Positions 1-64,000 of a stretch of 64,000 nucleotides of DNA are shown here, one piece after another. A program made the position numbers and the translations under genes. The stretch is from Candidatus Bathyarchaeia archaeon (GTDB taxonomy: Archaea > Thermoproteota > Bathyarchaeia > 40CM-2-53-6). The number at the start of each line of letters is the position of its first letter. Position 1 is the first letter of the stretch. Location: contig JBEKFP010000001.1 of the NCBI GenBank assembly GCA_050013255.1, forward strand, positions 1,120,001-1,184,000, written 5' to 3'. The notes under the pieces were generated by a model. That model saw only the letters and a program-made list of their open reading frames with translations, was not told where the DNA came from and did not search any database.

Positions 1-217
1 TTCGTATTATCCCGGCGAACCAACTTTCGTAGAGAGGTTTCTGATAAAATACGGTTTGGTTGAAAGGGTCCTGGACCCAGGTCGAATCGCTCAAAGGGCC
101 CTTGCCATATCAAAGAGCGATGACTTTCGTGAATTCTACCAGAAGAAATCAGCTAAGTTAGTGCGAAGTATGGAGGATCCACTCCGCATCATCGTTCAGC
201 GAATTTTCAAGTCCTAG
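1..217 (+). CDS. C-terminal part of a DUF354-like (glycosyltransferase-fold) protein, 5'-truncated by the window
   Basis: Frame 2 is open to TAG at 215-217: SYYPGEPTFVERFL...G...SMEDPL, matching the typical DUF354 C-terminus; sits next to sugar genes. Confidence 0.6.
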   Translation, partial: SYYPGEPTFVERFLIKYGLVERVLDPGRIAQRALAISKSDDFREFYQKKSAKLVRSMEDPLRIIVQRIFKS

Positions 218-221
218 CCGT

Positions 222-458
222 TTACCGGCCTAGGGCACGCCACAAGTATGAGTCAGTCACTTTCTTCCAAACCAGCAGCCAAATGACCACAATTACACCC
301 GCTAAGGAGTTTCGCGTCACTTGGGTAGCGATGCGTTGCACTATTGTTGCATTACCTAGGTTTATGGAGAAAGCAAACTTCGATATGAGAAGCGTACACA
401 GAAGAAGAATCAACCAGACAAAGACCTCGATCGCAGCTAGTGACAGAATGCGTTTCAA
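222..458 (-). CDS. Small two-TM membrane protein
   Basis: 78-aa hydrophobic ORF; start overlaps the stop of the upstream transferase. Confidence 0.6.
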   Translation of the reverse strand: MKRILSLAAIEVFVWLILLLCTLLISKFAFSINLGNATIVQRIATQVTRNSLAGVIVVIWLLVWKKVTDSYLWRALGR

Positions 459-1462
459 AGCCTAACAGCGACCATTATCCAGTAAGTTAAGAGTGCAAGG
501 CAGGAAGAAACTGCTGTCAGAATCATCATTCCCTTGACGATATCTTTCTCACCGAGCGGCCCTTCAGCCAATATGAGTCGAGCAACTGTGACAGGTGCTC
601 CTTTTTCGGTACTGGCCTTGAGCAATCCATTATCCAATAACCTGATTGGTCGCTGATGGATTTCGCGCCTTTCACGCAGTCCTCCAACTGACGCGAGGCC
701 GTAGAACGCATTCATGATGTGGGGTATCATCGCCACAACCATAACTGTCTCGATCCTGCCCAGGATCGCTAGGGCTCCGAGGGCAGCCCCTACGGCAAGG
801 CTTCCGGTGTCCCCGCCGAAGACTCGTGAAGGGAATCGATTAAAGTAATAAAATGCGAGCATCGCCGCCAACAACCCCGCAGCGAGAGAAGCGGTCTGCA
901 AATCACCTGAGATTAATAGGACGGCAGTTGCTGCAGTCGCGATTATGGCCACAGTGCCAGGCATTGAGCCATTCATAATGTCCATCATGTTAATCCCATT
1001 AGATGTGATTGCGATAGCTATTGGTATTAGGATTGGGTAGACCAACGTAAGCCGCACAGGGCCAATGAGAGGAATAACCGGGTCCGGCACATATGTCCCC
1101 AAGATTAGAATGGGCAAACATGCAACGGCCGTGAGAAGCGGTTTCACCCTGGCGCCTAGGGGCCGCAAATCGTCAACTATGCCTATTCCTCCCGCGATCA
1201 GAACTGTCCCCAGAAAAGCAACAGCTTCGCGAATAGCAGATGGGCGCAGGGCTACATAGCCAGTTATTCCAATTGTCAACCCAAACAAGATAGCCAACCC
1301 GCACATTTCGGGTATTTTCACTTTCGAAAGTTTGTGGACATCCTCGCCCGTTATGCCGCGGCGTTTCATCAGTTTCGCCACTGCGGGAGTGGCTATGAAT
1401 GTCGCAAGGAAAGTGATAATGAAAATGAAAGCAATGCTAGTCACTGAATAGAAATCAAACAT
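455..1462 (-). CDS. UDP-GlcNAc:polyprenyl-phosphate GlcNAc-1-P transferase (MraY/GPT/AglH family)
   Basis: Multi-TM protein with D-V-H-K..PEMCG, GIVDD, NMMD..NG and FGGDTG motifs. Confidence 0.9.
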   Translation of the reverse strand: MFDFYSVTSIAFIFIITFLATFIATPAVAKLMKRRGITGEDVHKLSKVKIPEMCGLAILFGLTIGITGYVALRPSAIREAVAFLGTVLIAGGIGIVDDLRPLGARVKPLLTAVACLPILILGTYVPDPVIPLIGPVRLTLVYPILIPIAIAITSNGINMMDIMNGSMPGTVAIIATAATAVLLISGDLQTASLAAGLLAAMLAFYYFNRFPSRVFGGDTGSLAVGAALGALAILGRIETVMVVAMIPHIMNAFYGLASVGGLRERREIHQRPIRLLDNGLLKASTEKGAPVTVARLILAEGPLGEKDIVKGMMILTAVSSCLALLTYWIMVAVRL

Positions 1463-2843
1463 TCTTCATGCAATCCTTGATAATTCGGGCGAGTTTCTTC
1501 TTGTAATCGTTCACCACTCTCATTGCATTACCCTTCGTTGGTGCTTCTGCTAGAATTCGGAAGATGGGTTCTGTTCCGCTGGGGCGGATAAGTATCCAAG
1601 AACGGGGTGGAATCCATACCTTGATTCCGTCTATGTCTAGGACCTTGCCTTTTCTTGGCAGGTCACGGAATGCTTGTGTTACTTTTGCCTTGATTGAATC
1701 TGGGCATGGCATTTTGTCTTTGACGATGTAGGACTTGGGTAGTTCACCGACCAGTCTTGATAGGGGTCGCTTTTTCTCGGCAAGGATTCGGTAGACCATA
1801 GCGGTCGTGATTCCCCCATCTCGGGCAGCTACGTGGGGTGCGTAGAAGATTCCTCCATTCTCTTCCCCACCAAGGTTAGCCCGTATCTTCAGCATGAGGT
1901 TCGAAACGTACACGCTTCCAACAGGCGTGTATACAACTTCCCCGCCGTATTTCTCAGCAATTTCCTCTATAATCATGGACGAGCTGATCGGTGTTACGAT
2001 CTTCTGCCCGGGATGATTTTCCAGGAAATTTTTCACGATTAGGGCAAATGTATGATCCCCCCAGCAAACGGAGCCATGTTCATCGAGGAAGACGGCTCTG
2101 TCTCCGTCACCATCGAGCGCGACGCCGAAGTCAGCATGAAGGGAGGGGAGGATATCGGAAGTTTTTCGTAAATTTGCTGGTGTTGGTTCTGGCATTCGTC
2201 CTGGAAATGTTCCGTCGATATTGCCATTTACAATGGAGACAGTTCCACCTAATCTTTCAATTAGAGTGGGCATCGAAAGGACGCTGACTCCGTTCGCTGT
2301 GTCGATTAGTACCTTTAGGTGTGCTTGCCGTGGCATTTCGCCCACATTGTCAAGGATGGATCTGATATAGGCTGAGAATTTCTCGGCTACGGGGAGGGGT
2401 TGCTTGATTCTGTCCCAGTCTGTAGCCTTCCACTTTGAATGGAAGTATATGCGTTCAATTTTCAATTCGTCCTCGTGTGGGAGTTCAACTCCCATATTTC
2501 CCATGACCTTCAGCCCATTGTACTCAGGCGGGTTGTGGCTGGCAGTAACCATTATCCCACCTTTGAGCCCCCAATCCTTCGTCAGAAACTGTAGACCGGG
2601 AGTTGTTATCATGCCCAATTTCCAGACCTGGCAACCGACACTAGCAAGCCCGGCGCAGACGATATCTAGGAAGACGGGGCTAGAAACTCGCCCGTCACAT
2701 CCAACGGTCAAATCGGCCCCTTTGAAGTAAGTGCCAGTTGCCATGGACAATTTCAAGACGAGTTCGGGGGTTAGTTCCTTGTTTACAACGCCGCGCACAC
2801 CATTTGTTCCGAAAAGCTTCCTTTCTTCCAACCTAATCGCCAA
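1455..2843 (-). CDS. glmM: Phosphoglucosamine mutase / phosphomannomutase
   Basis: FGTNGVRG, TASHNP, DGDGDR, GEENGG and RPSGTEP motifs. Confidence 0.9.
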   Translation of the reverse strand: MAIRLEERKLFGTNGVRGVVNKELTPELVLKLSMATGTYFKGADLTVGCDGRVSSPVFLDIVCAGLASVGCQVWKLGMITTPGLQFLTKDWGLKGGIMVTASHNPPEYNGLKVMGNMGVELPHEDELKIERIYFHSKWKATDWDRIKQPLPVAEKFSAYIRSILDNVGEMPRQAHLKVLIDTANGVSVLSMPTLIERLGGTVSIVNGNIDGTFPGRMPEPTPANLRKTSDILPSLHADFGVALDGDGDRAVFLDEHGSVCWGDHTFALIVKNFLENHPGQKIVTPISSSMIIEEIAEKYGGEVVYTPVGSVYVSNLMLKIRANLGGEENGGIFYAPHVAARDGGITTAMVYRILAEKKRPLSRLVGELPKSYIVKDKMPCPDSIKAKVTQAFRDLPRKGKVLDIDGIKVWIPPRSWILIRPSGTEPIFRILAEAPTKGNAMRVVNDYKKKLARIIKDCMKNV

Positions 2844-2845
2844 GG

Positions 2846-3952
2846 TTACATTGCGTTCGTTCCCGGTCTTATGCTCGCTTCGATTTCTTTGTACGGGTGA
2901 ATTATGGCATTTTTCCCGATCTTAACTCCGTCGCGGATCTGAACATGCGGCGAAACAATTGATCCAGTAGCGATTCTTACGCCTCTCCCTACCTTCACCC
3001 CAGAAGCCAGGATCGCACCTGAAACAACCGAACCCTTACCTATCGAAACTCCATCGAATAAGATGGAGTTTGAAACTCGTGCCCTACTTTCAATCAACTC
3101 GTCCTTCCCTGCAACGACACGTGGTCCCACCGAAGCCAAACTCTCCACTCGCGAACCCTCGCCGAGAATGACCGGTGCTCGTACCACCGCGCCTCTGGCT
3201 AGGTTCATTTCACCGCCACGCGAAACTAACGGTCGGGCATGTTTTTCAAGTAGTGAAAAGTTCGCCCTTTGATAATCTGAAAGGCTTCCGATGTCGAACC
3301 AGTCGCCTGAAAACGGAAATCCGCTTAGCTTTCCATCGTTAACAAGAACGGGGAATATCTCTCTCTCCAACGAGACCTTACGGTTTGCAGGAATCATTTG
3401 CAGAACCTTAGGTTCAATCACGTAAATTCCGGCGTTAACGAGGCGGCTATGGACTTCCTCCGCCTTAGGTTTTTCAACAAAACGCCGAATCCGGCCTTCG
3501 CTGTCAAGTTGAGCAACTCCAAATCTGGTAGGATCCTTCACTTGGTGAAGAGCGTCTGTAATCATCGCCCCAGTTTGCTCGTGATGGTTCAGCATCTTTG
3601 CGAGGTCGATGTCAGCAATTACATCACCGTTCGTTACAATGAATGTCTCATCAAAACGTGTGTCCTCTGATGCCAACTTTATTGGACCACCGGTTCCCAG
3701 TGGCGCTTTCTCAAGAGAGTACTTGATGCTGATTCCATTGTAATCGGAGCCAACCTCCATCCGCAGCGAATCGGCAAGGTAATTTACTGCTAACACGACT
3801 TCGCCGACGCCGATACCTTTCAAAAGGTCGAGCGTCCAGTAAATCATCGGTTTTCCAAGCACTGGAAAAAGGAGTTTAGGCAAGGCATAGCTGATAGGTC
3901 GAAGGCGAGTCGCATACCCACCTGCAAGAATGACCGCCTTCATACCCTTCAC
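2846..3952 (-). CDS. NDP-sugar pyrophosphorylase (mannose-1-P guanylyltransferase-like) with hexapeptide C-terminus
   Basis: LAGGYATRLRP...PK, LGTGG, NGD and FVEKP motifs; left-handed beta-helix repeats. Confidence 0.9.
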   Translation of the reverse strand: MKGMKAVILAGGYATRLRPISYALPKLLFPVLGKPMIYWTLDLLKGIGVGEVVLAVNYLADSLRMEVGSDYNGISIKYSLEKAPLGTGGPIKLASEDTRFDETFIVTNGDVIADIDLAKMLNHHEQTGAMITDALHQVKDPTRFGVAQLDSEGRIRRFVEKPKAEEVHSRLVNAGIYVIEPKVLQMIPANRKVSLEREIFPVLVNDGKLSGFPFSGDWFDIGSLSDYQRANFSLLEKHARPLVSRGGEMNLARGAVVRAPVILGEGSRVESLASVGPRVVAGKDELIESRARVSNSILFDGVSIGKGSVVSGAILASGVKVGRGVRIATGSIVSPHVQIRDGVKIGKNAIIHPYKEIEASIRPGTNAM

Positions 3953-4469
3953 ACAAGCAGTTCATAGGATGAACCTTGGCGCTATTTGTGCTTCGGAGAC
4001 GGGGCGTATGAGAGGAACCTACACTATCGTTTTGGCCTGTGAAAGACCTATGCGAGTCAGGTTCGGAAAGCTTGGACGCGTGAAGGTAAAGATTGGCCAC
4101 TATCTGTACACTGGTTCAGCTCTAGGGCTCGGAGCCATATCGCTAGAGGGAAGGCTTACGCGGCACAATCGTTCGTTCAAAAAGAAGCGCTGGCATATCG
4201 ACTACCTTACAGCACGCCGAGGCTGTAAGCTCGAGGGAGCCGTTTACCTGATCTCCAACAAACGCTCCGAGTGCAAAATCAACCGAGCGATAAGGAAGAA
4301 CATGAATACGCAGGCAATTCTTCAGCACCTAGGCGCGAGCGACTGCAAGTGTGAAGCGCACTTAGTGAGAGTTACCGAAACCTTGAGCAAAATCAAATTG
4401 CTAAATCGGCTCAAACAAACCTACTCGAGATTTGGAGTGGCGCGCCTTTACTCGGGCGAGGATTTTTAG
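3930..4469 (+). CDS. DUF123 / Uri-superfamily GIY-YIG nuclease (likely start near 4008, MRGTY)
   Basis: GTY..Y.YTGSA, RL.RH, WHIDYL, E-C and GASDC.C..HL motifs. Confidence 0.85.
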   Translation: MTAFIPFTQAVHRMNLGAICASETGRMRGTYTIVLACERPMRVRFGKLGRVKVKIGHYLYTGSALGLGAISLEGRLTRHNRSFKKKRWHIDYLTARRGCKLEGAVYLISNKRSECKINRAIRKNMNTQAILQHLGASDCKCEAHLVRVTETLSKIKLLNRLKQTYSRFGVARLYSGEDF

Positions 4470-5281
4470 ATCGGCTGGCCTTCTTCCCATCTTTTCGAGT
4501 ATGCGTCACGGAAAATCCTGATCAACCCTTGGTTTCTCGTATAGTTTGGACGATAGTAGATGGGGCGAGGCACTGCACTCTTCTTCGTAGCCCAGACCAC
4601 GAAAACAAGTTCCTGGTCGTCTACTAGGGTTCCCCTAACAGGGTACCATTCCTCGGCGCAGTGGCGCACTTGAATTCCCACATCGCGGAGTTCTTTGGCT
4701 CGTTTCTTCGTTGAGTCATCCTTCACCATCATCAAAACCTTCATGCCTACTCCCCGGTCGTGGGCTTGGAATAATGATTCACGAACTTTACCGTACCATC
4801 CGAAAGTCTCCGCGAAAATTGACACCTCTTTCAGAGCGTTTCCAAGAATCCGAGCCGTTCGTAATTCCATTTCTGGAAGGTCGCGTAAAGGTTCGATGAT
4901 TTCTTCGGGCCTAATCCCGAGCCTACTTTCCCAATATGTAGGTTCAAGTAGCTTCTCCAACTCCAAGGCTACAGAGGTTTCCTTGCTCACTTGGCTTTCG
5001 AGTGAACGTTTTCTCTGTTCAAGTATTTTCTGGAGAACCGTGCGGGGCTGGATGACCTCAACCCTGTTGCTTGAGATTCTTACAAGGCCTTTGTCAGCCA
5101 GCGATTTCAACGAATCCTCAGCTATGGCTGCAGGAATTCCGAATGCCGTGACCACTTTGTCTAACATTTCGCCTTCGGGTTGGGAAAGTAGCTTTAGGTA
5201 TACCTTGGATTCGCCAGCGGACAAACCTAGAGCCTTCATCAGCTCCATCGCTTTACCATTATCATCGAACAAATCTCTCAA
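4466..5281 (-). CDS. TrmB-family transcriptional regulator
   Basis: LGLS..ESKVY.LL wHTH, L..L..KGLV, and a PLD-like effector domain. Confidence 0.85.
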   Translation of the reverse strand: MRDLFDDNGKAMELMKALGLSAGESKVYLKLLSQPEGEMLDKVVTAFGIPAAIAEDSLKSLADKGLVRISSNRVEVIQPRTVLQKILEQRKRSLESQVSKETSVALELEKLLEPTYWESRLGIRPEEIIEPLRDLPEMELRTARILGNALKEVSIFAETFGWYGKVRESLFQAHDRGVGMKVLMMVKDDSTKKRAKELRDVGIQVRHCAEEWYPVRGTLVDDQELVFVVWATKKSAVPRPIYYRPNYTRNQGLIRIFRDAYSKRWEEGQPI

Positions 5282-5300
5282 GACTCACATGGGTTGCTTT

Positions 5301-5408
5301 TGGTGGACCGGGCGGGATTTGAACCCGCGACCTCCCGCATGCCAAGCGGACGATGTGGTCGCATCGTGTTGATTCATCGATGCTCATACCAGGCTGATCT
5401 ACCGGCCC
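5301..5408 (-). tRNA. tRNA-Ala(GGC) with a 30-nt D-arm intron (22/23)
   Basis: After removing a BHB-like intron: GGGCCGG-TA-GATC..GATC-G-TCCGC-TTGGCAT-GCGGG..TTCAAAT..CCGGTCC-ACCA; G3:U70 Ala determinant; CCA encoded. Confidence 0.92.
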
Positions 5409-5764
5409 AACGGTTCGAGTGCTTTCCACCTCCGCCTAAAAACCTTCGTACTACTTTCGTGCACTTCTCCGCCTTTTCAAGCTACAACAGAGGTTTACCA
5501 TTGAAGCTCAATCTTGGCGAACCCGTGTGACATCAATCATTGTCCTGTTACGGAAACTGATTACGAACGGTCTTGTGACGCGAACATATGCCGAAGGCGC
5601 ACATTGATTCGAGCTGCCCGACTGCGCGCTGGCTCGTGTACCAAAGTTCCAAGGCTTTTGGAGTAGGGCGCTTGAGATCAGTCCAGCACTGGATGAAATG
5701 TGTTGCAATTAGAAGAAGGCTTAAGTTGTTGAGCGGAAAGCTGTCTTGCTCGGTGCCGGGGAAC

Positions 5765-5902
5765 GCCGAGGTAGGACAGATTCCCTCGAAAGCTCAGCCT
5801 GGGAGAGCACCCGAACAAATCGTGGTGAAGCTGAAGACCGGGTTGACTACGCTACATAAAGCGTAGGCCAAATCGCGGATTCAAATCCCGCCCTCGGCAC
5901 CA
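5765..5902 (+). tRNA. tRNA-Phe(GAA) with three introns: 5773-5790 (8/9), 5814-5829 (30/31), 5846-5872 (46/47)
   Basis: Cutting at three BHB motifs gives a 77-nt cloverleaf: GCCGAGG-TA-GCTC..GAGC-A-CCCGG-CTGAAGA-CCGGG-TTGTC-GCGGA-TTCAAAT-CCCGC-CCTCGGC-ACCA. Confidence 0.9.
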
Positions 5903-6037
5903 CTTTCCTTTCGCCCTTAATTGAGCAATAAGTAAGACGAATGATGGCTATTCGGCCGACTCTACCAAGCCTCAGGGCCTTCAAAAGGCACATTAGCTTC
6001 CTATTTGCAATAGTCGGACCACTTTAGGTGCAGGCAA

Positions 6038-7492
6038 ATGTCTACTATGCGATCTAGAATACTCATTTCGCTTCTTTTGCTTGCAGCACTGTGGATTCCA
6101 TTGTTGTCTATCCCAAATGGGAGCAGTCAATCTGCAGCAGTAACAACGACGATGACCGTTAATCAGCCCCCCTCAGGTCAGTGTTCCGAAACTTCCCTTG
6201 CTTTCTCAGCACAAGCGAGGAAGGAAATCACAGGGACATATGGGTCGGATGCGCCAATCAATTTCTACATATTGTCCCAGAAGGATTTTGACGCCATTCA
6301 AAACCCAAATTGCAATCTTCCGACAACCGCAACGCCTCTTTTCATTGATGTGAACTCAGTCGGCCACGGCAATCCGTATCGCTCCCTGCCCTTTCCAGCC
6401 AACGGAACTTATTATTTCGTTTTCGTCTACTTCAACAAGAGCGTATCTGCACTTGTAAAGGGTTATGCATCTATTGAATTGAGCTTCCCACCTTCCATAA
6501 CTCTAGTTACAACCGTGACCTCATCCACAACTAGCTCCTCGAGTCCAATCGTAACGACGACTCAAAGCACTATTCCAATCGTAACGACGACTCAAAGCAC
6601 TATTCCAATCGTAACGACGACTCAAAGCACCGCAGTTGCCTCCACAACACTATCCTTCGGAACTTTCGGAGTAATCGGGTTAATTGTTGCGATTGCTCTG
6701 ATCGTTTCAGTGATGGTTTTCATGAGACGGGGGAAGTCTCAGACAGCACAGAAAAATGTACTGAACCAGCAGACCGTAAAGAGAGAGATAAGGTTCGAAG
6801 GCCCGCAGCCGGCAATTATCCCAGCAGGGCAAAGCATCTCCACCGGGTATGATGAACTGGACACCGTATTAGCTGGGGGGTTGCCTGTTGGCTACGCGAT
6901 TCTGGTAATGTCTCCACCGTGCGATGAAAGGGACCTACTCTTCACGAAAATCATCGAGTCGAACTTGTCGATCGGAAGCTCGGTATTCTTCCTGTCCCGT
7001 GATCTGAGTAGAACACAGGATTTCGCGAGTCGATACCGGAAGGATTTTTACGTGTTCAGCCCTCAGGCAGACAAGATTACTACCGACAGCGGAAATGTCT
7101 TCAAGATTGCCGGCGTTCAGAACCTCAACGACCTCAACATAACTTTCACGAAAGCCATGGAGACATTGCCCAAAGCTATTTCAAATAAGATTATCATAAT
7201 TGACCTTCTATCCGAAATATTGCTCGAGCACAAATCACTGACAACTCGAAAATGGTTGGACGACTTTATCGGCAAACGCAAGTCAGAAGGTTTCACAGTC
7301 CTAGCAATACTAAACCCGCTGATATCATCCAAACAAGAAAGTCAAACGATAATTGACCTGTTCGACGGCATCATCGAGATCTACGAGAAGGAACTTAGAG
7401 AAAGGGCGCGCCGTTTCCTTATAGTAAAGAAAATGTACGGAAAGAAATACATTGAGTCTGAGCTGATGTTGGACAAAGACAAACTCTTCTAA
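6038..7492 (+). CDS. Membrane protein: signal peptide, extracellular domain, Thr/Ser linker, TM, cytoplasmic KaiC/RAD55-like domain with degenerate P-loop
   Basis: N-terminal hydrophobic signal; TM near residues 208-228; STGYDELD..L.GGLP followed by SPPCDERD in place of Walker A; LFDGIIE and KKMYG. Confidence 0.8.
   Translation: MSTMRSRILISLLLLAALWIPLLSIPNGSSQSAAVTTTMTVNQPPSGQCSETSLAFSAQARKEITGTYGSDAPINFYILSQKDFDAIQNPNCNLPTTATPLFIDVNSVGHGNPYRSLPFPANGTYYFVFVYFNKSVSALVKGYASIELSFPPSITLVTTVTSSTTSSSSPIVTTTQSTIPIVTTTQSTIPIVTTTQSTAVASTTLSFGTFGVIGLIVAIALIVSVMVFMRRGKSQTAQKNVLNQQTVKREIRFEGPQPAIIPAGQSISTGYDELDTVLAGGLPVGYAILVMSPPCDERDLLFTKIIESNLSIGSSVFFLSRDLSRTQDFASRYRKDFYVFSPQADKITTDSGNVFKIAGVQNLNDLNITFTKAMETLPKAISNKIIIIDLLSEILLEHKSLTTRKWLDDFIGKRKSEGFTVLAILNPLISSKQESQTIIDLFDGIIEIYEKELRERARRFLIVKKMYGKKYIESELMLDKDKLF
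6544..6630 (+). repeat. 30-bp tandem repeat, about 3 copies, encoding PIVTTTQST(I)
   Basis: ccaatcgtaacgacgactcaaagcac(tatt) repeated exactly. Confidence 0.95.
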
Positions 7493-7561
7493 TCGCGCAT
7501 TCACTATCATCACGGTCAAAGAGTGCGAATGCTCAGCGACAGTTGAACGGGGGTAGTTCGA

Positions 7562-8323
7562 ATGCGTGTAGGTTTCGTCCAGTTCGATCCTAAGATACTT
7601 GAGGTGGAGGGTAACGTCGATGCGGCTCTTCGTCTTATCGGCGGTAAACGGGCTGATCTTATTGTCCTACCCGAACTGTTCAACACAGGCTACAATTTCA
7701 GGAATCAAGGAGAAGTTGCAAGTGTGGCTGAACCAGTCCCGGAAGGTGCCACGACGCAGGCGCTCAAGGAATTCTCGAAACGGGACGGCATGATGGTGGT
7801 TGCGGGTGTTGCTGAGCGTAAAGGAAGGAGCCTATACAATTCGGCAGTTGTCGTGAAGAACGGCAAGTACATGGGGACCTACCGAAAGGTTCACCTTTTC
7901 TACAATGAAAAGAAGTTCTTCAAGCCCGGCCTTGAGTTCAAGGTATTTGGAAAAGTTGGGGTCATGGTATGTTTCGATTGGTACTTCCCCGAATCTGCTC
8001 GTTCTCTCATGTTGAAAGGTGCTGAGGTCATTGCGCACCCTTCGAACCTCGTTCTTTCCAATTGTCCTGAAGCTATGAAGACCCGTGCTTTAGAGAACAG
8101 AGTCTACGCTGTCACCGCCGATCGTGTCGGTATAGAACGTGGTCTCCGATACATAGGCCAGTCTGAGATTGTTAACCCTCGAGGCCTGATTATTTATCGG
8201 GCATCAGCAACCAAAGAGGAATGTGTCGTGCGGAAAATAGATCTGGCAATGGCTCGCAACAAGACTGTGACACCGAGAAACAATCTTCTTAGGGATAGGA
8301 TGCCCCAAGCGTATTCGCGATGA
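7562..8323 (+). CDS. Carbon-nitrogen hydrolase (nitrilase superfamily)
   Basis: Glu-Lys-Cys triad: LPELF, YRKVHLF, VCFDWYFPE. Confidence 0.92.
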   Translation: MRVGFVQFDPKILEVEGNVDAALRLIGGKRADLIVLPELFNTGYNFRNQGEVASVAEPVPEGATTQALKEFSKRDGMMVVAGVAERKGRSLYNSAVVVKNGKYMGTYRKVHLFYNEKKFFKPGLEFKVFGKVGVMVCFDWYFPESARSLMLKGAEVIAHPSNLVLSNCPEAMKTRALENRVYAVTADRVGIERGLRYIGQSEIVNPRGLIIYRASATKEECVVRKIDLAMARNKTVTPRNNLLRDRMPQAYSR

Positions 8324-8362
8324 TTCCCCGATAAGCCTTTAATTTGAATAAGCTAGTTACCA

Positions 8363-8785
8363 GTGGGAAGAAACTTGCCTCCAGAAATCACAATACGCCA
8401 GATCATGCGAACCATTGTTTCCATAGACTCGAAGGCGAAAGCGAAAGACGCCGCACGGTTGATGGTTGAGAAGCGGATAGGCTCCTTGATCGCCAACAGG
8501 GACGGGTTGCCGTTCGGCATTGTTACCGAGCGCGATTTAGTTGAAAAGATTGTCGCCCATGTTGCTGATCCGTCGAAGGTTACGGTCGCTGACATAATGA
8601 CCGCACCATTGGCTACCATAGATGCGTCAGGCTCGCTTATCGATGCGGCCAGGAAAATGGTGGAGAAACAGGTGAAGCGATTGGTCGTGACTGAACACGA
8701 TAAGATAATTGGAATAATCAGCCAGACAGATTTGGTCCAGAGTATGACGGACTTTCAGAAACTGGCTAAGATGGGTATGGCGTAG
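8363..8785 (+). CDS. CBS-domain pair protein
   Basis: Two CBS repeats (GIVTERD, GIISQTD). Confidence 0.9.
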   Translation: MGRNLPPEITIRQIMRTIVSIDSKAKAKDAARLMVEKRIGSLIANRDGLPFGIVTERDLVEKIVAHVADPSKVTVADIMTAPLATIDASGSLIDAARKMVEKQVKRLVVTEHDKIIGIISQTDLVQSMTDFQKLAKMGMA

Positions 8786-8802
8786 TTTTCTCTGAGCTTG
8801 TC

Positions 8803-11238
8803 TTAGCGTCCCTGTGAGTACCTTTCCTCGACCTTTGCGACAACTTGCTTCATTTTGCCTATGACATCTGCGTTCAAAGATATGCTATCTATTCCGTTCT
8901 CGACTAGGAATTCAACAATTTCTGGATAGTCGCTCGGGGCTTGGCCGCAGATTCCGATTTTGAGCCCGTTCTTATGGGCTGTTTTTATTAGATGTTCTAT
9001 GGCCATCTTCACGGCGGGATTCCTCTCGTCAAAAGTGCTCTTCGCAAGTTTCGAATTATCCCTATCCACGCCCAAGACAAGCGAGGCCAGGTCGTTTGAG
9101 CCAATGCTGAAACCGTCGAAAAGCTTAGAGAATTCTTGTGCCAGGAAGACGTTTGATGGAATTTCTGCCATCATGTAGACCTGTAACCCGTCCTTTCCCC
9201 TCTCTATTCCCTCTGCTTTCATAAGTTCGAGGACAGCCTTCGCCTCTTCGACGGTCCGCACGAATGGAATCATAGGAATAATATTATCGAGCCCTAGTTC
9301 CCTGGCTTCTCTGAGCGCCCGGCATTCCAGTTTAAACGCTTCCGCGAATTCCGTGTGGGGATATCGAGAAGCACCCCTCCAACCGAGCATCGGATTGTTC
9401 TCCCCTTTCTCGAAAATCTCGCCACCGACCAGCGCCGCATATTCGTTGGATTTGAAATCGGAAAACCTGACTATGACGGGTTTTGGATGCATCGCGGCCG
9501 CAACCATAGCAATTCCCTCCCTCAGCTTCTCCACCAAGAATTGAGGTTTATCATCGTAGCCTTGGGTTCGAGTTTCGATTTCTGCGATAGTTCTTTTGAG
9601 GTATTGGACGTCCTTGGTCTTTGGCGGTGCACGGAGGAAGTTCTGTGGGTCTCGTTTCAGGTTTTCGAAATTGAGTAGAGCAGCCGGGTGAATGCCGACG
9701 CTATTTCCGTAGACGAACTCAATCCTCAGCAAACCTACTCCATCCGCCTTCTTTGCATGGGCCAACGCGCCCTCGGGCACGGCCATGTTCATCATTATTT
9801 TAGTGTGGGTCTGCGGAATGGTCTTGAGGTCAAAGGTTTCAGTCTCGAAAGCCACCAATCCATCATAGATGTTTCCAACTCCCGTGCTACAATCGACGGT
9901 TATCGGGTTGCTATGATTATGCAGTAGTTGTGTGACTCTTCTCGCCCCAACTACGCAGGGTTTTCCAAGCTCCCTGGATACGATTGCGGCGTGTGAAGTG
10001 GTTCCGCCTTGCTCCGTGACAATTGCAGCGGATTTCTCCATAATTGGTTCCCAGGCTGGTGTTGTCTCCTTTGTAACTAGAATTTCCCCGGGTTTGAATT
10101 TCTTCATTTCGCTGACATCAGCCATTACGTTGGGTTTACCCTGCCCTATTTTTCCACCGACGGCAATTCCGGCGACGAGCAGTTTGCCTTCGCCCTTTAG
10201 ATGGTAAGTTTCCTCAAGGGTTCCTTTTGATGATTGAACGGTCTCAGGCCTAGCTTGAAGAATGTATACCTTACCACCTTCTATTGCCCACTCAATGTCC
10301 ATTCTCTTCGCATAATGATTCTCGATTTTTCGCGCATATTCAACTAGAACTTTGACCTGTTCTCTGACCAGTGAAAACTGAGCTCTCCGCTTCAGCGGAG
10401 TGTTAACGAACGCCGTTCCAGTGCTATCGTATTTTGCGAAGACTTCCTTCTGTCCTAACCTTCTTCCAACTATCTCTCCCGTTTTCTTGTAAATGAAGAA
10501 CTTGTCAGGAATGATCTTTCCACTAACAACCGACTCTCCCAACCCCCAACTTGAATCTATCACGATGAAATTTTCGTTTCCAGAGTCAGGGTCTATTGTG
10601 AACATGACGCCCGCGGCTTCGCTGTTGACCATTTTTTGGATTCCAACACTGAGGCCAACATCGATGTGATCGAACCCCATTTTCGCCCTGTAGCTGATCG
10701 CCCTGTCCGTGAATAATGATGAAATGCATTTCTTCGTGCAATCGAGGACTTTCTCTTCGCCAACTACGTTCAGGTAAGTGTCCTGTTGACCCGCAAAGGA
10801 AGCGTCCGCCATGTCCTCAGTAGTTGCGCTGCTTCGCACCGCAACCGGAAGCGCCGCGCCTTCGCTGAGCGCCAAATAGCCTTCCCTGATAGCTTCCTCC
10901 AAATTGGAAGGAAACGATGAGCTCAGAATTCTTGACCTTATGCTGCCCCCAACCTTCTGAAGCTCTTCAACGTTGCTAACGTTCAAGCCTGCCAATTGCT
11001 TACGAATATAGTCCATTGATCCGCTCTTGCTAAGGAATTCTCTGTAGAAGAGTACGCTCAAGGCAAACCCTGGTGGGACGGGAATCCCGATTCGAGTTAA
11101 TTCACCCAACGAAGCGTTCTTGCCACCGACCAGTGGTACGTCGCGAATTGCTATCCGGTCGAATGGAATAACATAGGACTCGGCAGTCGTCTCCAACGGG
11201 GTTTCCTTGTTTAGTTCAATTGCCGGTGGCTTAGCCAT
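8803..11238 (-). CDS. ppsA: Phosphoenolpyruvate synthase
   Basis: GGKNASLGE, VAVRSSA, SFAGQQDT, TSHAAIVSRE phospho-His, SIGSNDL and GICGQAP. Confidence 0.96.
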   Translation of the reverse strand: MAKPPAIELNKETPLETTAESYVIPFDRIAIRDVPLVGGKNASLGELTRIGIPVPPGFALSVLFYREFLSKSGSMDYIRKQLAGLNVSNVEELQKVGGSIRSRILSSSFPSNLEEAIREGYLALSEGAALPVAVRSSATTEDMADASFAGQQDTYLNVVGEEKVLDCTKKCISSLFTDRAISYRAKMGFDHIDVGLSVGIQKMVNSEAAGVMFTIDPDSGNENFIVIDSSWGLGESVVSGKIIPDKFFIYKKTGEIVGRRLGQKEVFAKYDSTGTAFVNTPLKRRAQFSLVREQVKVLVEYARKIENHYAKRMDIEWAIEGGKVYILQARPETVQSSKGTLEETYHLKGEGKLLVAGIAVGGKIGQGKPNVMADVSEMKKFKPGEILVTKETTPAWEPIMEKSAAIVTEQGGTTSHAAIVSRELGKPCVVGARRVTQLLHNHSNPITVDCSTGVGNIYDGLVAFETETFDLKTIPQTHTKIMMNMAVPEGALAHAKKADGVGLLRIEFVYGNSVGIHPAALLNFENLKRDPQNFLRAPPKTKDVQYLKRTIAEIETRTQGYDDKPQFLVEKLREGIAMVAAAMHPKPVIVRFSDFKSNEYAALVGGEIFEKGENNPMLGWRGASRYPHTEFAEAFKLECRALREARELGLDNIIPMIPFVRTVEEAKAVLELMKAEGIERGKDGLQVYMMAEIPSNVFLAQEFSKLFDGFSIGSNDLASLVLGVDRDNSKLAKSTFDERNPAVKMAIEHLIKTAHKNGLKIGICGQAPSDYPEIVEFLVENGIDSISLNADVIGKMKQVVAKVEERYSQGR

Positions 11239-11455
11239 TACGAATCCTCAATTCTTATGACTGAAAGTGCATGGACTTCCGCATAACGTGCGTACTATAT
11301 TTCAGCATGTTGAAGTAATAAGCAAATGCGAATTCCGAACCCGACTATATTACGCAGGTACGAAAAACAGGGTAAATCCACGAAGGTGCAGGTAAGTTCT
11401 TCAACATGCGTTCCAAGAAACTTCGTAAGCCATAGGACAATGGGGTGAATCTCGT

Positions 11456-12235
11456 ATGCCGCTAATTCTCAAAAAGGTTGACGGCGCGCTCGGCGTAATC
11501 ACACTTAACAATCCTCAGAAACGCAACTCCCTCAGCGCGGCGTTGATCCTTGAATTCTGCAACGCACTGGACGAGTTCGAAGCTTTAGGAGTTCGGGTGG
11601 TCATACTGCGTGCGCAGCCAGGCGTGAAGGTGTGGAGCGCTGGCTATGATGTTAACGAGCTCCCTCATCCCGGGAGGGACCCGCTTGCCTACGCTGCCCC
11701 GTTCGGGCGCCTCTTACGACGCGTCCAAAGATTTTCTGGCCCGGTCATAGCGATGATTGAAGGCGGTGTCTGGGGCGGTGCCTGCGACCTCGCGCTTACT
11801 TGCGACATACTAGTTGGTTCTGAGACCGCGTCCTTCGCTATCACGCCCGCGAAAATTGGAGTTCCATACACCGCTTCCGGAATGATGCACTTCATCAACG
11901 CACTCGGTTTGAACAAGGCGAAAGAGATGTTCTTCACCGCTACGCCGATAACTGCAAATGACGCGTTGACTGTGGGAATCTTGAACCACCTGGTCCCCAT
12001 AGCCGACCTAGAACGTTTCACACTAGAGTTGGCGGGCAAAATCCTTGAGAACGCCCCATTAGCAGTAAAGGCCTTCAAGAAACAGTTTACGCTCCTCTCC
12101 AAAGGGGCCACTATTGATGCGGAAACCGCGGAAAGAATCCAAGGCTACCGGCGCATTGTTTACGACAGCGAAGACTACGCAGAGGGAATCCGGGCTTTCC
12201 AAGAGAAACGGCCACCCCGCTTCAAAGGCAAATGA
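11456..12235 (+). CDS. scpB: Methylmalonyl-CoA decarboxylase (crotonase family, ScpB/YgfG type)
   Basis: KVWSAGYDV.ELP..GRDPL.Y, VWGGA, TPAKIGVPY and ERIQG.RR.VYDSEDY.EG closely follow E. coli ScpB as I recall it. Confidence 0.85.
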   Translation: MPLILKKVDGALGVITLNNPQKRNSLSAALILEFCNALDEFEALGVRVVILRAQPGVKVWSAGYDVNELPHPGRDPLAYAAPFGRLLRRVQRFSGPVIAMIEGGVWGGACDLALTCDILVGSETASFAITPAKIGVPYTASGMMHFINALGLNKAKEMFFTATPITANDALTVGILNHLVPIADLERFTLELAGKILENAPLAVKAFKKQFTLLSKGATIDAETAERIQGYRRIVYDSEDYAEGIRAFQEKRPPRFKGK

Positions 12236-12370
12236 AAGATAGGAGACATAACCTGAAGGATATGTGTCCACTATCGAGTTGACACGTGATACTCGACGCA
12301 AGTGGCGGTATCAGCCACATGTATCGAAGTAACGTTTTATACAGCAACGTTGTGCATCACCGTTATCGTT

Positions 12371-12501
12371 GCGGCCGTAGTCTAGCCTGGTCTAGGACGG
12401 GAACAGCAACGGAAGTTTGCTGACGCAAGCCTGCCACGCTTCTGATCGCCCCTTAGTAAGGGCGAGAAGACGCCCGGGTTCAAATCCCGGCGGCCGCACC
12501 A
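12371..12501 (+). tRNA. tRNA-Gly(GCC) with two introns: 12403-12428 (29/30) and 12445-12471 (45/46)
   Basis: GCGGCCG acceptor; spliced anticodon arm GGAGC-CTGCCAC-GCTTC; BHB with CTTC/GAAG central helix; CCA encoded. Confidence 0.92.
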
Positions 12502-12712
12502 CAACCCTCGCACACAGACTAAAACGGCCTGGATCCGTTCTTGTCGTTAGGGGAAGTATCACATAACGACCCCTTTACTACAAGGCTTCCGCGCGCCATA
12601 ATTTTGCGCGCAAGCTGGCGAACTATGCGCAATTCTCCGTGCGACCCTCGCACTTCTAGGTATGCATGTGATTTGCGCGCGGTCCCTTGCGCTAATCCTT
12701 CGCGGATGCCAA

Positions 12713-12752
12713 GTTCAAATCCGGTCTCCCGTAACACTAAGAGCACGCACAA
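12713..12752 (+). repeat. Degenerate tRNA-3'-end plus CACAC-arm site (site H)
   Basis: GTTCAAAT-CCGGT-CTCCCGT-AACA-CTA-AGAGCACGCACAA; same register as sites A and G2. Confidence 0.6.
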
Positions 12753-12790
12753 AAGAGATTTAAAGCGAGGATGACCTGAGGAGTATCCGG

Positions 12791-13183
12791 ATGCTTATGG
12801 TCTCTGAGAAGGTTTTGCATTTTCAGGGTAAGAATAAGGATTTGAAACAGGTAGCTGACCAGATAGTGCAACAACTCCAATCGGAGGGTTACAAAGTTCA
12901 ATCCACGTCGCCACCACTAGGAATACTTATCCAGGCTCAGAAGGCGGGAATCTTGCGGGATATCATTACAGCAGATCGAGCATTCACGATAATGATAGCG
13001 GGGCAACCTAATGACTTCACAATACGTGTTGGTATTGGAAAGTGGATTCAGAACATAGCGGTGGCTGCCGCCGAAGCGTTGCTTCTCTCAGTATTATTCC
13101 TCGCAGTAGATGTACCCGAGATGCTCTGGACAAGGCATGTTGAAGGCGAGATAATCAAGGAGATAACGCAGATCGTAGGCTAG
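12791..13183 (+). CDS. Hypothetical protein (130 aa, one hydrophobic segment)
   Basis: Clean ORF with upstream GAGGAG and TATA-like TTTAAA. Confidence 0.75.
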   Translation: MLMVSEKVLHFQGKNKDLKQVADQIVQQLQSEGYKVQSTSPPLGILIQAQKAGILRDIITADRAFTIMIAGQPNDFTIRVGIGKWIQNIAVAAAEALLLSVLFLAVDVPEMLWTRHVEGEIIKEITQIVG

Positions 13184-13232
13184 TCTCCTAGTTCAAGCAA
13201 ATTCATTTGTAGGCGTTCAACCGGCAATTTCA

Positions 13233-13263
13233 GTGCGTGTAGATCGGGCATATTACACGCCCG
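13233..13263 (-). repeat. Degenerate reverse-oriented CACAC-arm site (site I)
   Basis: GTGCGTGTAGATC matches the reverse arm GTGTGTGTGGGTC at 10/13 and forms a hairpin with TACACGC. Confidence 0.4.
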
Positions 13264-13474
13264 ATAGAGGGTGAACAACGATCCGCTGCCCAAATTGCAG
13301 TCTGCCTATGGATTTTGTTGGTAGGTACATACTTGACGTGCGATTGGAAAGCGCGGCCCCCTCACACCTGAAGGATTTCGAGGCCTGGCGATGCGAAAAA
13401 TGCGGAAAGCTCTTCGTGGACCCTGGCGACGGGAAGCCGCACGAAACGGAACATTTGCCTGAGGATGTCTTACC

Positions 13475-13867
13475 CTAGTCGCCCCGGAATTTGTCCGCTA
13501 TTGACTTTAATTCTCCGTGGTCCAAGACTTGGATTTTGGTTTCTAGCCTAACGTCCAAACCGATCTGGCGGAGTAACCCGTATAGTTGTTCTCCCGTAAT
13601 CTGGCCTTTTACCCGGCCAAGGCGGACAAGTTCGGCCAGTTCTTGAAAGAGCCGGTCCGCTATTGTAGGATACTGCTGCCTCGTCGCATGGTAAACTTCC
13701 CAGGCGCGTCCCACGAAAACTTTCTCTAAAACCCTTGCAGGCTCGAGTTTTCCAGATGTGGCTGTGGTTTCCTCTTGCTTCGCGTTCAGCCTCTTCTGCA
13801 TCGCCGCTAACCGTTGGCGTTTCAATCTCTCAAGTTCCGAATCGTCGCTCATGTTTGTCACCTTCAT
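13475..13867 (-). CDS. PDCD5-like (double-stranded DNA-binding domain) paralog
   Basis: D.ELERLKRQRL..MQ; L.ELVRLGRVKG.ITGEQL..LL. Confidence 0.7.
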   Translation of the reverse strand: MKVTNMSDDSELERLKRQRLAAMQKRLNAKQEETTATSGKLEPARVLEKVFVGRAWEVYHATRQQYPTIADRLFQELAELVRLGRVKGQITGEQLYGLLRQIGLDVRLETKIQVLDHGELKSIADKFRGD

Positions 13868-14586
13868 TTCGTGAGATTAACGCGGTTTTCCGCGAGCCCT
13901 AATGCCCATTCGAAGTCATAAACGAAACGCCCGGCCACAACCCATGCATCCAGCGACTCTCGGTCTACGCAGAAAATCTCATTCACTGCGCCCCTAGTTT
14001 CTTCGGCAAAATGTCCTCTCGGAAATGCGCCAATAAAAGCTAAGGGAGCTTTTGTTCTGCTTATTTGATTCGCAATATCCCGTAACAGAGAGGGCTTGCC
14101 CAATGTACTAAACCCAAAGACCTTGTCCGGCGAAACCATTCGCACGAGCTTTCGGATATTCCCTTTCTCAAGACTCAGAAGCGTCTCACCTTTTTCGGGC
14201 ACTTTTCTCTGTGTGAAGAGCTGCTCAATTAATCCGACGAAACGAACGTAATTCTTCGGTAGACGCACCTTCGGATTTATGGTGATGATCTGGTCCTCCT
14301 GAGTATGAACTAGGACGCGAAGTTGTCCCTCCCAATTCAACGGTGTTTCAAGAACTTGGAGGAGGGTGTTGTGAATAATGTCAGGCCTTCCCATCTTCTC
14401 AACTGGAATCGAATATCCTATCTTAGCGAGTCTACGCATGGCTGTGTCATGAAAGGCCCTATCCAGTAGAACCTCAGCTGGGCTCTTTGACCTTCGCTCG
14501 GCGTATCTTTTGATCTGTGGATGTGATTGTATCTGTCGTGGGACAAGCTGTAAGGCCGATTCTACAAGAGCGAGGGTCAATACCAT
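13864..14586 (-). CDS. nep1: 16S rRNA pseudouridine N1-methyltransferase Nep1/Emg1
   Basis: ESAL.LVP, GRPDIIH, RLPKNY.RFVGL.EQL and IGAFPRGHF; start trimmed to MVLTL. Confidence 0.92.
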   Translation of the reverse strand: MVLTLALVESALQLVPRQIQSHPQIKRYAERRSKSPAEVLLDRAFHDTAMRRLAKIGYSIPVEKMGRPDIIHNTLLQVLETPLNWEGQLRVLVHTQEDQIITINPKVRLPKNYVRFVGLIEQLFTQRKVPEKGETLLSLEKGNIRKLVRMVSPDKVFGFSTLGKPSLLRDIANQISRTKAPLAFIGAFPRGHFAEETRGAVNEIFCVDRESLDAWVVAGRFVYDFEWALGLAENRVNLTK

Positions 14587-14667
14587 AGAGGGGTCGAATC
14601 CGTTGTCGCGGTGGCGCCACAAAAAGGTTACAAGACCATCCCCCTACTTCCTGATGCGGTCGGCCCA

Positions 14668-15006
14668 TTGGCTTGGAGAAAGGGCGGAAACATCAAAGAG
14701 ATTGCTCTTGGACGGATTCGTATCCTCCTCGGGCTTGCAAAGACCACTTTCCCGAAGGATCGAGATCTGTCGAAACGGTACGTGGAACTCGCCCGTAGAA
14801 TCGGAATGAAGGCCGGAGTTCGATTGCCTAAGGAAGAGAAGATTTTCATCTGCAAGGGATGTGGAAGCCTTCTCGTCCCGGGAGTCAATTCCCGAGTCAG
14901 AACGCGGTCAGACTTTGGGACAACCGTATTAATTACCTGCTTGGATTGTGGATCAAAGAAACGGTACCCCACTGTGAGGGAACGACTTTCGAGAAAAAAC
15001 GCATGA
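14668..15006 (+). CDS. rnp4: RNase P protein component 4 (Rpp21)
   Basis: IA..RI..L, RYV.LARRI, CKGC..LLVPG and TCLDCG; start estimated. Confidence 0.9.
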   Translation: MAWRKGGNIKEIALGRIRILLGLAKTTFPKDRDLSKRYVELARRIGMKAGVRLPKEEKIFICKGCGSLLVPGVNSRVRTRSDFGTTVLITCLDCGSKKRYPTVRERLSRKNA

Positions 15007-15281
15007 GACGGCTTCAATCCAGATCCAGGAAAACCGATCCAACAATCTGGGTTGGTAAGGAAGGTGTCTCGATGGAACTCTTGAAACATGTCGCAAACCA
15101 GTTCAAAACCCGTGACCTGGTCAAAGTTAAGGTTCAAAAATCTGCCTTAGCGGAGACTGAAACCGCACTTGTGGCAGGCAGGGTGGCATCTTCAACAGGC
15201 TCGACCCTCGTAGAAGTGATGGGCCACACTTTCACGCTTTACAAACGCCAAGAAGTAACCAAAACTGAGAGAAGGCGGTAA
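15003..15281 (+). CDS. YhbY/CRM RNA-binding protein
   Basis: P.IWVGKEG, LVKVK and V.GHTFTLY; ATGA overlap with rnp4. Confidence 0.88.
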   Translation: MRRLQSRSRKTDPTIWVGKEGVSMELLKHVANQFKTRDLVKVKVQKSALAETETALVAGRVASSTGSTLVEVMGHTFTLYKRQEVTKTERRR

Positions 15282-15370
15282 AATGCAATTACCGATCGCA
15301 CTCTCCAAACTAAACTTATATGGCGCTCACCGGTTGTAACGTCAAGATTCCGTTACCGGGATGAATCTCA

Positions 15371-15817
15371 ATGCCAACACCGCTGGATGTTCCTTCAAAT
15401 ACCCTAATCGACAATCTATCGAAATTTCTGAAGGAGAACGTGGGTGAAGTTGCACCCCCAAGTTGGGCATTGACCGCCAAAACAGGATCTCATCGGGAAC
15501 GCCCCCCGGCAAGTCCGGATTGGTGGTACAATCGATGCGCTTCGCTCCTAAGAAAACTATACTTACACGGACCAGTAGGAATAGCCCGCCTTCGGGTCGA
15601 GTATGGGGGCCGTTTACGCCATGGGACTCATATTGAGCATTCCAGAGTTGCCGGCGGCTCAGCTATTCGGGAACCGCTTCAGCAGCTTCAGAAAGCAGGT
15701 TTCATTGCCGTTGAGGCCAAGAAAGGTAGGAAGCTTACGCCTGAAGGAATCAGCCTTCTCAACCGAGTTGCCGCCGATGTTTTGAAGGGTGCCCAGAAGG
15801 CGGAAGGCCAGTCATGA
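15371..15817 (+). CDS. rps19e: 30S ribosomal protein eS19
   Basis: PPSWA..AKTG.HRERPP..DWWY.R.AS.LRKLY. Confidence 0.96.
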   Translation: MPTPLDVPSNTLIDNLSKFLKENVGEVAPPSWALTAKTGSHRERPPASPDWWYNRCASLLRKLYLHGPVGIARLRVEYGGRLRHGTHIEHSRVAGGSAIREPLQQLQKAGFIAVEAKKGRKLTPEGISLLNRVAADVLKGAQKAEGQS

Positions 15818-16164
15818 TGAGCGAGGGTGAAGATTACTCCGACGAGGAACTTGAAGAGATTAGGCGAAGGAGATATTCAGACCTACAACGCGCAGCATTA
15901 GATGAACAGAGGCAATCAGAAACCCACAGGCAATTCGAGGCCCAAAAACAAGCTGCACTCAAACAGATACTGACCCCTGAGGCAAGGCAAAGGTTGACCA
16001 ACATCAGAATGGTAAAACCCGAGTTCGCAGATCAAATCGAATTACAGCTCATTCAACTAGCACAGTCGGGAAGAATCAAGGTTCCAATCAGTGATGAGCA
16101 ATTGAAGGAAGCGCTCGGCCGCCTACAATCTTCACGAAAGGAAATTAGAATTAGGAGAGCTTAA
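15814..16164 (+). CDS. PDCD5/TFAR19 family DNA-binding protein
   Basis: ELEEIRRRR; ILTPEARQRL.NI.MVKPEFA. Confidence 0.93.
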   Translation: MMSEGEDYSDEELEEIRRRRYSDLQRAALDEQRQSETHRQFEAQKQAALKQILTPEARQRLTNIRMVKPEFADQIELQLIQLAQSGRIKVPISDEQLKEALGRLQSSRKEIRIRRA

Positions 16165-16167
16165 CTT

Positions 16168-16323
16168 ATGGCACGAAATAAACCAACCGCGCGAAAACGT
16201 AGGCTCGCTAGTGCAGGGAAAACTAGAAAACCTGTCCCAACTTGGGTGATGGCGAGGACATCTGGCCACACTAGGACTCACCCGAAGAAACGGCACTGGC
16301 GAAGGACCAAGCTGAAAGCGTAA
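16168..16323 (+). CDS. rpl39e: 50S ribosomal protein eL39 (51 aa; absent from the ORF track)
   Basis: Manual translation: [51 protein letters not shown]. Confidence 0.95.
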
Positions 16324-16339
16324 AGGAGAAACAGCCTAA

Positions 16340-16762
16340 ATGAGTGAACCAGAGCCGAAAGAAGAAGTTGTAGAGGCAGAGGAAGAGAAACTCGAAGAGT
16401 CCGTTAGCGAAGCCATTGAGCCAGTAGAAGAAGAGAAGGCGCCCGTCGAGACAGCTCCTGCAGCCGAAAAAGAAGAGGCCGAAGGAGAAGAAGAAATAGA
16501 AGTAGTCGAGGAAAAAGTCTACACGATTTCACTCCGACACGTTTGGGTCGTGACGGCTCGAGGTAAAAGGGCTCCGAGGGCGGTAAGAGACGTTAGGGAT
16601 TTCGTTGCTCGCCACATGAAAGCAGAGGAGGTAGCGATGAGCAACGAAGTTAATGAGGCACTGTGGTCTCGAAGCATCAACAAGCCGCCTAGGAAGATTA
16701 CAGTTCGTGCCGTCAAGGATAAGGAAGGTAAGGTAATAGTTTACCCAGCAAAAGCGGCGTAA
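16340..16762 (+). CDS. rpl31e: 50S ribosomal protein eL31 with acidic N-terminal extension
   Basis: YTISLR, RAPRAVR.VR.FV.RHMK and NE.LW.RSI.KPPRKI. Confidence 0.95.
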   Translation: MSEPEPKEEVVEAEEEKLEESVSEAIEPVEEEKAPVETAPAAEKEEAEGEEEIEVVEEKVYTISLRHVWVVTARGKRAPRAVRDVRDFVARHMKAEEVAMSNEVNEALWSRSINKPPRKITVRAVKDKEGKVIVYPAKAA

Positions 16763-16804
16763 TCCAGTGTTGGCTCGCCGACTCGGCATTATGGGACTTT
16801 AGGA

Positions 16805-17464
16805 ATGACCGTCATCCTAGCCGATGTTTTCGGCAGCCCGAATATTGGCGTATACTGCTTCTGCAATGAAAAAGTAGCTATAGTGCCGCCAGGCCTACCA
16901 AACCGCAAGATCAGCCAATTCACAGAGACGCTTGGCGTTAGCGTTTGCAAGACCACGATAGGTGGCTCCACTTTAGTAGGAGCGCTGGTTACCGGAAACT
17001 CCAACGGAGTGCTGGTTCCCCACACGATTCGACAATACGAGTTAGAAAGGATTGAGGGGTTCACGAAAGTGGTGGTAGTCGAGTCCAAGTGGACTGCGCT
17101 TGGGAATGTGGTTTTGACAAACGACCTCGGTGCGGTCATACACAAAGACGCCCCTCCGGAGATAATTACCGCCGTGAATCAACACTTGGAAGTGACCTCT
17201 GCTTTGGGCGAAATTGGGGCATTGCCTTTCGTTGGCTCCCTGGCCATAGCTACCAACAAAGGCGCTTTGGTTAGCCCGAATGCGCTCAATGAAGAACAGT
17301 CAATGATTGCATCTGCATTGCATGTGACCGTAGAACAGAGTTCCACCAACGGTGGCGTACCATTCGTCAAGTCAGGGATACTTGCGAATACTAAGGGCGC
17401 TGTCGTAGGCCCATTGACGCGTGGCGCTGAACTGATGCAAATCAGCCGTGCATTAGGCGTCTAG
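16805..17464 (+). CDS. eif6: Translation initiation factor aIF-6
   Basis: SPNIGVY, GNSNG, ALGN...ND.GA, VGS...TNKG and N.KG.VVG motifs. Confidence 0.94.
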   Translation: MTVILADVFGSPNIGVYCFCNEKVAIVPPGLPNRKISQFTETLGVSVCKTTIGGSTLVGALVTGNSNGVLVPHTIRQYELERIEGFTKVVVVESKWTALGNVVLTNDLGAVIHKDAPPEIITAVNQHLEVTSALGEIGALPFVGSLAIATNKGALVSPNALNEEQSMIASALHVTVEQSSTNGGVPFVKSGILANTKGAVVGPLTRGAELMQISRALGV

Positions 17465-17481
17465 CGAAGTATCTTTTGCGA

Positions 17482-17970
17482 TTAGCTTACCTTGAATACT
17501 TGATCCCACTTTCCCTGGTCCAGTTCCTTCTGGACATCGCGTGGGTCTTTCCCTTCAATTGTGATTCCGAGGCTGACGCAAGTTCCCATTACCTCTTTAG
17601 CGGCCGTCCTAACAGATTTTGCGTAGCTGCTTGGCATTTTCATCGCAGCAATTTTGGCCACTTGGTCCATCGTGAGGTTCCCCACCTTCTCAGCTTTGGG
17701 ATTGCCTGAGCCCTTGGAGATCCCAAGTTCCTTCACGATTAGGGCTGATGTGGTAGGCGTCCCAATCTCGACTTCAAATTCCTTCGTTTCAACGTCCACG
17801 ACGACGCGGACGGGGACCTTCATACCAGCATATGCCTTAGTCATTTCATTGATCTTGTTAACGATCTGAAGCACATTTACTCCGAGTGGCCCCAATGCTG
17901 GTCCTAGTGGTGGACCGGCGGTGGCTTCTCCACCGTTCAGTAATGCTTCAACTTGCTTCTTGTCGCCCAA
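17482..17970 (-). CDS. rpl11: 50S ribosomal protein uL11
   Basis: GG.AT.GPPLGPALGPLG; start taken at TTG (MGDKK). Confidence 0.95.
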   Translation of the reverse strand: MGDKKQVEALLNGGEATAGPPLGPALGPLGVNVLQIVNKINEMTKAYAGMKVPVRVVVDVETKEFEVEIGTPTTSALIVKELGISKGSGNPKAEKVGNLTMDQVAKIAAMKMPSSYAKSVRTAAKEVMGTCVSLGITIEGKDPRDVQKELDQGKWDQVFKVS

Positions 17971-18445
17971 CTTCAGCCACATTGCCTCTGCTAACTAGTT
18001 TCACGTAATCCGCGTGCACGGTGATCGGAAGGGTTGCGAATCCTTCTTCCAAGAGTTCTATGGTTACCTCTTCCTTGAGTTTGTCAACATTCGTGATTCG
18101 CGCTTTCAACCCACGGAAAGGTCCACTGACCACTTCTACTGAATCACCATTCCGTAGGTCTTCAATGACAGGCTTGCTGACGATGAACCTGTCGAGGGCT
18201 TCGGCCGATATTACGCCCTTCGTACGCGCCCGAGCATGCCGTACGCCGGCAATCAAGTCGTCCACATAGTGAGGCCCTGCTGATTCGACGAAGATATACC
18301 CCTTGACCATATCTGGGGCCAAGACGCTGGCGATGGGTAGTTTCTTCAGGCCAATTCTTGACGAAACGAGGTCCACAACCGTCCTTTCCTGGCCACTTGT
18401 TGTTCGGACCGCGTAGATGAGCATCTTGTGTTCGGTGCTCATCAA
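17948..18445 (-). CDS. spt5: Transcription elongation factor Spt5/NusG
   Basis: AVRTTSGQE, KGYIFVE and a KOW motif SGPFRG. Confidence 0.95.
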   Translation of the reverse strand: MMSTEHKMLIYAVRTTSGQERTVVDLVSSRIGLKKLPIASVLAPDMVKGYIFVESAGPHYVDDLIAGVRHARARTKGVISAEALDRFIVSKPVIEDLRNGDSVEVVSGPFRGLKARITNVDKLKEEVTIELLEEGFATLPITVHADYVKLVSRGNVAEVGRQEAS

Positions 18446-18648
18446 GGCGTGGCTCCGGTGGCGCCAGTCTGCGTCTGTGGCAATAGGTTGAAGAACAGAA
18501 AGAGTACTCGAATTACGAATCCAAGCGAACCCACGATAGCAACTCCTAGGAAACTAATCTTCACCATCAACGAAATCTCATCCCGTGAAGGTTTCGTGGT
18601 AACGTGCACAAGCCTTCTTGATGAATCCAGGAATTCGCGTGCGTTCAT
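18442..18648 (-). CDS. secE: Protein translocase SecE / Sec61 gamma
   Basis: KPSRDE followed by TM (LG..IVG.LGFVI); adjacent to spt5. Confidence 0.9.
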   Translation of the reverse strand: MNAREFLDSSRRLVHVTTKPSRDEISLMVKISFLGVAIVGSLGFVIRVLFLFFNLLPQTQTGATGATP

Positions 18649-18812
18649 ATCGTATATCCTTCTAGATTGTTCGCGGTTGAATCAAGTCGATTGAAGTGAA
18701 AAGCCAGCTATTTTAACCTTTGAAAATAAGAGCGTGTTCTGGTTTTGTAGATTGATCCGAGCCGCACGTTGCGCCAATTAACTTTGAGCGGAAACGAGCA
18801 ACAAAAGGGCGC

Positions 18813-18950
18813 ATGAAACTTGACGCGAGGCTCGACGGAATCACTTTCTATTCCCACGGCTGCAAATTGCTCGGAGGCTTCTACGGAGCTGCTGGCGAAA
18901 CGCTAAGGCCGACCGTCATATTCTTATGTTTATTCAATTCTTTGAGTTAA
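18813..18950 (+). pseudogene. N-terminal fragment resembling an alpha/beta hydrolase
   Basis: MKLDARLDGITFYSHGCKLLGGFYGAAGETLRPTVIFL stops where the HG motif would follow. Confidence 0.35.
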
Positions 18951-19750
18951 ACACGAACAACCTCGATGTGCAGCCGTTTCAGGGTTTCTATGAGCTTCGA
19001 TCGCTCCGCGCCGCGGATGCCTTTCCAATCGACAACGGCCGTGTGGCATTCTCCTATTGTGCGCTCAAAAGCCAACTGCACCATTTGTTCATCGTAATCC
19101 TCAAAGAAATACTTAGAGAGGATATGGCTGAAAGCGTAGTTGTCATTCCTAACCGCGATGCATTGCTTGTTGCAGTAGTGTCCTCCTCCGAAACCAACAG
19201 CCGCCGTTCCGCTTACCGGGGCCGTTGCAGCCATCCATATGGCTTCACTAGCCGCTACCGCGGCCCGCGGATCATTCCATTCTTTTTCTGTGCTACCTAC
19301 TTCCACGAAAAGCGTTGGAACTCCTAGCTCGGTTGGTCCATGGTGAGTAGCCTCAAGGGTTACTGCGTAATTCAACTTCAAGGCTTCACGCGCCTTATCC
19401 AACGCCAACAACGCTGCGCGTAGTCGAGGAGGGTCTGCAAAGGACAGGCTCTTGGGCTTGCCGCCGAAATCAGCACGACTTGTACTATTACCAGTCCAAT
19501 GGACCGTCAGCGCTGGTTCGCCGCTTTCGCTTCGGTGCCTCGAAGCGAAGATAACAGCTTCTGGTTTTGAATCGACGCCTAGGCTATCGGTGTATATGCC
19601 ATCGGTTTCAACGAGTTTCAGGTAGACACTGCCGTTTTGAAATAGGTCAGGAACACCTGAGGCTGGTTGAAAACCTTTCAGCCGCATTAGCTCTCGTGCA
19701 ATGTTTTGAGCTGCTACGTCACGCTTGGAGGAGGCAATGAGAACCGTCAA
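18947..19750 (-). CDS. dtdA: D-aminoacyl-tRNA deacylase (DTD2/DtdA)
   Basis: SRHRS, LTVH.TGN, EATHHGP, FVEVGS and GFGGGHY. Confidence 0.94.
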   Translation of the reverse strand: MTVLIASSKRDVAAQNIARELMRLKGFQPASGVPDLFQNGSVYLKLVETDGIYTDSLGVDSKPEAVIFASRHRSESGEPALTVHWTGNSTSRADFGGKPKSLSFADPPRLRAALLALDKAREALKLNYAVTLEATHHGPTELGVPTLFVEVGSTEKEWNDPRAAVAASEAIWMAATAPVSGTAAVGFGGGHYCNKQCIAVRNDNYAFSHILSKYFFEDYDEQMVQLAFERTIGECHTAVVDWKGIRGAERSKLIETLKRLHIEVVRV

Positions 19751-19762
19751 CTCATGCCAGCT

Positions 19763-20668
19763 TCAACTTATTATTTTCTCGACCATTTGTTCAGGTTCGA
19801 AGGAAACTAAGTCCTCATAATTTTGCCCGACGGTTGCAAAAAGGATTGGCTTGCCCATAATGGCGGCAATAGAAATGGCGCTACCACCCTTTGCGTCAGC
19901 GTCCAACTTAGTCAGCACGACACCGTCGATGTTCACGGCGTTCGAGAAGGATTTTCCTTGCTCAACCGCATCGTTACCTGTCAGTGAGTCGACAACAAGG
20001 ATTGTCAGGTTCGGCTTGGCCACTCGAGCAATTTTCTTCATTTCCTCCAAGAGGTTCTTGTTTGTTTGCATTCTACCTGCCGTATCAATCAAGACAACGT
20101 TAGTGCCATGTGCGATCGCATAATTCACAGCGTCGAATGCTACCGCAGCAGCGTCAGCGCCATAATCATGCTTGATAGTCTTGATTCCGATTCGCCGAGC
20201 GTGTTCCTCAATCTGCTCTATGGAACCAGTTCGGTAAGTGTCTGCGGCAGCCACGACGACTGAGAAACCCTTCCGAAGCAATAGATGGCCTACTTTCGCG
20301 ATGGAACTCGTCTTGCCGGTCCCGTTAACTCCTACGAAAAGTATGATTGCCGGTCTGTGGGCATTTTTGCTTTCATTGAGAACCTTGTAGAAGGATTCCT
20401 CGCCGCTTCCCCTCAATAATTCAAGCAAGACCTCTCGCAGCACTCCCCTAGCTGGTTCCGTCGAGTCTGTGAACCTTCGAAATTGGGTGGCTCTGAGTTT
20501 CTCATGTAGGTTGTCGCATATCTGCTTGGCCACTGAGTAGGCAACATTATTCTCGACTAAGGCCAGTAGAAACTCATCAAGGATCTTTGAGATGTCTTGA
20601 TCAGAAAGTTCTTTCTGCGAAATCTTCTGAACTAGACTATTGACGCCTGATTTGAGTTTCTCGAACAC
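19763..20668 (-). CDS. ftsY: SRP receptor FtsY
   Basis: GVNGTGKT, DTAGR and TKLDADAKGG. Confidence 0.96.
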   Translation of the reverse strand: MFEKLKSGVNSLVQKISQKELSDQDISKILDEFLLALVENNVAYSVAKQICDNLHEKLRATQFRRFTDSTEPARGVLREVLLELLRGSGEESFYKVLNESKNAHRPAIILFVGVNGTGKTSSIAKVGHLLLRKGFSVVVAAADTYRTGSIEQIEEHARRIGIKTIKHDYGADAAAVAFDAVNYAIAHGTNVVLIDTAGRMQTNKNLLEEMKKIARVAKPNLTILVVDSLTGNDAVEQGKSFSNAVNIDGVVLTKLDADAKGGSAISIAAIMGKPILFATVGQNYEDLVSFEPEQMVEKIIS

Positions 20669-20748
20669 TTTATGTCACTAATGAGAACCGGGGCTAAAGT
20701 TTGTCTCCTGTAGGGTTCTACGCGGAGATTTCAGGACTTCGTCTCAAC

Positions 20749-21201
20749 TCAGCTCGGAGCCTGTGCTGTTGTCCCCTGGTGTCTTAGGAGTTCCTCGAGG
20801 GCATCGCGGTCTTGTTGGTATCGGCCAATGGTTTGGTCTAATTGTTGTTGAATAGATGTTCGTGCTTTATCTAATTCCTCAAGTCTACCTTTCAGCTCGC
20901 CTACAGAGCTTTCCACGTCTTTCTCCATCGCAGCTCCTGCTCCTATACCCATAACCAACTTCTTGGAATCCGCAATTTTCATTCTCACGTATGAACCGGC
21001 TCCGACCGGGACGAGCGTGGAATCGCCTTCTTGTAGTTTCTTCAGGCCATCGAGGGTGTTGAATGCCAATGTAACCTCGTTGATCGCTGCTCGGACAATA
21101 TCAAGTCTGGATTGCAAAGCCCCGATGGACCCTTCTAGGATGCGAATCTCGGTGGCTAGTTGCCTGACTATGTCTTCTTCCCTTGGTTGGGGGGATGACA
21201 T
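20749..21201 (-). CDS. pfdA: Prefoldin alpha subunit
   Basis: Coiled coils flanking LVPVGAG.Y and GIGAG hairpins. Confidence 0.93.
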   Translation of the reverse strand: MSSPQPREEDIVRQLATEIRILEGSIGALQSRLDIVRAAINEVTLAFNTLDGLKKLQEGDSTLVPVGAGSYVRMKIADSKKLVMGIGAGAAMEKDVESSVGELKGRLEELDKARTSIQQQLDQTIGRYQQDRDALEELLRHQGTTAQAPS

Positions 21202-21203
21202 TC

Positions 21204-21416
21204 CTATTCCTTGGCCTGCGCTGCCTCTAGGTGGGCGGATTGGATTTTCGCTATCCTAACTTCAAATCTTCTAGCGCGGTGTCTGCTGCCCATTTCAGAA
21301 TAGAGGCGCTGGAGGGCGTGTTCTTCTTTCAGCGCGTTGAATTCGACGGAAAACGGGATTTTGGTTCGTCCCTTCCTGATCTCGCCTGTAATCTTAAACT
21401 TCTTCACTTCTGACAT
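21204..21416 (-). CDS. rpl18a: 50S ribosomal protein eL20 (L18a/LX)
   Basis: A..E.HA...LYSE.GSRHR. Confidence 0.9.
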   Translation of the reverse strand: MSEVKKFKITGEIRKGRTKIPFSVEFNALKEEHALQRLYSEMGSRHRARRFEVRIAKIQSAHLEAAQAKE

Positions 21417-21540
21417 TCGTATTCGTGACCTCGCCTTATGGCATCGGCGTCCGCTATTAATCTGAAGGTCGCGAAACAGGTGCCCGCGCTGAAAACGTTT
21501 TTATTAGGCAGGGGGATTGACGCCTTAGAAATTTGACTAG

Positions 21541-22209
21541 ATGGTCTCCTCATTGCCACTTGCCAAGGATGAAATTGTTAGGGCACTCGGTGAGCTACGT
21601 AAGAATCTAACTAAGAGAAAGTTCTCACAGTCCATAGATTTGGTTGTTCGCCTCCGAGAGGTCGACCTAAAGAGGCCCGAAAACAGGATCAATGAAGCAA
21701 TTACCTTGCCGAATCCACCGGATAAGGCACTGAAGGTTTGCGTGATAGCGTCAGGAGATTTGGGAACCAGGGCCAAAGCGGCTGGCGCAGACATGCTAGT
21801 TACCAGACAGGAGATGGATAACTTGAGCAAGGACAAGAAATCGGCTCGGAAGTTAGCTCAAGATTATGATTTCTTCATCGCGGAAGCCCCCCTAATGCCC
21901 CTTGTAGGAAAGGCACTAGGGTCATTCCTCGGCCCAAGGGGCAAGATGCCCACACCGGTCCAGCCTAACGCGGCTATTGATCAAATCATCTCCGGCCACC
22001 GTAAGATGGTTCGTGTTCGAATGCGAGAACAGCCCGTCCTTCAGTGTAGGGTTGGGACGGAAGCTATGCCAGACGAGAAGCTAGTGGAGAATATCCAGGC
22101 AGTAGTTTCTCGAATTGAACAGAAGCTTGAGCGGGGTTTCAAGAATGTTGGTGAAATCCTAATCAAGGCAACGATGAGCAAACCGGTAAAGATCACTCTG
22201 ACGAAGTGA
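21541..22209 (+). CDS. rpl1: 50S ribosomal protein uL1
   Basis: RKFSQSIDL, LGPRGKMP and K.TMSKP. Confidence 0.96.
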   Translation: MVSSLPLAKDEIVRALGELRKNLTKRKFSQSIDLVVRLREVDLKRPENRINEAITLPNPPDKALKVCVIASGDLGTRAKAAGADMLVTRQEMDNLSKDKKSARKLAQDYDFFIAEAPLMPLVGKALGSFLGPRGKMPTPVQPNAAIDQIISGHRKMVRVRMREQPVLQCRVGTEAMPDEKLVENIQAVVSRIEQKLERGFKNVGEILIKATMSKPVKITLTK

Positions 22210-22215
22210 TGATTA

Positions 22216-23166
22216 ATGTTAGCCCAGCAGGTCGCAGTCTGGAAAAAGGAAATTTACGAAGACCTAACGGAACTGCTTAAGGAATATTCAGTTATAGCCG
22301 TCGCCGACCTGCAGAAAGTGCGCTCATCGCAGATACAAGAGATTCGCAAGAAGCTGCGTGGCAAGGCGGACCTGATTGTTGCCAAGAATACAATTCTACG
22401 CAAAGCCAGCGAGAAGATAGCCGGTGAAAAGAAAGGTATTGATAAGTTTGCAAATTCGTTGACCGGATCCAAGGTACTAATTTTCACCCAAATGAACCCC
22501 TTTGAGCTCATTATCTTTCTCAACAAGAACAAGGTCAGGGTTCAAGCAAAGGGCGGAGATGTGGCGACAAGCGATATCATGATCCCCGGCGGGAACACGG
22601 GAATACAGCCTGGTCCGGTGATTAGCGAGTTCAACGAGGCTAAGGTGAAAACACGGATCGAGGGTGGCAGTATCTTCGTTGCAGAGGACACTGTCGTTGT
22701 TGAGAAGGGGGATGTGATTCCAGTTAAGACCGCCTCACTTCTGTCGAAGCTTGGAATGAAACCGATGGAAGCGGGGTTAGCGCTCTCATATGCTTTCGAT
22801 AACGGCTCAGTTCTCGGCCCGAACGATCTCGCCTTTGACCTTGACCAAATGAAGTCTGATTTCTCCTCAGCCGCGAGGATGGCTTTGGGCGTGGCGGTTG
22901 AGGCAAACATCATGTTGCCAGAGACTGCGCCCATAATTATCTCGAAAGCATATCGGCAGGCGGTTGCCGTCAGCGTCGAGTCAGGCTTCTTTACGAAACA
23001 AACTGCGGACTTTATCATCCAGAAGGCTTACGCGAACATGAATGCGTTGTCGTCAGCGATTGCTGCCGTGAAACCTGAAGCGATCGCCCCTCCGTCAACA
23101 ACTCAAAGCGAGACCCAAGCGCCACCAGCGCCCGCAGCAGCTGCATCCGCTGAAGGAAAAGGTTGA
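22216..23166 (+). CDS. rplP0: 50S ribosomal protein uL10 (P0)
   Basis: Q.IRKKLRG..KNT; T.I.PGP; Ala/Pro-rich tail. Confidence 0.95.
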   Translation: MLAQQVAVWKKEIYEDLTELLKEYSVIAVADLQKVRSSQIQEIRKKLRGKADLIVAKNTILRKASEKIAGEKKGIDKFANSLTGSKVLIFTQMNPFELIIFLNKNKVRVQAKGGDVATSDIMIPGGNTGIQPGPVISEFNEAKVKTRIEGGSIFVAEDTVVVEKGDVIPVKTASLLSKLGMKPMEAGLALSYAFDNGSVLGPNDLAFDLDQMKSDFSSAARMALGVAVEANIMLPETAPIIISKAYRQAVAVSVESGFFTKQTADFIIQKAYANMNALSSAIAAVKPEAIAPPSTTQSETQAPPAPAAAASAEGKG

Positions 23167-23218
23167 AAAGAGGGACTTCTGGTAAGCACAGGAATCCTGT
23201 CAAATTTCGGTGTGAAAA

Positions 23219-23524
23219 ATGGAATACGTCTACGCAGCTCTTCTGCTACACTCTGCAGGCGGCAAAATAACCGAAGATACCGTAAAGAAAGTTCTAACAG
23301 CAGCCGGAGTCAAGACTGATGAGCCAAGAGTCAAGGCCCTAGTCGCGGCACTCTCAGAAATCAAAATAGACGACGCCCTAAAAGCCGCGCAAGCCATACC
23401 GGTGGCCGCAGCACCTGCAGCGGCAGCCCCAACTGGAGGAAAGAAGGACAAGAAAGAAGGGGCGGAAGACGAGAAGAAGAAAGGCGAAGAAGCACTAGCG
23501 GGCCTCGGTGCCCTCTTCGGTTGA
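23219..23524 (+). CDS. rpl12p: 50S ribosomal protein P1/L12
   Basis: [11 protein letters not shown]...GLGALFG. Confidence 0.96.
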
Positions 23525-23732
23525 TCTTGAGTTGCCTGTACCCTTTACTTTGATCTCTCTCGCATCCTAGTCCTCTTTCACTTTGTTTTTAGTGCTCCGA
23601 GCAGCGGTTCAAGATCGAAAATACCCTTCTAGAGAAATCTAAGCCAAGTCTATCCTTCCTGTCACGAACTTACTTCTTCCGGGCGAATGAGATGGCAGTT
23701 CGTCCCGAGAGCTAGGGGGTGTGATCCGGCGC

Positions 23733-24323
23733 TTAGCAACTTTGGCCCTGGGTCTCGATTAGCCAACCTGTAAGAAGGACCAGGCCAGCAACTGCCGCCA
23801 AATATGTTCCAATACCAACCTCCGCGGAAACGCACCTGACCCATTCCGATTCAATGTAACACATGCCTGAGGATAGGTAGTTGTGGAGGTACAAGTACTC
23901 ATCCAGCCGCTTCACGTTATCGATCCAATACCAGGCCGCAGTGAGTGCCGAACCGGCAGCAAATATCTGAAAGTTTGATTTCCTAATCAAGACCGAGATC
24001 GCGCTCGAAACCAACGCGAGGATGAGCAATAGCAGAGAAAGCGCGAAGTAAGGGACGTCCAAGAGCCCGGCAAAATACGGAGTGGAAACGAACACCGAGT
24101 TCGAAACCGTGGGAGGCAGGACCTTAGTGTCAACGCCGAAGATGGAATATTGCTGTGCTCCACGCTCGATCTGAGACAGATTCAGAGTCACGGTTAGCCA
24201 AGGCAAAGGAACAGAAAGCACTAGGAGCGCAATTGCCAAAGAGGCAGTTTTCCGCCAGCGTTCCACAACTTCAGCGACCTTGCATGGGATAAGACGCATT
24301 ATTGGGCTGGTTGTAGCGAACAA
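23733..24323 (-). CDS. Hypothetical four-TM membrane protein
   Basis: LPW motif in TM1 and G.G.YL before the last TM. Confidence 0.65.
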   Translation of the reverse strand: MFATTSPIMRLIPCKVAEVVERWRKTASLAIALLVLSVPLPWLTVTLNLSQIERGAQQYSIFGVDTKVLPPTVSNSVFVSTPYFAGLLDVPYFALSLLLLILALVSSAISVLIRKSNFQIFAAGSALTAAWYWIDNVKRLDEYLYLHNYLSSGMCYIESEWVRCVSAEVGIGTYLAAVAGLVLLTGWLIETQGQSC

Positions 24324-24332
24324 TCCCTGCCT

Positions 24333-24728
24333 TTATTTCCGCTTCGAGGTGGTTACCACACCTTTTCTCAATAGTAACCACTGTGCTTGGCCACGTTCTT
24401 CTTTGAAGTAGACGAGCGCATACTCGCCCTTCAGCTTGTTCCCGTGAAGTTCGAAGCGTAGTAAGCGGGGTCCTCGTTCAATGAGAGTGTACTCTCCCTT
24501 GTCCCAAATCACGACTTTTCCAGCGCCGTACCCGCCTTCCGGAATAGTTCCCTCGAATGAGCCGTAATCGATCGGATGGTCATCCACCGCTACCGCGAGA
24601 CGTTTGATCCCAGCCTCAAGTGGGGGCCCTTTGGGGACAGCCCACGATTTCAGAACGCCGTCCATTTCCAAACGGAAATCGAAATGGTGGGCCGTCGCCC
24701 AGTGTTCATGAATAACAAATGATGGCAT
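24333..24728 (-). CDS. Stand-alone LigD 3'-phosphoesterase (PE) domain protein
   Basis: FVIHEH.A..HHFDFRLE.DGVLKSWAVPKG; DH..Y..FEG.IP.G.YGAG.V.IWD.G. Confidence 0.92.
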   Translation of the reverse strand: MPSFVIHEHWATAHHFDFRLEMDGVLKSWAVPKGPPLEAGIKRLAVAVDDHPIDYGSFEGTIPEGGYGAGKVVIWDKGEYTLIERGPRLLRFELHGNKLKGEYALVYFKEERGQAQWLLLRKGVVTTSKRK

Positions 24729-24788
24729 CTTTGGTCCTACACATTCAGGTTGGAGGATGTGGCTTAACCTTTTACGGCTACGTTAACC

Positions 24789-24989
24789 TTGTTTCGTCGG
24801 CTAGGTGCTGACGGTTCTTTGTCTGAGGAATACACTGTCTGCAGGTGCGGGGCTAAATTCACAAACGATGCGGAAGGAAAGCGCCTCTACAATCTTCATC
24901 AATCTTGGTGCGGGAAGCAAGGCAGCGTCCCACAAGATTCAGGTTCCAGGAGGGAATATTCCCGCCCCACCAGATCTAACCAACGATAA
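24789..24989 (+). CDS. Small putative zinc-finger protein (probable start TTG 24819)
   Basis: CRCG.KF...H...C ligand pattern; AGGTG upstream. Confidence 0.45.
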   Translation: MFRRLGADGSLSEEYTVCRCGAKFTNDAEGKRLYNLHQSWCGKQGSVPQDSGSRREYSRPTRSNQR

Positions 24990-25111
24990 CTTGACCAGAA
25001 ACCGTTTCGTCATCTACTCCCTAGATTCCTTCTGAAAGTAAGGAAGGTTTACGGATACTGACAGAGGCCAAGAAACGGGAACGCTACGGCTGACGCAGAA
25101 TCTTACCGAGT

Positions 25112-25148
25112 AAAACAAAAGTCGGAAAGGGCGGGAGAATCACCCGCC
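25112..25148 (-). terminator. GC hairpin plus T-tract terminator of the 25-aa ORF
   Basis: Minus strand: GGCGGG-TGATTCT-CCCGCC then CTTTCCGACTTTTGTTTT. Confidence 0.55.
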
Positions 25149-25161
25149 ACACGTAGCTTCC

Positions 25162-25239
25162 TTATGCTACGTATTCAGTTGTGTCCCTTGCCTCACGACC
25201 CTCTACTTTCATCTTGACCTTGCGTTTCTTGCTCGCCAA
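25162..25239 (-). CDS. 25-aa microprotein MASKKRKVKMKVEGREARDTTEYVA
   Basis: TTAAATA box (25284-25290), GGAGGTGA SD (25246-25253) 6 nt before TTG, and a downstream terminator. Confidence 0.6.
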   Translation of the reverse strand: MASKKRKVKMKVEGREARDTTEYVA

Positions 25240-25360
25240 CTCAATTCACCTCCAACAATTAACCCAACCTTAGGCGCTCTCAGTATTTAACGCGGCTTGG
25301 AGGAGAAATCAAAAAGGACGAATGTTCCACTTTTCTACCAAGTAGACACTGTCTTGTCTC

Positions 25361-25606
25361 GTGTTGGGTCACTCGCGCCTGCTGGGCTGGGTTGCGCAGA
25401 ACGTTGAACCCGTCGCTCCGTTCATGGTTCGCCGAACAAAGCAGAAACTGCGCGAATCCGATCTTGAAGAAACTGAAACACTGTCGCTGAATACGAACGA
25501 GTTACCCTACGCTCTCGTGAACTTCGCCAAAGAAATGTTGACTGAAATCTCTGAGTTGAAGGTTAGACTTGAGAAACTCGAGAACAAGGCCTCAACACAC
25601 GCATAG
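25361..25606 (+). CDS. Small hypothetical protein with C-terminal coiled coil
   Basis: EISELKVRLEKLENK heptads; start uncertain. Confidence 0.45.
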   Translation: MLGHSRLLGWVAQNVEPVAPFMVRRTKQKLRESDLEETETLSLNTNELPYALVNFAKEMLTEISELKVRLEKLENKASTHA

Positions 25607-25788
25607 GTAGCTTATGGTAACAGTGAATTGTCAGAATCCCGTGCTCTACCCCACCTTCTCCACGAGAACATTTGACCCAGGATTCGGTGTCAACGACCCG
25701 GTCAAAATATAGGAGACGCATGGCACCTATCTACTTAGGTGTCGACTCAAGAGGGTCGTGAGAACCGTCAAGAACCGAGGTATGTCAA

Positions 25789-28554
25789 ATGGAGATTAAT
25801 GAGAAAGAATTCGCCGTCCCGTTCTTCAAGGAGAATGGGTTTCAGCGCAAGCAGTGTGAATGCTGCAAAGGTTACTTCTGGACTCAGAAGCCTGACGAGA
25901 AATTCTGTGGCGACAGCCCGTGCGTTCGATACTCGTTTATTGGGAAACCTCCGGCTAAGCGGCGGTACTCGATTCATGACATGCGTGAATTATTCTTGTC
26001 ATTCTTTGAACGGAATGGACACAAAAGGATCAACCCGTACCCTGTTGTGGCACGGTGGCGAGATGACGTCTTCCTTGTGGGAGCGTCGATCTACGATTTC
26101 CAGCCCTACGTTACCGAAGGTATGATTCCGCCACCAGCAAACCCCCTCGTCGTCAGTCAGCCATCCATCAGGTTCACGGACATAGACAATGTCGGCCCAA
26201 CATTGGGGCGCCATGAGCTAATGTTCGAAATGGGAGGCGCTCACGCCTTCAACTACCCTGACAAGGAGGTCTACTGGATGGACCAGACAATCCGTTACCA
26301 CCACGAGCTGGCCACTGAAGAGTTCGGTCTGAAGTCGGAATCGGTTTCATACAAGGAGCATTTCTGGTCAGGGGGTGGAAACGCTGGTCCCGACCTTGAG
26401 TGTCTTAGCGCCGGACTAGAAATCTCTACCCTAGTCTTTATGCAGTACAAGGTTCAGGGCGATCAGCTCGTCAAACTCCCGATCCGAACCGTCGACACGG
26501 GATACGGGATAGAGCGTTGGGCATGGTTAAGCCAGGGAACAGCCAGCGCTTTCGAGGTCCTTTACGGTCAGGTACTAGACAGAATCTTCCAACTAGCGAA
26601 TCTCAAGTATGACGAGAAGCTGGTTGCAAAAGTGGTTCCGTATTCGAGTTACATGAACATCGAACGCAACGAGAGCCGTACTGATGCTCGAAAGAAAGTT
26701 GCCGAAAGCATAGGCATGGATTGGAGGGAGCTCGAGAAGGCTCTTACGCCGATTGAAAGCGCGATGGCGGTTGCCGATCACACAAAGGCAATTGCCTTCC
26801 TACTGTCAGAGGGCGTTGTTCCTTCAAACGTTGAAGCAGGCTACCTCACGCGTTTGCTGATTCGACGGACCTACCGAATGCTGCGCCAGTTGGGCATTGA
26901 GGATAAGATGCTGGACATAATCGACGCCCAAGTAGACTATTGGGGTGGCGACTTCCCTCAGCTAAAAGGAATGAAACGTGAGATAGCAGAAGAAATCAAG
27001 TCAGAAGAATCCAAGTATCGAAAAACAATCGAACGGGGCTCAGATCTAGTAAAGAAAATTGCAAGTGACCTGAAAACGAAGGGACTTAAAGAAATCCCGC
27101 CGCAAACTCTTGTTGACTTGTATGACTCTCACGGAATGGTTCCGGACATAGTGCGAGAGATAGCAGAACCGCTAGGGGTATCGGTGGATCCTCCGGGAAA
27201 CTTCTATGGAATGGTCGCCCAGAAGCATTTGTCTGTAAAGCGCGTTTCAGAGGAAGAAACAGAATCGAAAGTGATTGACTCACTGAAGGACAAAGTCAGC
27301 GGGCTCCAGGACACTGCCCAATTATACTACAAAGACCCTTTCCAGAAAGAGTTCGAAGGAAAAGTAATCGCGATCCTCGAAAACAAGTTCGTCGTCTTGG
27401 ACCAAACCTGCTTCTACCCCGAAGGTGGGGGCCAACCCGGCGATATCGGAGTCTTTCAGACCTCTAATGGGCCAATCAAAGTCGTTGATACACAGAAGGT
27501 TACCCGAATCATAGTCCACCAAATAGAAGGTAAGCCCCCGCGCATTGGGGAAATCGTGCGAGGTTCAATTGAATGGAACAGGCGCATCAGTTTGATGCGT
27601 CATCATACAGGCACCCATTTGGTTTTGGGTGCGGCTAGGAGGGTGCTGGGTCAACATGCTTGGCAGGCCGGCGCGCAGAAGGGCGTTGATTCCAGCCGAA
27701 TTGACATATCGCATTACGAGAGAATCACGGAGGAACAGGTAAGAGAAATTGAAAGGCTTGCAACGGAAGTAGCCCTCCAAGATATCCCCGTAGAGTCCGA
27801 ATGGCTGCCCAGGGAGAAGGCTGAGCAGGCTTATGGGTTCAAGCTCTACCAAGGAGGCGTTGTGCCCGGCCGTGAAGTACGAGTAATCAAGATTGGCGAT
27901 TGGGACGTGGAAGCATGCGGCGGAACGCATTGCACTAGGACAGGACAGATTGGGACCATCAAGATTCTGCACACAGAGCGCATTCAGGACGGCGTAGAAC
28001 GAATAATATTCGCCGCAGGCACTCAAGCTCTACGCGCCTTCCAAGAACAGGAGAAGAAAATCAAAAACATTTCAACGATCGTCGAAGCGCCCATCGAAAA
28101 AGTAGACCAATACGTTCAGACCCTCGTTGAAGAAAGAACAAAACTGGCTAAACGCCTCGAAGAACTATCCAAACAATGGGCGGAGCAAGAGGCCGCAAAA
28201 CTTCTGCAGTCTACGAAGACGGTCGGCCGCATAAAGATGTGCTCTGCAAAATATGATCGTGGTGAAGAGAGCGATTTAGTCGCGTTGAACAACAAAATTG
28301 TTGAGAAAGAACCGAGCGCGGTCATTGTATTAATCCTCGTCAAGGATTCGGCCAGGGTCTTCGTCGGTGCAGGAAAAGATGCAATTGCGCAGGGTGTGAA
28401 CGCGGGGAAGCTTGCCAGCAAGCTTGCCGCAATGCTCGGCGGCGGTGGCGGGGGCAAAGACTACTTCGGCCAAGGCGGCGGAACAAACCTGAATGCGGTT
28501 AACGAAGTAATGCGGAACTCGGAATCGGCGCTGAAAGCAATGTTGACCAAGTGA
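25789..28554 (+). CDS. alaS: Alanine--tRNA ligase (archaeal type)
   Basis: PVVARWRDD, SIYDFQP, DTGYGIER, HHTGTH editing site, EACGGTH and GGGGG DHHA1. Confidence 0.97.
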   Translation: MEINEKEFAVPFFKENGFQRKQCECCKGYFWTQKPDEKFCGDSPCVRYSFIGKPPAKRRYSIHDMRELFLSFFERNGHKRINPYPVVARWRDDVFLVGASIYDFQPYVTEGMIPPPANPLVVSQPSIRFTDIDNVGPTLGRHELMFEMGGAHAFNYPDKEVYWMDQTIRYHHELATEEFGLKSESVSYKEHFWSGGGNAGPDLECLSAGLEISTLVFMQYKVQGDQLVKLPIRTVDTGYGIERWAWLSQGTASAFEVLYGQVLDRIFQLANLKYDEKLVAKVVPYSSYMNIERNESRTDARKKVAESIGMDWRELEKALTPIESAMAVADHTKAIAFLLSEGVVPSNVEAGYLTRLLIRRTYRMLRQLGIEDKMLDIIDAQVDYWGGDFPQLKGMKREIAEEIKSEESKYRKTIERGSDLVKKIASDLKTKGLKEIPPQTLVDLYDSHGMVPDIVREIAEPLGVSVDPPGNFYGMVAQKHLSVKRVSEEETESKVIDSLKDKVSGLQDTAQLYYKDPFQKEFEGKVIAILENKFVVLDQTCFYPEGGGQPGDIGVFQTSNGPIKVVDTQKVTRIIVHQIEGKPPRIGEIVRGSIEWNRRISLMRHHTGTHLVLGAARRVLGQHAWQAGAQKGVDSSRIDISHYERITEEQVREIERLATEVALQDIPVESEWLPREKAEQAYGFKLYQGGVVPGREVRVIKIGDWDVEACGGTHCTRTGQIGTIKILHTERIQDGVERIIFAAGTQALRAFQEQEKKIKNISTIVEAPIEKVDQYVQTLVEERTKLAKRLEELSKQWAEQEAAKLLQSTKTVGRIKMCSAKYDRGEESDLVALNNKIVEKEPSAVIVLILVKDSARVFVGAGKDAIAQGVNAGKLASKLAAMLGGGGGGKDYFGQGGGTNLNAVNEVMRNSESALKAMLTK

Positions 28555-31445
28555 TAATCATGCCTGTTGACTGGCTAGCGTTGGACAAGAAATGGCGGGA
28601 AGAATGGGCTAAGGCCAAAATTTTCGAGGCCGACCCCGACCCGAAGCGGCCGAAATGTTTCGTCACATTTCCCTTCGCATACATGAGCGGGCCCTTGCAC
28701 GTCGGGAGCGGCTTCACAGCCGCTAGAATCGACGTGTACGCGCGCTACAAACGGATGTGTGGGCTCAACGTCCTCTACCCGTGGGCTTGGCATTGGACTG
28801 GCAAGCCGCTTGCCGGCGCGGCTGAGCGCATCAAAATGGGAGACGAAGAATTCATTCGACCGATCAGGGAGGTAGACGAGGTCCCAGAGGAACATCTGAA
28901 GAAGTTTGTTGACCCCGCGTATATGGCGAAGTATTACACTGACGTCAATCGTGACGCGATAAAGCGTTTGGGGATATCGGTAGATTGGCGAAGAGACTTT
29001 CACACAAGTTCTCTGGACGAGGCTTTCAGCAAATTTGTTGTTTGGCAATACCTGCGCCTTCGAGACAAGGGGTATGTCATCAAAGGTACACACCCTGTAG
29101 TCTGGTGCCCGAAAGACGAAAGCCCAACGGGCGATCACGATAGACTGGAGGGCGAAGGAGTCAGACCGGAAGAATTCATTCTAATGAAGTTCAAGATGGG
29201 AGAAATCTTCTTGCCCTGCGCAACTTTCAGGCCCGAGACAATCTACGGCGTCACTAATCTCTGGGTCAACCCTCACGGTGAGTACGTCGAGGCCGACGTG
29301 AACGGAGAACATTGGATCATAAGCAGACCCGCATCAGAAAAATTCCGCAACCAGCTGAAAAATGTCACCGTTATCAGGAACCTGAAGGGCGCTGAACTTG
29401 TGGGCAAGAAATGCTTTGACCCCATTCAGAACAGAGAGCTATTGATCTTACCTGGAACATTCGTGAACACAAATAACGCGTCCGGCTTGGTGTACAGCGT
29501 TCCCGCACACGCCCCGTTCGACTGGCTTGCATTAAGAGACATTCAGAAGAATCCGGCGACCGTGGAGGGCTTCGCCGTTAAGCCTGATGAAGTTTCAGCG
29601 ATTCAACCCATCTCAATAATATCGGTCGAAGGCTACGGTGAATTCCCAGCAATAGAGATCGTTGACCGCATGAGAATTCGTGACCAAAACGACCCGTTAG
29701 CTGAAGAAGCGACGAAGGAAATTTACAAGGCAGAATTTCACAGCGGTTTTCTCAAAGATGGTTGTGGCCCCTACTCCAAGCAGAAGGTTGCGAACGTCAA
29801 GCAATCTCTTGTGGCTGAATTCAGAAGAAAGGGAATCGCGGACGTAATGTACGAGCTGCCGCAGCGCGTTGTTTGCCGATGCACAACTGAATGTGTAGCA
29901 AAAATCCTGGCGGACCAATGGTTCCTGAAGTACTCTGACCCAGAATGGAAAGAACGGACACACGGGGCAATTTCCAAGATGGCATTTTATCCAGAGGAGG
30001 CTAGACCATGGATCAACAGCATTATCGATTGGCTGCAAGACTGGCCTTGCGCGCGAAAAAGAGGACTAGGCACACCTCTTCCCTGGAGTCCGGACTGGAT
30101 CGTAGAGACGCTTAGCGACTCAACGATTTACATGGCGTACTACATGGTGAGCAAATTTGTCAATGCAGGGGACATCAAAGCCGAGCAGCTCATCCCTGAG
30201 GTTTTCGATTTCGTATTCTACGGGGCGGGGAAGCCTGAAGAACTGAGCAAGCAAACCGGTGCAGACCGAAGAGTCTTGGAGAAGATACGAGAAGAGTTTC
30301 TGTACTGGTACCCAGTCGATTTACGCAACTCAGGCAAGGACTTGGTGGGCAATCACCTTAGTTTCTTCGTTTTCCAACACGTTGCCCTCTTCGAACAGCG
30401 CTTTTGGCCTCGCGCGATTGGTGTAAACGGTTTCATGCTTGCGGAAGGCCGCCCGATGCACAAGTCCCAGGGTAACTTCATTCCGATTTGGAAGGCCTGC
30501 GACGAATATGGAGCGGATGCAGTACGCTGCACCGCCCTATTGGCCGCCGAAGGGATGGACGACCCAGATTGGCGTTCCGAAAACGTTCGTGATGTCAGGG
30601 GTAGGCTGGAAGCCTTCCTGAGTCTAACTGAAGAAATCGCCGCGAGGCCTGACCAGCGGACTTCAAATGGCCATCTGGAAAACTGGCTAATGGGCCGAAT
30701 CAACTCTAAGGTTAGGGCGGTTTCTGAAGCTATCGAGAAAATGAAGACTCGCACGGCGTTGGCCGCCGCCCTGTATGACGTGTGGAACGACCTGCGGTGG
30801 TACGAGCGACGCGCTGCTAGACCTGATTCGCCCACGGTCAAAGGTTTCATCTCAATTTGGATTCGATTGATGGCACCTTTCTCACCCCATCTAGCTGAGG
30901 AAGCCTGGCGAAGAGTTGACCAACGCGGCTTCGTGTCAACTTCAGAATGGCCGGAATTCAAGGAACTAATGGTTGATGAGAAATCTAATGAATTGGAGGT
31001 GCTCGTGAGGCAGACGCTCGATGACACTCAAGAAATTATAGCTACTACAAAGATCGCGCCAAAGAGAGTGCACTATTACACCGCCGCCAAGTGGAAGTGG
31101 CGAGTCTACGGCGAAGCCTTGACTAGAGCTAACTCGCAACCTGAAACGCTGAACGGGCTAATCAGAGACATGCTCGCTGCAAAAGCATCTTCAGCGAAAG
31201 ACCTACCGAAATTTGCTGTGAAGATAATCCAGCAAGCAAGAACAATGCCCGCCGAATTGCGCGAACGAAGACTGAAGATAGGAGAGATTGACGAAAGGAA
31301 AGCGTTTGATGAAGCGCGGGACTTTTTCGCTAGGGAATTGAAGGTTGAGGTTCAGGTCCACGGCGAAGACGAGGAAGGGATGTATGATCCGAAAGGCCGC
31401 GCGAAATTAGCTGAACCATACAGGCCTGCAATCTTCGTCGAGTAG
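28551..31445 (+). CDS. leuS: Leucine--tRNA ligase (archaeal type) with variant signature motifs
   Basis: DHDR.EGE, TFRPET, VPAHAPFD and LSDSTIY; HIGH reads HVGS and KMSKS reads PMHKS. Confidence 0.93.
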   Translation: MIIMPVDWLALDKKWREEWAKAKIFEADPDPKRPKCFVTFPFAYMSGPLHVGSGFTAARIDVYARYKRMCGLNVLYPWAWHWTGKPLAGAAERIKMGDEEFIRPIREVDEVPEEHLKKFVDPAYMAKYYTDVNRDAIKRLGISVDWRRDFHTSSLDEAFSKFVVWQYLRLRDKGYVIKGTHPVVWCPKDESPTGDHDRLEGEGVRPEEFILMKFKMGEIFLPCATFRPETIYGVTNLWVNPHGEYVEADVNGEHWIISRPASEKFRNQLKNVTVIRNLKGAELVGKKCFDPIQNRELLILPGTFVNTNNASGLVYSVPAHAPFDWLALRDIQKNPATVEGFAVKPDEVSAIQPISIISVEGYGEFPAIEIVDRMRIRDQNDPLAEEATKEIYKAEFHSGFLKDGCGPYSKQKVANVKQSLVAEFRRKGIADVMYELPQRVVCRCTTECVAKILADQWFLKYSDPEWKERTHGAISKMAFYPEEARPWINSIIDWLQDWPCARKRGLGTPLPWSPDWIVETLSDSTIYMAYYMVSKFVNAGDIKAEQLIPEVFDFVFYGAGKPEELSKQTGADRRVLEKIREEFLYWYPVDLRNSGKDLVGNHLSFFVFQHVALFEQRFWPRAIGVNGFMLAEGRPMHKSQGNFIPIWKACDEYGADAVRCTALLAAEGMDDPDWRSENVRDVRGRLEAFLSLTEEIAARPDQRTSNGHLENWLMGRINSKVRAVSEAIEKMKTRTALAAALYDVWNDLRWYERRAARPDSPTVKGFISIWIRLMAPFSPHLAEEAWRRVDQRGFVSTSEWPEFKELMVDEKSNELEVLVRQTLDDTQEIIATTKIAPKRVHYYTAAKWKWRVYGEALTRANSQPETLNGLIRDMLAAKASSAKDLPKFAVKIIQQARTMPAELRERRLKIGEIDERKAFDEARDFFARELKVEVQVHGEDEEGMYDPKGRAKLAEPYRPAIFVE

Positions 31446-31490
31446 TGGGCACTGCAAGCTTTAAGCTAGAAGAGCTTGTAGTCCGAGTTC

Positions 31491-31613
31491 GGGCTCGTAG
31501 CTCAGTCTGGATAGTGCTTGCAGGTTGAGCATCTAAAGCACAGGCCCTCTAAACGCTTTGTAAAAAGCGGGGGACGCCTGGGGTCCGGGGTTCGAATCCC
31601 CGCGGGCCCGCCA
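31491..31613 (+). tRNA. tRNA-Arg(TCT) with two introns: 31515-31536 (22/23) and 31553-31575 (38/39)
   Basis: BHB motifs GGAT/ATCT and CTCT/GGGG; spliced arm CAGGC-CCTCTAA-GCCTG; TTCGAAT T-loop; GCCA end. Confidence 0.9.
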
Positions 31614-31714
31614 CACCATCGGTTCCAGACCAACGTCTGGCAAATACCGGAAAAGCCGTTTCTAAGATTAACGTCAATTACGGATGAAAGCGCGCGTGCA
31701 CCGTAATTACAGGA

Positions 31715-31754
31715 GTTCAATTCTGATTGCCCGCACCATTAGACCCACACACAC
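31715..31754 (+). repeat. Site A (tRNA-end type, forward)
   Basis: GTTCAATT-CTGAT-TGCCCGC-ACCA-TTA-GACCCACACACAC. Confidence 0.9.
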
Positions 31755-31810
31755 TGTAATAGATTTGTGTAAATCTATCCCACTTAGTCTTCTTCTGGTG
31801 GAATTGCGCG

Positions 31811-32665
31811 ATGGAACGCCATCCCGACAATACCGCGTTTCGTGCCGCAATATTGCGCGCTGTCCACCAGCTCATCGATGAAGAACCAAAGATTCTCAAC
31901 GACCCTATCGTGCTTCGACTTCTCGACGCACCGACCCTTGACTATGTTCGCTTGAACCCGGATAAGTTCCGGACAGCTAGGATGAACGCGTTACGCTCGC
32001 ATGTAGTAGTGCGCAGCCGGTACACGGAGGACCGCTTGGCCGACGCGGTAGAGAATGGTGTTCAGCAATACCTGATATTGGGCGCTGGCCTCGACACGTT
32101 CCCATATCGACAACCTCATTGGGCGAGAGTATTGCGGATTTTCGAAGTAGATCAATCAACGAGCCAGTGTTCGAAGCGCGAACGGTTGGCCATGGCTGGG
32201 ATTGAGGTTCCGTCGAATGTCGAGCTAATCGCTTGTGATTTCGAGACCATTTCTCTCCGTGATTGTTTGCGCAGAAGCAGCTTCGATTTTGGGAAACCCG
32301 CGTTTCTTTCATGGCTCGGTGTGACGATGTATCTAAGCACGGACGCGATTGATGCAGTATTCAGGTTTGCAAGTTCGCTGCCAAAATCGAGTGAGATTGT
32401 CTTCACGTTTGCATCTCCGGCGTCTACAGTGAAGGAAATCGGACGTGAACCCTTGCTTGCCGCATTCACGGCATTCGCTGCAGCACACGGAGAACCATGG
32501 CGTACCTTTTTCGAGCCAGACGACTTGGCCCACAAATTGCAAGAGTTAGGTTTTTCGACCGTATCATTTCTTTCGGCTTCGGACGCTGATACACTATATT
32601 TCCGAGGTCGTCACGACGGTCTCAAGATACGGCAAAGAGTCGGAATTGTAACCGCTACGGTCTAA
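31811..32665 (+). CDS. SAM-dependent methyltransferase (leucine carboxyl methyltransferase-like)
   Basis: TA..AA..RA.H, R.RY.ED, ILGAGLDT, FEVD and WLGV.MYL. Confidence 0.9.
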   Translation: MERHPDNTAFRAAILRAVHQLIDEEPKILNDPIVLRLLDAPTLDYVRLNPDKFRTARMNALRSHVVVRSRYTEDRLADAVENGVQQYLILGAGLDTFPYRQPHWARVLRIFEVDQSTSQCSKRERLAMAGIEVPSNVELIACDFETISLRDCLRRSSFDFGKPAFLSWLGVTMYLSTDAIDAVFRFASSLPKSSEIVFTFASPASTVKEIGREPLLAAFTAFAAAHGEPWRTFFEPDDLAHKLQELGFSTVSFLSASDADTLYFRGRHDGLKIRQRVGIVTATV

Positions 32666-32683
32666 ACCTATCCACTCTCAGGA

Positions 32684-32766
32684 TGCGTGTGGCTCTAGCG
32701 GTGCGGACGACCAGAATTGAACCGTCGTTTTAGTGCGTGTGTGCGTACCACTAGACCCGCACGCAC
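32684..32766. repeat. Composite site B: reverse tRNA-end type (32684-32727) plus forward symmetric type (32735-32766)
   Basis: Reverse complement of B1 matches site A at 32/40; B2 is GCGTGTGTGCGTA-CCACTA-GACCCGCACGCAC. Confidence 0.85.
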
Positions 32767-32924
32767 AAATTTCTGGCAATTTGGTTCAGGGCTGATGCTT
32801 TATCGAGCTAAGGTCTCTTCTCAACCGGTTTAGTAATACCGGAGACTTCCGGGTCTATACAAAATAGAATCTATGAAGAATTAACGTATAATGATTCGGC
32901 GTGTTCCTAGCCGAACGATGAGCG

Positions 32925-33176
32925 ATGGGTTTCGATCCCACAACCGTAATGAACTTCGTCCTAACTATCATAATATTCGTCTTGGGCGTTGCGCTGTATG
33001 GCAGGAAGAAGAACGTCATGACTCTCTACATCGGCATAGCTTTCGGCCTTTTCGCTATCTCTCACCTGGCAACCTTGCTTGACCTTGCTGCCACTCTAAC
33101 AGTTCCGCTCATAGCAGTCCGGGCAATTGCGTACATTGTAGTCATCATTGCATTGCTCACGTTTTGGAAGAAGTGA
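32925..33176 (+). CDS. Small three-TM membrane protein
   Basis: Hydrophobic 83-aa ORF with FGLFAISH. Confidence 0.75.
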   Translation: MGFDPTTVMNFVLTIIIFVLGVALYGRKKNVMTLYIGIAFGLFAISHLATLLDLAATLTVPLIAVRAIAYIVVIIALLTFWKK

Positions 33177-33193
33177 AACTGGAAAGACTCTCG

Positions 33194-33267
33194 CTTTAGT
33201 GGTTCACCCACACAAAACGGTACGAACAACGATTCAAGTTACGTGGCTCGCACCATTAAACCGACAC
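33194..33267. repeat. Composite site C: degenerate reverse symmetric type (33194-33213) plus forward tRNA-end type (33231-33267)
   Basis: CTTTAGTGGTTCACCCACAC ... GATTCAAGT-TACGT-GGCTCGC-ACCA-TTA-AACCGACAC. Confidence 0.7.
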
Positions 33268-33331
33268 CTATGAAAAGTCTGTAGACTATGCTTTCGTCTC
33301 CGCGGATGGTCTTCTGCGTGGCGTTCAAGTG

Positions 33332-33363
33332 GTGTGTGTGCGCACCAGTAGACCCACACACAC
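33332..33363 (+). repeat. Site D (symmetric consensus site)
   Basis: GTGTGTGTGCGCA-CCAGTA-GACCCACACACAC. Confidence 0.92.
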
Positions 33364-33476
33364 AAACCGGCGTCGTTCATGTAATTTTGTGTGTATACAA
33401 ATTCCAAATTCCAACAGAACCGTAAAGTAAATTTGTGTGCGATCGTGATGCACTTTCGGAGTTGTGTGTTCGAGCA

Positions 33477-34115
33477 ATGGGGAATGAAGTACTGGATGCC
33501 ATTATGCAGCGACGCAGTATCTATCAGTTCAAGCCTGAGGCAGTCCCTACTGAGAAGATTACTTCCATTTTGGAGGCGGGTCGTTGGGCTCCGTCATATG
33601 CGAATAGTCAGCCATGGGAATTCATCACCGTAACTGATAGCAAATTGAAGCAGGAGGTTGTCGAGATAGCTAAGGAAACTATGGCTGCGCATGCAGGAAT
33701 AGAAGGAGCGCACACAATCATCGCAACATGTGTGGATCCCGAGAAAGATCAATATCACTTCATTGAAGACGGTGCTGTAGCAACACAGAACATGGCTCTG
33801 GCAGCACATAGCCTGGGGTTAGCGACCTATTGGGTCGGGATATTTAGTCTTATGAACGATAGGAAATCAGTCGAGCATAGAATCAAGGAGGTTCTGAACA
33901 TACCTGAAAAAATCCGCGTGATTTCTTTGTTGCCCATAGGTGTGCCTGCGTATAGTGTAGAGAAGCAAAGAAAGCGGTTGGAGGAGATTTGCCACGTTGA
34001 CAAGTATGGCAGCAGACAATCAGGTGTGGGAGTAGAGGATCAGGACAAGAAGACCGAGATAGAAGCACAGAGGCATGGCATGAGAGCGCATTTGCCCCGC
34101 GTCGCACCAACTTGA
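33477..34115 (+). CDS. Nitroreductase family protein
   Basis: RRSIY.F, APS..N.QPWEF and NM.LAA.SLGL. Confidence 0.9.
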   Translation: MGNEVLDAIMQRRSIYQFKPEAVPTEKITSILEAGRWAPSYANSQPWEFITVTDSKLKQEVVEIAKETMAAHAGIEGAHTIIATCVDPEKDQYHFIEDGAVATQNMALAAHSLGLATYWVGIFSLMNDRKSVEHRIKEVLNIPEKIRVISLLPIGVPAYSVEKQRKRLEEICHVDKYGSRQSGVGVEDQDKKTEIEAQRHGMRAHLPRVAPT

Positions 34116-34137
34116 TTGATTGGATCATGAGCCAACG

Positions 34138-34163
34138 TCAGGAGTGGCGGGCACACACACAAA
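34138..34163 (-). repeat. Site E (degenerate reverse symmetric type)
   Basis: AGTGGCGGGCACACACAC resembles the reverse consensus ANTGGTGCGCACACACAC. Confidence 0.6.
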
Positions 34164-34778
34164 TCAGCGTTTTCGCGCTACAACGGAAAATACGTGCCAA
34201 TGCTTCCTTCGTTCATGAAGTGCTGGCCTGTCATCTTTCTCCTGTTCGAGAAAGAATTCGATCTCAAATGGACGCAGTAGTGCCTTAACTTGCTTAGCGG
34301 TATGAAATGTCCCATTTGAACTGCGAGCCCAATCATCGTGAACGCCGAAGAAATGGCCTGAAAGCCTTCCTCCAGTACGAATCGAGGTTACGATCTTTCG
34401 CCAGAAAGAATGGAACCGTTTCGGTGAGCAAAACGGTAGGCTGTAACTTGCATTTACAAGATCACATCTGGGTAAGGATGATCTCTCGAATGAAGTCACA
34501 CGGGTTCTTAGTTGCTCTCTATGCGTTGGGGATACGTTAGATCGGATCCATCTAATCGCTCCAGCCTCACTGTCTACAGCCAGCACTTTCCAGCCTCGTC
34601 GCAGCAACTCTGACGTATCCCGACCACCTCCACATCCCAAATCAATCGCAAAACGCATCTTCTTTCGTGACGGTTCAGCGTCAAACGAAGAAAGTGCTTT
34701 TTGCAGGGTTTCGTAAGGAGGACGCTTTGAAGTCGCTTTGTAATAATCAAGCCAACGTGGTTCTCTGCGTTTGGACAT
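34164..34778 (-). CDS. Class I SAM-dependent methyltransferase (TehB-like)
   Basis: AIDLGCGGGRD, SLPFC and KHWHVFSVVARK; start trimmed to MSKRR. Confidence 0.88.
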   Translation of the reverse strand: MSKRREPRWLDYYKATSKRPPYETLQKALSSFDAEPSRKKMRFAIDLGCGGGRDTSELLRRGWKVLAVDSEAGAIRWIRSNVSPTHREQLRTRVTSFERSSLPRCDLVNASYSLPFCSPKRFHSFWRKIVTSIRTGGRLSGHFFGVHDDWARSSNGTFHTAKQVKALLRPFEIEFFLEQEKDDRPALHERRKHWHVFSVVARKR

Positions 34779-34966
34779 AGAAGCAAAGTACAGCGGTTCT
34801 CGCTGATAACTATCGCCTAGATCCTCAGCTCTACAGTTGTAGAAGATACTTCCACTAACAGGTGGGGATCGTAAGCTGACTCTCGGTAGTAGTCGTAACG
34901 ACACTAGTCAACGACGCCTCCCATCCCCTATTTCATCGGTTCTTCTCCTTTCGGAAATTAGACAGC

Positions 34967-35191
34967 GTGCTTAAAACGCAACACGCTGACGCAATGATTA
35001 TGGTTCTAACCAGTTACGAGTGGGTTGCCGTTCTCATAATCATCGTGGTTATTGCTCTGGCGTATTTGTTCTGGCGCTCCTTTTCGCGCAGAATGGAAGG
35101 TACACAAAGACCACAGACGACCACTGGTGCAGGATGGAACAGTCGCATACGGAGTAATCAGACGCAAGACATCAAATCGAAAATCAGCTGA
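34967..35191 (+). CDS. Small single-TM protein
   Basis: One TM followed by a basic tail. Confidence 0.4.
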   Translation: MLKTQHADAMIMVLTSYEWVAVLIIIVVIALAYLFWRSFSRRMEGTQRPQTTTGAGWNSRIRSNQTQDIKSKIS

Positions 35192-35271
35192 CACATAGAT
35201 GCAAAGTTGACGACTGATAGCAGCTTTCACGGCAACCTGAAACAATGATTCACCTGTTTATGCGATTCTAG

Positions 35272-35583
35272 TTGGCCCAAGTACTTTATACCAACCAGCC
35301 CAATGAGGCTGTGATTGTGATGACGACAGGTTTTCATGAGTTCGACAACAGAATCCATGACTTGGCTGAACGGGAAAATGAGTGTGACGGCCTGTTCGAA
35401 GAAATTAAGAATGGCAACGGCGACAAATCACTGCGCTATCTTGCACTGAGAGATTCCTGCAAAGAGTTGAGAAACAAAATTTTCAGGAGCGCTAGGTCAG
35501 CGGGACTAACGCGGGAAAGAATCAAGACGGAGATCAAGGAAGCAAGAAACCAGACGACCGCCACTAACGCGAAACACACTTAG
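35272..35583 (+). CDS. Hypothetical helical protein
   Basis: 103-aa ORF with protein-like composition; start may be at MTTG. Confidence 0.5.
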   Translation: MAQVLYTNQPNEAVIVMTTGFHEFDNRIHDLAERENECDGLFEEIKNGNGDKSLRYLALRDSCKELRNKIFRSARSAGLTRERIKTEIKEARNQTTATNAKHT

Positions 35584-35668
35584 GAAGAATCGATAGAATC
35601 ACCCAGATTTTTTGCGGAACTGGTTCAAGAGCTGAAATAGGCCCCCGGTCGTCAGTCGGTCACTTCAT

Positions 35669-35700
35669 GTGTGTGTGCGCACGACCAGACGCACACAAAC
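35669..35700 (+). repeat. Site F (symmetric type, forward)
   Basis: GTGTGTGTGCGCA-CGACCA-GACGCACACAAAC. Confidence 0.85.
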
Positions 35701-35741
35701 TTTCTGTCAGTCGAACCAACTACGGCATACACGCGATAATA

Positions 35742-36185
35742 TCATTCGACGGTGAAGAGTTCGTGGTCAGGCATTCGATGAAGGGCAAGTGCGATTTCTT
35801 GAACCTCGCGTTGAGGCGAACTTGCGGAGACTCGAGAGAGTAGGGCGGCGGTTTTCTCGGTGGGGCCAATTAGGATGACGCGGTTGCCCTTTCGAAATCT
35901 TACTTTGATGCGTTGAGACTCTTTTACTATGATATTTCCCTTGCCTAAAGTGCAGCCACTGGATACCTGAATACCATCTAGCATGCAGGATTCCGGTGGC
36001 GATTTCCTGGTCCAAACTGTCGCAGATAACTCATGAAGTCGCTTAGGCTTCAACCTTTGAATGGCTATCACGCCCATCCGAAGACCAAATACTAGGTACG
36101 GACCTAGGTGACCATGAAAATCCACGCCCTCCTTCAGCAGACGCTGGCGGCCTGAGGCTCGTTTCTTTGTCACGGTGGTGCCCAC
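35742..36185 (-). CDS. FmdE/FwdE family protein
   Basis: FHGHLGP...G.RMG; C..DGIQ..SGCT.GKGN. Confidence 0.9.
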   Translation of the reverse strand: MGTTVTKKRASGRQRLLKEGVDFHGHLGPYLVFGLRMGVIAIQRLKPKRLHELSATVWTRKSPPESCMLDGIQVSSGCTLGKGNIIVKESQRIKVRFRKGNRVILIGPTEKTAALLSRVSASSPQREVQEIALALHRMPDHELFTVE

Positions 36186-36661
36186 TTGCGCAAGAGAAGA
36201 TCCCCAAGATGAAAACGCCTAGTGAGAATATCAACAACAGCAGCGCAAATCACATTCTCAACAGTCAAGAGAGCCAGAATAGTCTGCACAGCCACAGCTG
36301 GAACATGAAGAACTAATGTATCAACGAGATAAATCCACGGAGCCTGAATCAAGACCCACGCAACCAAACCTGCCAATACGGGTCGGAGCTTGCGGGAAAA
36401 GACCGCAATGAACAACCCCAAGAGCCCGTTTCCGACCACGATCGTCGGGTCTGACCTAATCATAGCCACATATGACCCTCCAACTAAGCCCGTGATGAGT
36501 CCGGATAGAGGACCACCCGCAACTCCAGCCAACATTATGCCTGTTTGAAAAAAGTGGATTCCCGTTCCGAACAGGAATGGTACCATTAAAAGACTAAGCA
36601 CAACTGTCACCGCACTAATCCCAGCCGTGAACGCCACAAGCCTGCTGTTCATCGATTGCAA
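36170..36661 (-). CDS. ECF transporter S-component-like membrane protein
   Basis: Multi-TM with G...GP..G.I.G..GG pattern. Confidence 0.75.
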   Translation of the reverse strand: MQSMNSRLVAFTAGISAVTVVLSLLMVPFLFGTGIHFFQTGIMLAGVAGGPLSGLITGLVGGSYVAMIRSDPTIVVGNGLLGLFIAVFSRKLRPVLAGLVAWVLIQAPWIYLVDTLVLHVPAVAVQTILALLTVENVICAAVVDILTRRFHLGDLLLRKWAPP

Positions 36662-36662
36662 A

Positions 36663-36690
36663 GTATTACCGTTTCACCGAATCGTAATAA
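36663..36690. promoter_or_regulatory. Putative NikR operator
   Basis: GTATTA-N16-TAATAA inverted repeat between divergent nikR and ECF-S genes; same N16 spacing as the E. coli NikR operator. Confidence 0.6.
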
Positions 36691-36739
36691 TGATATTAAA
36701 AAGTACTGACCAATTCCAAGATGTTGGAGATAACCCGCC

Positions 36740-37147
36740 TTGGTTAGGGTAGAAAGGATTAGTTTCTCAACGCCGCCGGCACTACTAGAGCAATTTGACG
36801 ATTCCCTCAGAACACTCGGGTACAAGGATCGGTCGACGGCCCTGCAGATCGCAATGAGGAACTTCATCACAGAATACTCTTGGAGAAAGGAAGCAGGAAC
36901 ACCCGGAGCAGGAACGATCTTGCTGACTTACAACCATGAATCACATGGTCTTCAAGAAGCCTTGACGGACATCCAACATCAATTCCGCGACATCGTGAAC
37001 TCAACTACTCACATTCATCTTGACGAAACTCGGTGTCTGGAGATAATATCCGTCAAGGGGAGAATGGAGCGCATTCAAGCATTGGCAAAGAACATCATGA
37101 AGACACGTGGGGTAACGCAGCTCAGGCTATCAACCGTTGCTGTCTAG
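36740..37147 (+). CDS. nikR: Nickel-responsive regulator NikR
   Basis: RISFS RHH, GY.DRS, YNH, QH and HIHL...CLE. Confidence 0.92.
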   Translation: MVRVERISFSTPPALLEQFDDSLRTLGYKDRSTALQIAMRNFITEYSWRKEAGTPGAGTILLTYNHESHGLQEALTDIQHQFRDIVNSTTHIHLDETRCLEIISVKGRMERIQALAKNIMKTRGVTQLRLSTVAV

Positions 37148-37154
37148 AGAGTAA

Positions 37155-37300
37155 GTGTGCGGTACTATTAATGCAGGGAGGCAAATTTGAACCGTCGTCG
37201 GTAGAGTAATTTTCTGTGTGTGTGGGTCTAATGGTGCGGGCAACGTAATTTGAACCGTCGTCGTTCGTCGTTAGAAAGTGTGTGTGCGCAACAATAGACG
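37155..37300. repeat. Site cluster G: two reverse tRNA-end sites (37155-37200, 37216-37260) plus a truncated forward symmetric site (37278-37300)
   Basis: AATTTGAACCGTCGTCG occurs twice; G2 reverse complement is GACGGTTCAAAT-TACGT-TGCCCGC-ACCA-TTA-GACCCACACACAC. Confidence 0.9.
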
Positions 37301-37306
37301 AGCTAT

Positions 37307-37936
37307 TCATTCCTTTGTTGTTTTCTTCTCTGAGACCCGCCTCACCGAAGATAGGACTAGCGGGGCAAACCAGAGGTAGAATCTCAAGGGGGTACTCAGT
37401 ATGGTCCAGCTCCAAAAGATGGGTGCTATTGTTAGGGCGAAAAGGCCCGCCGAAAAGAACAAGATGGTCCTGATTCGCCTATACTTGGCGAGTAGGTTTT
37501 GTGGGAGAAGTTTTCTGTCCTCAATGGTCAATTGATGGGTGAATAGTGCGAGTATCGCCATTAACCCTGCCATGTCAAGGGCGTAGGCTATTGAAGCGGC
37601 GTCTAGGAGGGCGGGATGGCCCGAAAAGTCGAAGACGACGTTCAAGTAAAATAGGTATGGCTCGATAGACACGAGAAAGAGCATGACGATGTTTAGTATG
37701 ACTGTGGTCATTTCCTCTAAAGGAAGAACAGACATGATGCTGGTGTAGCTCACCCACACTGAGATGAGAATTAGGAAGCTAAATCCGAATTCCACGACAT
37801 CGAAGAGTATGCCACCTGGGGTCTTAGGTAGCTTGATTATTAGGGAAATTGTTGCCACCGACAAGGCGAGTCCGAAAATCAAATCCGACAGGGACTCAAT
37901 CCGTGGCCTAGGATGTCTAGCAGTTTCCAACGCCAA
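37307..37936 (-). CDS. TMEM175-family potassium channel
   Basis: RIESLSDLIFG (RxxxFSD-like) motif; 6 TM. Confidence 0.82.
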   Translation of the reverse strand: MALETARHPRPRIESLSDLIFGLALSVATISLIIKLPKTPGGILFDVVEFGFSFLILISVWVSYTSIMSVLPLEEMTTVILNIVMLFLVSIEPYLFYLNVVFDFSGHPALLDAASIAYALDMAGLMAILALFTHQLTIEDRKLLPQNLLAKYRRIRTILFFSAGLFALTIAPIFWSWTILSTPLRFYLWFAPLVLSSVRRVSEKKTTKE

Positions 37937-38029
37937 TCACTCTACCCCCACTTACAGCGCTATAGATTCAAAAAGGCGTGGGTGGCAGTCCTCAAGCGAG
38001 GTCGGCCTAACCTAAGAGGAAGGAATTGG

Positions 38030-38239
38030 ATGACTCCAAGTGAGCGTGAGTTGCTTCAAGGTATGGTCAACTGCTATCACACTTGCCATGCTGACTTCGA
38101 AGATACGGTGGGTATGGTTGGTTCTGCTCGCGGGCTAAGCCCGGAAGAGGTTAAGGAAATCCTAACACGGCTCAGGGAAACAGGCGGCACCGAGTATAAG
38201 GAACTTAGAAGCCGTTTGCCTGATACCTTCCCTCTCTGA
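38030..38239 (+). CDS. Small hypothetical protein (69 aa)
   Basis: MTPSERELLQGM.NCY..C...; GAGGAAGGA upstream; first gene of a three-gene unit. Confidence 0.65.
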   Translation: MTPSERELLQGMVNCYHTCHADFEDTVGMVGSARGLSPEEVKEILTRLRETGGTEYKELRSRLPDTFPL

Positions 38240-38262
38240 ATACGTGAATGTGAGGCCCTAGT

Positions 38263-39162
38263 ATGACTAAATGTGCCGTCTGCGGAACGACCTTTCAAGC
38301 CGGGGATTACGATAGCCTCGCCCATCATTTCTATGAGTCGGCGGAAAGAAGCGACCCTGGTCACGTAATGTGGCTCAACAAGAACATCACAAGGAAAAAG
38401 ACGGATGCGTCCGAGCTCTCAAAACAGCTTCGAGTCTACCTCGACTTCCGGGCGATCGGAACAAAGGGATGGATGAAGAAGAGATTCATCGAGCGGTTCT
38501 ATGGAGAGAAACCGCACCCCTTCGTACTTGTCCTACAGCACCCATCCAAAGCAACTCTGTTAGGCTATGTGGTCGAACACCAGCATTTCCTACGGCAATG
38601 GACACGCAGCTGCGCATACATTATCGCGAAAACGGACAAAGTGGACGTTACGCTCTACGAATTGGACAACATCAATACAGAGTTCGGCGGAAACGGGCCC
38701 GACAAACCCTCACACTACGAACTGCTCATACGAATGGGCGAAAGCCTCGGTTTGCCTAGAGACAAGATCCTCGGGACGGATCCGCTATCCGACACTGCAT
38801 CGGCGACCAGGACATGGAACGAGATTGCTGAGAAGGAGCATTGGTTGGAGACGATGGCCGCGATGCATCCATTGGAGCTGATAGCTAACCGCAACCTGAG
38901 GGGGGAAGGAGCGAAGATGAGCTACTTTGACCGGTCAATACTGAGCGGAAACGAGGTCACGGACGCCACGAAGAACTTCCTTAGAGAGGGCTACGAGGCT
39001 GATGTTGAACATTCCGAAGAAGCCATGGACTTGATTGAGAAATATTCTGGCGACTTGGGTACAGCTGAGAACGTTCAGGCCACATTCCTTAGGTCGATTG
39101 ACGCATTTGACCGGTATTTGATGGCTCGCTTAGAAAGGGCGAAACAGTTTGAAAGTTCCTAA
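38263..39162 (+). CDS. Zinc finger fused to a heme-oxygenase-like (TenA/PqqC/CADD) domain
   Basis: CAVC...H...H N-terminus; N..E...HYEL, E and D..H metal-ligand pattern. Confidence 0.75.
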   Translation: MTKCAVCGTTFQAGDYDSLAHHFYESAERSDPGHVMWLNKNITRKKTDASELSKQLRVYLDFRAIGTKGWMKKRFIERFYGEKPHPFVLVLQHPSKATLLGYVVEHQHFLRQWTRSCAYIIAKTDKVDVTLYELDNINTEFGGNGPDKPSHYELLIRMGESLGLPRDKILGTDPLSDTASATRTWNEIAEKEHWLETMAAMHPLELIANRNLRGEGAKMSYFDRSILSGNEVTDATKNFLREGYEADVEHSEEAMDLIEKYSGDLGTAENVQATFLRSIDAFDRYLMARLERAKQFESS

Positions 39163-39433
39163 GGGCTGCGCCATCTGCGAATCGACTTGGGGCAACCACT
39201 GGGCCGAAGTGGAAGGACAGAAAATGTTCTTCTGCTGTGAGATATGTGAGGTCGAATTCCGAAACATGATTGAAGAAGTCAAACGTAGAACGGGTTGGAA
39301 GACGATCGACGAGGTCAGAATAACAGGAGACCAGAAAGGTAGGGAATGCACAGCCCGATTGGGGCTTCAAGCCTTTCGCTATTTCATTCGATTCAGTTCA
39401 CAAGGGGCAATCGATACTTTCAGAGAAATATGA
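39149..39433 (+). CDS. TA0938-family Cys-rich protein
   Basis: GCAICESTWG.....V.G..MFFCCEIC. Confidence 0.75.
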   Translation: MKVPKGCAICESTWGNHWAEVEGQKMFFCCEICEVEFRNMIEEVKRRTGWKTIDEVRITGDQKGRECTARLGLQAFRYFIRFSSQGAIDTFREI

Positions 39434-39565
39434 GTTCTCACTAGGTGGCGCGTCTCGCCGAACAAAAGCCCGTAAGCATGATTATATTTTGCACTAATTC
39501 CCCACCCACGGAGAGCCCACTAACAAATATCTGGGAACCTTTCGAGTCATCGGAGGCGGGGGCGT

Positions 39566-39847
39566 TTATTTTGCCAGTTTGTATGCGTCGATTACCTGCC
39601 AAATCCAGAAAACTAGGGCGTAAATTGTGAGAGCGAGTCTATAGGGGAAGAAACCTCCAGTCGACCTGAATGAGATGAAGAGAGTCTGCCATATCAGCGC
39701 TAGCGTCCCGACTATTATTCCAGCGACGAGGATTGATGCGCCGCGTTCTGGTCTGCCAGCGTACATCTGCCCTAACCCAGGAACTAGAAGGGAAAGTACT
39801 GCCGCTACTGGCGGGTCACGTTTAGGCTTGACTTCACGTTTAGGCAT
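39566..39847 (-). CDS. TM2-like small membrane protein
   Basis: AAVLS...PGLGQMY.G; W...DAY. Confidence 0.75.
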   Translation of the reverse strand: MPKREVKPKRDPPVAAVLSLLVPGLGQMYAGRPERGASILVAGIIVGTLALIWQTLFISFRSTGGFFPYRLALTIYALVFWIWQVIDAYKLAK

Positions 39848-39929
39848 GACTTGTCACAGCATCATTAGCTCTCGTCGTAACTCTATTATTATTTGTGGAC
39901 GGATTTGCGGCGGAAGGATTTCGGCCAGC

Positions 39930-41411
39930 TCAGGCCGTATACTTCTCTTGCAAGTATTTGACCAGCCATTCGGGGTTGTATTCTTCGCCGAACAGCCGCT
40001 TCTGGAGCTCTTTGGGAGAGTAGGTTGCGCCGTAGTTGTGTATTTTCTCCTTCAGCCAAGTCTTGATTCTTCCCAGTTCACCTTTTTTCACCAGTTCCTT
40101 CGTATCCATGTCCTTCTTAATTCGTTGGAAGATCATGCCGGCTATGACATTGCCCAGCGAATATGTTGGGAAATATCCAATAAGTCCGCCACTCCAATGC
40201 ACGTCTTGCAGAACACCTTGCGCATCGTCCTTGGGTCTGACACCGACAAATTTCTCCATCAGGTCGCTCCAGAGTGACGGGGCTTCGGAGACTGCGATTT
40301 CTCCGCCGATCAGTTTCTTCTCCAATTCGTACCGCAATACGATGTGGAAATTGTAGGTCAGCTCATCTGCGTCGACGCGGATCGGGCTTGGTTTGACCGC
40401 GCAGAAGTACCTGTATATCTCGTCTTCGTTGTAGCCCGAGACGAAGGGCAGGTTTGCCTTTAATGTTGGGTAAACTAGTTTTGTGAATTCTTTGCTTCTC
40501 CCGATGAAGTTCTCCCAGAACCTAGACTGAGATTCATGAACGCCGAGTGAGTTGCCTCTAGAGAGTGGAGTGTACTCTAGAGAGGGATCTACTTGCAAAT
40601 CGTAGATTGCATGGCCTGATTCATGGATAGTGGAGAACAGGGATTCTTTGAAATCCTTTCCTTCGTACCTTGTTGTAATCCGCACATCTTCAACTGACAT
40701 GCTCGTAGTGAAGGGGTGAGTGGAAACATCCATCCTGAAAGTCTTCTCAGGCATTGCAAGCAGCTTCAGGACTTCAACGTTCACACGCCTCATAGCGGCT
40801 TCATCATAGGCAACTGACTCCAAGGGGTGCGTGCTCGGAAACTTGCCTTCGGAAACAACCTTGTTGACAATTCTCTTGAGGTTAGGGACGAGGGGTGAGA
40901 AGACGCGGTCGACGTCGGTTGTTGTAAGTTCCTCTTCGAATTGGTTCATGAGGGCATTGTAGGGGTGTCCTTTGTAACCGAGTTTCTCTGCTTCCTGTTT
41001 CTTCAGGTCCACCATTTTCTCTAAGTAACCTTTGAACATCTGGAAGTCAGATTTTCGTCTCGCCTCCCTCCAGACGACTGTGCCTTCGATTGCGGTTCTC
41101 CGGAGCTCTTCCAAGAGCTTCGGCGGGATTTTCATGAAATAGTCAAGCTCGCGTTTAACTACCCTCAGAACTCCCCTTTCGTAATCGTTCATATCTCCAA
41201 GTTTTTCCGCCTTCGACACAAGGTCGGCCAGTTCAATCGTGCGTTCTTGTCTCATCAGCGATGTCTGAGCAATCGCGAACCCCCTAGACTTCGATGAACC
41301 GAGGGGCATGTAAGTTTCCATATCCCATTCAAGCAGCGCCGAGTTATGATCTAGCGCCCAGAGGGGTTTGTGTTTCTCAATAATTTCCATTATAACCGGA
41401 TTACTTGACAT
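39930..41411 (-). CDS. Thermostable carboxypeptidase, peptidase M32
   Basis: HPF, RITT, HESGH, HESQSRFWEN, IRVDADE, QDVHW and GYFPTY. Confidence 0.96.
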   Translation of the reverse strand: MSSNPVIMEIIEKHKPLWALDHNSALLEWDMETYMPLGSSKSRGFAIAQTSLMRQERTIELADLVSKAEKLGDMNDYERGVLRVVKRELDYFMKIPPKLLEELRRTAIEGTVVWREARRKSDFQMFKGYLEKMVDLKKQEAEKLGYKGHPYNALMNQFEEELTTTDVDRVFSPLVPNLKRIVNKVVSEGKFPSTHPLESVAYDEAAMRRVNVEVLKLLAMPEKTFRMDVSTHPFTTSMSVEDVRITTRYEGKDFKESLFSTIHESGHAIYDLQVDPSLEYTPLSRGNSLGVHESQSRFWENFIGRSKEFTKLVYPTLKANLPFVSGYNEDEIYRYFCAVKPSPIRVDADELTYNFHIVLRYELEKKLIGGEIAVSEAPSLWSDLMEKFVGVRPKDDAQGVLQDVHWSGGLIGYFPTYSLGNVIAGMIFQRIKKDMDTKELVKKGELGRIKTWLKEKIHNYGATYSPKELQKRLFGEEYNPEWLVKYLQEKYTA

Positions 41412-41438
41412 GGAAAATAACGCAGCCCAATCTCAGTA

Positions 41439-41888
41439 TTAAATTGTGGGCATAGAATTCGAATGTGTTTTCCTGAAAGTGAAAAAAACCAGTGCAACCG
41501 TGAACGCTATGAGGAGCGGTTCTATCATTGGCGGGAATTCAGGGACGGCTTGCTGCAGATAGAAGTTTATTGTGTTTGATGAATTGTCCGTGAGATTGAC
41601 AGTAGCGCTGTTAGCCGTGTATCCATGAGCGCTGACTCTAACGTTGTATGTTCCGGCGGGAACTCGCATCTGGTAGACTCCGCTCATACCAGAAAATGCT
41701 TCGAAGGTTTGTTGGCTGTTGCTGGCATAAACGGTCGCCCAGTCAAAGGGATGGCCGTCAACTCCAATTACCATGCCCGTTATCTCTCCACCTGGCCCAC
41801 CGTAGTACTGCTGCGTCGATTGGGCGAACACCAACCTACTGCCAATCAAGACTAGCGCAAGAAGCGAAGCCGTCAGGATAAATCTCAT
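41439..41888 (-). CDS. Secreted carboxypeptidase-regulatory-like domain protein with PEF-CTERM-type sorting signal
   Basis: Signal peptide; G.Y...VPAGTY.V.VSA.GY; C-terminal VPEF, TM, then RK. Confidence 0.8.
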   Translation of the reverse strand: MRFILTASLLALVLIGSRLVFAQSTQQYYGGPGGEITGMVIGVDGHPFDWATVYASNSQQTFEAFSGMSGVYQMRVPAGTYNVRVSAHGYTANSATVNLTDNSSNTINFYLQQAVPEFPPMIEPLLIAFTVALVFFTFRKTHSNSMPTI

Positions 41889-42030
41889 AAATCCCGCTCA
41901 ACTAGAAGGATCAAGTTGGATTACTGGCAATAAAAGACTTGATAGACAGTCCAACTCCCACTTCATTCCGAAATCCTTCATCACTCTTCGTGTTTTCGGT
42001 CTTGCGGTTGGTTTACATTTAGTACAAGGC

Positions 42031-43083
42031 TTGAGTTTGATTAGCAAAGAAATTGATCAGGCGGAAGCATTGGGTCTCCGGAAGAGGATTTCTGACCTCA
42101 GGGTGTCGGTTCTTCCCGATTTCTATTTTGACAGGATAGTTCGGGTTCCTTCCTTTCGTGACTTGATTAGGCAGGTTGAGTTGAAGGCGGCGTCAGGGGG
42201 CGGCAACCTACGCGGCCTCTTTCAGACAGAGGTCAAGGGTGGAAACGCGACAAACCTTGCCTACGCCTTATCATCGCTGTCAGCTAGAACAAACCTTTAC
42301 TGTGTGGGAAATTCGCTTACACGAGCCGTACTTTCAACACCTCCAGCAGGTTGCAAGGTCAGGGTCATTGAGGGCCGGCCAGGTTATACAATGGCCCTCG
42401 AATTCCGCTTCAAACGGAAACCAGTCAACATCATGTTCAGCGATGTCGGTGACATTTCGAATTTCGATGGTAGAGAACTCACTCGACACGACACTATGAC
42501 CCTGAGGAAATCTGATTGCGTCGCTCTCGTGAACTGGTCTTCCAATGCGAAAGGAACCGAGCTTGCGCGCAGGGTCTTTGGTCTAAGCGACCGGGAAGGC
42601 AGGTTGAATTTCATTGACCTTGCAGATGTGGCCGGCGCAGAGAGTAGGGTCAGAACTCTAGCGAGGAACATTCTCGATCAAGGATTAGTTGACGTAATCA
42701 GCCTAAACGAGAACGAGGCTAGAATTATAGCGCGCACGCTTTCAATAGGGGGGCTGCGGCGTTCATATGATCGTCGTGACGTACTCAGAGTGTCAAACCT
42801 GCTTCACAACTCCCTCCGCGTCGTGGTAGACGTTCATACTCCAATCGGAAGCGCCTCTTCAACCAATCAAGAAGACGTATGGGTAGATTCGTTTGGCAAA
42901 GTCAGCGGCTTTGTGACTGGAGCAGGTGATGTTTGGGATGCGGGAGACATAATCGGACACCTTCTCAGCTTCAACGCCGAAGATAGGCTGCGTTTCGCTA
43001 ACGCCTGCGCGCATCTTTACCTAACCAACAAGAATGCCCGACTTCCAACCCTTCGTGAAGTCGCGCATTTCGCAAGCCTCTAA
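42031..43083 (+). CDS. PfkB-family carbohydrate kinase
   Basis: GGNATN, LNENEA and TGAGDVWDAG. Confidence 0.85.
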   Translation: MSLISKEIDQAEALGLRKRISDLRVSVLPDFYFDRIVRVPSFRDLIRQVELKAASGGGNLRGLFQTEVKGGNATNLAYALSSLSARTNLYCVGNSLTRAVLSTPPAGCKVRVIEGRPGYTMALEFRFKRKPVNIMFSDVGDISNFDGRELTRHDTMTLRKSDCVALVNWSSNAKGTELARRVFGLSDREGRLNFIDLADVAGAESRVRTLARNILDQGLVDVISLNENEARIIARTLSIGGLRRSYDRRDVLRVSNLLHNSLRVVVDVHTPIGSASSTNQEDVWVDSFGKVSGFVTGAGDVWDAGDIIGHLLSFNAEDRLRFANACAHLYLTNKNARLPTLREVAHFASL

Positions 43084-43106
43084 CTCTTTTATCTCCGGCA
43101 TCGGAG

Positions 43107-43751
43107 TTGCGGAAGATGCCCATGCCTTTCCCTAACATCAACGAACGCCGAACGTTTCAGTTGGGCGCCAAGCACGTCTCTAAGGTTGATCCAAAGCTTC
43201 AGCAACTCGTCAAAGAACTTGGTCAGATCGATTTCGAGGCTAGTGGAGATCCATTTGAATCACTAGTTGAAGCGATCATTTCTCAGCAATTAAGCGGCAA
43301 GTCCGCTCGGGCAATTTTTGGTAGACTGAAGGCTCTGATTGGAAGCGAAGTAATCGAGGCGCATGCCCTCAAGAGGACGCACGTATCAAGATTGAGGAAA
43401 GCGGGGGTTTCTCCACAAAAGATCCGTTACCTCAAAGATTTGAGTTCGCGGGTGGCTAAGGGTCAACTGGACCTTGAGCGTCTCAAGGAGATGGAGGACG
43501 CTGAAGTAATTCGTATACTTGACGAAGTCAAAGGCATAGGTCCGTGGACGGCGCACATGTTTCTGCTCTTCACGCTGGGACGGCCGGATGTTCTTCCGGT
43601 CGATGACCTTGGGATTCAACTAGCGGTTAAGAGGGTATACTCCTTGCGCAAACTTCCTAGCGCGAAGAAGATTGAGGAAATTGCGAGCAATTGGCATCCA
43701 TATTGCTCTGTAGCGTCATTGTATCTCTGGCACGCGAAGAAAGTTCAGTAA
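43107..43751 (+). CDS. DNA-3-methyladenine glycosylase II (AlkA family)
   Basis: IISQQLS, KGIGPWTA and DVLPVDDLG (HhH-GPD). Confidence 0.92.
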   Translation: MRKMPMPFPNINERRTFQLGAKHVSKVDPKLQQLVKELGQIDFEASGDPFESLVEAIISQQLSGKSARAIFGRLKALIGSEVIEAHALKRTHVSRLRKAGVSPQKIRYLKDLSSRVAKGQLDLERLKEMEDAEVIRILDEVKGIGPWTAHMFLLFTLGRPDVLPVDDLGIQLAVKRVYSLRKLPSAKKIEEIASNWHPYCSVASLYLWHAKKVQ

Positions 43752-43877
43752 CAGTAGATTCATGTTAGCGGGAACTTCTCGGCTACGACCCGACTTGCGC
43801 AAAACACTATCCTAAACGGAAAGGATAATTGCTGACGCACCTTTGGGAGGAATGTTAGGAGTGAGCGTGGGGTCCGA

Positions 43878-44042
43878 ATGAGCACGGAGGTTTGTTCTTG
43901 CGGCAGCGGGAAGAGACCTACAGGATATTGCGAAGAATGTGGAATGAAATACTGTAACGAATGCAAATTCACGCACCTATACACCCCTCCGGCTATGAGT
44001 ACTGCCGATTTCCTCTACGCAAGCGTAGGCAAGAAGAAATAG
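43878..44042 (+). CDS. 54-aa B-box-like zinc-finger microprotein (absent from the ORF track)
   Basis: MSTEVCSCGSGKRPTGYCEECGMKYCNECKFTHLYTPPAMSTADFLYASVGKKK. Confidence 0.6.
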   Translation: MSTEVCSCGSGKRPTGYCEECGMKYCNECKFTHLYTPPAMSTADFLYASVGKKK

Positions 44043-44070
44043 CATCGTCTTCTGAGCGAGGGGACTCGGG

Positions 44071-44457
44071 TTGCTTTCCGCGAACCAAAAACCACGCTTG
44101 GTCTACGACGGGGTCTGCAATCTATGCACGGGCGCTGTTCGTTTTCTTCACGCGCTGCGGGGTGAAAAGCTGGTTCAATATACGCCGTTCCAGAACCTTA
44201 GGTCAGATGTGCGGCGGGCCTACGGTTTGACGGATGAAGCTCTCCAGGGACGCATGTACCTCATCCGAAGAGACGGATCCCTTGCAAGTGGCCCTTTTGC
44301 ATTAGTGGAGGTGTGCAAGCTCCTGACACCATTCAGCTTCCTTTGTAGCCTGTTCGGAACACCCTTCGCTCAACGATTATATGATTGGGTGGCTCAGCGG
44401 CGTTACAGGATCTTCGGCTGCAGGGAATCATGTTACGTCGTCAAATCAAGTGACTGA
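44071..44457 (+). CDS. DCC-family (DUF393) thiol-disulfide oxidoreductase-like protein
   Basis: YDGVCNLC; Y.WVA.RRY..FG. Confidence 0.88.
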   Translation: MLSANQKPRLVYDGVCNLCTGAVRFLHALRGEKLVQYTPFQNLRSDVRRAYGLTDEALQGRMYLIRRDGSLASGPFALVEVCKLLTPFSFLCSLFGTPFAQRLYDWVAQRRYRIFGCRESCYVVKSSD

Positions 44458-44469
44458 GCTCGGAAGGCT

Positions 44470-45408
44470 TCACGAAGGCTTCATTATCAACGCAATCTCA
44501 TCGGGGTCCGAGATGAAGAGTTGCCCGTTTCCCTCATGCTGCGCGATAGGGCTGTCGGCCAACATGTTTGATAGTTCATTGAGGTTTTCGCGTGGAACTG
44601 TAATAGTTAAGTGGTCCAGGCCTGCCCAATTCCTTTCGACGGGTTTTCCTCCTAGGCTTTCCCATGTGTTCATTCCGATGTGGTGGTGGTACCGCCCGAC
44701 GGAAAGGAAGGCAGCGCTTCCATAGTACCTCATCAAATCTAAACCCATCACGCTACGGTAGAAGGAGATCGACCTCTGCAGGTCGGTAACCTTCAAGTGA
44801 ATGTGACCCACCTTGGTTCCATCAGCTATGGCCCTCAAACTATCCCGCCGTGCGTCGGTCACTTCCTTTAGCAAGGAATCAATGTCAAGTGGCTGTGTTG
44901 TCATATCCACGTACCCGTCTTCATCAAATTTCCAACGACCCCTAGTCCTGTCTGCGTATATCTCTATTCCATTTCCTTCAGGGTCCGTCAGGTAGAGTGC
45001 TTCACTGACTAGGTGGTTCGCGAAACCGTCAAAAATTATCCCTGCATTTCCGATAGCGACGTAGGAGGCTGCTAGGCTTCTTCTATCTGGAACCAGTAAC
45101 GCGTAATGGTAGAGCCCAGCAGCATCGTCGGGCGCTCTTTCGGCATTTGGAAGATGCCTCAAAACTATAATGGGCTCTGCAGATTTGCTGGGGCTAAGCT
45201 CAACAACCTCTTCGTCCCGCCGGCGGGCTACGAGGCCAAGGTCCTTTTCGTAGAAGGACAGCATCGAACCTAGGTCCCTTACCTTCAAAGAAACAGGTCC
45301 GAGCGTCATTTCTGGATTGAGTTTGAATTCCGGTATGGGCATGTCGATGTATCCTCTGCCTGTTGGGTTAGGTTTTCCAGGAATTAAATCAAAAGGGGTT
45401 TGAGGCAA
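44470..45408 (-). CDS. VOC-family protein (CatE-like catechol 2,3-dioxygenase / glyoxalase)
   Basis: GLYHYA, HLVSEALYL.DPEGNGIEIY.D, GHIHL and YHHHIGMNTW. Confidence 0.9.
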   Translation of the reverse strand: MPQTPFDLIPGKPNPTGRGYIDMPIPEFKLNPEMTLGPVSLKVRDLGSMLSFYEKDLGLVARRRDEEVVELSPSKSAEPIIVLRHLPNAERAPDDAAGLYHYALLVPDRRSLAASYVAIGNAGIIFDGFANHLVSEALYLTDPEGNGIEIYADRTRGRWKFDEDGYVDMTTQPLDIDSLLKEVTDARRDSLRAIADGTKVGHIHLKVTDLQRSISFYRSVMGLDLMRYYGSAAFLSVGRYHHHIGMNTWESLGGKPVERNWAGLDHLTITVPRENLNELSNMLADSPIAQHEGNGQLFISDPDEIALIMKPS

Positions 45409-45597
45409 CGGTCGGTATTGGGGACATTAATTGTCTAGTGTGTTTGCCTCAGAGTAACATAGGTTCCACACAAAATTACACCACTCCCCCACGGGGGGGT
45501 CCACCCATTGAGGCTAGGGTGGATCCACCCATCAAGGGGTGGTGCCAAACGGTGCCAAGCGAAGGTAACTCCAGGCTGGTTTTGCGCCTCGATCCCC

Positions 45598-45807
45598 TCA
45601 TACGGAGCGGTTTACAGACCCAGGCCATGCATCTCCCCTTGACCGATGCCTTTGAACAATCCAGACCAGTTCGTCGAACGTGAGCGAACAACTGCCCGCT
45701 TCCTCCTGCCCATCTCGAACTATTTGTAGCAGTTGCCTAGCCCTCGTACCTATGGCTTCGCGGCTGAGGGCTGCGTAGAGGAACACATTTGAGTCGGGGT
45801 AAAGCGT
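45598..45807 (-). pseudogene. vapC: Truncated VapC/PIN toxin
   Basis: TLYPDSNVFLY...TFDELVW; start codon reads ACG; lacks the C-terminal half. Confidence 0.7.
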
Positions 45808-46062
45808 CTATGCGTTCCTTTCATCCAGCTCCTCCTCATACGCATGCGGATTAATCTTGGACACGGGCTTTCCCTTTCGAGCGATTGTTTCCAAAGTTCG
45901 AATAGGATCTTCAGCCTCCCTCTCAAGGATCACACGCTATCCCTCCAGACGAAAAACAACCTTGGTTCCCGCGCCAATCTTGAGGATCTTTCTAAAACTC
46001 TTGGGGGTTACTACTTGCCCTTTTGGGCCGACCCGCATCTTGTCTGTTAGCAAGTGAAACAT
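45808..46062 (-). pseudogene. AbrB/MazE-type antitoxin with an internal stop
   Basis: RVGPKGQVVTPK.FRK.L.I..G..V.F; in-frame TAG at 45939-45937. Confidence 0.75.
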
Positions 46063-46353
46063 CAAGTTATACTTCTGTCTAACTTTCATTTATGCTTCGG
46101 TACGGGGAGGGGATTCTGACCCCAAGATCTTCAGAGACGTATTGACCAGATGGGTGGATGTAATCATCCGGCACTCCACTTCAGGCAGAAAAAAAACCCA
46201 AAATCAGCTCTGTCCGACCCCAAGAAAAACAGCAAAACAGGCCCGGTTTGACTCAGAAAACTGAGTCACCCCCCTGGGGGGTGCCTCCAAGCGTGCGCGC
46301 AAGTAAACTAGAGTGTGCATCCATTCAAAGGAGGGTGTTGAAGGAACCGGCGC

Positions 46354-47409
46354 TTAGTTGATTTGTGTGGCTTTTCTCGCGTGTTTCGCCAGCGCCATGT
46401 TTACCACTTTCTGGTACCCCTTCTCTTCCGGCTTCAGTTCACGCAGCTCCACGTAACCCGCCTTCTCAGCTTGCCTTAGAATGTCGAGGCCCTTCTCTGT
46501 CCGCGCAATCACTGTGGAATAACCTGTTGGGCATCCTATACCGCCCACTGAGATGTCTGCGTATTCGGCGGTGAAATCTTCGCATTGCTTGCAACTCTGC
46601 CGAACGAACGCATCAACGTCACGAAGCGGTACATGCAAGAGTTCTTTGTCGCCAGCTTTAGCGATGAAGGATCCCTTCTTGATTTCCACACGTGTGATGG
46701 TGGAAGGGTCGATGCCTTTGCCGGCCATGTAGGTTTCCACCAGCTTATCGTAACCGTAAGCCTCCATACAGAACAAGCCTATGCTCAACTGCATGGCCTG
46801 TGCCAAACGGCGGTTGCCCAATGGTGATGTCTGAATCCTTCTCACCGCTCTCATCTGGCACGGTGTTCCGACCAGGCCAACCTTGGTCTTAGCGTACTCT
46901 TCAACCGCTGATCGAACACCAAGAAGCGTCGGGCTGGGTGTGTACTTCGTCCCAGCGTTCTTCACGATATCCTCGCTCTTCGTCGCGACCACAGGCTTCG
47001 CTTTCCAATTCGCATCTCTTCCCGCAACCACCGCTGCATCAATCAACTTCTTGTCCAGCGCGTAGCTAAGGAGGGCTGTAACCATACCGCCGTCCTGCGC
47101 AACTCCTTGAGTATCTTTGCTAACTGCGCGGCCAACAAATGTTCCTCTAGATATTCCGAGGGGTTCATCAGCGCGTCTTGTTCGGCCGTGGAGGAAGACT
47201 TCGACGTCATTCTTCGGAAACTCGACCGTGGGGCACTGGTAGTAGCAGACTTCGCACAGAGCACACTGGCCGATCAGTGTTGGTTGTTCCCCAACTGGCC
47301 AAAGTACTCCCACGGGGCATGAGGCCATGCAGGCCCCGCAGAAAGAGCATAAATTAGGTCGAACTACTTGCGTTACTAGGTTGCCGAACAGCTGTGGTTT
47401 CGCCATCAT
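46354..47409 (-). CDS. Coenzyme F420 hydrogenase/dehydrogenase beta subunit (FrhB family) with N-terminal ferredoxin
   Basis: Two CxxCxxCxxxCP motifs, QDGGMVT, GTKY, GTPCQ, GLFCME and C..C.DF.AE.ADISVG; start trimmed to MMAKP. Confidence 0.9.
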   Translation of the reverse strand: MMAKPQLFGNLVTQVVRPNLCSFCGACMASCPVGVLWPVGEQPTLIGQCALCEVCYYQCPTVEFPKNDVEVFLHGRTRRADEPLGISRGTFVGRAVSKDTQGVAQDGGMVTALLSYALDKKLIDAAVVAGRDANWKAKPVVATKSEDIVKNAGTKYTPSPTLLGVRSAVEEYAKTKVGLVGTPCQMRAVRRIQTSPLGNRRLAQAMQLSIGLFCMEAYGYDKLVETYMAGKGIDPSTITRVEIKKGSFIAKAGDKELLHVPLRDVDAFVRQSCKQCEDFTAEYADISVGGIGCPTGYSTVIARTEKGLDILRQAEKAGYVELRELKPEEKGYQKVVNMALAKHARKATQIN

Positions 47410-47556
47410 TTCAGATGCATCTTCTTGGTGTCTTTTCGACGCCGGCCAACCGCCTGGATTGAGGAAATGGCTTTTGGTTGTTTTCCATGATTGACATACA
47501 GAGGGCCCAAGCCAATTATCACTGAACAAAATTGAAAGCTCGGGAGCGGAATTCTT

Positions 47557-48843
47557 CTGTTTGATCGGCTCGGCCAAACGCTCAAGCCAAAACAACTAAG
47601 ACGCATACAGGAAACCAAACTCCGCAAAATCGTTCGCTACGCCTACAGGAATGTACCGTTATACCGCAAACGCTTCGACGAAGCCGGAGTGAAACCAGAA
47701 TCCATCAAAAGCCTCGACGATCTACCGAAGGTACCTTTCACAGCTAAGACAGATTTGCGAGACAATTATCCACTTGGTATTCTTGCCGTTCCTCAAAATC
47801 GCGTTTACTGTCTCCACGCGTCATCCGGTACAACTGGAAAACCGATAGTCGTAGCCTACACTCAACATGATTTGGAACGTTGGGCCACGTTAATGGGCAG
47901 AACTCTTGATACCGCCGGAGTAAAGAAAGGCGATATCGTTCAAAACATGTACGGATACGGCCTCTTCACCGGTGGGCTGGGTATCCATTATGGAGCCAGG
48001 GCCATAGGGGCCACAATCCTACCAACGAGCGTCGGAAACACAAAGCGCCAGCTAATGCTCATGAAGGACCTACGAAGCACCGTGGTCACGAGTACACCAT
48101 CTTACATGGTATACTTGGTTGAGGCAAGTCGGGCTGAGGGTTATGAGCCAAGAACCGATTTCGCTCTAAGAGTAGGGGTCTTCGGCGCTGAACCTTGGAG
48201 TGAAGAAGCTCGGAAGCGAATTGAGGCGGGGTTCGGTCTCCGGGCGCATGATATCTACGGTATGTCCGAGCTTTACGGTCCGGGGGTTGGAATCGAGTGC
48301 GAGCAAAGAAACGGCCTCCACATCTGGGGCGATGAATTTCTCGTAGAAACCATCAACCCTGACACCGGTGAGGTTTTGGAACCAGGCAAAGAAGGCGAAC
48401 TCGTCTTCACAATGCTTTCCCGGGAAGCGATGCCCTTCCTCCGCTACCGTTCAAGGGACCTCTCAACCGTGTACGAAGAGGAGTGTGCATGCGGCAGATA
48501 CCACAGCCGCATCGCGCGAATAAAGGGGCGGAGTGACGACATGCTCATCGTGGGAGGCGTGAACGTTTTTCCAAGCCAAATCGAGCATGTTTTAATGAAC
48601 ACTCCCGGCCTTGGAGATCAATATCAAATAATCGTCACGCACAAGGAACTGGACCGATTGGCCGTTAAGGTTGAAGCATCCACGGACATGCTGAAGGATC
48701 CGAATTTGCCGAAGAAGATTCAGGAAGACCTCTTCGCGGTCCTGGCGATTCGCGCTGACGTGGAACTCGTTGAGTTAGGGACACTCCCACGCTCAGAAGT
48801 CGGCAAGGCCCGCCGCGTAATCGACCTACGCCCAAAGGTTTGA
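47557..48843 (+). CDS. paaK: Phenylacetate--CoA ligase family protein
   Basis: SSGTTGKP, YGLFTGGLG, GAEPW, YGMSE and GRSDDM; homologous N-terminus extends to CTG 47557. Confidence 0.9.
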   Translation: MFDRLGQTLKPKQLRRIQETKLRKIVRYAYRNVPLYRKRFDEAGVKPESIKSLDDLPKVPFTAKTDLRDNYPLGILAVPQNRVYCLHASSGTTGKPIVVAYTQHDLERWATLMGRTLDTAGVKKGDIVQNMYGYGLFTGGLGIHYGARAIGATILPTSVGNTKRQLMLMKDLRSTVVTSTPSYMVYLVEASRAEGYEPRTDFALRVGVFGAEPWSEEARKRIEAGFGLRAHDIYGMSELYGPGVGIECEQRNGLHIWGDEFLVETINPDTGEVLEPGKEGELVFTMLSREAMPFLRYRSRDLSTVYEEECACGRYHSRIARIKGRSDDMLIVGGVNVFPSQIEHVLMNTPGLGDQYQIIVTHKELDRLAVKVEASTDMLKDPNLPKKIQEDLFAVLAIRADVELVELGTLPRSEVGKARRVIDLRPKV

Positions 48844-48914
48844 GCCTAGCGACTGGAACTGCGGCTAAACTCGTTACACCATTTACTGGAACCGGGTAAC
48901 GATTCAGCGTTCCA

Positions 48915-49751
48915 CTAAACCCGTCGGAAGCTCGCGCATATCATACCGAAGTACGTAGGAACATCGTAAGAGATCACGTCGGCTTTCATCCTAAACCTAT
49001 CAATAGCTCCCGCGAGCATAGTCATCTGCCACAGGCTATCTGCTCCAGCAGCGTCCACAAACTTCGGTCTGAACCCCATGATCGAATCAATGCGGCCTCT
49101 TTGAATTGCTTGCAAGACTAGTCTATCGTACTCCTTCGATGCTTTGTTGAAACCGTACGGTCCGGATTTCTTATGTCTATGTGCTTGGTCGGCGCTAGCG
49201 ACAAAAACAATCCTCTTCGCTGCGCGCTCACTTACCTCGCCCACGACTCTGCCAAATTGAAAGTTCTGTGAGAGTGCGATTTCGCGTGAAGGGGTCACGA
49301 TAACCACCTTCGGTTTTGGTCTGCACTCTGGGGTGATGAACAAAAGTGGAACTAGTGTTCCCCAATCCATGGGCATGTCGGAAGTGACACCGTCGAAGGT
49401 TCCATAATTCGCACCGATAACGGGGAGTTTTCTTCTCGTGGCGGCGTCGAGGAGTTTCCTCGCGAATTTCACGTCACATTTGACCTTGAGGCCAACAGAT
49501 TTCTTGTTGCGCGGCGAGGCTTGGAGTGTACCCGTAGAATTCTCGGCTGTGACTACTGCAATCTTCCGCCAAAGCTTTAGGTTGTGCGGGCTGGCAATCA
49601 CGATTGTGTCTGGTCTTGCCTTCCTAACCTCCTTTGCCAGCTCCTGCAGTCCTTGCCTCGTTTTCTGAAACTTTCGCACGGTGGATTTGCTGGCAAGTTT
49701 CGCAATTGCTTCGCTACCATGGGGTGCTATGCAGGCGTAAACCAGAGGCAT
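48915..49751 (-). CDS. LigB/MEMO-like (class III extradiol dioxygenase subunit B fold) protein
   Basis: APHG, SPH, DWGTLVPL, SADQAH and YFG. Confidence 0.8.
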   Translation of the reverse strand: MPLVYACIAPHGSEAIAKLASKSTVRKFQKTRQGLQELAKEVRKARPDTIVIASPHNLKLWRKIAVVTAENSTGTLQASPRNKKSVGLKVKCDVKFARKLLDAATRRKLPVIGANYGTFDGVTSDMPMDWGTLVPLLFITPECRPKPKVVIVTPSREIALSQNFQFGRVVGEVSERAAKRIVFVASADQAHRHKKSGPYGFNKASKEYDRLVLQAIQRGRIDSIMGFRPKFVDAAGADSLWQMTMLAGAIDRFRMKADVISYDVPTYFGMICASFRRV

Positions 49752-49923
49752 TTGATTTCGCTCTCAAACGAAGGAGGTGTTCGTTGAAAGCATAGCGTTT
49801 TTAGCGCAAGGGCCCGTAGTACTTGACGGTTACGCCTTTCGTTGCACTCTGCCCGACTAGCTGGCGAACGGGCTAAGCGTTCGGTGGAAGTCGTGGACTG
49901 AAATTGGAGAAGGATGGAGCATC

Positions 49924-51111
49924 TTGGATCTTCAACCGCAAGTCGGGTACGTTAGCACATACCCTCCTCGCGCGTGCGGCATAGCGACTTATACTCGAGA
50001 CCTAGCGAGGGCTCTACTAATGCGTGGCCGAATTGCCCGCTATCTCATTGTTGCAATTAATGAGGAGGATGGGAACCGGTATTCGGATCCTAATGTTAAG
50101 TTCACTATTGACCAGCATGGGCGCGAAGACTACTTCGCCGCAGCAGATTTCCTGAATCAGAGCGATGTTGACGTGGTAAGTGTCCAGCACGAGTACGGCA
50201 TCTACGGAGGAGAATGGGGGGAGTATGTCCTCGATCTCTACAAGAATCTCCAAAAGCCCATCATAACGACCTTTCATACGGTCCTTCGAAACCCGCCTGA
50301 CAAGGCACGCAGAATCATGTCTGAAATCGCAGAACGGAGCGAAACTGTTATTGTAACAATTGACTCAGCTGCGAAGCTTCTCGAGAAGCGGTTTGGAATC
50401 AACGCTGAAAGAATTAGAGTGGTACGTCACGGGGCTGCCCTCCCAGAGCGCGGGCACAACGAATATGCAAAACGATTTCTTGGGCTGGAGAAACGCACGG
50501 TACTCGCGACGTTCGGTTTGATCAGCTCTGGGAAAGGCCTAGAATATGCAATCAAATCACTCCCTTACCTAGTTAAGGAAAGGCCTGAGCTGCTGTACAT
50601 GGTGATAGGCGAAACGCACCCTGAGGTGCGAAGGCATGAAGGCGAAGCTTACCGCGAGAAACTAACATCGCTTACGAAACGGCTACACCTCGAAAACAAT
50701 GTTCGATTTGTAGACCACTATTTACGCGACGACGAACTGTCCCTGTACCTTCAAGCAATGGACATTTACGTGGCACCATACCTTGGCAAGGATCAGGTTT
50801 CCAGTGGGACGATTACGCTTGCGCTTGGACATGGCAGGGCAATTATTGCAACACCATCCCTATTCGCAAAAGAGGAGCTATCAAATAATAGAGGGCTTTT
50901 CTGCAAGTTCGCCGACGGACGTTCAATCGCCGAATGCGTCGAACGAATATTGAGCGACGTTAAATTAAGGCGGCAACTAGAAACGAACGCATTCAACTAC
51001 GGTCAAGAAATGGGCTGGACAAAGGTAGCTGATCAATATGGTGACATACTCAGATCTGCAATCGGAATTCCAAGAACTATCGATGAAACTGCGGCAATCA
51101 GTGAAGCTTGA
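49924..51111 (+). CDS. Glycosyltransferase family 4
   Basis: TYPPR.CGIATY, QHEYGIYGG, FGLI...KGLE, G.THP and Q.SSGT. Confidence 0.92.
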   Translation: MDLQPQVGYVSTYPPRACGIATYTRDLARALLMRGRIARYLIVAINEEDGNRYSDPNVKFTIDQHGREDYFAAADFLNQSDVDVVSVQHEYGIYGGEWGEYVLDLYKNLQKPIITTFHTVLRNPPDKARRIMSEIAERSETVIVTIDSAAKLLEKRFGINAERIRVVRHGAALPERGHNEYAKRFLGLEKRTVLATFGLISSGKGLEYAIKSLPYLVKERPELLYMVIGETHPEVRRHEGEAYREKLTSLTKRLHLENNVRFVDHYLRDDELSLYLQAMDIYVAPYLGKDQVSSGTITLALGHGRAIIATPSLFAKEELSNNRGLFCKFADGRSIAECVERILSDVKLRRQLETNAFNYGQEMGWTKVADQYGDILRSAIGIPRTIDETAAISEA

Positions 51112-52123
51112 CCACCTCTTCGCCATAACGGATCACAATGCGGTTCTGCAACACGCAAAGTTCTCCGTTCCCGCAAGAAAAGAGGGGTATACGGTCGACG
51201 ACAACGCCCGCGCCCTAGTATTCGCAGTTAAGGCAAAAGCTTACTGGCCCACTCAACCTCTTTCAGAGCTACAACGCAAACTGATCAGCTTTCTGCTTCT
51301 CATGCAAGCCGAAGACGGCAAGTTCCACAACCTCATGGATTACTCCCTAAGGTTCATCGACAATCCGACGGTTGGAGACCATCTGGGCCGGGCCATCTGG
51401 GCTGCTGGCTCAGTCATCAACTCGGATCTGCCCAATGGATTGAAGGCTCCCGCTCGAGTCATATTTGATCGAGCACTTCCTTGGGCAAGGGAGTCGTCTT
51501 CACCACGAACGATGGCCTATGCTTGCCTAGGCCTTTGCGAGCGATTCCAAGTCGACGCTAAGGACCCCAATTTAAGAGTCAACATTGCGTCGTTGGCCGA
51601 CAGCCTAGTCGACTTGTACAACGCCAACCATGGGACGGACTGGAAATGGTTCGAGAACACCATATCCTATGATAACGCGCGACTGCCCCAGGCTTTGCTC
51701 TTGGCCTATCAGTCATTAGGCGCAGATGAATACCTCAAAGTTGCCCAGGAAACGTTTCGATTCCTGCAAGAACAGACAACAATTGAAGGAAAATTCGTGC
51801 CCATCGGAAGTTGGGGCTGGTACGCTAGGGATAAGGAGAGAGCTCTCTACGATCAGCAACCCCTTGAGGCAGGAACTATGGTCGAGGCTGCAGCAATAGG
51901 CTACAAGATCACTGGCTCCGAAGTTTACGAGAGGGCTTTACGTGAAGCGCTGGGATGGTTCTTTGGTCTCAACACCAAGTCTGTCAACGTCTATGATGAG
52001 GCGACAGGAGCTTGTCATGACGGTATAACGGAGGTTGGTTTGAATGAGAATCAGGGCTCCGAGTCCACAATTTCTCTTTTGCTTGCCGCCGCAACCTTCC
52101 TGGAATGCGTTACAAAGGGATGA
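51083..52123 (+). CDS. Six-hairpin glycosidase-like protein (domain commonly fused to this GT4 type)
   Basis: LQHA, GYTVDDNARAL, W.WFE...YDNARLP, DQQP.E and C.DG....N.NQG.EST. Confidence 0.8.
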   Translation: MKLRQSVKLDHLFAITDHNAVLQHAKFSVPARKEGYTVDDNARALVFAVKAKAYWPTQPLSELQRKLISFLLLMQAEDGKFHNLMDYSLRFIDNPTVGDHLGRAIWAAGSVINSDLPNGLKAPARVIFDRALPWARESSSPRTMAYACLGLCERFQVDAKDPNLRVNIASLADSLVDLYNANHGTDWKWFENTISYDNARLPQALLLAYQSLGADEYLKVAQETFRFLQEQTTIEGKFVPIGSWGWYARDKERALYDQQPLEAGTMVEAAAIGYKITGSEVYERALREALGWFFGLNTKSVNVYDEATGACHDGITEVGLNENQGSESTISLLLAAATFLECVTKG

Positions 52124-52138
52124 GCTCTTGGCTGAGGT

Positions 52139-53059
52139 TCACTTCTCTTTTTCCAGTTCGTCGAGGAATTCATCCAGCGGAGAACTCGCGACGCAACAGA
52201 CTCTGTCGGCTCCGCCATAATAGGTCAGCAATTCTCCATCCCGAACCACGGCCCCGTCTGGAAACACAACGTTCGGAACAAAACCTCTCCTTTCAAAATC
52301 TGTTTCAGGTTCAAGGATTGGTGACCTAGTACGGGCAATCACTTTCTTCGGGTCATCTAAATCAAGCAACAGTGCCCCGGCACGGTAGATACGGTCGAGG
52401 CTGACGCCGTGGTAAAGCACCAGCCATCCGCGTTCAGTTTTGATCGGCGGCGAGCCAATTCCGACCTTTCTTTTCTCCCATGGAAACTTCGCTCTCAGGA
52501 TCTCATAGTCTCCGAAATGCGGCAAGTACTTGCTCCAGAAGCTCCGCGACGTCGCAAGCGATTCGATGCTGTCAAAGTAGGCAATCTGAACCTTTGACTC
52601 AAGCCGGTGAAGAATAGCCACTTTTCCGTGAATCCGCTCCGGAAAAATTACGCAGTCCTTGTCATCGCGGTCGGGCCCAACCAAACCGTACTTTTCGAAA
52701 TGCAAAAAGTCTTTCGTCGAAGCAAGGGCTATGCGTGGACCTTGGTGGGAGAAAGCAGTGTAGGTGACGTAGAAGGTTCCGTCGAAACGTGTTATGCGTG
52801 GGTCCTCGCATCCGAACTCCTCCCAATCGCCGGAAGAAGTCAGTACCGGTTCCGAGGAGCGCGATTCGATTGTTCTTCCGTCCAGCGTTCGCGCATATCC
52901 CAACCGGGAAGCTCCATGAGCGTCCACGGCTCGGTAGAGGAGGTGAATGGACCCACCTTCGGCAATTGCCCCAGGGTTGAAAGTTCCAATCGTCTCCCAC
53001 CCCATGTTGCTTCTCGGGGCGATGATGGGATTCTTCTCATATTTCGTAAGTCTTCGCAT
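52139..53059 (-). CDS. GH130-family glycosidase / mannoside phosphorylase
   Basis: FNPG, LYRA, GCEDPRI, DKD...FPE, YHGV, VPNVVF and YYGGAD. Confidence 0.9.
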   Translation of the reverse strand: MRRLTKYEKNPIIAPRSNMGWETIGTFNPGAIAEGGSIHLLYRAVDAHGASRLGYARTLDGRTIESRSSEPVLTSSGDWEEFGCEDPRITRFDGTFYVTYTAFSHQGPRIALASTKDFLHFEKYGLVGPDRDDKDCVIFPERIHGKVAILHRLESKVQIAYFDSIESLATSRSFWSKYLPHFGDYEILRAKFPWEKRKVGIGSPPIKTERGWLVLYHGVSLDRIYRAGALLLDLDDPKKVIARTRSPILEPETDFERRGFVPNVVFPDGAVVRDGELLTYYGGADRVCCVASSPLDEFLDELEKEK

Positions 53060-53155
53060 TCACTATTACCTGTACTGTGAGTGTCATGATGGAAGGGGTG
53101 GGTTTCTTCATGCCTAAGAACTAGTATTTGTGTTTGAGGTGGCAGACGGAACTAT

Positions 53156-53644
53156 TCAATTTCGAATCTGTTCTATTTCGTTTCCAACTAACTCAGCTAA
53201 TTCAAAGGCGGCTCTCTGTACAGGAGGGCTAAGGGCCTCGCGGAAAATAAATTCCGGGGTGATGTCGATTGTGAAGATTCTAATCGTATGTGGAACCGCA
53301 CTGTTTTCAAATCTCTTGAAGAGCTCCAAGGCTGTGGCAAAATTCGTGGAATGTGGTGACGATGCGTATTCTGTGCCTTTGAAATGCTCTGGCGATAATT
53401 CACAGATCTTGCCAACCGTCCCGGTTGAAGCAACCGAGTCTATAATGAAAACGCGTTCATAGCCCAATATCTCTTCAACCAGTCCAAGGCCGCCGAGGCT
53501 CAATTCCTTGAACTCCAAATCGGCTCGTCCGCGATTCCTATCCTTTAGCATTCTCACTACATGAATTCCTACTGCGTCGTCACCCATTATGGGATTACCG
53601 AGGCCTACAAGCAAAATGGTCGTATGGCTCAGCCCCGGTCTCAT
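53156..53644 (-). CDS. Hydrogenase maturation protease
   Basis: GLGNP.MGDD.VG, IIDS and SPH. Confidence 0.92.
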   Translation of the reverse strand: MRPGLSHTTILLVGLGNPIMGDDAVGIHVVRMLKDRNRGRADLEFKELSLGGLGLVEEILGYERVFIIDSVASTGTVGKICELSPEHFKGTEYASSPHSTNFATALELFKRFENSAVPHTIRIFTIDITPEFIFREALSPPVQRAAFELAELVGNEIEQIRN

Positions 53645-53652
53645 GAACGATT

Positions 53653-55113
53653 CTACGGTCTCCGTATGTTATGAAGGATCGCCCTGTTTCTGTTGTAGAT
53701 TTTGATGTCGAGGGGCATCTGGCCTGGTAGGGTGTGGGTTGCGCAGGCGTAGCATGGGTCGTAAGCCCTGAAGGCCATCTCGACCATGTTCAGAATCCCG
53801 TCGGATACTTCCCCTTTCTTGATGAACCCCTCAGCGGCTTGCTTAATCGACATGCTGATTGCCGCATGGTTGTTAGTCGTTGCCACGATGAGGTTCACGT
53901 TCGTCACCATGCCTTTCGCATCCGTCTTGTAGTGGTGGAAGAGTGTTCCGCGGGGCGCTTCGACCGCTCCCACACCTTCGTCTGGTGTTTGAGTCGGGAT
54001 GTTTCGAACGTTCGGGTTTGTGATGTCGGGGTCTTGGCTAAGTTGTACCAGGCGCTCTGAAGCGTATACAAGTTCGACTAGGCGCGCCCAATGCGTAGCC
54101 AAAGTTGAGTGAACTGGCTTCTGGCCTAATGTCTCGTACAATCTCTTGTATTCTGCTTGTGCTGTTGGGGTAGCCATCCCTTCTGATACGTTGAGGCGGG
54201 CGAGTGGGGTCGCTTTGTATACGCCACTATCCTTGCCTCCTACCAGCCCTTTCCATCCGATCTTCTTGAGGTAGGGGAATTTGAGGTAGGTCCACGGTTC
54301 CACATGCTCCGAGATGTATTGCTGGTAGTCGGCTGCTGGAAACTTTGCAAACTCGTGGCCTTCCGGGTCCACAACCCTGATCTTTCCGTCGTAGAAGTTG
54401 ACGTGGCTCTGTTCGTCGACCGTACCCATGCAATATGTTTCTGTTGCGTAATTGTCGCTTGTTATGAGGTTGACGTAATCCTTGTTTTTCAGAACTATGT
54501 CGTCGAACAGTTTCATTGTGAACTTTGCAAATTCAACTTCGGATTTTGCGATCGATTCGATTCTGGCTCTCTCGTCTTCCGTAATGGGTTTGCTGACCCC
54601 GCCGGGGACGCCGCAGCTTGGGTGGATCCTCTTTCCACCTATCATCGCAATGACGTCGAGTGCATCCGAGCGGTGTTTGATGACTGAGCTGCCGACTTCT
54701 AACCCGACTTTCCCTATTACGCCGAGAATATTTCGCTCTGCTTTCGGCGCACTTGGTCCCATCACGAAGTCGGGGCCGGCGAGTATGTAGAAGTGGGTTA
54801 TGTGGTCGGCTATGAAGAAGGCGCTGTATAGGAGTTCTCTGAGTTTCTTCGCGGCTGGGGGTGGTTCTACATGGAACACTTGGTCTAGGGCTTTGGTGGA
54901 GGCTATGTGGTGTGCTTCTGGGCAGACGCCGCAAATTCTGCTGGTTATGTCGGGCATTTCTTCGACAGGCCTACCCTCGCAGAACTTCTCGAAACCCCTG
55001 AGTTCAGGGACTTGGAAGTAGGCGTTCTCGACATTCCCCTCATCGTTAAGGAAGATTGAGATCTTCCCGTGTCCCTCAAGCCTTGTAACAGGGTTGATTG
55101 TGACGGTTTTCAT
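53653..55113 (-). CDS. mvhA: [NiFe] hydrogenase large subunit, group 3c
   Basis: TRLEGHG, RICGVC and DPCYACATH plus a cleavable C-terminal extension. Confidence 0.95.
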   Translation of the reverse strand: MKTVTINPVTRLEGHGKISIFLNDEGNVENAYFQVPELRGFEKFCEGRPVEEMPDITSRICGVCPEAHHIASTKALDQVFHVEPPPAAKKLRELLYSAFFIADHITHFYILAGPDFVMGPSAPKAERNILGVIGKVGLEVGSSVIKHRSDALDVIAMIGGKRIHPSCGVPGGVSKPITEDERARIESIAKSEVEFAKFTMKLFDDIVLKNKDYVNLITSDNYATETYCMGTVDEQSHVNFYDGKIRVVDPEGHEFAKFPAADYQQYISEHVEPWTYLKFPYLKKIGWKGLVGGKDSGVYKATPLARLNVSEGMATPTAQAEYKRLYETLGQKPVHSTLATHWARLVELVYASERLVQLSQDPDITNPNVRNIPTQTPDEGVGAVEAPRGTLFHHYKTDAKGMVTNVNLIVATTNNHAAISMSIKQAAEGFIKKGEVSDGILNMVEMAFRAYDPCYACATHTLPGQMPLDIKIYNRNRAILHNIRRP

Positions 55114-56066
55114 GGCTTGGTCCTCCTTAGCAGAGAGCGAGCCAGGCTAAACCTGTAGAATGTGCCGAGCGGATCAGGCACTGAGTCCGCGAGCTTCTGA
55201 ATGTCTTCTTCGCTCTGCGCATCGAAGATTGATGATAAGGCCGAAAGCATCTTTCCGCCCTGGTCAATGGCTTTAGGCAGTGGCCCGTAGCAGCCGCGGC
55301 AAGGCGCGTTTGCGTCTAGGCATATGCTCCCACAACCTCCCCGGGTAGCTGGTCCCATGCAGATTATGCCTTGTTCAAGCAGGCATTTCTGCGAGTCAGG
55401 GATCGTTTCGTAGGTTCTAACAATCTTAGTGATCTTCCTTTCCGTCCTGGTGCGCTTGCACTCGTGGCACAGTGATTTGTCGGAGGCTCCTAGAACAGCT
55501 CCCTTCGGCGGCAGTGGGCCATCGACGAATAGGCTGATCACCTTGGAGACTTGTTCCCCAACTGGGGGACATCCGGGTACATAGTAATCGACGTCCACGA
55601 CTTGGTCGAGAGTTTTGACGGTGTTGTAGAGTTCGGGTATGGTTAGTTCTCCTTCCCTTACTTGCACCTTGGTTTGCGGGAAGGTTTTTTCGGGATTATC
55701 TGTCGTGGGCGTTTCCATGTAGGAGCTTGCGAAGATCCCGTCGCGGTCGGTTGTGTTCGCTAGGCTTGGTATGCCGCCTAAGTAGGCGCAGGTTCCGAAG
55801 GCTACAAGTAGTTTGGATTTGGCTCGCAGTAGTTTAGCTATGTGTTCGTTTTCGGAGTTTTGTATTGCGCCATTCATGAATGTGACATTTATGCTGCCGT
55901 CCGGCATCGCCTCAAGGTCTGAGTACTTGTAATCCAAGGCGGCGGGCCAAAAGACTATGTCAACCTTGTTGGCCAGGTCAACTAGTTTAGTTCCAAGTTC
56001 AAGTATAGCTATCTCGCAACCGCCGCAACTGCTTGCCCAGTTGAAAGCTATCTTAGGGTTCGTCAT
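55110..56066 (-). CDS. mvhG: [NiFe] hydrogenase small subunit
   Basis: SCGGC, GTCA, PGCPP and C..EQG..CMGPAT..GC...C. Confidence 0.93.
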   Translation of the reverse strand: MTNPKIAFNWASSCGGCEIAILELGTKLVDLANKVDIVFWPAALDYKYSDLEAMPDGSINVTFMNGAIQNSENEHIAKLLRAKSKLLVAFGTCAYLGGIPSLANTTDRDGIFASSYMETPTTDNPEKTFPQTKVQVREGELTIPELYNTVKTLDQVVDVDYYVPGCPPVGEQVSKVISLFVDGPLPPKGAVLGASDKSLCHECKRTRTERKITKIVRTYETIPDSQKCLLEQGIICMGPATRGGCGSICLDANAPCRGCYGPLPKAIDQGGKMLSALSSIFDAQSEEDIQKLADSVPDPLGTFYRFSLARSLLRRTKP

Positions 56067-56503
56067 GCCAATACCTCCACTCTCTTCTTCCAATTCAAAG
56101 GCCCCAGTGATCGTATATCCTCCGTCATTCCTCTAACGACCCGTGCGTACCTTTCGCCCTCCGAAGCGGAGACCCACTCTAACCTGACACGTTCTCGTTC
56201 TATTCCGAATTGGTCCAGCAGCCTCTGCAGGAGCTTGAATCTTCGAAGAGTCTTGATGTTCCCGCTTGTGTAGTGGCAATCGCCTGGGTGGCAGCCAGCG
56301 ATGAGTACTCCGTCTGCTCCTGATGCGAGAGCCTTTATGACAAGGGTGGGGTCGACGCGGCCTGAGCAGTTCACTCGTATTGGGTTGATGTTTGGTGGGT
56401 ACTTGATCCTGCTAGTTCCAGCCAAGTCGGCTCCGGCGTACGAGCACCATCTACATAGGAACCCAACAATTTTCGGTTCAAATCGTTCTTCCAATTGATT
56501 CAT
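56063..56503 (-). CDS. mvhD: Hydrogenase iron-sulfur subunit delta
   Basis: C.WCSY.GAD.AG, CSGRVD, GCHPGDCHY and SASEG. Confidence 0.95.
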   Translation of the reverse strand: MNQLEERFEPKIVGFLCRWCSYAGADLAGTSRIKYPPNINPIRVNCSGRVDPTLVIKALASGADGVLIAGCHPGDCHYTSGNIKTLRRFKLLQRLLDQFGIERERVRLEWVSASEGERYARVVRGMTEDIRSLGPLNWKKRVEVLA

Positions 56504-56508
56504 CTCTA

Positions 56509-58464
56509 TTATTCGACTATGGCCTCAATCATAGCGACCATCTGTTCGTCTGTGAGATTTCGGAGAGTTAGGGCACCTGACGGGCAGGAGGCTATGCAGG
56601 TCCCGCATCCTTCGCAGAGGGCCTCCGACACTTCCGCAAGTTTCTCAGCGTTCAGGCTAAGCGCGTCATACGGACATAGGGGGACGCAGATGCTGCATCC
56701 GCTGCACAATTCGCCGACAACATGGGCAATTGTTGGTTCGCGTTCGAGCGTTGGGCTTGATAGGAGGCCCAGGGCCTTGCCAGCAGCGCCGCTCGCCTGT
56801 GCTACAGTTTCCGGGATATCTTTGGGTGATTGTCCCGCTCCGGCTAGGAAGATCCCCGCCGTCGGGCTTTCGAGTGGTCGAAGCTTGGGGTGTGCCTCCG
56901 AGAAGAAGCCGTTCGCGTCCAGTGAAGCCTTGAGTTTGCTCGCCAGCTCGTGGGATTCTGAGCTTGGGACCATCCCGACCGCGAGTACTACTAAGTCGGC
57001 GTTGATTTGAACGGTTTTTCCACTGAGCGTATCAACGCCCTTAACGATGAGCTTTCCATTTTCTTCATAGACTTTGGCAACTCGGCCGCGGAGGTAAAGG
57101 AGGCCTTTCTCTTCTTGGCAACGTTTTACGAATTCCTCATATCCCTTCCCGCCAGCTCGGATGTCCATGTAGAACACGTACGCCTGGCCTTCTGGCACTT
57201 TGTGCCTGAACATCATCGCATGTCGAGCCGTATACATGCAGCATATTTTCGAACAGTAGGGTAGCGCCGTCTCAGGTTCGCGTTGTCCCGCGCATTGAAT
57301 GAAGACAATTTCTTTTGGCGTCTGACCATCTGATGGGCGTTTAATTTCGCCTGTTGTTGGTCCTGACGCTGAGAGCATGCGCTCAAATTCCATGCTGGTC
57401 ATTACGTCGGGGAAAGTGCCGTAGCCGTACTCGGTCAGTTTTGCGGCATCGTATAACTCGTATCCCGTGGAGACGATGATTGCCCCTACTTCGAGCTCAT
57501 GGATTCTTGGCCACGCATCAAGGTCTATGCAGCTTGTGCCGAATTTGTCGCATGCTTTCTTGCATTCCCCACAGGCTTGGGGCAACAGGCCTAAGCAGTT
57601 TTTCGCGTCGAGAACGTAAGCGGGCGGCACCGCTTGGGCGAATGGGGTGTAAATTGCTTTTCTCCAGGTCAAACCGAAGTCGAATTCGTTGGGAACTTGA
57701 GCGGGGCAGGCTTTCGCGCATTCCCCGCAAGCGTTACACTTGGCTTCATCAACGTACGCTGGTTCCTGTCGCACCTTGACCTTGAAGTTGCCAATGTAGC
57801 CTTTCACCTCTTCGACTTTAGAAAGCCTAAGGAGTTTGATGTTCGGGTGCCTGAACACCTCCACCATCAGGGGCCCGAGGATGCATGTTGAACAGTCGAG
57901 CGTGGGGAAGGTTTCGGAGAGTTGTGCCATTCTTCCCCCTATCGTTCCTGACTTTTCGACTAAGTAAACTTGGTAACCGCCATTCGCCACGTCAAGCGCA
58001 GCACGAATGCCTGCAATCCCTCCTCCGATGACGAGAACCTTCCGAGTCACTGGAACAGTGACGGGTTGCAGTGGTTCGTTGAGCCTAACCTTCTCTATGC
58101 CCTGGTGCACCGTAATGTGGGCTTTCGCCGTGGCCTTTCCAGGATCGTCGTGAACCCAGCTGCTCTGTTCTCGAATGTTCGCGATTTCGCAGTTGTATCG
58201 GTTCAGGCCTGACAGCTGCGCTATGGTCTTGAAGGTGGCCTCGTGCATCGCTGGCGAACAGGCGGCGACGACAATGGCGTCCAGATTGTGTTGCCTTATG
58301 CTGTCCTTGATCAATGTCTGGCCAGGTTCAGAGCAGAGGTACTTGTGGTCAACAGCGAACACTACGTCTTGCTGCTTGCCGGCTTTCTCAACAACTTCCT
58401 TAATGTTGACATTCCCTGCGATGTTCAAGCCGCAGTGGCAAACGAACACACCAACTCGTTTCAC
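56509..58464 (-). CDS. hdrA: Heterodisulfide reductase subunit A
   Basis: GVFVCHCG.NI, GGGIAG, TFPT.DC..C, CSKICC and GPKDIP-like motifs; ferredoxin motifs. Confidence 0.96.
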   Translation of the reverse strand: MKRVGVFVCHCGLNIAGNVNIKEVVEKAGKQQDVVFAVDHKYLCSEPGQTLIKDSIRQHNLDAIVVAACSPAMHEATFKTIAQLSGLNRYNCEIANIREQSSWVHDDPGKATAKAHITVHQGIEKVRLNEPLQPVTVPVTRKVLVIGGGIAGIRAALDVANGGYQVYLVEKSGTIGGRMAQLSETFPTLDCSTCILGPLMVEVFRHPNIKLLRLSKVEEVKGYIGNFKVKVRQEPAYVDEAKCNACGECAKACPAQVPNEFDFGLTWRKAIYTPFAQAVPPAYVLDAKNCLGLLPQACGECKKACDKFGTSCIDLDAWPRIHELEVGAIIVSTGYELYDAAKLTEYGYGTFPDVMTSMEFERMLSASGPTTGEIKRPSDGQTPKEIVFIQCAGQREPETALPYCSKICCMYTARHAMMFRHKVPEGQAYVFYMDIRAGGKGYEEFVKRCQEEKGLLYLRGRVAKVYEENGKLIVKGVDTLSGKTVQINADLVVLAVGMVPSSESHELASKLKASLDANGFFSEAHPKLRPLESPTAGIFLAGAGQSPKDIPETVAQASGAAGKALGLLSSPTLEREPTIAHVVGELCSGCSICVPLCPYDALSLNAEKLAEVSEALCEGCGTCIASCPSGALTLRNLTDEQMVAMIEAIVE

Positions 58465-59351
58465 TTCTTACCTCCTCCTATCAACATCGGTGTTGTTGCC
58501 TCGCGTACTGCTTGCATCTGGCGTTGGTCAAGTTCCAGTTCCTCAGGCTGAAGGCCCAAGGCCAGTCCCAGAAGTTGGGTGAAGTAGACGATTGGAAGGA
58601 AGTCGTCGGGAGTAGAGCCACTGCTGTCTTGAAGTTGGCTGGATTCTAGGTTGTACTTGCAGAGTGGGCAGCTAACAGTTAGCAGCCTAGCTCCGCACGA
58701 ACGGGCGGAGCGGATGATGGCCCCCGAGATTGGTTGAACATTTCCCGGCGAGCTGACGCTCAGGTACGAACCGCAACAATCAGTTCTGGCAGGGTAGTCG
58801 ATTGGCGTGCATCCCAATCTGGTTAGGAGGTTCTCCAGAATTGAAGGTCTGTTCGGGTCATCAAACTTCATCTCCCCAGCTGGACGGAGGAGCAGACAGC
58901 CGTAGTAGGCTCCTACGTGTAGTCCTTTGAAAGGAACCTTAACCGCTCTCTCAACAGCGTCGAAACCAATACGGTCCCTTAGAATTTCCAGAAAATGTAT
59001 GACGTCCACTCCGCCATTGAAAGTTTCTTCGTTGAATGTGTTAATCGTTTGTTGAGAGGGGGAGGCAAGCTTGGCATGTAGGTCTGTTCTCTTGAGAACA
59101 TTGTAGCAACCGGCGCATAACGTTACGAGGGTGTGGTCTTCCTGTGTCGCTCGGGCAAGGATCCGGTTCGGTCCGGCTTTTGTTATGAGGTTATCATCCA
59201 CGTTCGACAAAACCGCGCCGCAACAAAGCTGGCCCTGCATTTCTTTCAATTCGAAACCGAGAGCGTGTGCACAGGCTTTAGCGGATCGGTCGAAATCCTT
59301 CGCTACAGTTCGGAGTGAGCACCCGGGGAAGTAGAGGTAAGACTGCATCAT
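58461..59351 (-). CDS. hdrB: Heterodisulfide reductase subunit B
   Basis: FPGC, two CCG motifs, YYGC.L.RP and CPLC. Confidence 0.93.
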   Translation of the reverse strand: MMQSYLYFPGCSLRTVAKDFDRSAKACAHALGFELKEMQGQLCCGAVLSNVDDNLITKAGPNRILARATQEDHTLVTLCAGCYNVLKRTDLHAKLASPSQQTINTFNEETFNGGVDVIHFLEILRDRIGFDAVERAVKVPFKGLHVGAYYGCLLLRPAGEMKFDDPNRPSILENLLTRLGCTPIDYPARTDCCGSYLSVSSPGNVQPISGAIIRSARSCGARLLTVSCPLCKYNLESSQLQDSSGSTPDDFLPIVYFTQLLGLALGLQPEELELDQRQMQAVREATTPMLIGGGKK

Positions 59352-59358
59352 TTCTACC

Positions 59359-59754
59359 TCAATATGAGCTGAGTTTCCTGTAGGCGCTCACCAGGCCTTG
59401 TTGCGGTATCTCGGAGGAAGTCTGTTCAATCTTGAGCTCGTAGGGTTCTTGTCGCAACTTGATTGTGCGGATTGCTTCGCAGATTTTGCTCACGTCTAGG
59501 CCTCTTGGGCATTGAGTTTCACATGAGAAACAAGTCGCGCAGAGCCATGGTGAATTGGCGTCAAGAACTTGCTGAAAGCCAAGCTGCAGGTACCGGACGA
59601 TTTGGTGGGGAAGCAAATCCATACGCGAGGATAACGGGCAGGTGGCTGAGCATTTCCCGCACTGGTAGCAAAGTGAAATGTTCTGGCCGCTTATCGTCTC
59701 CACCTTGCGCAGCAGTGGGCCTCCGATTGAGTCGGCCGATAGGATGCTCGCCAC
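59359..59754 (-). CDS. hdrC: Heterodisulfide reductase subunit C
   Basis: CYQCGKCSATCP and W.CATC.SC...CPR. Confidence 0.92.
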   Translation of the reverse strand: MASILSADSIGGPLLRKVETISGQNISLCYQCGKCSATCPLSSRMDLLPHQIVRYLQLGFQQVLDANSPWLCATCFSCETQCPRGLDVSKICEAIRTIKLRQEPYELKIEQTSSEIPQQGLVSAYRKLSSY

Positions 59755-59755
59755 C

Positions 59756-61432
59756 TTATTCCCAGCCTTTTACCGCGAAAGCCTCTAGCTCAATTTTCGC
59801 TTCCTTGCTACGGTAGTCGGGTAGAATTATTGGACTGTGTCGGTCCGGCTTGTAGCCGGCCTTTGCTAGTTCCTTGTGAAAACGAATAACATGGTTGAGA
59901 GTTGGTTTACCGCCGGCTGAGGTTTTTGATTTCTTGGCGGCTTCTGTACCGGCGCGTCGGCCGAAGACCAATATGTCAAGCAGCGAATTTCCCATCAAAC
60001 GGTTTCTTCCATGTACGCCGCCAGACGCTTCACCGGCAACATACAAGTTCGGGACGTTCGTGCGGCCGTCTACGTCAATGAGTACGCCCCCGTTCTGGTA
60101 ATGCTGGGTTGGATAGACGAGAACTGGGTCCTTCATTATGTCGATCCCGAACCTTTTGAATTGGCGGACCATAGCAGGGGCGAGGCGTTGTGTTCGGCCG
60201 GGCCCTTTCAAATCGTCAATGAGCGGCGTGTCGAGCCACACACCTACGAGGCCGCCTGGGGTTAGAACGCCCTTGTTGTGTTCCTTACATTCCCTTATGA
60301 TGGCTGAAGAAACAGCATCCCTTGTTTCAAGTTCGTTGACGAATCGGTCTCCGTTTACGTTGACAAGTTGGGAGCCTAGGCTCCGCATTTTCTCAGTTAT
60401 GAGCTGCCCGGAGATTAGTTCTGGGAATGCTACGCCGGTGGGGTGGTATTGGATTGTGTCTACGAATGCTAGCTTGCAACCGGCCCTGTAAGCAAGTGCA
60501 AGTCCATCCCCTGTCGCGCCGTAGTGGTTAGTTGTTGGGAAGCCTTGGACGTGTAACCTTCCTGACCCGCCGGTTGCTATGATCGTTGTCTTTGAACGAA
60601 TGACCGTGTACTCATCGGTCTCCATGTTGAGAAGAATGGCGCCGACGCAGTTTCCCTCCTCATCGGTTAACAATTCTATTGCGGGGGAGAATTCGATGAC
60701 TTGAATGCCGAGGTTGGTTACTTCATCTCGCAGCGTGCGCATTATTTCGGCGCCCGTGTAGTCTCGGGCCGCGTGCATGCGCCTTCTGCTTGTCCCGCCT
60801 CCGTGCATCGTGACGAAAGTACCGTCAGCTTCTTTGTCGAACATCGTGCCTAGGCCTTCAAGCCATTCGATGATCGAGGGGGCGTCTGAGACAAGCGTTC
60901 GAACGAGGCTGGGTATGTTTGTGTAACCCCCGCCTCCCATAACGTCAAGGTAGTGCGTGCCCGGTGAATCGTTCGCCTTGTCAGCTGCTTGAATTCCGCC
61001 CTGCGCCATCATCGTATTAGAATCGCCGAACCTTAGCTTGGTACACAATAGCACCTGGGCACCCTCCTGGTGGGCGGCTAAGGCTGAAGCGGCTCCTGCG
61101 CCACCACCGCCTATGACTAGTACGTCAGTTTGAATGCCTACTGTCGAGATGTCAATTTTCGTGGGATTCACGCGACTGTAAGCTTCAACAACCTCACCCA
61201 GCTCGTTGACGATCGGTTCGCCTTTGTTCGCTCCGACGAGAAGTTTCCGCGCCGTGCCAGGCTTGTAGTCGGGGTGGTACTTTTCGAGTAGTGCTTTCTT
61301 CTCCTCAGGCTTGAGTTTTGGAAATGTCTGTTTCATTCGTTCTTTACGGGTGGCGGCAACTTTGTCTATCGAACGTCGCATCTCTTCGCTGTAAGTGATT
61401 ACCGTTCGCCATTGCTGAGACTGCACTGACAC
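59756..61432 (-). CDS. Fumarate reductase / succinate dehydrogenase-family flavoprotein (TfrA-like, non-covalent FAD)
   Basis: GGGGAG, SNT.MAQGG, QYHPTG, TE..R, TRD, HYQNGG and HGRNRL.GNSL. Confidence 0.85.
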   Translation of the reverse strand: MSVQSQQWRTVITYSEEMRRSIDKVAATRKERMKQTFPKLKPEEKKALLEKYHPDYKPGTARKLLVGANKGEPIVNELGEVVEAYSRVNPTKIDISTVGIQTDVLVIGGGGAGAASALAAHQEGAQVLLCTKLRFGDSNTMMAQGGIQAADKANDSPGTHYLDVMGGGGYTNIPSLVRTLVSDAPSIIEWLEGLGTMFDKEADGTFVTMHGGGTSRRRMHAARDYTGAEIMRTLRDEVTNLGIQVIEFSPAIELLTDEEGNCVGAILLNMETDEYTVIRSKTTIIATGGSGRLHVQGFPTTNHYGATGDGLALAYRAGCKLAFVDTIQYHPTGVAFPELISGQLITEKMRSLGSQLVNVNGDRFVNELETRDAVSSAIIRECKEHNKGVLTPGGLVGVWLDTPLIDDLKGPGRTQRLAPAMVRQFKRFGIDIMKDPVLVYPTQHYQNGGVLIDVDGRTNVPNLYVAGEASGGVHGRNRLMGNSLLDILVFGRRAGTEAAKKSKTSAGGKPTLNHVIRFHKELAKAGYKPDRHSPIILPDYRSKEAKIELEAFAVKGWE

Positions 61433-62131
61433 CTATGCTGCCTCCTTTTCGATTTCCCTAGCGTTGTACATCTTCGCCAACTCCGCTGTGCTTAGGTGGG
61501 TGAGGTGATCGAGGTCCTCGTCGAAAAATCCACTCCTGACCTGTTGAAGCCGTTCTTGAAGGTGCTTCGACTTCGGAGCCAAGTGCGCTGCGTAGAGTCT
61601 TCTTGCGAGAATGGCAACGTAGTACTGAACTATTTCCGCCGGGCATCTTGTGGCGCAGAGGCCGCACATTATGCAGTCGAATGAAAGGTCGGCCGCCGTG
61701 CTGATGTCGCCGCGCATCACGGCCCCCATAACATCTATGACAGGCAGCTCCTGTGGGCAGGCGCGGCTACAAGTGTTGCACTGTAAGCATCTCATCACCT
61801 CAGGATAGAAACGGACAATTGAGGACAGATCTGCCGGTAGTTCCTTCAAATTGTATTTGGCTTTAGTTGCGGGATGGAACGGAAGCATCGAAAAGACCAT
61901 TCCGTCCTTGACGGGCGTTTGGCATGCGAGTCCTGTTCGCAGCCTGTAATCTCCTTGAATCCTATACACGGTTGCGCAAGCGCCGCAGAAACCACTGCGA
62001 CAACCACACCCCCTCAGTAACCGGTAACCCAGAGACTCCATGGCGGTCAGGATAGTCAGGTTTTCTGGAACGTGGTACTGCTTACCAAAGACGTAGACTG
62101 CTAAATTCGAGTTCGATTTCTCAACGTCCAT
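61433..62131 (-). CDS. FrdB/SdhB-like iron-sulfur protein ([2Fe-2S] plus 2[4Fe-4S])
   Basis: GCRSGFCGAC...LACQ and two CxxCxxCxxxCP motifs. Confidence 0.85.
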   Translation of the reverse strand: MDVEKSNSNLAVYVFGKQYHVPENLTILTAMESLGYRLLRGCGCRSGFCGACATVYRIQGDYRLRTGLACQTPVKDGMVFSMLPFHPATKAKYNLKELPADLSSIVRFYPEVMRCLQCNTCSRACPQELPVIDVMGAVMRGDISTAADLSFDCIMCGLCATRCPAEIVQYYVAILARRLYAAHLAPKSKHLQERLQQVRSGFFDEDLDHLTHLSTAELAKMYNAREIEKEAA

Positions 62132-62536
62132 TCATTCTTCCTCTGACATAATCTTCTGATTTTTCAGTGAGCTTTCCTTATCCACTAAGAAAATGGCGAA
62201 ATCAGGGCAGATCTCTTCGCAGACGCCACATCCGACACACAATGAGCTGTCCTTGATTCGGGGCGGATGTATTCCAATCTGGTTGAGCTTCTTGCCTTGC
62301 TCGAACACCTTACGTGGACAGAACTCTATGCAGTAAGTGCATCCCTTGCATCTGTCCTCGATTAGAATAACGTCGACGTCTCGGAGCTTCAACTTCTGTT
62401 GGGGTAAGAGAGGTATCCTAGATGGTCTAGGAGGGCTCCATTCCCTCACAAATCCCGACGTAACAGTCCCCTCGGTAACCCGCTCGATTGTGCGGTCTAC
62501 CTGCTGAGCGATGTTGCTCACTGGGGGAAGCCTCAC
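62132..62536 (-). CDS. 2[4Fe-4S] ferredoxin, KorD-like (OFOR delta subunit)
   Basis: CKGC.YCIEFCP and CVGCG.CE.ICPDFAI. Confidence 0.82.
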   Translation of the reverse strand: MRLPPVSNIAQQVDRTIERVTEGTVTSGFVREWSPPRPSRIPLLPQQKLKLRDVDVILIEDRCKGCTYCIEFCPRKVFEQGKKLNQIGIHPPRIKDSSLCVGCGVCEEICPDFAIFLVDKESSLKNQKIMSEEE

Positions 62537-62684
62537 TTCGACGTTCTCTCATTTTATTCTAAATATAGAGATAGTTCTTTGAGTAAATACTATGCATATT
62601 AAACGCACAAACGAAGGTACGTATTTACATAAACCCGGTTCGTCTGTAAAACACCATTTGTCATCTGGAGGCGCGGTGAGACCT

Positions 62685-63815
62685 GTGACTGTGCGAGGGC
62701 AAAGTCGCGAATTTTTCATGTCCGGAAACCAGGCCTGCGCAGAGGCGGCTATCGCCGCGGGCTGTCGATTCTACGGAGGGTATCCGATCACTCCATCTTC
62801 AGAGATAGCGGAATACATGAGCAGACGTTTGCCGCAAGTCGGAGGACACTACCTTCAGATGGAAGACGAAATCGGCAGCATCGCTGCAGTCATCGGGGCG
62901 TCGAATGCAGGCGTCAAGAGCATGACGGCAACATCAGGGCCTGGATTCTCCCTGATGATGGAGAACATAGGATTAGGCGTAATCACCGAAACCCCATGCG
63001 TTATCGTTAATGTTCAAAGAGCGGGGCCAAGCACGGGAATTCCAACACTCATTGGACAAGGCGACATGATGCAGGCTCGATGGGGATCTCACGGGGACTA
63101 CGAGATTATTGCTTATTCACCAAACAGCGTCCAAGAGATGTTCGACCTTACGATCAAAACTTTCAACATGGCGGAAAAATATCGGACCCCAACTTTCCTG
63201 ATGGCCGACCAAGTCGTAGGCCATATGACAAGTAAGCTTGTGATTCCTCCCCCAGAAGACATAGAGGTGGTGAATCGGAAGAAACTATCCAAGTCTGAGC
63301 CGAATTTCATTCCCTTCGATTTCAGCCAAGATTACTCACCCATGGCGGTGGCTGGTGAGGGCTTTCACGTGAATGTTGATAGTCTTACGCACGATGAACG
63401 CGGATATCCATCCTTGGACCACGCTGTTTCTGAGAGAATGCTGAATCATTTAATCGGGAAAATCCTGAATCACCTAGACGACATAGTAGAAGTCGAACAC
63501 TACCTGACCGATGATGCGGAAGTAGTCATTGTAGCCTACGGTGCAACGTCCAGGTCAGCGCTCCGCGTCGTCAAGGAGGCTAGACAACGAGGTAAGAAGG
63601 TTGGGCTTCTCAGGTTGATTACGCCGTGGCCTTTTCCCCAAAAGGAAATTGAAAAACTCAGCGCGAAATCCAAGAGAATGGTTGTACCAGAGATCAACTA
63701 CGGCCAAATGGAACATCTGGTTAGAGAATTCGCGGAATGCCCCGTGATAGGCGTCCACTATCCTGTTGGGGCTCTAATCCCTCCCGAGAAAATCTACTCG
63801 GCTTTGGAGGTATAG
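62685..63815 (+). CDS. korA: 2-oxoacid:ferredoxin oxidoreductase alpha subunit (KorA-like; start uncertain, ORF open from 62592)
   Basis: GN.A.A, GYPITPSSE, QMEDE, ATSGPGFSLM, RAGPSTG and E.NYGQ. Confidence 0.9.
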   Translation: MTVRGQSREFFMSGNQACAEAAIAAGCRFYGGYPITPSSEIAEYMSRRLPQVGGHYLQMEDEIGSIAAVIGASNAGVKSMTATSGPGFSLMMENIGLGVITETPCVIVNVQRAGPSTGIPTLIGQGDMMQARWGSHGDYEIIAYSPNSVQEMFDLTIKTFNMAEKYRTPTFLMADQVVGHMTSKLVIPPPEDIEVVNRKKLSKSEPNFIPFDFSQDYSPMAVAGEGFHVNVDSLTHDERGYPSLDHAVSERMLNHLIGKILNHLDDIVEVEHYLTDDAEVVIVAYGATSRSALRVVKEARQRGKKVGLLRLITPWPFPQKEIEKLSAKSKRMVVPEINYGQMEHLVREFAECPVIGVHYPVGALIPPEKIYSALEV

Positions 63816-63819
63816 AGGA

Positions 63820-64000
63820 ATGGCTCAACTTGAGGTTCATAGCGAATTCGAAACGATGAAACTCACCAACCCTAGAGACGAAATGTTACGAGCTGACAGG
63901 TTACCACACATCTGGTGCCCAGGATGCGGCCTGGGAATTGTAACTGGCTGTCTAGTTGAGGCGATTAGAAGTTCGGGAATTCCGCAGGATCGACATGTGA
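63820..64000 (+). CDS. korB: 2-oxoacid:ferredoxin oxidoreductase beta subunit, 3'-truncated by the window
   Basis: Manual translation ...LPHIWCPGCGLG... Confidence 0.9.
   Translation, partial: MAQLEVHSEFETMKLTNPRDEMLRADRLPHIWCPGCGLGIVTGCLVEAIRSSGIPQDRHV

Follow-up and report, generated by a model that had tools for sequence, protein, structure and literature searches.

A three-intron tRNA-Phe(GAA) gene of a Bathyarchaeia archaeon, with an intron at position 8/9 and a candidate folding helper in its 5' leader

Up to three BHB introns per tRNA gene have been described in the Thermoproteales and the Thaumarchaeota (PMC4033280, PMC4390854, PMC8450103), and the three-intron tRNAs of the Thermoproteales include tRNA-Glu(UUC) of Pyrobaculum calidifontis and tRNA-Pro(UGG) of P. 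islandicum (PMC4390854, PMC4033280, PMC8450103). Three introns per tRNA gene was the archaeal maximum in reviews up to 2021; a 2026 preprint on Asgard archaea reports up to five intervening sequences per tRNA gene, and that standard callers miss many (10.64898/2026.10.13.758758). As for the splicing enzyme, (alpha-beta)2 EndA with the crenarchaeal loop cuts relaxed BHL motifs, and the loop residues K44 and R46 give it the ability to cleave introns that lie at non-standard positions (PMC3241643). Our literature search found no paper on tRNA introns in Bathyarchaeia. The locus described here, from a genome of that group, is a multi-intron archaeal tRNA gene of the known kind and, for its own organism, an ordinary member.

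The gene, for tRNA-Phe(GAA), lies at 5765-5902 on the plus strand of the window, by which we mean the whole 64,000-nucleotide stretch that was analysed. In the source genome (G000; 2.46 Mb, three contigs, 50% G+C) this corresponds to G000:C1:1125765-1125902. Judged from its sequence, the gene is very probably functional and apparently the only one for this tRNA; the splicing itself we infer. Structure, splice motifs, conservation, covariation and the encoded enzymes together support the functional reading. Exon 1 (5765-5772, GCCGAGGT) provides tRNA nt 1-8 and is separated by intron 1 (5773-5790, 18 nt, at 8/9) from exon 2 (5791-5813), which provides nt 9-30, the D arm and the 5' strand of the anticodon stem. 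Intron 2 (5814-5829, 16 nt, at 30/31) is followed by exon 3 (5830-5845; nt 31-46), which contains the anticodon loop CTGAAGA, the 3' strand of the anticodon stem and the start of the variable loop. Beyond intron 3 (5846-5872, 27 nt, at 46/47), exon 4 (5873-5902) contributes nt 47-76 with the T arm, the 3' acceptor strand, A73 and an encoded CCA. An earlier note on this DNA had read three introns at these positions of a tRNA-Phe(GAA), and the sequence reads as claimed. The four exons lie in their normal order within a span of 138 nt, and the gene is neither split nor permuted.

The joined exons come to 77 nt, with a perfect 7-bp acceptor stem and a cloverleaf of -33.5 kcal/mol, and ARAGORN calls the spliced product tRNA-Phe(gaa). 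The 7-nt loop that holds the GAA anticodon has U33 and R37, G occupies position 20 in the D loop AGCCTGGGA and the discriminator is A73, a set that we take to be the identity elements of tRNA-Phe. The spliced product is identical at 70 of 74 positions to the uninterrupted tRNA-Phe of another Bathyarchaeota MAG (L032), so that the exon junctions are fixed independently of the BHB motifs. Two scans of metagenome contigs gave no match to the spliced junctions. It had been stated that removal of introns 2 and 3 leaves a clean cloverleaf; ARAGORN's call bears this out, but the T stem (T arm, 5877-5889) has an A53.C61 mismatch instead of the near-universal G53-C61. A53 is common to every member of the genus, one species of which has a covarying 49-65 pair, and G53 is found in other Bathyarchaeia families. 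The mismatch is a deviation of the mature tRNA, and not of the gene call.

The locus is intergenic, with a gene for a KaiC-like ATPase downstream and, upstream, a TrmB-like regulator and a divergent tRNA-Ala(GGC) gene (5304-5408, minus strand), which has one 30-nt intron at 22/23 and lies 357 nt from the tRNA-Phe gene. An overlapping open reading frame from a mechanical listing (5588-5866, 92 aa) matches no Pfam family and was treated as spurious.

How does such a gene look to routine annotation? ARAGORN finds 0 tRNAs in the unspliced window. The Rfam tRNA model, which places two other tRNAs in the window at its gathering threshold and matches just 25 loci genome-wide, has no match at the tRNA-Phe locus even at E<=10. 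The suspicion that standard scanners miss the gene was thus well founded for these two tools. We wrote a SPLITS-like scan anchored on the T arm and acceptor, which allowed up to three BHB-bounded jumps, made a second pass for introns of the 3' module and validated its candidates with ARAGORN. It yielded 24 plausible tRNAs genome-wide, among which the single GAA anticodon is that of the tRNA-Phe locus, ranked second by score. Under the same rules only tRNA-like loci score above 20.8 in the genome, which, with the rank of the locus, argues that its structure did not arise by chance. The tRNA-Asn gene was located separately, by a brute-force genome scan for 8/9 introns; with 322 candidates that scan was too noisy for any other use.

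An intact second tRNA-Phe(GAA) gene, the finding that would have spoken against the earlier reading, appeared in none of three kinds of genome scan. The SPLITS-like scan showed no second tRNA-Phe in a census that covers about 25 of some 46 expected tRNAs; blastn-short with the spliced sequence matched only the gene's own exons and the conserved arms of other tRNA genes; and a genome scan for uninterrupted GAA anticodon arms found none in a tRNA-like context. That tRNA-Phe is single-copy is well supported, not proven.

Three-intron tRNAs were considered rare in the earlier note, and in this organism they are not: at least six others were parsed in the genome, namely Lys-TTT, Gly-CCC, His-GTG, Leu-CAA, Glu-CTC and probably a CAT tRNA. 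The tRNA-Glu(CTC) gene (G000:C1:26413-26560, minus strand), for example, has introns at 10/11, 29/30 and 59/60. Within the window, tRNA-Gly(GCC) (12371-12498, plus strand) has two introns, at 25/26 and in the variable loop, and a 120-nt Rfam tRNA match at 31491-31610 (plus strand) is interrupted and was left unparsed by the SPLITS-like scan. Position 8/9 is a recurrent intron site, being used in tRNA-Leu(GAG) and tRNA-Asn of this genome and in 13 distinct sequences of tRNA-Phe orthologues. The intron of tRNA-Leu(GAG) (G000:C1:1244030-1244168, plus strand) is 24 nt long, with H GGGG/CCCT and an h' of 6 bp. We also observed a 29-nt BHB intron within the 3' acceptor strand (68/69) of tRNA-Asp(GTC) (G000:C1:292744-292845, minus strand), and T loops of sequence TCCGAAT, in which C replaces the universal U55, in tRNA-Gly(TCC) (G000:C3:241310-241401, minus strand) and tRNA-Ala(TGC) (G000:C1:1378495-1378607, plus strand).

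The splice motifs were read with the geometry h, 4-bp H, 3-nt bulge and h' on one strand, opposite h', H, bulge and h on the other, the cut falling after the second base of each bulge (arrows below). In the strict hBHBh' form both outer helices, h and h', have 2 bp or more (PMC7714728). Introns 1 and 2 fit it, and intron 3 is relaxed. In BHB-1, H pairs C3-G6 with CTCG (4/4), the bulges are GT↓A and AA↓A, h' is GGA/TCC (3 bp) and h is G1C2/G10C11 (2 bp). In BHB-2, H is C25-C28, CACC/GGTG (4/4), with bulges CG↓A and AA↓G, h' AC/GT (2 bp) and h A23G24/C32U33 (2 bp). BHB-3 keeps the core of two 3-nt bulges (TG↓A and AA↓T) around H at G41-U44, GGGT/GCCA, which pairs at 3/4 owing to G41.A and reaches 4/4 in several relatives; its h' has 7 bp and it has no h. 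For intron 3 an alternative register (H GGTT/GGCC, cuts GA↓C and AA↓A) would leave a 7-nt variable loop. It was rejected on two grounds: with cuts at 46/47 the relatives form a 4/4 helix, and the variable loop of intron-less homologues is 5 nt long, a length that only the 46/47 register gives.

That intron 1 has a strict BHB made from the 5' acceptor strand proved to be exactly as described. So did its incompatibility with the acceptor stem: the motif is built with nt 1-6 of the acceptor strand and nt 10-11 of the D stem, and neither the acceptor stem nor the D stem can therefore form alongside it.

A DNA search for tRNA-Phe orthologues matched 35 of 41 related genomes. A pattern scan of named genomes identifies the relatives as Bathyarchaeia MAGs, the nearest being a peat MAG (SPRUCE 525) and 'archaeon RBG_16_50_20'; the bacterial matches of that scan are unrelated and have no BHB (H 0-2/4). 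In more than 25 Bathyarchaeia genomes the exons and motif geometry are kept and the intron hairpins covary. Across the genus the exons are essentially invariant and the introns divergent; exon 1 is identical in all orthologues but one, where A5G is matched by a compensatory substitution in the 3' strand. For intron 1, h, H and both bulges are kept in 13 distinct orthologue sequences from several families, with H either CTCG or CTTG and with double substitutions in h' (GGA/TCC, GGAA/TTCC, GGGA/TCCC, GAACC/GGTTC, GAGA/TCTC). Introns 2 and 3 keep BHB geometry in 24 distinct sequences, with many compensatory changes in h'. The H of intron 2 pairs 4/4 in all 24, and its h' varies as AC/GT, CTTGG/CCAAG, CATC/GATG, TGC/GCA and others; relatives have a 4/4 H at intron 3 (GCCC, GCCT), with h' CTACGC/GCGTAG, CTATGC/GCATAG, CGGC/GCCG or CGGCC/GGCTG. 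Intron 1 was seen in just three of the genus genomes sampled and also in other families, and it is therefore probably ancestral and repeatedly lost. Some orthologues have four introns, at 8/9, 30/31, 46/47 and, in the T loop, 59/60: L003:1559-1760 (= L052, 'archaeon RBG_16_50_20'), and also L024, L025, L034, L055, L061 and L073.

Two EndA paralogues, at G000:C2:171513-172085 and G000:C1:301907-302470, are encoded in the genome together with an RtcB ligase, and both paralogues have an N-terminal and a catalytic domain. The EndA of 190 aa has its closest matches in the catalytic alpha subunits of two heterotetrameric enzymes, those of Aeropyrum pernix and Sulfolobus tokodaii. It aligns with the A. 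pernix alpha subunit (3p1z_B; E 1.5e-38) without a gap across the crenarchaea-specific loop, where K and K align with K44 and R46, and the stretch with the catalytic His, GPGIDHAPFIV, is identical. By its sequence this protein is a predicted catalytic subunit of the crenarchaeal type, with the specificity loop. There are, in other words, two distinct EndA-family subunits, one with the loop and its basic residues, as in an (alpha-beta)2 enzyme. The RtcB match (G000:C1:110968-113778, minus strand) is in two pieces about 1.4 kb apart within one frame of 1039 aa, and has the look of an intein-type insertion.

Upstream of the gene, a TATA-like element (CTTAAGTT) lies at 5720-5727 on the plus strand, 45 nt from tRNA nt 1, and nearly all tRNA-Phe orthologues have a CTTAAKT element 33-45 nt upstream of +1. 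Where the leader holds a copy of the acceptor strand the distance is 40-45 nt; of five genes with no such copy, four have 33-37 nt and the fifth, L008, has 41. General archaeal promoter geometry would place the transcript start near 5750, just before such a copy: at 5752-5761 (plus strand), 3 nt upstream of nt 1, GGTGCCGGGG can form 10 bp (one G.U) with tRNA nt 66-75, and so could stand in for the 5' acceptor strand. By RNAfold, a precursor with a 17-nt leader comes to -64.7 kcal/mol with BHB-1 enforced and to -57.0 with the acceptor stem enforced, versus -46.7 and -53.9 kcal/mol, respectively, for the leaderless precursor. The leader thus moves BHB-1 relative to the acceptor stem from +7.2 to -7.7 kcal/mol, that is, by about 15. 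The minimum-energy fold with the leader (-66.0 kcal/mol) combines the 10-bp helix between leader and 3' end with a BHB-1-like fold, and it uses a 9-bp helix that competes with a three-BHB structure. Three strict BHBs formed simultaneously would not overlap, but they come to -48.5 kcal/mol, and we do not claim them.

The same flip in energy is produced by the leaders of seven orthologues with intron 1; in six genes of the four-intron clade intron 1 is present and the leader does not flip the balance. In the tRNA-Phe orthologues a leader run of at least 8 bp occurs in 8 of 17 genes with intron 1 versus 2 of 15 without it. When 25 tRNAs of the source genome were examined for such a run against their own 3' ends, it was found in Phe, Asn and Glu-CTC only, whose introns are at 8/9, 8/9 and 10/11, respectively; none of 20 other tRNAs has one, and mismatched controls gave 5 in 576. 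The leader of tRNA-Glu(CTC), GGTGCTCCGG, is complementary to its own 3' end over 10 bp, as in Phe. Leu-GAG (8/9) and Gly-CCC (11/12) are exceptions, with an early intron and no stand-in leader, and no leader stretch within 30 nt of tRNA-Leu(GAG) is complementary to the 3' end of that gene. A GGT extension that pairs with A73-C74-C75 is found only in Phe genes with intron 1; a further gene with intron 1, L066, has AGT in its place. The copies themselves are not confined to genes with the 8/9 intron: acceptor-strand copies matching at 7/7 or 6/7 lie upstream of intron-1-less Phe genes too (L011, L015, L017, L012 and others), and the uninterrupted tRNA-Phe genes of L032, L033 and L053 have an exact copy of GCCGAGGT 13-24 nt upstream.

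What order of events might bring such a precursor to a mature tRNA? One precursor of about 155 nt would be transcribed from the TATA-like element at 5720-5727. The two-paralogue, crenarchaeal-type endonuclease would remove the introns at 8/9, 30/31 and 46/47, each cut falling between the second and third nt of a 3-nt bulge, and RtcB would then join the exons. On balance we lean toward the leader (5752-5761) pairing with the tRNA 3' end (nt 66-75), which would free nt 1-7 to form BHB-1. Intron 1 would be cut first; RNase P would then remove the leader, and the real acceptor stem would form. The leader may, on these model folds, be a built-in folding helper, whose GGT-extended stand-in holds the 3' end and imposes removal of intron 1 before removal of the leader. 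We consider this role evenly poised between right and wrong, its support being computational and only partly consistent across relatives. If the stand-in works in this way, intron 1 goes before leader removal, which fits the order put forward in the earlier note; the note had overlooked the leader segment itself. It went further and held that splicing has to come before folding and RNase P cleavage, which is reasonable to infer, though not a necessity. After splicing, the stand-in helix would still be favoured over the acceptor stem (-47.6 versus -38.4 kcal/mol), and the switch back is unexplained. Removal of the leader by EndA was considered and dropped, as the cut would fall one base off in the AAC linker that joins the stand-in to nt 1.

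It is a real possibility, though one toward which we do not lean, that the leader copy has no role in splicing and is a relic of local duplication, or serves another end such as promoter spacing or handling by RNase P or a La-like protein. Removal of intron 1 would in that case take place either during transcription, ahead of the synthesis of the 3' acceptor strand, or in a transient unfolded state. As the 3' strand follows exon 1 at a distance of 101 nt, the former would have a kinetic window, and the idea gains from the Phe genes that have the copy with no intron 1, including the uninterrupted ones, as well as from the four-intron clade and Leu-GAG, which manage an 8/9 intron with no good stand-in. 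The nascent folds, however, speak against it: BHB-1 is missing from those to 5800 and 5872, and the fold to 5829 is only BHB-1-like, with a 5-bp central helix and a one-nucleotide bulge. Nor would a simple duplicate account for the GGT by which the stand-in outruns the acceptor strand, and which occurs only in intron-1 genes, or for the restriction of long leader runs in this genome to tRNAs with early introns.

A different way around the conflict between motif and mature fold would be for the enzyme to recognise intron 1 as a relaxed motif with a single bulge (BHL-type), the precursor keeping a cloverleaf-like fold in which the acceptor stem stays closed. The catalytic subunit here keeps the loop with which (alpha-beta)2 enzymes cleave relaxed BHL motifs (PMC3241643). 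We nevertheless think this improbable, because the intron's CTCG or CTTG pairs acceptor nt 3-6 in 13 of 13 sequences, with the 3-nt bulges in register, a conservation that goes unexplained if the pairing is unused. The least probable reading, to which we give very little weight, is that the locus is a decaying tRNA pseudogene whose introns are insertions that are never removed. The silence of the standard tools, the A53.C61 mismatch and the relaxed BHB-3 might suggest decay. One would not, however, expect a decaying gene to keep exons that are identical across the genus while the substitutions in its introns compensate one another and leave the BHB geometry intact, nor to share a conserved A53 within a covarying T stem; moreover, no other tRNA-Phe was found, and at least six other tRNAs of this genome are built alike. 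The reading of a functional, spliced tRNA-Phe gene, with the leader as its candidate folding helper, is the one that we carry forward.

With this gene, intron-riddled tRNA genes extend from the Thermoproteales, Thaumarchaeota and Asgard archaea to Bathyarchaeia of peat and soil. Routine annotation with ARAGORN or the Rfam model would leave the genome with no tRNA-Phe, which bears on estimates of MAG completeness and on inference from codon usage. The 8/9 intron offers a clean example from nature of a splice signal and a mature fold that are mutually exclusive, and the leader stand-in, if it acts as proposed, would be a simple RNA-encoded switch that orders processing steps. The stand-in, a product of computation, is the sole element here that is potentially new: no description of such an element was found in the literature searched, the Thermoproteales multi-intron literature we searched describes no leader complementary to a tRNA 3' end, and the word 'leader' is absent from the text of the Asgard preprint (10.64898/2026.10.13.758758).

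Compared with the multi-intron genes of the Thermoproteales, the present gene is alike in having no more than three short BHB introns, at canonical and non-canonical positions of one colinear gene, in the presence or absence of introns among close relatives, and in the accompanying heterotetramer-type EndA with its specificity loop. It differs in its lineage, Bathyarchaeia, in that none of its three introns is at 37/38, and in that one of them builds its motif from the 5' acceptor strand. The Asgard preprint (10.64898/2026.10.13.758758) describes a similar state, with most tRNA genes interrupted, many introns missed by callers and BHB-competent sites, and it puts acceptor-stem and junction introns in a small 'other' class. 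The split tRNAs of Nanoarchaeum equitans and Caldivirga maquilingensis offer a further likeness, since there too a flanking leader pairs within the precursor and sets up the substrate for EndA (PMC4390854, PMC3218864). Unlike in those split tRNAs, the exons of the tRNA-Phe gene are colinear in one transcript, and its leader, which is not BHB-bounded, would pair with the 3' end of its own tRNA rather than with a second transcript.

Follow-up and report, generated by a model that had tools for sequence, protein, structure and literature searches.

The window, i.e. the whole stretch of 64,000 nucleotides of archaeal DNA that was analysed, encodes a tRNA-Gly(GCC) with an enoyl-CoA hydratase gene as its 5' neighbour and, on its 3' side, a 130-aa open reading frame (12791-13183), a small zinc-ribbon ORF, a PDCD5-like gene and Nep1 (Table 1). 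The Rfam tRNA span covers 12371-12498, with the anticodon GCC and two inserted stretches of 34 and 28 nt, and is immediately followed by an encoded CCA (12499-12501). The introns kept ARAGORN from detecting any tRNA in the window: the three tRNA genes located here (5304-5408; 12371-12501; 31491-31610) each contain one or two introns at non-canonical positions. In the whole genome to which the window belongs (hereafter G000, with contigs C1, C2 and C3; the genomes of relatives are referred to as G001 to G022), just 19 tRNAs exceed the Rfam threshold. The zinc-ribbon ORF (13270-13478) was called from an ATG at 13308, and a conserved CPxC knuckle is encoded in frame before this ATG, directly after a TGA; its start is probably located upstream of the called one. 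This gene reads ATG-AAA-TGT-CC in G019, G016 and G013, versus ATC-CGC-TGC-CC in G000, G014 and G021 (ATC at 13281 in the window), and the latter form suggests either an ATC start codon or the loss of the first knuckle.

Table 1. Features of the tRNA-Gly(GCC) locus, in window coordinates.
Feature	Position	Strand	Evidence
tRNA-Gly(GCC), with encoded CCA and two introns	12371..12501	+	Rfam RF00005, 40.7 bits
14-mer CGCACCACAACCCT: CGCA (end of tRNA body) + CCA + 7 nt	12495..12508	+	in register with the family CGCACCA+N7
Unit X, without gene: tip, ~195-nt linker, pad H, 14-mer	12509..12743	+	PWM 10.6 bits at 12707-12752
End tip of unit X, CGCACACAG	12509-12517	+	follows 14-mer CGCACCACAACCCT
Degenerate pad H	12713-12736	+	PWM
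14-mer of H, CGTAACACTAAGAG	12730-12743	+	end of unit X
Unit Y, with cargo: left tip, TATA-like box, 128-aa gene, right tip	12744..13242	+	homology to the G011 copy
Left tip of unit Y, CACGCACAA	12744-12752	+	start of the sequence shared with G011
TATA-like TTTAAA	12759-12764	+	sequence reading
Cargo gene, 128 aa (130 aa from start 12791)	12797..13183	+	purifying selection; no Pfam family
Right tip of unit Y, GTGCGTGTAG	13233-13242	+	tip PWM 8.2 bits; conserved in G014
Deletion junction	13243..13247	.	comparison with G014 and G021

The end of this tRNA gene and the DNA behind it contain sites of a family that is dispersed throughout the genome. An HMM seeded with six sites of the main island (31.7-37.3 kb of the window) detected 28 further copies on all three contigs of G000, the rebuilt HMM detected 64 copies at E < 0.01, and the total of similar sites in G000 amounts to about 90. 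The family consensus, ACGACGGTTCAAATTcCGtTGCcCGCACCA followed by 7 variable nt and CACACACAC, is composed of (i) a 'pad', which mimics the T-loop and the acceptor 3' strand of a tRNA with its CCA, (ii) a CGCA-starting 14-mer, and (iii) a CACAC 'tip'. The sites at junctions are imperfect palindromes, and each cassette has sites on either side; they look more like casposon-type insertion junctions than like the core sites of a recombinase.

A 46-column PWM was trained on 28 sites from elsewhere in G000, with none taken from 12-13.3 kb of the window. The tRNA-Gly end and its flank (12472-12517) score 25.5 bits, a value reached by 0 of 25.6 M dinucleotide-shuffled positions, and 25 bits or more occur at just 43 positions of 4.9 M in the genome. 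Site H (12707-12752) scores 10.6 bits, reached by 4 of the 25.6 M shuffled positions (about 2.5e-4 expected in the tRNA-Gly region), and at least 10 bits occur at 66 genome positions. A search of the 1.2-kb region with nhmmer returned the tRNA end (E 2e-5) and H (E 0.0065) and no other sites; its local alignment trims H to 6.5 bits, and the ungapped PWM is more informative here. The tRNA end and H, both far above the shuffled background against which the initial annotation had proposed to score such sites, are thereby shown to be members of the site family of the main island. The initial annotation, which had placed the tRNA end in this family and in the same register, and had described H as a degenerate tRNA end plus arm, was right on both counts, the same module being present with an intact H in G007. 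Its third site, a reverse arm called I, does not hold: the full PWM (-23.2) and the arm PWM (-13.7) are both at background, and neither gapped nor ungapped searches, nhmmer included, returned a full reverse site there. At I, the 10-nt tip 13233-13242 alone is above background (8.2 bits; 13.9 bits for the orthologous tip in G014), the 'TGAAC' that gave I its resemblance to a reversed tRNA end is part of the conserved upstream region of the zinc-ribbon gene, and the sequence from 13248 rightward is conserved chromosomal flank, which is also found at the empty site of G021. Of the pattern of forward site, gene and reverse site that had been described, the forward sites and the gene therefore stand, and the reverse site is reduced to a truncated tip next to a deletion junction.

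With a PWM restricted to the pad, tRNA-Gly(GCC) ranks top of the 19 detected tRNAs (24.2 bits); the two other tRNAs of the window score below 0 with the PWM. The last ~25 nt of tRNA-Gly (12477-12501) are the natural docking sequence, or pad, that the family sites mimic, and it is the 14-mer at 12495-12508 that clean insertions of the family duplicate.

Comparison of 22 genomes of the genus showed that the tRNA-Gly and the zinc-ribbon/PDCD5/Nep1 block are conserved and that the DNA between them is variable. The gap between the tRNA-Gly and the zinc-ribbon gene is shortest in G021 (81 bp) and G010 (125 bp), two empty sites in which the tRNA is followed by its T-run and then by ordinary flank; next come G000 (~0.8 kb), G019 (~0.9 kb), G018 (1.4 kb), G014 and G017 (~2 kb each) and G016 (3.8 kb), followed by G022, G006, G013 and G015 (6-7 kb), G011 (11.7 kb) and G001 (~30 kb). 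Indeed, G014 has the stretch 12502-13247, G021 and G010 lack it, and at least 10 other species have different content in its place, so that the variable presence in relatives, proposed earlier as a check, is borne out. The tRNA 3' end provides a fixed insertion position with a CGCA-starting 14-bp target (12495-12508 in the window, with the tip starting at 12509). A family tip is located exactly 7 nt after the CCA of tRNA-Gly in seven other species, as in G000: G013 (48.6 bits by PWM), G011 (45.3), G015 (38.1), G016 (37.9), G019 (35.9), G014 (19.9) and, by pattern match, G022. The empty sites of G021 and G010 have no family tip at this position. The main claim of the initial annotation, a further mini-island that uses the site family of the main island, is upheld, and the link between the motif and a live tRNA is firmer than had been claimed there, because tRNA-Gly(GCC) is the natural target of the family across the genus.

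At this tRNA in G016, the first unit (735 bp) contains one gene coding for a membrane protein, has inverted tips (CATACACAT ... TATGTGTG) and lies between 14-bp direct repeats (CGCACCACCAGACA / CGCACCACCAGACT) that start with CGCA and are identical at 13 of 14 positions. The 6.4-kb island of G006, for its part, ends in a 16-nt direct copy of the tRNA 3' end, behind which lies the flank known from the empty G010 site; tRNA-Gly is therefore used by elements of more than one kind. This island (within G006:C18:108150-115000), in which no integrase was found by Pfam, encodes a prolipoprotein diacylglyceryl transferase (Lgt) and a signal peptidase II, which together form a lipoprotein-processing pair of bacterial type, unusual for archaea.

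In the window, two units follow the tRNA. The module of the first, unit X, is also present at another locus in G007 (79% identity), where the tip, the pad and CGCACCA are intact and where different cargo lies behind it; unit X is therefore a unit in its own right, and H is a mutated but real pad. In G014, unit X is kept in a more eroded state, and H has decayed further than in G000. A duplicated tRNA-Gly end (att-type) was considered as an origin of H and rejected, since dispersed copies of the family are closer to H (20/24 identical positions with the copy at C2:746754, versus 18/24 with the tRNA-Gly end, by manual count) and since a tip lies behind it. The linker of unit X (12518-12712) contains GC-rich hairpins, e.g. 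GCGCGC-N9-GCGCGC, is 79% conserved at the other locus in G007 and has a 93-nt deletion in G014. It could act as a small RNA or as a protein-binding platform of the mobile module.

The two ends of unit Y read CACGCACAA ... GTGCGTGTAG. Its copy in G011 shares 89% nucleotide identity and is located elsewhere, in another array, behind a junction-type site; homology between the two begins exactly at the tip at 12744. The closest relative, G014, is about 90-93% identical in this region and contains both units. There, the right tip is followed by a second unit of 1.17 kb and then by flank (TTTTCCCTCTCTTTTTTT...) that agrees with the empty site of G021. Both are missing from G000, whose right end is therefore a deletion junction. 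What once lay behind the right tip has been lost from G000, together with ~65 nt of the original tRNA-proximal flank. A second copy of the 14-mer is absent at the right end in G000 (13243-13247), and the 14-mer beside the right tip in G014 is in inverted orientation. The island of G000 is a fossil that it has in common with G014, with decaying sites, a deleted right end and a cargo gene kept by selection. The second unit of G014, which separates the cassette from the zinc-ribbon gene by ~1.17 kb within G014:C1:117200-121800, codes for a secreted protein of ~300 aa that is rich in Ser, Thr and Asn. Its left end belongs to the CACCTATGAAAG.TCTG type, which occurs also at position 33246 of the window and at three other sites in G000.

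G004 and G012 have an in-frame stop ahead of MVSEK, so that translation of the cargo gene probably starts at 12797. The gene is under purifying selection (dN/dS of 0.09 versus G014 and 0.065 versus G011). The protein has no Pfam match; 3007 homologous clusters are present in a large protein collection, all labelled 'hypothetical'. An AF2 model (pLDDT 73) displays an N-terminal alpha/beta domain followed by one or more C-terminal hydrophobic helices, and a fold search returned weak and generic matches, to a BamC-N/KA1-like fold and to a domain that occurs fused to zinc ribbons or TIR domains. The TTTAAA box lies 27-32 nt upstream of the first ATG, the distance to be expected if it were the archaeal TATA box of a near-leaderless mRNA; the cassette likely carries its own promoter. 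Of the 22 genomes of the genus, 19 have homologues of the cargo gene, with one to three copies per genome and mostly at other loci; the gene is therefore not syntenically fixed, the alternative that the initial annotation had named. The cassette is 89% identical between G000 and G011 and the neighbouring core block 67%, which points to a transfer between species.

Elsewhere in G000, a 2-kb unit is flanked by a 14/14 repeat, CGCACCATTGATAC (C2:285246/287253). Genome-wide, adjacent sites in the same orientation share their variable 7 nt in 3 of 16 pairs, versus a background of ~15%, which is not significant. Many cassettes and Cas1 elements are themselves bracketed by inverted copies of the pad and 14-mer, and the flanking 14-mers are often inverted or unrelated. 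The comparison of G000 with G018 and G021 revealed units that are 93-97% identical, although neither of these relatives has a Cas1 match. In one of them (650 bp), the homology breaks exactly at the tip. In another (1.4 kb; C1:258034-259433), which is 97% identical in G018 and G021 versus ~80% for core genes, the shared stretch stops exactly after the 14-mer beside the right tip; the break points inside the site thus vary, and the 3' ends of the cassettes are ragged. The 1.4-kb unit looks like a recent transfer between species, into genomes without detectable Cas1. Two insertion polymorphisms between G000 and G014 (C1:342-347 kb) both lack a target duplication; in one of them, the pad is inside the inserted DNA, and the empty site has no tRNA-like target.

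Casposons are large, self-replicating elements that have been proposed as ancestors of the CRISPR adaptation machinery. Two Cas1 ORFs (404 and 407 aa) are encoded in the genome of G000, with the casposase genes at C3:231179-232393 and C1:1333417-1334640. The Cas1 that was compared aligns from end to end with the casposase of Methanosarcina mazei (6OPM), C-terminal HTH included, with an E value of 3.9e-74, versus 6e-24 for its best CRISPR Cas1 match; opposite the two CGCA-reading arginines of 6OPM it has a His and a Gln, in a loop where the alignment is uncertain. No Cas1 gene is present in the island of the window, where the only gene of 12502-13247 is the 128-aa orphan, and this stretch is not an autonomous family-2 casposon, in which a Cas1 casposase and usually PolB lie inside the element. 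With both casposases of G000 as queries, tblastn gave no match in 12 loci retrieved for the tRNA-Gly interval from relatives. Thirteen genomes of the genus, G000 included, have at least 9 pad-type sites, and Cas1 was found in 6 of these 13; the seven site-rich MAGs without a Cas1 match, in which absence is unproven, include G011, G021, G013, G018, G019 and G016. G011 has 34 sites and no Cas1 match in a genome that is 99% complete, and G010 has Cas1 and zero sites. Among these MAGs, sites and casposase genes thus do not consistently co-occur.

The elements that carry Cas1 end differently, with CCGCCCCCGCCGCC on C3 and with pad-like ends, and they abut the same CGCACCA+N7+CACAC sites without clearly sharing the tips. 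In brief, a 9-kb segment (C3:228040-237140) with one casposase gene has inverted ends of ~45 nt, composed of GTGTGTGTGG, 6-7 variable nt, TGGTGCG and CCGCCCCCGCCGCC, together with several subterminal ACGACGGTAGGAAC repeats; its G-rich ends occupy the place of the pad, adjoining CGCACCA. A 6.3-kb segment (C1:1346600-1352945), which lies between inverted repeats GGGTTCTGACCCCAATTTACCGGTA.ATAT ending in outward-facing pads, adjoins a 15-kb segment with the other casposase gene.

Taken as a whole, the tRNA-Gly locus is hypervariable in the genus, the cassette occurs at other loci in other species, and clean 14-bp repeats are present in relatives. Of the main claims on the family, those on the tRNA-like target, the 14-mer and the casposase homologue are upheld, and those on a resident Cas1 and on a simple duplication model are upheld in part. 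The reading that we favour, with a confidence only slightly better than even, is that the interval consists of Cas1-less derivatives of family-2 casposons moved by a casposase; our confidence is held at this level because of the site-rich genomes without Cas1, the inverted flanks, the unshared 7 nt, the pad inside an insert and the His and Gln residues. Accordingly worded, 12502-13247 would be an old, partly eroded stack of two non-autonomous units at the 3' end of a live tRNA-Gly(GCC): unit X would have brought a tRNA-like docking copy (pad H) and a 14-mer without any gene, and unit Y, directly behind pad H, would have brought its own likely promoter and the 128-aa gene that the host has kept. 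The mover would most likely be a family-2-type casposase (Cas1 transposase) supplied in trans, which would read ~25-30 bp of tRNA 3' sequence, cut on both sides of the CGCA-starting 14-bp target and join the CACAC.../...GTGTG element ends at the cut target. We infer that a casposase made these junctions, that unit Y was targeted to pad H and that a deletion removed the right-hand duplication.

Family-2 casposons of M. mazei generate a 14-bp target site duplication whose invariant and essential 5'-CGCA overlaps the last 4 bp of a tRNA-Leu gene, need ~30 bp of upstream tRNA sequence and can form tandem insertions sharing a target site duplication (PMC4779613, PMC6977970). The locus studied here resembles them (tRNA-Leu; MetMaz1FA1A3-C2; PDB 6OPM) in several respects, namely the use of the 3' end of a tRNA gene as target, a 14-bp CGCA unit placed over the last 4 nt of the tRNA body with ~25-30 bp of upstream tRNA sequence as part of the recognised site, apparent terminal inverted repeats, tandem elements that share a 14-mer, and a full-length casposase homologue with a C-terminal HTH encoded in G000. 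It also differs from them: (i) the units are 0.2-2 kb long, without Cas1 or polymerase, and contain one cargo gene or none, (ii) the target is tRNA-Gly instead of tRNA-Leu and the ends are of the CACAC type versus ...TATATCCC (PMC6977970), (iii) many units have inverted flanking 14-mers and about half of the site-rich genomes have no Cas1 match, and (iv) copies of the target (pad and 14-mer) travel inside the elements, so that arrays can grow away from the tRNA. In the literature searched, we did not find small, enzyme-less, gene-carrying casposon derivatives that are stacked at a tRNA or carry their own target.

The main alternative for the exchange of cassettes, or a process acting in addition, is homologous recombination between site copies. 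It could be that the units were once placed by a transposase and that cassettes are now exchanged, and also reached tRNA-Gly, mostly through ordinary homologous recombination between site copies of 45-65 nt, which would act as portable homology arms, e.g. after DNA uptake, with no need for a dedicated enzyme. The ~90 similar sites of G000 would offer such arms, and this explanation agrees with the 97%-identical units shared with genomes without detectable Cas1, with the homology breaks at varying points in the site (at the tip or after the 14-mer), and with the ragged 3' ends of cassettes and their often inverted or unrelated flanking 14-mers. However, it does not account for tips placed exactly 7 nt from CCA in eight species, for clean direct repeats of 14 bp or for the fact that the sites copy the features read by casposases, and we regard it as rather unlikely.

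A further possibility, which we consider improbable, is that the sites are core sites of a recombinase, with GTGTG/CACAC arms around an asymmetric spacer, and that the units are integron-like cassettes with tRNA-Gly as primary attachment site. As in integrons (attI/attC, IntI), single genes lie between imperfectly palindromic sites that bracket each cassette, are stacked at one anchor and vary in content among strains; as in archaeal tyrosine-integrase elements, a tRNA 3' end is used and a partial copy of it can be found downstream, the pattern of the integrase-like 6.4-kb element with its 16-nt repeat at the same tRNA in G006. But only three tyrosine recombinase genes (PF00589) are encoded in G000, all of them remote from the site clusters and two of them beside other tRNAs, and no recombinase was found in the island of the window, in the scanned ORFs of the main island or in the G006 island. 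The combination that characterizes integrons, i.e. a linked IntI-type recombinase, an attI site and a common promoter, was not found, and neither was, in G000, the pair expected of an integrase-type element, i.e. an integrase gene and, at the distal boundary, the tRNA 3' end as a direct repeat. Unlike integron cassettes, the cassette seems to carry its own promoter and its sites are tRNA mimics with a 14-bp duplicated unit starting with CGCA, which fits casposase targets; unlike a tRNA-integrase element, H in G000 is a member of a dispersed ~90-copy family, followed by a CACAC tip, with no integrase. Finally, that there is no island at all, H and the tRNA flank resembling the motif by chance and 12791-13183 being an ordinary resident gene, would agree with the degenerate state of H and the background score of site I, but it is refuted by the shuffled and genome-wide PWM statistics, by the empty sites of G021 and G010 and by the occurrence of the same module in G007 and of the cassette in G011, both at other loci, and its probability is negligible.

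Under the favoured reading of casposase-moved, Cas1-less units, the tRNA-Gly locus supplies what the main island lacks, namely a live tRNA as the true target, and it adds empty and filled versions across the genus with at least one clean 14-bp duplication. It opens the casposase idea to a direct test in which the target (the last ~30 bp of tRNA-Gly plus 14 bp) and the ends are defined and the casposase is cloned, and it illustrates the spread, among uncultured archaea, of an orphan gene family that counts more than 3000 clusters. A broader proposal, which we put forward tentatively as possible rather than probable, is that tRNA-Gly(GCC) is the chromosomal 'leader' of a casposase-written gene-capture system, in which Cas1-less one-gene units, often with a portable target copy of their own, line up one after another from the tRNA onward. 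If this were true, these archaea would build gene-sized arrays by the chemistry of CRISPR spacer acquisition and exchange them between species, and the system would represent a living intermediate between casposons, integrons and CRISPR arrays.

Follow-up and report, generated by a model that had tools for sequence, protein, structure and literature searches.

The question raised by this locus is how, in an archaeon from peat, a series of small accessory genes came to adjoin the gene for tRNA-Val, with copies of one short sequence recurring between them. A first-pass annotation read the region as a cassette array shuffled by a trans-acting recombinase. Our analysis of the window (the complete stretch of 64,000 nucleotides) indicates that the insertion adjoining tRNA-Val, at positions 31611-37300, is probably a stack of five small casposon-type units without Cas1. 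The repeated sites are most likely insertion scars of a CRISPR-related Cas1 transposase rather than recombinase sites.

All 11 sites listed in the first-pass annotation are present in the places and orientations given there, always between open reading frames. The left arm is indeed exact in sites D, F and G3, the right arm in A, D and G2, and the spacers read as listed. As a 32-bp palindrome of 13-6-13 bp, however, only D and F can be recognized at three mismatches or fewer, and the sites are better described as mosaics of three parts: an end tip, a 14-bp block (T) and, in some sites, a leader. A CA run marks the left end of a unit and a GT run the right end. Block T consists of CGCACCA, which corresponds to the final seven nucleotides of a tRNA-like 3' end including CCA, followed by seven variable bases; the near-invariance of positions 1-7 is inflated, since the sites were gathered by their likeness to the consensus. 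The leader, directly upstream of T, resembles a tRNA 3' region with its T-loop, and in it TTCAAAT ends 9 nt before T. The core CGCACCAnTAGACCCACAC has seven matches in the window at up to three mismatches, against 0.08 expected, and no shuffle reached seven. Genome-wide, as the annotation had proposed to scan, 59 matches at the same threshold cluster in about a dozen islands.

Six copies of T lie on the plus strand (A, B2, C2, D, F and G3) and are laid out as leader-(14-mer-unit)x5-14-mer; those on the minus strand are B1, C1, E, G1 and G2 (Table 1). In A and C2 a tRNA-like left flank replaces the GT arm, E is a half-site, and C1 and G1 are degenerate copies. Most unit ends bear a CA or GT tip of 7-10 nt; the right-end tip is absent in unit 2 and in the nitroreductase segment. 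Only unit 5 has inverted repeats that extend beyond the tips, over about 34 nt (score 24; shuffles averaged 13.9 and reached 22 at most).

Table 1. Layout of the array beside tRNA-Val, in positions of the window.
Feature	Position	Strand	Description
tRNA-Val(GAC) with intron	31491-31610	+	Rfam tRNA, 38.7 bits; ARAGORN, introns allowed
Adapter	31611-31711	+	About 100 nt from tRNA-Val to leader A; counted within the insertion
Site A, backbone start	31712-31754	+	Leader GGAGTTCAATTCTGATTGCC
Site A, 14-mer T	31732-31745		CGCACCATTAGACC; CA tip at 31746-31754
Unit 1	31746-32743	+	LCM-type methyltransferase gene 31811-32665 (Pfam LCM, E=7e-45)
Unit 1, internal inverted site B1			Reversed T at 32692-32705, between tip' (32685-32691) and reversed leader (32706-32727)
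Unit 1, right-end GT tip	32733-32743
Backbone 14-mer B2	32744-32757	+	CGTACCACTAGACC
Unit 2	32758-33248	+	Small membrane protein gene 32925-33176
Unit 2, interior			Reversed 14-mer C1 33193-33206; 33207-33248, in order: CA tip, roughly 12 nt, leader C2
Backbone 14-mer C2	33249-33262	+	CGCACCATTAAACC
Unit 3	33263-33340	+	78 bp, non-coding; left end, CACACCTATGAAAAGTCT element family; right end, GT tip
Backbone 14-mer D	33341-33354	+	CGCACCAGTAGACC
Unit 4a	33355-34144	+	Starts with CA tip; nitroreductase gene 33435-34115 (Pfam, E=9e-29)
Unit 4b	34145-35677	+	Reversed half 14-mer E (TGGCGGG, 34145-34151), then CA tip
Unit 4b, genes			SAM methyltransferase 34164-34904 (minus); small ORFs 34967-35191 and 35272-35583
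Unit 4b, right-end GT tip	35669-35677
Backbone 14-mer F	35678-35691	+	CGCACGACCAGACG
Unit 5	35692-37286	+	Three genes (Pfam)
Unit 5, genes			FmdE-like 35742-36185 (minus); ECF-S-like 36170-36661 (minus); NikR 36740-37147 (plus)
Unit 5, nested reversed tip-14-mer-leader modules			G1 37155-37200; G2 37216-37265
Last backbone 14-mer G3	37287-37300	+	CGCAACAATAGACG

Comparison with related genomes shows that the array is an insertion. The tRNA-Val gene is its conserved left neighbour, syntenic with LeuRS in relatives; to the right the native flank restarts at about 37301-37305, followed by a TMEM175-like gene (37307-37936, minus strand). Checking presence and absence, as had been suggested, revealed that four relatives (G004, G014, G018 and G013) lack the array at this locus, and in G004 the CCA end of tRNA-Val is fused directly to the counterpart of position 37305. 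No recognisable duplication is seen at the junction between tRNA-Val and the array. The adapter and leader A occur together a second time in the genome, 3' of a different tRNA (contig C1:855463-855583).

Single cargo units recur at other loci in other species with 93-96% identity, against 71-78% for the flanks, and the boundaries of the recurring units fall at the tips. A copy of unit 1 (84% identical) lies in G004:C18 downstream of another tRNA and site. Unit 2 has copies in G014:C2 (93%), ending after CGCACCA, and in G004:C15 (91%), ending at the junction of reversed T and tip. The nitroreductase unit (4a) is found in G011:C3 (93%), where a leader and a different 14-mer precede it, its start coincides exactly with the tip and its end with the equivalent of 34144; a peat contig diverges at 34144 too. 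Positions 34147-35256 of unit 4b recur in G004:C14 (96%) with the same half 14-mer and tip. The element family of unit 3 has at least five near-identical longer copies in G003, each immediately 3' of a 14-mer. Consequently, the proposal of a shuffled cassette array holds as far as it concerns mobile cargo, absent at the locus in relatives and with units in other contexts; what changes is the enzyme, most likely a casposase instead of a tyrosine recombinase.

The absence of the whole array from relatives also bears on the idea that the sites are REP/BIME-like or regulatory hairpins (terminators or operators) without any part in gene movement. In its favour, the sites fall between genes, are palindromic in part and in several cases closely follow a stop codon. 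Against this, the genome (100% complete by marker genes) contains no RAYT-type Y1 transposase (PF01797), the transposase that moves REP repeats, the sites are concentrated in islands rather than spread over operons, and they have no Rfam match. Neither a fixed distance from site to promoter or terminator genome-wide nor, in relatives, a gene order maintained across the sites was seen. This explanation appears extremely improbable.

Any enzyme must act in trans, as the first-pass annotation had it, because the array holds no recombinase. For the annotation this enzyme was a tyrosine recombinase (XerA or an integrase), with GT arm, spacer and CA arm as its dif/lox-type core site and crossovers in the spacer shuffling or inverting the cassettes as in the pdif modules of Acinetobacter. 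The host has a XerA-like gene at contig C3:131115-132083, but XerA is expected everywhere and its distribution is therefore uninformative. The orientation of the sites mostly alternates and inverted sites bracket the cargo, as in dif modules (PMC6449649 for comparison); cargo between converging sites is systematic genome-wide (14 cases, each 0.45-1.8 kb). Moreover, two homology breakpoints fall after CGCACCA, within the 14-mer and not at its edge, which places them inside the proposed 6-bp spacer and leaves the idea a small foothold.

Still, the anatomy of the sites fits a recombinase poorly. The asymmetric centre is 14 bp long instead of 6-8 bp and behaves as a target-site duplication, the arms are complementary only over the outer 9 of their 13 bases (the inner four are not), and a leader takes the place of the left arm in 55 of 100 sites classified genome-wide. 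Several units have the same variable half on either side, and this half is particular to each array, as expected of a duplication; a Cas1 element without any CA/GT arms likewise lies between copies of the 14-mer. The distribution of the enzymes points the same way. No match to PF00589 is found in or near the array, and no motif island contains an integrase. The motif is present in 8/9 genomes of genus g1 and 6/6 of g14, and in none of the 19 genomes of g12 and g13. The tRNA-linked integrase family of this genome occurs in the motif-free g12 (8/16 genomes) and in only 1-2 of 6 genomes of g14, where all have the motif; casposase homologues, within the taxonomic family of these genera, are found in g1 and g14 only. 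Hence it is the casposase, and not the integrase that was sought, which tracks the motif across genera, even though several motif-rich genomes, such as G016 (16 sites in 3 contigs), have no Cas1 match. Overall we regard a tyrosine recombinase as very unlikely.

A whole-genome profile search (PF01867) finds just two Cas1 genes, at contig C3:231350-232066 and contig C1:1333795-1334496, and none within 31611-37300 or near the array; the units are therefore at most non-autonomous relatives of casposons. The structure search, which covered one of the two proteins, gave a full-length match to the Methanosarcina mazei casposase 6OPM (E=4e-74); CRISPR Cas1 structures matched at E=6e-24 at best. Both Cas1 elements have a perfect direct duplication of a 14-mer behind a leader. 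At contig C1:1330259 and 1346556 both copies read CGCACCATTAGACC and the element ends in CA-run inverted repeats; at contig C3:228065 and 239044 both copies read CGCACCAGCATACC and the ends are GC-rich, not CA-run. These GC-rich ends imply that the CA/GT arms are part of the elements rather than of the site.

Perfect duplications are not confined to the elements with Cas1. Rare-variant 14-mers are perfectly duplicated around Cas1-less units of 1.6-2.4 kb (contig C1:257873/259490, contig C2:285240/287247 and contig C1:1352968/1355397), and perfect outer duplications surround composite segments whose internal sites point in both directions (contig C1:37900/42250, 679354/682802 and 1355397/1357163). 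Adjacent 14-mers on the same strand have an identical variable half in 5/16 pairs, compared with 3.6% of unlinked pairs, and in 4/5 of these identical neighbours the variant is a rare one. The leader is equally regular: TTCAAWT ends exactly 9 nt before T in 39/40 leaders with the exact heptamer, which puts TCAAATT at -15 to -9 (15 further leader-class sites, many of them weak matches, do not have the exact heptamer). The casposase of Aciduliprofundum boonei requires TCAAATC at -15 to -9 together with positions +1 and +2; the duplicated block can lose its distal part, and of the element end no more than the 5 terminal nt are needed (PMC6614799).

Taken in this way, a casposase encoded elsewhere in the genome would recognise the leader and the start of T, and would join to that point any DNA whose 3' tips are suitable, duplicating T. 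Repeated use of one leader would then yield leader-(T-unit)n-T, with the six plus-strand copies as its backbone, and the stack may have grown from the leader end. It would be this casposase that moved these particular units. The five inverted sites and the cargo bracketed by converging sites form a pattern that a simple one-step insertion does not produce. Minus-strand copies inside units might be relics of earlier insertions that were carried along, or landing sites in unit ends; such nesting would explain the inverted sites only in part.

It might also be argued that the units are not mobile themselves and that the array is what erosion has left of a few full casposons or other integrated elements, in which segments were shuffled, inverted and deleted through ordinary homologous recombination between repeats of 30-50 bp (leader, CGCACCA and tips) and through horizontal transfer. 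The window indeed has no perfect duplications: no two of its 14-mers are identical, the backbone copies being 1 to 4 bases off A and agreeing at 10-13 of 14 positions, compared with the perfect 14-bp duplications elsewhere in the genome. Tips are all that most units have in common, breakpoints lie at the edge of the conserved CGCACCA, inverted sites are common, and the array is identical in Logan contigs from four peat/wetland runs (2017-2020). On the other hand, erosion does not readily account for the small Cas1-less units with perfect rare-variant duplications, for the nitroreductase unit that starts at its tip behind another leader in another species, or for the element copies that each follow a 14-mer in G003. 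We consider such an eroded remnant rather unlikely, and casposon-type insertion the better account.

Family 2 casposons (A. boonei AciBoo-C1 and M. mazei MetMaz, PDB 6OPM) are the closest known systems. Likenesses include the C-terminal extension of the genome's Cas1, with 6OPM as best match, the tRNA-like 3' end as target and a leader with TCAAAT at -15 to -9. In M. mazei the duplications are 14 bp long with an invariant CGCA start and a variable centre, and tandem casposons have one shared duplication between them (PMC4779613); both features recur in this genome, though in the window with imperfect copies. Differences are pronounced as well. The window units lack Cas1, measure 0.08-1.6 kb, carry three or four ordinary cargo genes at most, and mostly have only 7-10-nt tips in common; the ORF list gives no ORF among them of the size of a polymerase, such as the family B DNA polymerase of self-synthesising elements. 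Five units are stacked behind a portable copy of the leader instead of the tRNA gene itself, and they hold internal copies of the landing site in either orientation. In the literature searched, no description of Cas1-less casposon units or of such stacks was found.

Other systems agree in part. A CRISPR array likewise consists of a leader followed by (repeat-insert)n, with the repeat as the duplicated target of a Cas1-family integrase and a leader motif that sets the insertion point. Here, however, the inserts are gene-sized with end tips of their own, half of the 14-bp repeat varies, Cas2 and signs of processing are absent, and growth at the leader end is a deduction. Acinetobacter pdif modules are small accessory-gene modules bracketed by short inverse sites, which neighbours share, and do not encode their enzyme; pdif sites are 11-6-11 XerC/XerD sites (e.g. 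PMC6449649, PMC13141974), in contrast to an asymmetric 14-bp duplication with complementary arms of 9 nt, many one-armed sites and a Cas1 homologue as associated enzyme. Integrons, including those in Archaea (bioRxiv 10.1101/2022.02.06.479319), array single-gene cassettes, promoter-bearing or promoterless, at one platform. That the locus is not an integron, as already stated in the annotation, is borne out: no integrase gene adjoins the array, attC-type folded sites were not found, sites occur in both orientations, and the cassettes have end tips. The one attI-related Rfam match, inside the NikR gene, is at chance level (E=5.1; 18 bits, where the gathering score is 56). Tn7-like pile-ups at attTn7 and MITEs resemble the array in that an island arises from repeated site-specific transposition into a single landing site and that short non-autonomous derivatives are amplified (here unit 3 and the tip-leader modules), but they use another enzyme family, and in the array it is the target duplication that becomes the next landing site.

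A wider reading, which we hold tentatively and slightly short of an even chance, is that the casposase serves as a gene-capture enzyme in these peat archaea. It would stack short Cas1-less cargo behind portable tRNA-like leaders, need little beyond GTGTG-3' tips, and re-use each duplicated 14-mer as the next landing site. If so, the product would be a naturally occurring leader-(repeat-insert)n array, functionally placed between casposon, integron and CRISPR array, which exchanges single genes between species.

All eleven repeated sites of the array (A, B1, B2, C1, C2, D, E, F, G1, G2 and G3) agree with the first-pass annotation in position, orientation, exact arms and spacers, and every one falls between open reading frames, as had been claimed. 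The description of the sites as a 32-bp palindrome with a 13-6-13 layout holds for D and F at up to three mismatches; no other site fits it. At up to three mismatches, the window contains seven copies of the conserved core CGCACCAnTAGACCCACAC, against 0.08 expected. The sites are heterogeneous mosaics, of which the building blocks were derived from an alignment of all 59 genomic core copies, consensus sequences and nhmmer. In the genomic core copies the target block (T) is a 14-mer consisting of CGCACCA and seven variable bases; the near-invariance of CGCACCA is to be read with the fact that sites were gathered by likeness to the consensus. Element ends, or tips, adjoin T as a CA run on its 3' side or a GT run on its 5' side, and a leader reading ..ACGACGGTTCAAATTnnnnnGCC can stand immediately 5' of it. 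The palindrome thus parses as GT tip, T and CA tip, and site A as leader, T and CA tip. Of the 40 leaders with an exact TTCAAWT heptamer, 39 have it ending exactly 9 nt 5' of T; it is missing from a further 15 leader-class sites, of which many are weak matches.

Judged by sequence, the leader together with CGCACCA looks like the T-loop, acceptor end and CCA of a tRNA. A genuine tRNA-Gln (window 12371-12501) has a 3' end with the T-loop of the leader and ...CCGCACCA, and tRNA was the sole match in Rfam. ARAGORN reports no tRNA in the window at default settings; the tRNAs carry introns, and allowing introns leads to over-calling. In the intron-bearing tRNA-Gln(CTG) region (window 12371-12760), CAACCCT and a CA-type tip come after CCGCACCA, and some 200 nt farther along lie a second leader-like block, the 14-mer CGTAACACTAAGAG and a tip. 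The same system may have a natural anchor in this region.

Which enzyme acts on such sites was considered from the gene content of the genomes. REP/BIME-like repeats would call for a RAYT, and no Y1 transposase or RAYT was found in the genome under study (G000). A trans-acting recombinase, to be sought as a tyrosine recombinase that co-occurs with the motif, had been proposed to shuffle the cassettes; no repeat island in G000 holds an integrase. The tRNA-linked integrase family does not track the motif: it is common in genus g12, where the motif is absent, and rare in genus g14, where all genomes carry it. Casposase homologues, within the family, are found only in two motif-bearing genera, g1 and g14. 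Both distributions are descriptive only, as related genomes are not independent samples, and in some motif-rich genomes no Cas1 was found.

G000 itself has two Cas1 genes, both within repeat islands. One of the two proteins was compared with solved structures; it aligns end to end with the M. mazei casposase 6OPM (E=4e-74), whereas no CRISPR Cas1 does better than E=6e-24. Each Cas1 element is flanked by two identical T copies, yet the end types of the two elements differ (see the table). T is therefore read as a duplicated target, and the CA/GT arms as a property of particular elements rather than of the site. Genome-wide, the variable half of T is identical in 5 of 16 neighbouring same-strand pairs, compared with 3.6% of unlinked pairs. 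Perfect outer duplications, made up of rare variants, also bracket several composite segments inside which T copies lie in mixed orientation.

Some further observations concern these and similar elements. In the C3 element, a gene for a TIR-domain protein (TIR_2, E=3e-19; L019:2546-3310) starts one base past the Cas1 stop. Elements sharing the left end CACACCTATGAAAAGTCT form a family present in at least five near-identical copies in another genome, G003 (L024-L028), each directly 3' of a 14-mer, and one G003 copy lies behind a GC-rich end resembling that of the C3 element; the copies in G000 (C1:197651 and C1:633269) have only about 330 nt in common. Finally, the rare 14-mer CGCACCACCATACC occurs at G000 C1:716091 and C1:770468, 54 kb apart, beside the ends of two inverted-repeat families (GGGGATATTACATA; ...GGCGGCGGGGGCGG). 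Either a very large composite or coincidence could account for this pair.

Positions of the target blocks, Cas1 elements and cargo copies
Feature	Position	Copy elsewhere	Identity	Flank identity	Remarks
Plus-strand T, site A	31732
Plus-strand T, site B2	32744
Plus-strand T, site C2	33249
Plus-strand T, site D	33341
Plus-strand T, site F	35678
Plus-strand T, site G3	37287
Cas1 element, 16 kb	G000 C1:1330273-1346555				CA-run inverted repeats at ends; identical CGCACCATTAGACC on both flanks, behind leader
Cas1 element, 11 kb	G000 C3:228079-239043				GC-rich inverted repeats; identical CGCACCAGCATACC flanks, behind leader
Nitroreductase		G011:C3	93%	71%
Cargo segment	34147-35256	G004:C14	96%	78%
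Membrane protein		G014:C2	93%	93%
Membrane protein		G004:C15	91%	78%
LCM methyltransferase		G004:C18	84%	78%	again behind tRNA and site

The gene names assigned in the first pass to the array (LCM-type methyltransferase, small membrane protein, nitroreductase, SAM methyltransferase, FmdE-like protein and NikR) are sustained; so are ECF-S and TMEM175, both weakly. Each of the six plus-strand T copies has proper neighbours, with a leader or GT tip at the left and a tip or native flank at the right. Consequently, the layout can be written as leader A-(T-unit)x5-T. Compared with A, the T copies differ by 2 (B2), 1 (C2), 1 (D), 4 (F) and 3 (G3) bases, the two distal copies being the most divergent, though this trend is small; no perfect T duplication is present in the window. 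All minus-strand copies lie inside units. B1, G1 and G2 belong to reversed tip-spacer-leader modules at the right ends of units, and in unit 5 such a reversed module forms the right arm of a 34-nt inverted repeat. Such modules point to nesting of some units, with landing sites contained in the units' own ends. Many genomes carry several copies of the tip-leader modules, which are found behind T in either orientation. In units 1-4 no inverted repeats longer than the tips were found. Leaders A and B1, considered as the inverted-repeat pair of one element, are unremarkable (16/24 identical, rank 281 of 820 leader pairs). Bracketing of cargo by converging T copies is systematic, with 14 cases genome-wide, a pattern that the casposon reading leaves unexplained.

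A 394-bp multi-copy segment (window 35198-35591) was rejected as a mobile unit: its ends are without tips or 14-mers, and it amounts to a small gene plus promoter, namely a 103-aa ORF without Pfam match and conserved upstream sequence. There are three copies in G000, including C2:298751-299143 (95%) and C1:1242903-1243264 (90%), and copies of 80-91% identity occur in many genomes of the genus.

Between species, the cargo of the window is 93-96% identical against only 71-78% for the leucyl-tRNA synthetase region. The nitroreductase copy in G011 starts exactly at the CA tip, and both the leader and the T in front of it are different; a membrane-unit copy (G004:C15) ends where a reversed T meets a tip. 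Two copy boundaries fall inside T, after CGCACCA, and are not explained by the reading of the units as Cas1-less casposon-type insertions, which we nonetheless regard as probable.

Metagenomic runs containing the stretch come from peat and wetland. In the Logan contigs of four of them (X1, X3, X10 and X20) every array junction is covered and unchanged. The joints listed have sides of 24-35 nt and are other repeat copies rather than deletions or inversions; these contigs, which cannot reveal rare variants, give no usable joint. In three of the four runs, the peat contigs at window 33472-33892 that show 7-12 differences from the nitroreductase unit exceed the array in depth, and one contig departs from the window sequence exactly at 34144. 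The unit is therefore also present in a second setting within these communities.

Within the genus the locus is syntenic on both sides: LeuRS and tRNA-Val to the left, and to the right the stretch from the TMEM175-like gene on. In G004 the CCA end of tRNA-Val is joined directly to window 37305, and the array is also absent from G014 (flanks 93% identical), G018 and G013. A duplication at the tRNA-Val junction was rejected: the 14 nt past the acceptor end match neither the G004 nor the G014 empty site, and the right end has no second copy. The adapter between tRNA-Val and leader A (31611-31711), together with the leader (about 120 nt; window 31611-31731 and G000 C1:855463-855583), follows two different tRNA genes; the relatives lack it behind their tRNA-Val. 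The closest relative, G014 (G014:C1, L009), differs at the locus in a second respect: here tRNA-Val and the TMEM175-like gene are followed by a coxM/S/L-like carbon-monoxide-dehydrogenase-type cluster that replaces window 37940-39547 and is without sites.

Casposons are thought to be ancestral to the CRISPR adaptation machinery. To our knowledge, the casposons on record are large, encode Cas1 themselves, usually together with a polymerase, and occur singly or in pairs. The A. boonei casposase requires TCAAATC at leader positions -15 to -9 plus the two bases that open the duplicated block (PMC6614799). The duplications produced by M. mazei casposons are 14 bp long, invariably begin with CGCA and vary in the centre; these elements can also stand in tandem with one shared duplication between them (PMC4779613). 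All these target features are present in G000, a close match. Previous work covers casposons as such, their targets and tandem pairs; for Cas1-less units of one to a few cargo genes, stacked behind portable leaders, no description was found in the literature searched. Leader A with its 14-mer and the GTGTG tips offer a concrete substrate set for biochemistry. If true, such a population of Cas1-less units, stacked behind a leader with copies of the duplicated target in between, would show in living form how single transposon insertion passes into array growth at a leader, and would add a way of exchanging single genes, not described before, among Bathyarchaeia-type soil archaea.

Follow-up and report, generated by a model that had tools for sequence, protein, structure and literature searches.

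Sites resembling tRNA 3' ends in a Bathyarchaeia gene island are probably casposase landing pads in stacks of Cas1-made cassettes

Results

A stack of repeats lies at the edge of a gene island

The window, by which we mean the whole 64-kb stretch of DNA analysed, is C1:1120001-1184000 of a 2.46-Mb MAG in three contigs (100% complete, 8.6% contaminated). The host is a Bathyarchaeia archaeon from peat, and the stretch is present in many peat and wetland metagenomes. The segment of interest, 37155-37300, lies at the right-hand end of an island of 5.7 kb (about 31614-37300) flanked by an intron-containing tRNA, 3' of the leucyl-tRNA synthetase gene, and by a TMEM175-like gene. In two relatives (G004 and G014) these two flanking genes adjoin each other and the island is absent. 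Since ARAGORN found no tRNAs in the window when run without introns, and mis-named several when run with them, tRNA ends were taken from stem-pairing scans instead.

The repeats, here and elsewhere in the genome, share a general layout. A 14-bp core, CGCACCA followed by seven variable bases (N7), is always present. To its left lies either a leader bearing a tRNA T-loop motif or a GTGTGTG tip; to its right there is usually a CACACAC tip, replaced in some cases by an unrelated end that likewise joins at +14 or +13. CACACAC and GTGTGTG are the tips of terminal repeats. We refer to a T-loop mimic leader plus its 14-bp core as a pad, or T pad. The features are as follows.

12371-12518, plus: intact tRNA-Gly (GCC, anticodon by reading), a used target with its core at 12495-12508, then a tip
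12713-12750, plus: decayed T pad with tip, probably site H of the original prediction
31491-31613, plus: intron-containing tRNA (probably Arg-UCU), left island edge; 3' end CCC-GCCA, with a different end sequence at +14
31715-31754, plus: site A, T-loop mimic, 14-bp core (31732-31745) and tip; leader of the plus-strand array
31811-32665, plus: cargo, leucine-carboxyl-methyltransferase-like gene; the cassette recurs in G004 and G021 in different surroundings
32684-32764, unstranded: B1 (minus-strand T pad, end-borne) adjoining, back to back, B2 (tip-core-tip, core 32744-32757)
32925-33176, plus: cargo, small membrane protein with a weak DUF5985 match
33208-33270, plus: C2, end-borne T pad (core 33249-33262), then an end type recurring at four genome places
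33332-33364, plus: D, tip-core-tip junction (core 33341-33354)
33435-34115, plus: cargo, nitroreductase; DNA 91-93% identical at other loci in G011 and G019
35669-35698, plus: F, tip-core-tip junction (core 35678-35691)
35742-37147, unstranded: cargo, FmdE-like and ECF S-component-like genes (minus) and nikR (plus)
37155-37161, minus: innermost terminal-repeat tip of the FmdE/ECF-S/NikR cassette, 7 nt past the nikR stop codon
37162-37175, minus: G1 decayed 14-bp duplication core, an orphan whose partner was not found
37176-37192, minus: G1 leader, tRNA T-loop mimic (37185-37192) plus 9 nt
37193-37224, minus: end module 1, tip (37216-37224) and ACGACG-type linker toward the G1 pad
37225-37238, minus: G2 consensus 14-bp core, the target-site duplication unit
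37239-37255, minus: G2 leader, T-loop mimic (37248-37255) and a further 9 nt; carries the motif recognised by casposases, in the register known for them
37256-37286, minus: end module 2, outermost tip (37278-37286) and linker toward the G2 pad
37287-37300, plus: G3, distal decayed 14-bp core; host sequence again a few bases downstream

Read on the minus strand, G2 (37255 to 37216) consists of a T-loop octamer, 5 nt, 7 nt, ACCA, 7 nt and a CACACAC tip, and G1 (37192 to 37155) keeps this register around a decayed core. The original prediction had read these two, together with A, B1, C2 and H, as having the spacing of a tRNA from T-loop to CCA. That reading fits A (31715), B1 (32722, minus), C2 (33232), G1 and G2, although in G1 ATTA replaces ACCA; H is uncertain, the decayed site at 12713 being its only candidate. 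From the nikR end the order is tip, G1 pad, tip, G2 pad, tip and distal core, so that 37155-37260 is two pads stacked on one cassette end. The distal repeat is the most decayed one in the window's array, and no partner duplication of G1 or G2 was found in the window. Contigs from three independent peat/wetland runs cover G1 and G2 without any difference, which rules out an assembly artefact. The FmdE/ECF-S/NikR cargo looks like captured chromosomal DNA, since no tips occur close to the homologues of nikR, the ECF S-component and FmdE in the relatives that were checked.

The tRNA-Gly(GCC) of the window (12371-12501) contains introns; the Rfam scan of the window did not detect it, and ARAGORN named it Gln. 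An end type starting GGTTCCAGACC occurs at exactly +14 of two CCC-GCCA tRNA ends (window 31614-31731 and G000 C1:855473), each with a T pad about 95 nt downstream and neither with a partner end that we could find. Such an end may represent the founder insertion that seeded the island. A founder mini-element, with two tips less than 250 bp apart, was not found in a search that took the relatives' regions around pattern matches, which biases occupancy figures from that set upward.

The sites keep the spacing of a tRNA end but not its structure

A profile of the core and right arm identified 81 sites in the source genome at score 16, against 1 in a Markov-simulated genome, and a fuller site model gave 114 against 2. 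Five of the 114 are real tRNA ends; the remaining junctions, about 109, fall into some 36 clusters. T-type sites make up 48 of the 109 (44%), in keeping with the earlier estimate that about half of the sites are tRNA-like. The predicted spacing also held: among the 81 cores, whose definition makes no use of the T motif, T-loop and ACCA were 12 nt apart in 30 cases and 13 nt apart in one, with no T-loop at any other distance within 60 nt.

The sites are nevertheless not degenerate tRNA 3' ends, as had been proposed. The T-stem of the pads forms 1.55 of 4 pairs, compared with 1.66 in shuffled sequence and 4.0 in real tRNAs. At positions -9 to -1 the pads match their own consensus at 5.8 of 9 positions and the CGCACCA-ending tRNAs at 1.4-3.7 of 9, and the invariant tRNA C61 (position -9) is T in 42 of 48. 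What the pads keep is the T-loop, TGC(C/T) at -4 to -1 and CGCACCA, with the greatest variation at -8 to -5. The sites gave no Rfam match. When pads were aligned with the tRNA set none was close to any genomic tRNA, so that single pads could not be assigned a donor; with no T-stem pairing, no C61 and no donor identity, we reject the view that the sites are tRNA genes or tRNA 3' fragments. Judged by these conserved positions, they appear to be a family of functional mimics rather than one-off relics of particular tRNA genes. Ancient descent of the pads from a Gly or Leu tRNA end is plausible, but the copies seen today have spread as a family.

One genuine tRNA is used. The suggestion that CGCACCA-ending tRNAs are followed by the arm was borne out for an intact tRNA-Gly. 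Of 18 genus genomes, 8 have a tip at its +14 position; of the 37 other tRNA ends in the source genome, none does. None of the remaining five CGCACCA-ending tRNAs in that genome is used, and four of them have G for A in the T-loop.

Two minor observations concern pads and tRNA fragments. A recurring non-end pad with conserved upstream context lies at G000 C1:1323333, 1346569 and 1352968 and at L029:15655-15715. In at least two of its copies the pad and a tRNA-Leu-like 3' fragment stand back to back. Upstream of G000 C3:239057, the pad hosting a GC-tipped cas1 element is preceded, at about 40 nt, by a true tRNA-Gly 3' fragment.

Pads are carried in cassette ends and move with them

Of the 48 pads, 24 sit inside a tip at a distance of up to 70 nt and point inward, against a background of 5%, and such end-borne pads are usually preceded by an ACGACG-type linker. 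Among 301 class genomes, 22 contain this tip-plus-pad module, 20 of the 22 in this order; the reversed control gave 0. End-borne pads are used, since four matched duplications in the source genome begin at them.

Cassettes are mobile between loci and between genomes, and the proposal that tRNA-like sites are remobilised with them was upheld by one case (L073). The G021 copy of the window's methyltransferase cassette lies within a matched outer duplication, inside which there is also a pad whose core is an orphan, and the pad therefore moved together with the cassette; the window copy has a pad at the cassette's other end (B1). The end of the nitroreductase cassette lies on the 3' side of the core in the source genome and G011 and on the 5' side in G019, and other cassette ends are likewise found on either side of the asymmetric core. 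Because the nitroreductase cassette is 93% identical in G011 and the LeuRS protein only 75%, the sequences suggest exchange of the cassette between lineages.

A variant of this cassette (window 33472-34144) that differs by a few percent was seen in four peat/wetland runs on contigs far deeper than those of the source genome, and in three of the four it stops at 34144. Contigs of the four runs yielded no usable excision joint; at the read-contig joints the short side was at most 45 letters and inside repeats, and these were ascribed to other copies.

Solo Cas1 genes reside in elements of the same kind

The source genome contains two intact solo Cas1 genes (404 and 407 aa, 59% shared), both outside the window, in which no Cas1 match was found. 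For the Cas1 tested, the best solved relative is the M. mazei casposase 6OPM (8e-77, residues 4-395, C-terminal region included), and the C-terminal HTH region and lack of CRISPR context are those of the solo Cas1 of casposon family 2. Cas2 was not found in the source genome, and no effector genes lie beside either cas1. There are 12 and 8 sites within 15 kb of the two cas1 genes, where the random mean is 1.4.

One cas1 (C1:1333417-1334640) lies inside a 16.3-kb element, C1:1330273-1346555, whose imperfect terminal repeats of about 130 bp start with the CACACAC cassette tip; the cassettes share short tips only. The element is flanked by identical 14-bp sequences, its target is a T-type pad, and besides cas1 it carries, among others, genes for AIPR, Hjc, a DNA methylase, DndB and an HSP90-like ATPase; no polymerase was found in it. 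The second cas1 and its G004 relative are inside elements with GC-rich tips and identical flanks. The three PolB loci of the genome are all on C2, 46-261 kb from any site and with none within 15 kb. None is within the cas1 elements, which makes these casposon derivatives rather than canonical casposons.

The arginine pair with which the M. mazei enzyme reads CGCA is replaced by His-Asn or His-Gln (L001:1330-2544, L002:1123-2346), and the target motif is the same. A casposase match was present in 10 of 22 genomes with the pad module and in 15 of 279 without it, kin among them not being independent. The 12 of 22 module-bearing genomes that lacked a match at E 1e-20 are incomplete MAGs, three of which show weak fragments.

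The GC-tipped cas1 elements are G000 C3:228079-239043 (L006) and L029:8497-15655, with junctions that fit either a 13-bp duplication or an end with a 1-nt asymmetry. The former also has HNH and TIR-domain genes and a third GC tip at 237121.

The core behaves as a target-site duplication

The unit repeated on both sides of an element is 14 bp long and starts 3 nt before ACCA, in place of the 6-bp spacer originally described. Leaving out the commonest core variant, we found the identical rare variant upstream on the same strand at 8 of 23 right-end junctions in the source genome (null 3%, 0 of 2000 shuffles) and on the opposite strand at 0 of 27. In relatives a same-strand rare-variant match occurred at 10 of 59 junctions, against a 2.2% background. 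In G016 an intact tRNA-Gly bears a single-gene cassette between two cores identical at 13 of 14 positions. The 14-bp core, CGCACCA-N7, thus behaves as a target-site duplication.

The origin of N7 is less direct. In 22 pairs of near-identical donor ends N7 was near-identical in 9%, equal to background. At a given orthologous target compared across genomes it was near-identical in 11-17%, against a background of 9%; this test of whether N7 follows the target gave no clear signal, and its origin in the target therefore rests on the paired duplications. Moreover, among 97 innermost cassettes 42 have direct and 55 inverted flanks, and the flanks are near-identical in 10 of the 42 direct cases (background 8.7%). 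Since most flanks are not near-identical direct pairs, the arrays mostly need extra rearrangement. Nesting and composite movement explain part of the mismatch of flanks and N7, and excision that leaves a single core, as in M. mazei, could mix N7 between sites, some of which may be hybrids in that sense.

We considered whether the same casposase and pads operate through a circle closed at an old copy of the duplication (tip-core-tip), so that cores are partly exchanged and many junctions are hybrids. This would rescue part of the attP/attB picture discussed below, with Cas1 as the enzyme, and it has a precedent in M. mazei, where excision in vivo leaves one site and one insertion seemingly brought its own target copy, a result that its authors flag as a possible artefact (PMC10359463). 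The differences in N7 between genomes at orthologous targets, and a tendency for N7 after tRNA-Gly to be site-like, which is not significant (p = 0.10), point the same way. However, N7 is unlinked to the donor end, and the eighteen direct matches of rare variants and the identical flanks of the cas1 elements are what duplication predicts. We therefore regard exchange through such a circle as unlikely.

Identical rare cores in inverted orientation flank three segments: L154:5896-12033, which has identical 50-nt ends too, L050:107-663 and L097:767-2100. A single insertion does not explain segments of this type.

Site-specific exchange at tRNA ends is largely refuted

The original prediction had tRNA ends acting as attB and the symmetric site as attP, recombined conservatively by what would presumably be a tyrosine recombinase. 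The symmetric junction does resemble an imperfect palindrome, tRNA-Gly is a target, and the genome encodes three tyrosine recombinases. A conservative recombinase predicts a donor-linked N7, a fixed orientation and a fixed arm. Against this, N7 does not go with the donor, a given end can flank the asymmetric core on its left or its right, the 'right arm' is swapped for unrelated ends at the same position, and the displaced pieces match no tRNA. Nor was a tyrosine recombinase found linked to the sites or near the arrays: the three have 0, 1 and 0 sites within 15 kb, compared with 12 and 8 for cas1, and adjoin tRNAs ending CCC. Reading the symmetric site as an attP is not supported; N7 is instead duplicated on both sides of elements. 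The recombinase, arm, orientation and N7 tests together largely refute the exchange, and we hold it to be very improbable. Less probable still, independent repeats of a REP/BIME-like or regulatory kind, such as RNA-processing signals imitating tRNA ends, mobilised by a different transposase, would account for modular, dispersed, intergenic sites in both orientations, but not for long elements with terminal repeats and duplications or for cargo that travels with the tips, and the sites have no T-stem pairing, hence no tRNA-like fold, while a search of the source MAG found no Y1 HUH transposase, resolvase or IS110.

Discussion

The interpretation that we favour, and consider likely on the strength of sequence comparison, is that the sites are casposase landing pads and the arrays stacks of cassettes made by Cas1. 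A solo family-2 Cas1 integrase would read the tRNA T-loop motif together with CGCA and join two donor tips 14 bp apart, so that CGCACCA-N7 is duplicated. Its source would be the PolB-less 16.3-kb element with CACACAC-starting terminal repeats, elsewhere in the genome. What had appeared as a tRNA end plus arm would then be leader, duplication and donor tip, and the symmetric site would be tip, duplication and tip between two stacked cassettes. The natural target would be tRNA-Gly, the other pads being self-propagating mimics in which the positions read by the enzyme are kept and tRNA structure is lost. About half of the pads would be built 20-55 nt inside cassette ends, facing inward, and a new cassette would insert into the end-borne pad, each cassette thus bringing the next landing site. 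The composite would later move on its outermost tips, taking pad and orphan duplication along. Repeated rounds of this kind would produce stacks like 37155-37300, both orientations, and positions far from tRNA genes. The simplest history of 37155-37300 would be insertion into a pad followed by composite movement on the outermost tips, twice. That Cas1 acts in trans on the cassettes, and that composites move by their outer tips, seems to us reasonably likely.

In vitro, the A. boonei casposase needs TCAAATC at -15 to -9 (PMC6614799) and makes 14-15-bp duplications (PMC6614799, PMC5137440), and that of M. mazei depends on CGCA, on the 4 bp preceding it and on bp 12-17 upstream, giving a 14-bp duplication that starts with CGCA at targets that have C at -2 (PMC6977970). 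The casposase interpretation is supported by the agreement between the conserved pad positions and those that casposases need in vitro. It is also supported by the direct duplications, the solo Cas1 inside such elements and the tRNA-Gly insertion in G016, as well as by the tip-plus-pad module, the movement of the pad in G021 and the absence of the island from G004 and G014. It is weakened by the scarcity of near-identical flanks, the many inverted flanks and an N7 that is not bound to the target; by the loss of the CGCA-reading arginines and the 12 of 22 module genomes without a casposase match; and by the lack of a partner duplication for G1 and G2 in the window.

The closest known systems are the family-2 casposons MetMaz-C1 and MetMaz1FA1A3-C2 (6OPM; PMC4779613, PMC6977970). 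They share with the present sites a 14-bp, CGCA-starting duplication at a tRNA 3' end, a required upstream motif, both orientations, intergenic tRNA-like targets, tandems with one common duplication and a Cas1 with a C-terminal extension. As in that family, we find a cas1 element bounded by terminal inverted repeats, 14-15-bp duplications, and a target that combines the T-loop motif with CGCA or CC at the start of the duplication. Many of the older cassettes here lack a matched pair of duplications. In contrast, there is no PolB within the element or beside either cas1, and the window cassettes do not themselves encode cas1. Where M. mazei has one to few elements, here there are about 109 junctions in some 36 clusters per genome, mostly of about 1-kb cassettes without cas1; the targets sit within element ends, and R191/R192 are not conserved. 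AciBoo-C1 of Aciduliprofundum boonei (PMC5137440, PMC6614799) shares the T-loop motif register, -15 to -9, and a duplication that starts three bases before the discriminator. It differs in being a single autonomous element at a real tRNA-Pro and in having C at position -9, which is mostly T in our pads, and end-borne targets are absent from the published accounts of it that we found.

Tandem casposons (PMC4779613) and tRNA-like intergenic targets (PMC6563490) have already been published, the tandems found comprising two elements only. A literature search that had most subscription papers outside it found no published cas1-less casposon cassette arrays, end-borne targets or Bathyarchaeia casposons. 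Casposon duplications and the tRNA leader have been proposed as the origin of CRISPR repeats and leaders (PMC5137440, PMC6452270). The arrays described here share with those of CRISPR (Cas1-Cas2) a polarised layout of leader, repeat, insert and repeat and the Cas1 chemistry, and the decay of distal CRISPR repeats can be likened to that of the distal repeat in the window. Unlike CRISPR spacers, which are short, the inserts are gene-sized (median about 1 kb) and have their own terminal tips, and no Cas2 partner was found. The inserts also bring new leaders, and arrays therefore nest and branch. Integrons and the islands of tRNA-targeting tyrosine integrases likewise stack single accessory genes at a reusable site or use a tRNA 3' end as target. 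They differ from the present arrays, in which the target is duplicated, orientation is free and no integrase gene lies at the arrays.

Some 36 gene-cassette clusters in one genome thus seem to have been built by casposon chemistry, with a leader freed from the tRNA gene and carried within element ends. Such arrays suggest a route by which casposons gain cargo, and that the polymerase may be dispensable. More tentatively, the arrays could represent a Cas1 gene-capture system that serves the host, in which PolB-less casposases would write whole-gene cassettes into leader-repeat arrays, each cassette end adding a leader, so that the platform extends itself and accessory genes are shuffled among co-occurring Bathyarchaeia. 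If this were true, the arrays would represent an extant transitional form linking casposons, integrons and CRISPR arrays, and not merely the scars of selfish elements. With its hundreds of variants, the natural set of pads is in effect a mutational scan of the casposase target made in vivo, and a compact one-protein integrase with a portable, reusable 31-bp pad is a candidate tool.

Two further observations were made. A 2.4-Mb relative (G017) has fifteen casposase matches, several of them full-length, and is thus well suited to work on the family. At G000 C1:716105-721311 (L010) a T pad is occupied by a 5.2-kb element that has a 13/14 duplication and whose long terminal repeats start GGGGATATT, and ends similar to those of this element occur at C1:254421 and C2:744697.
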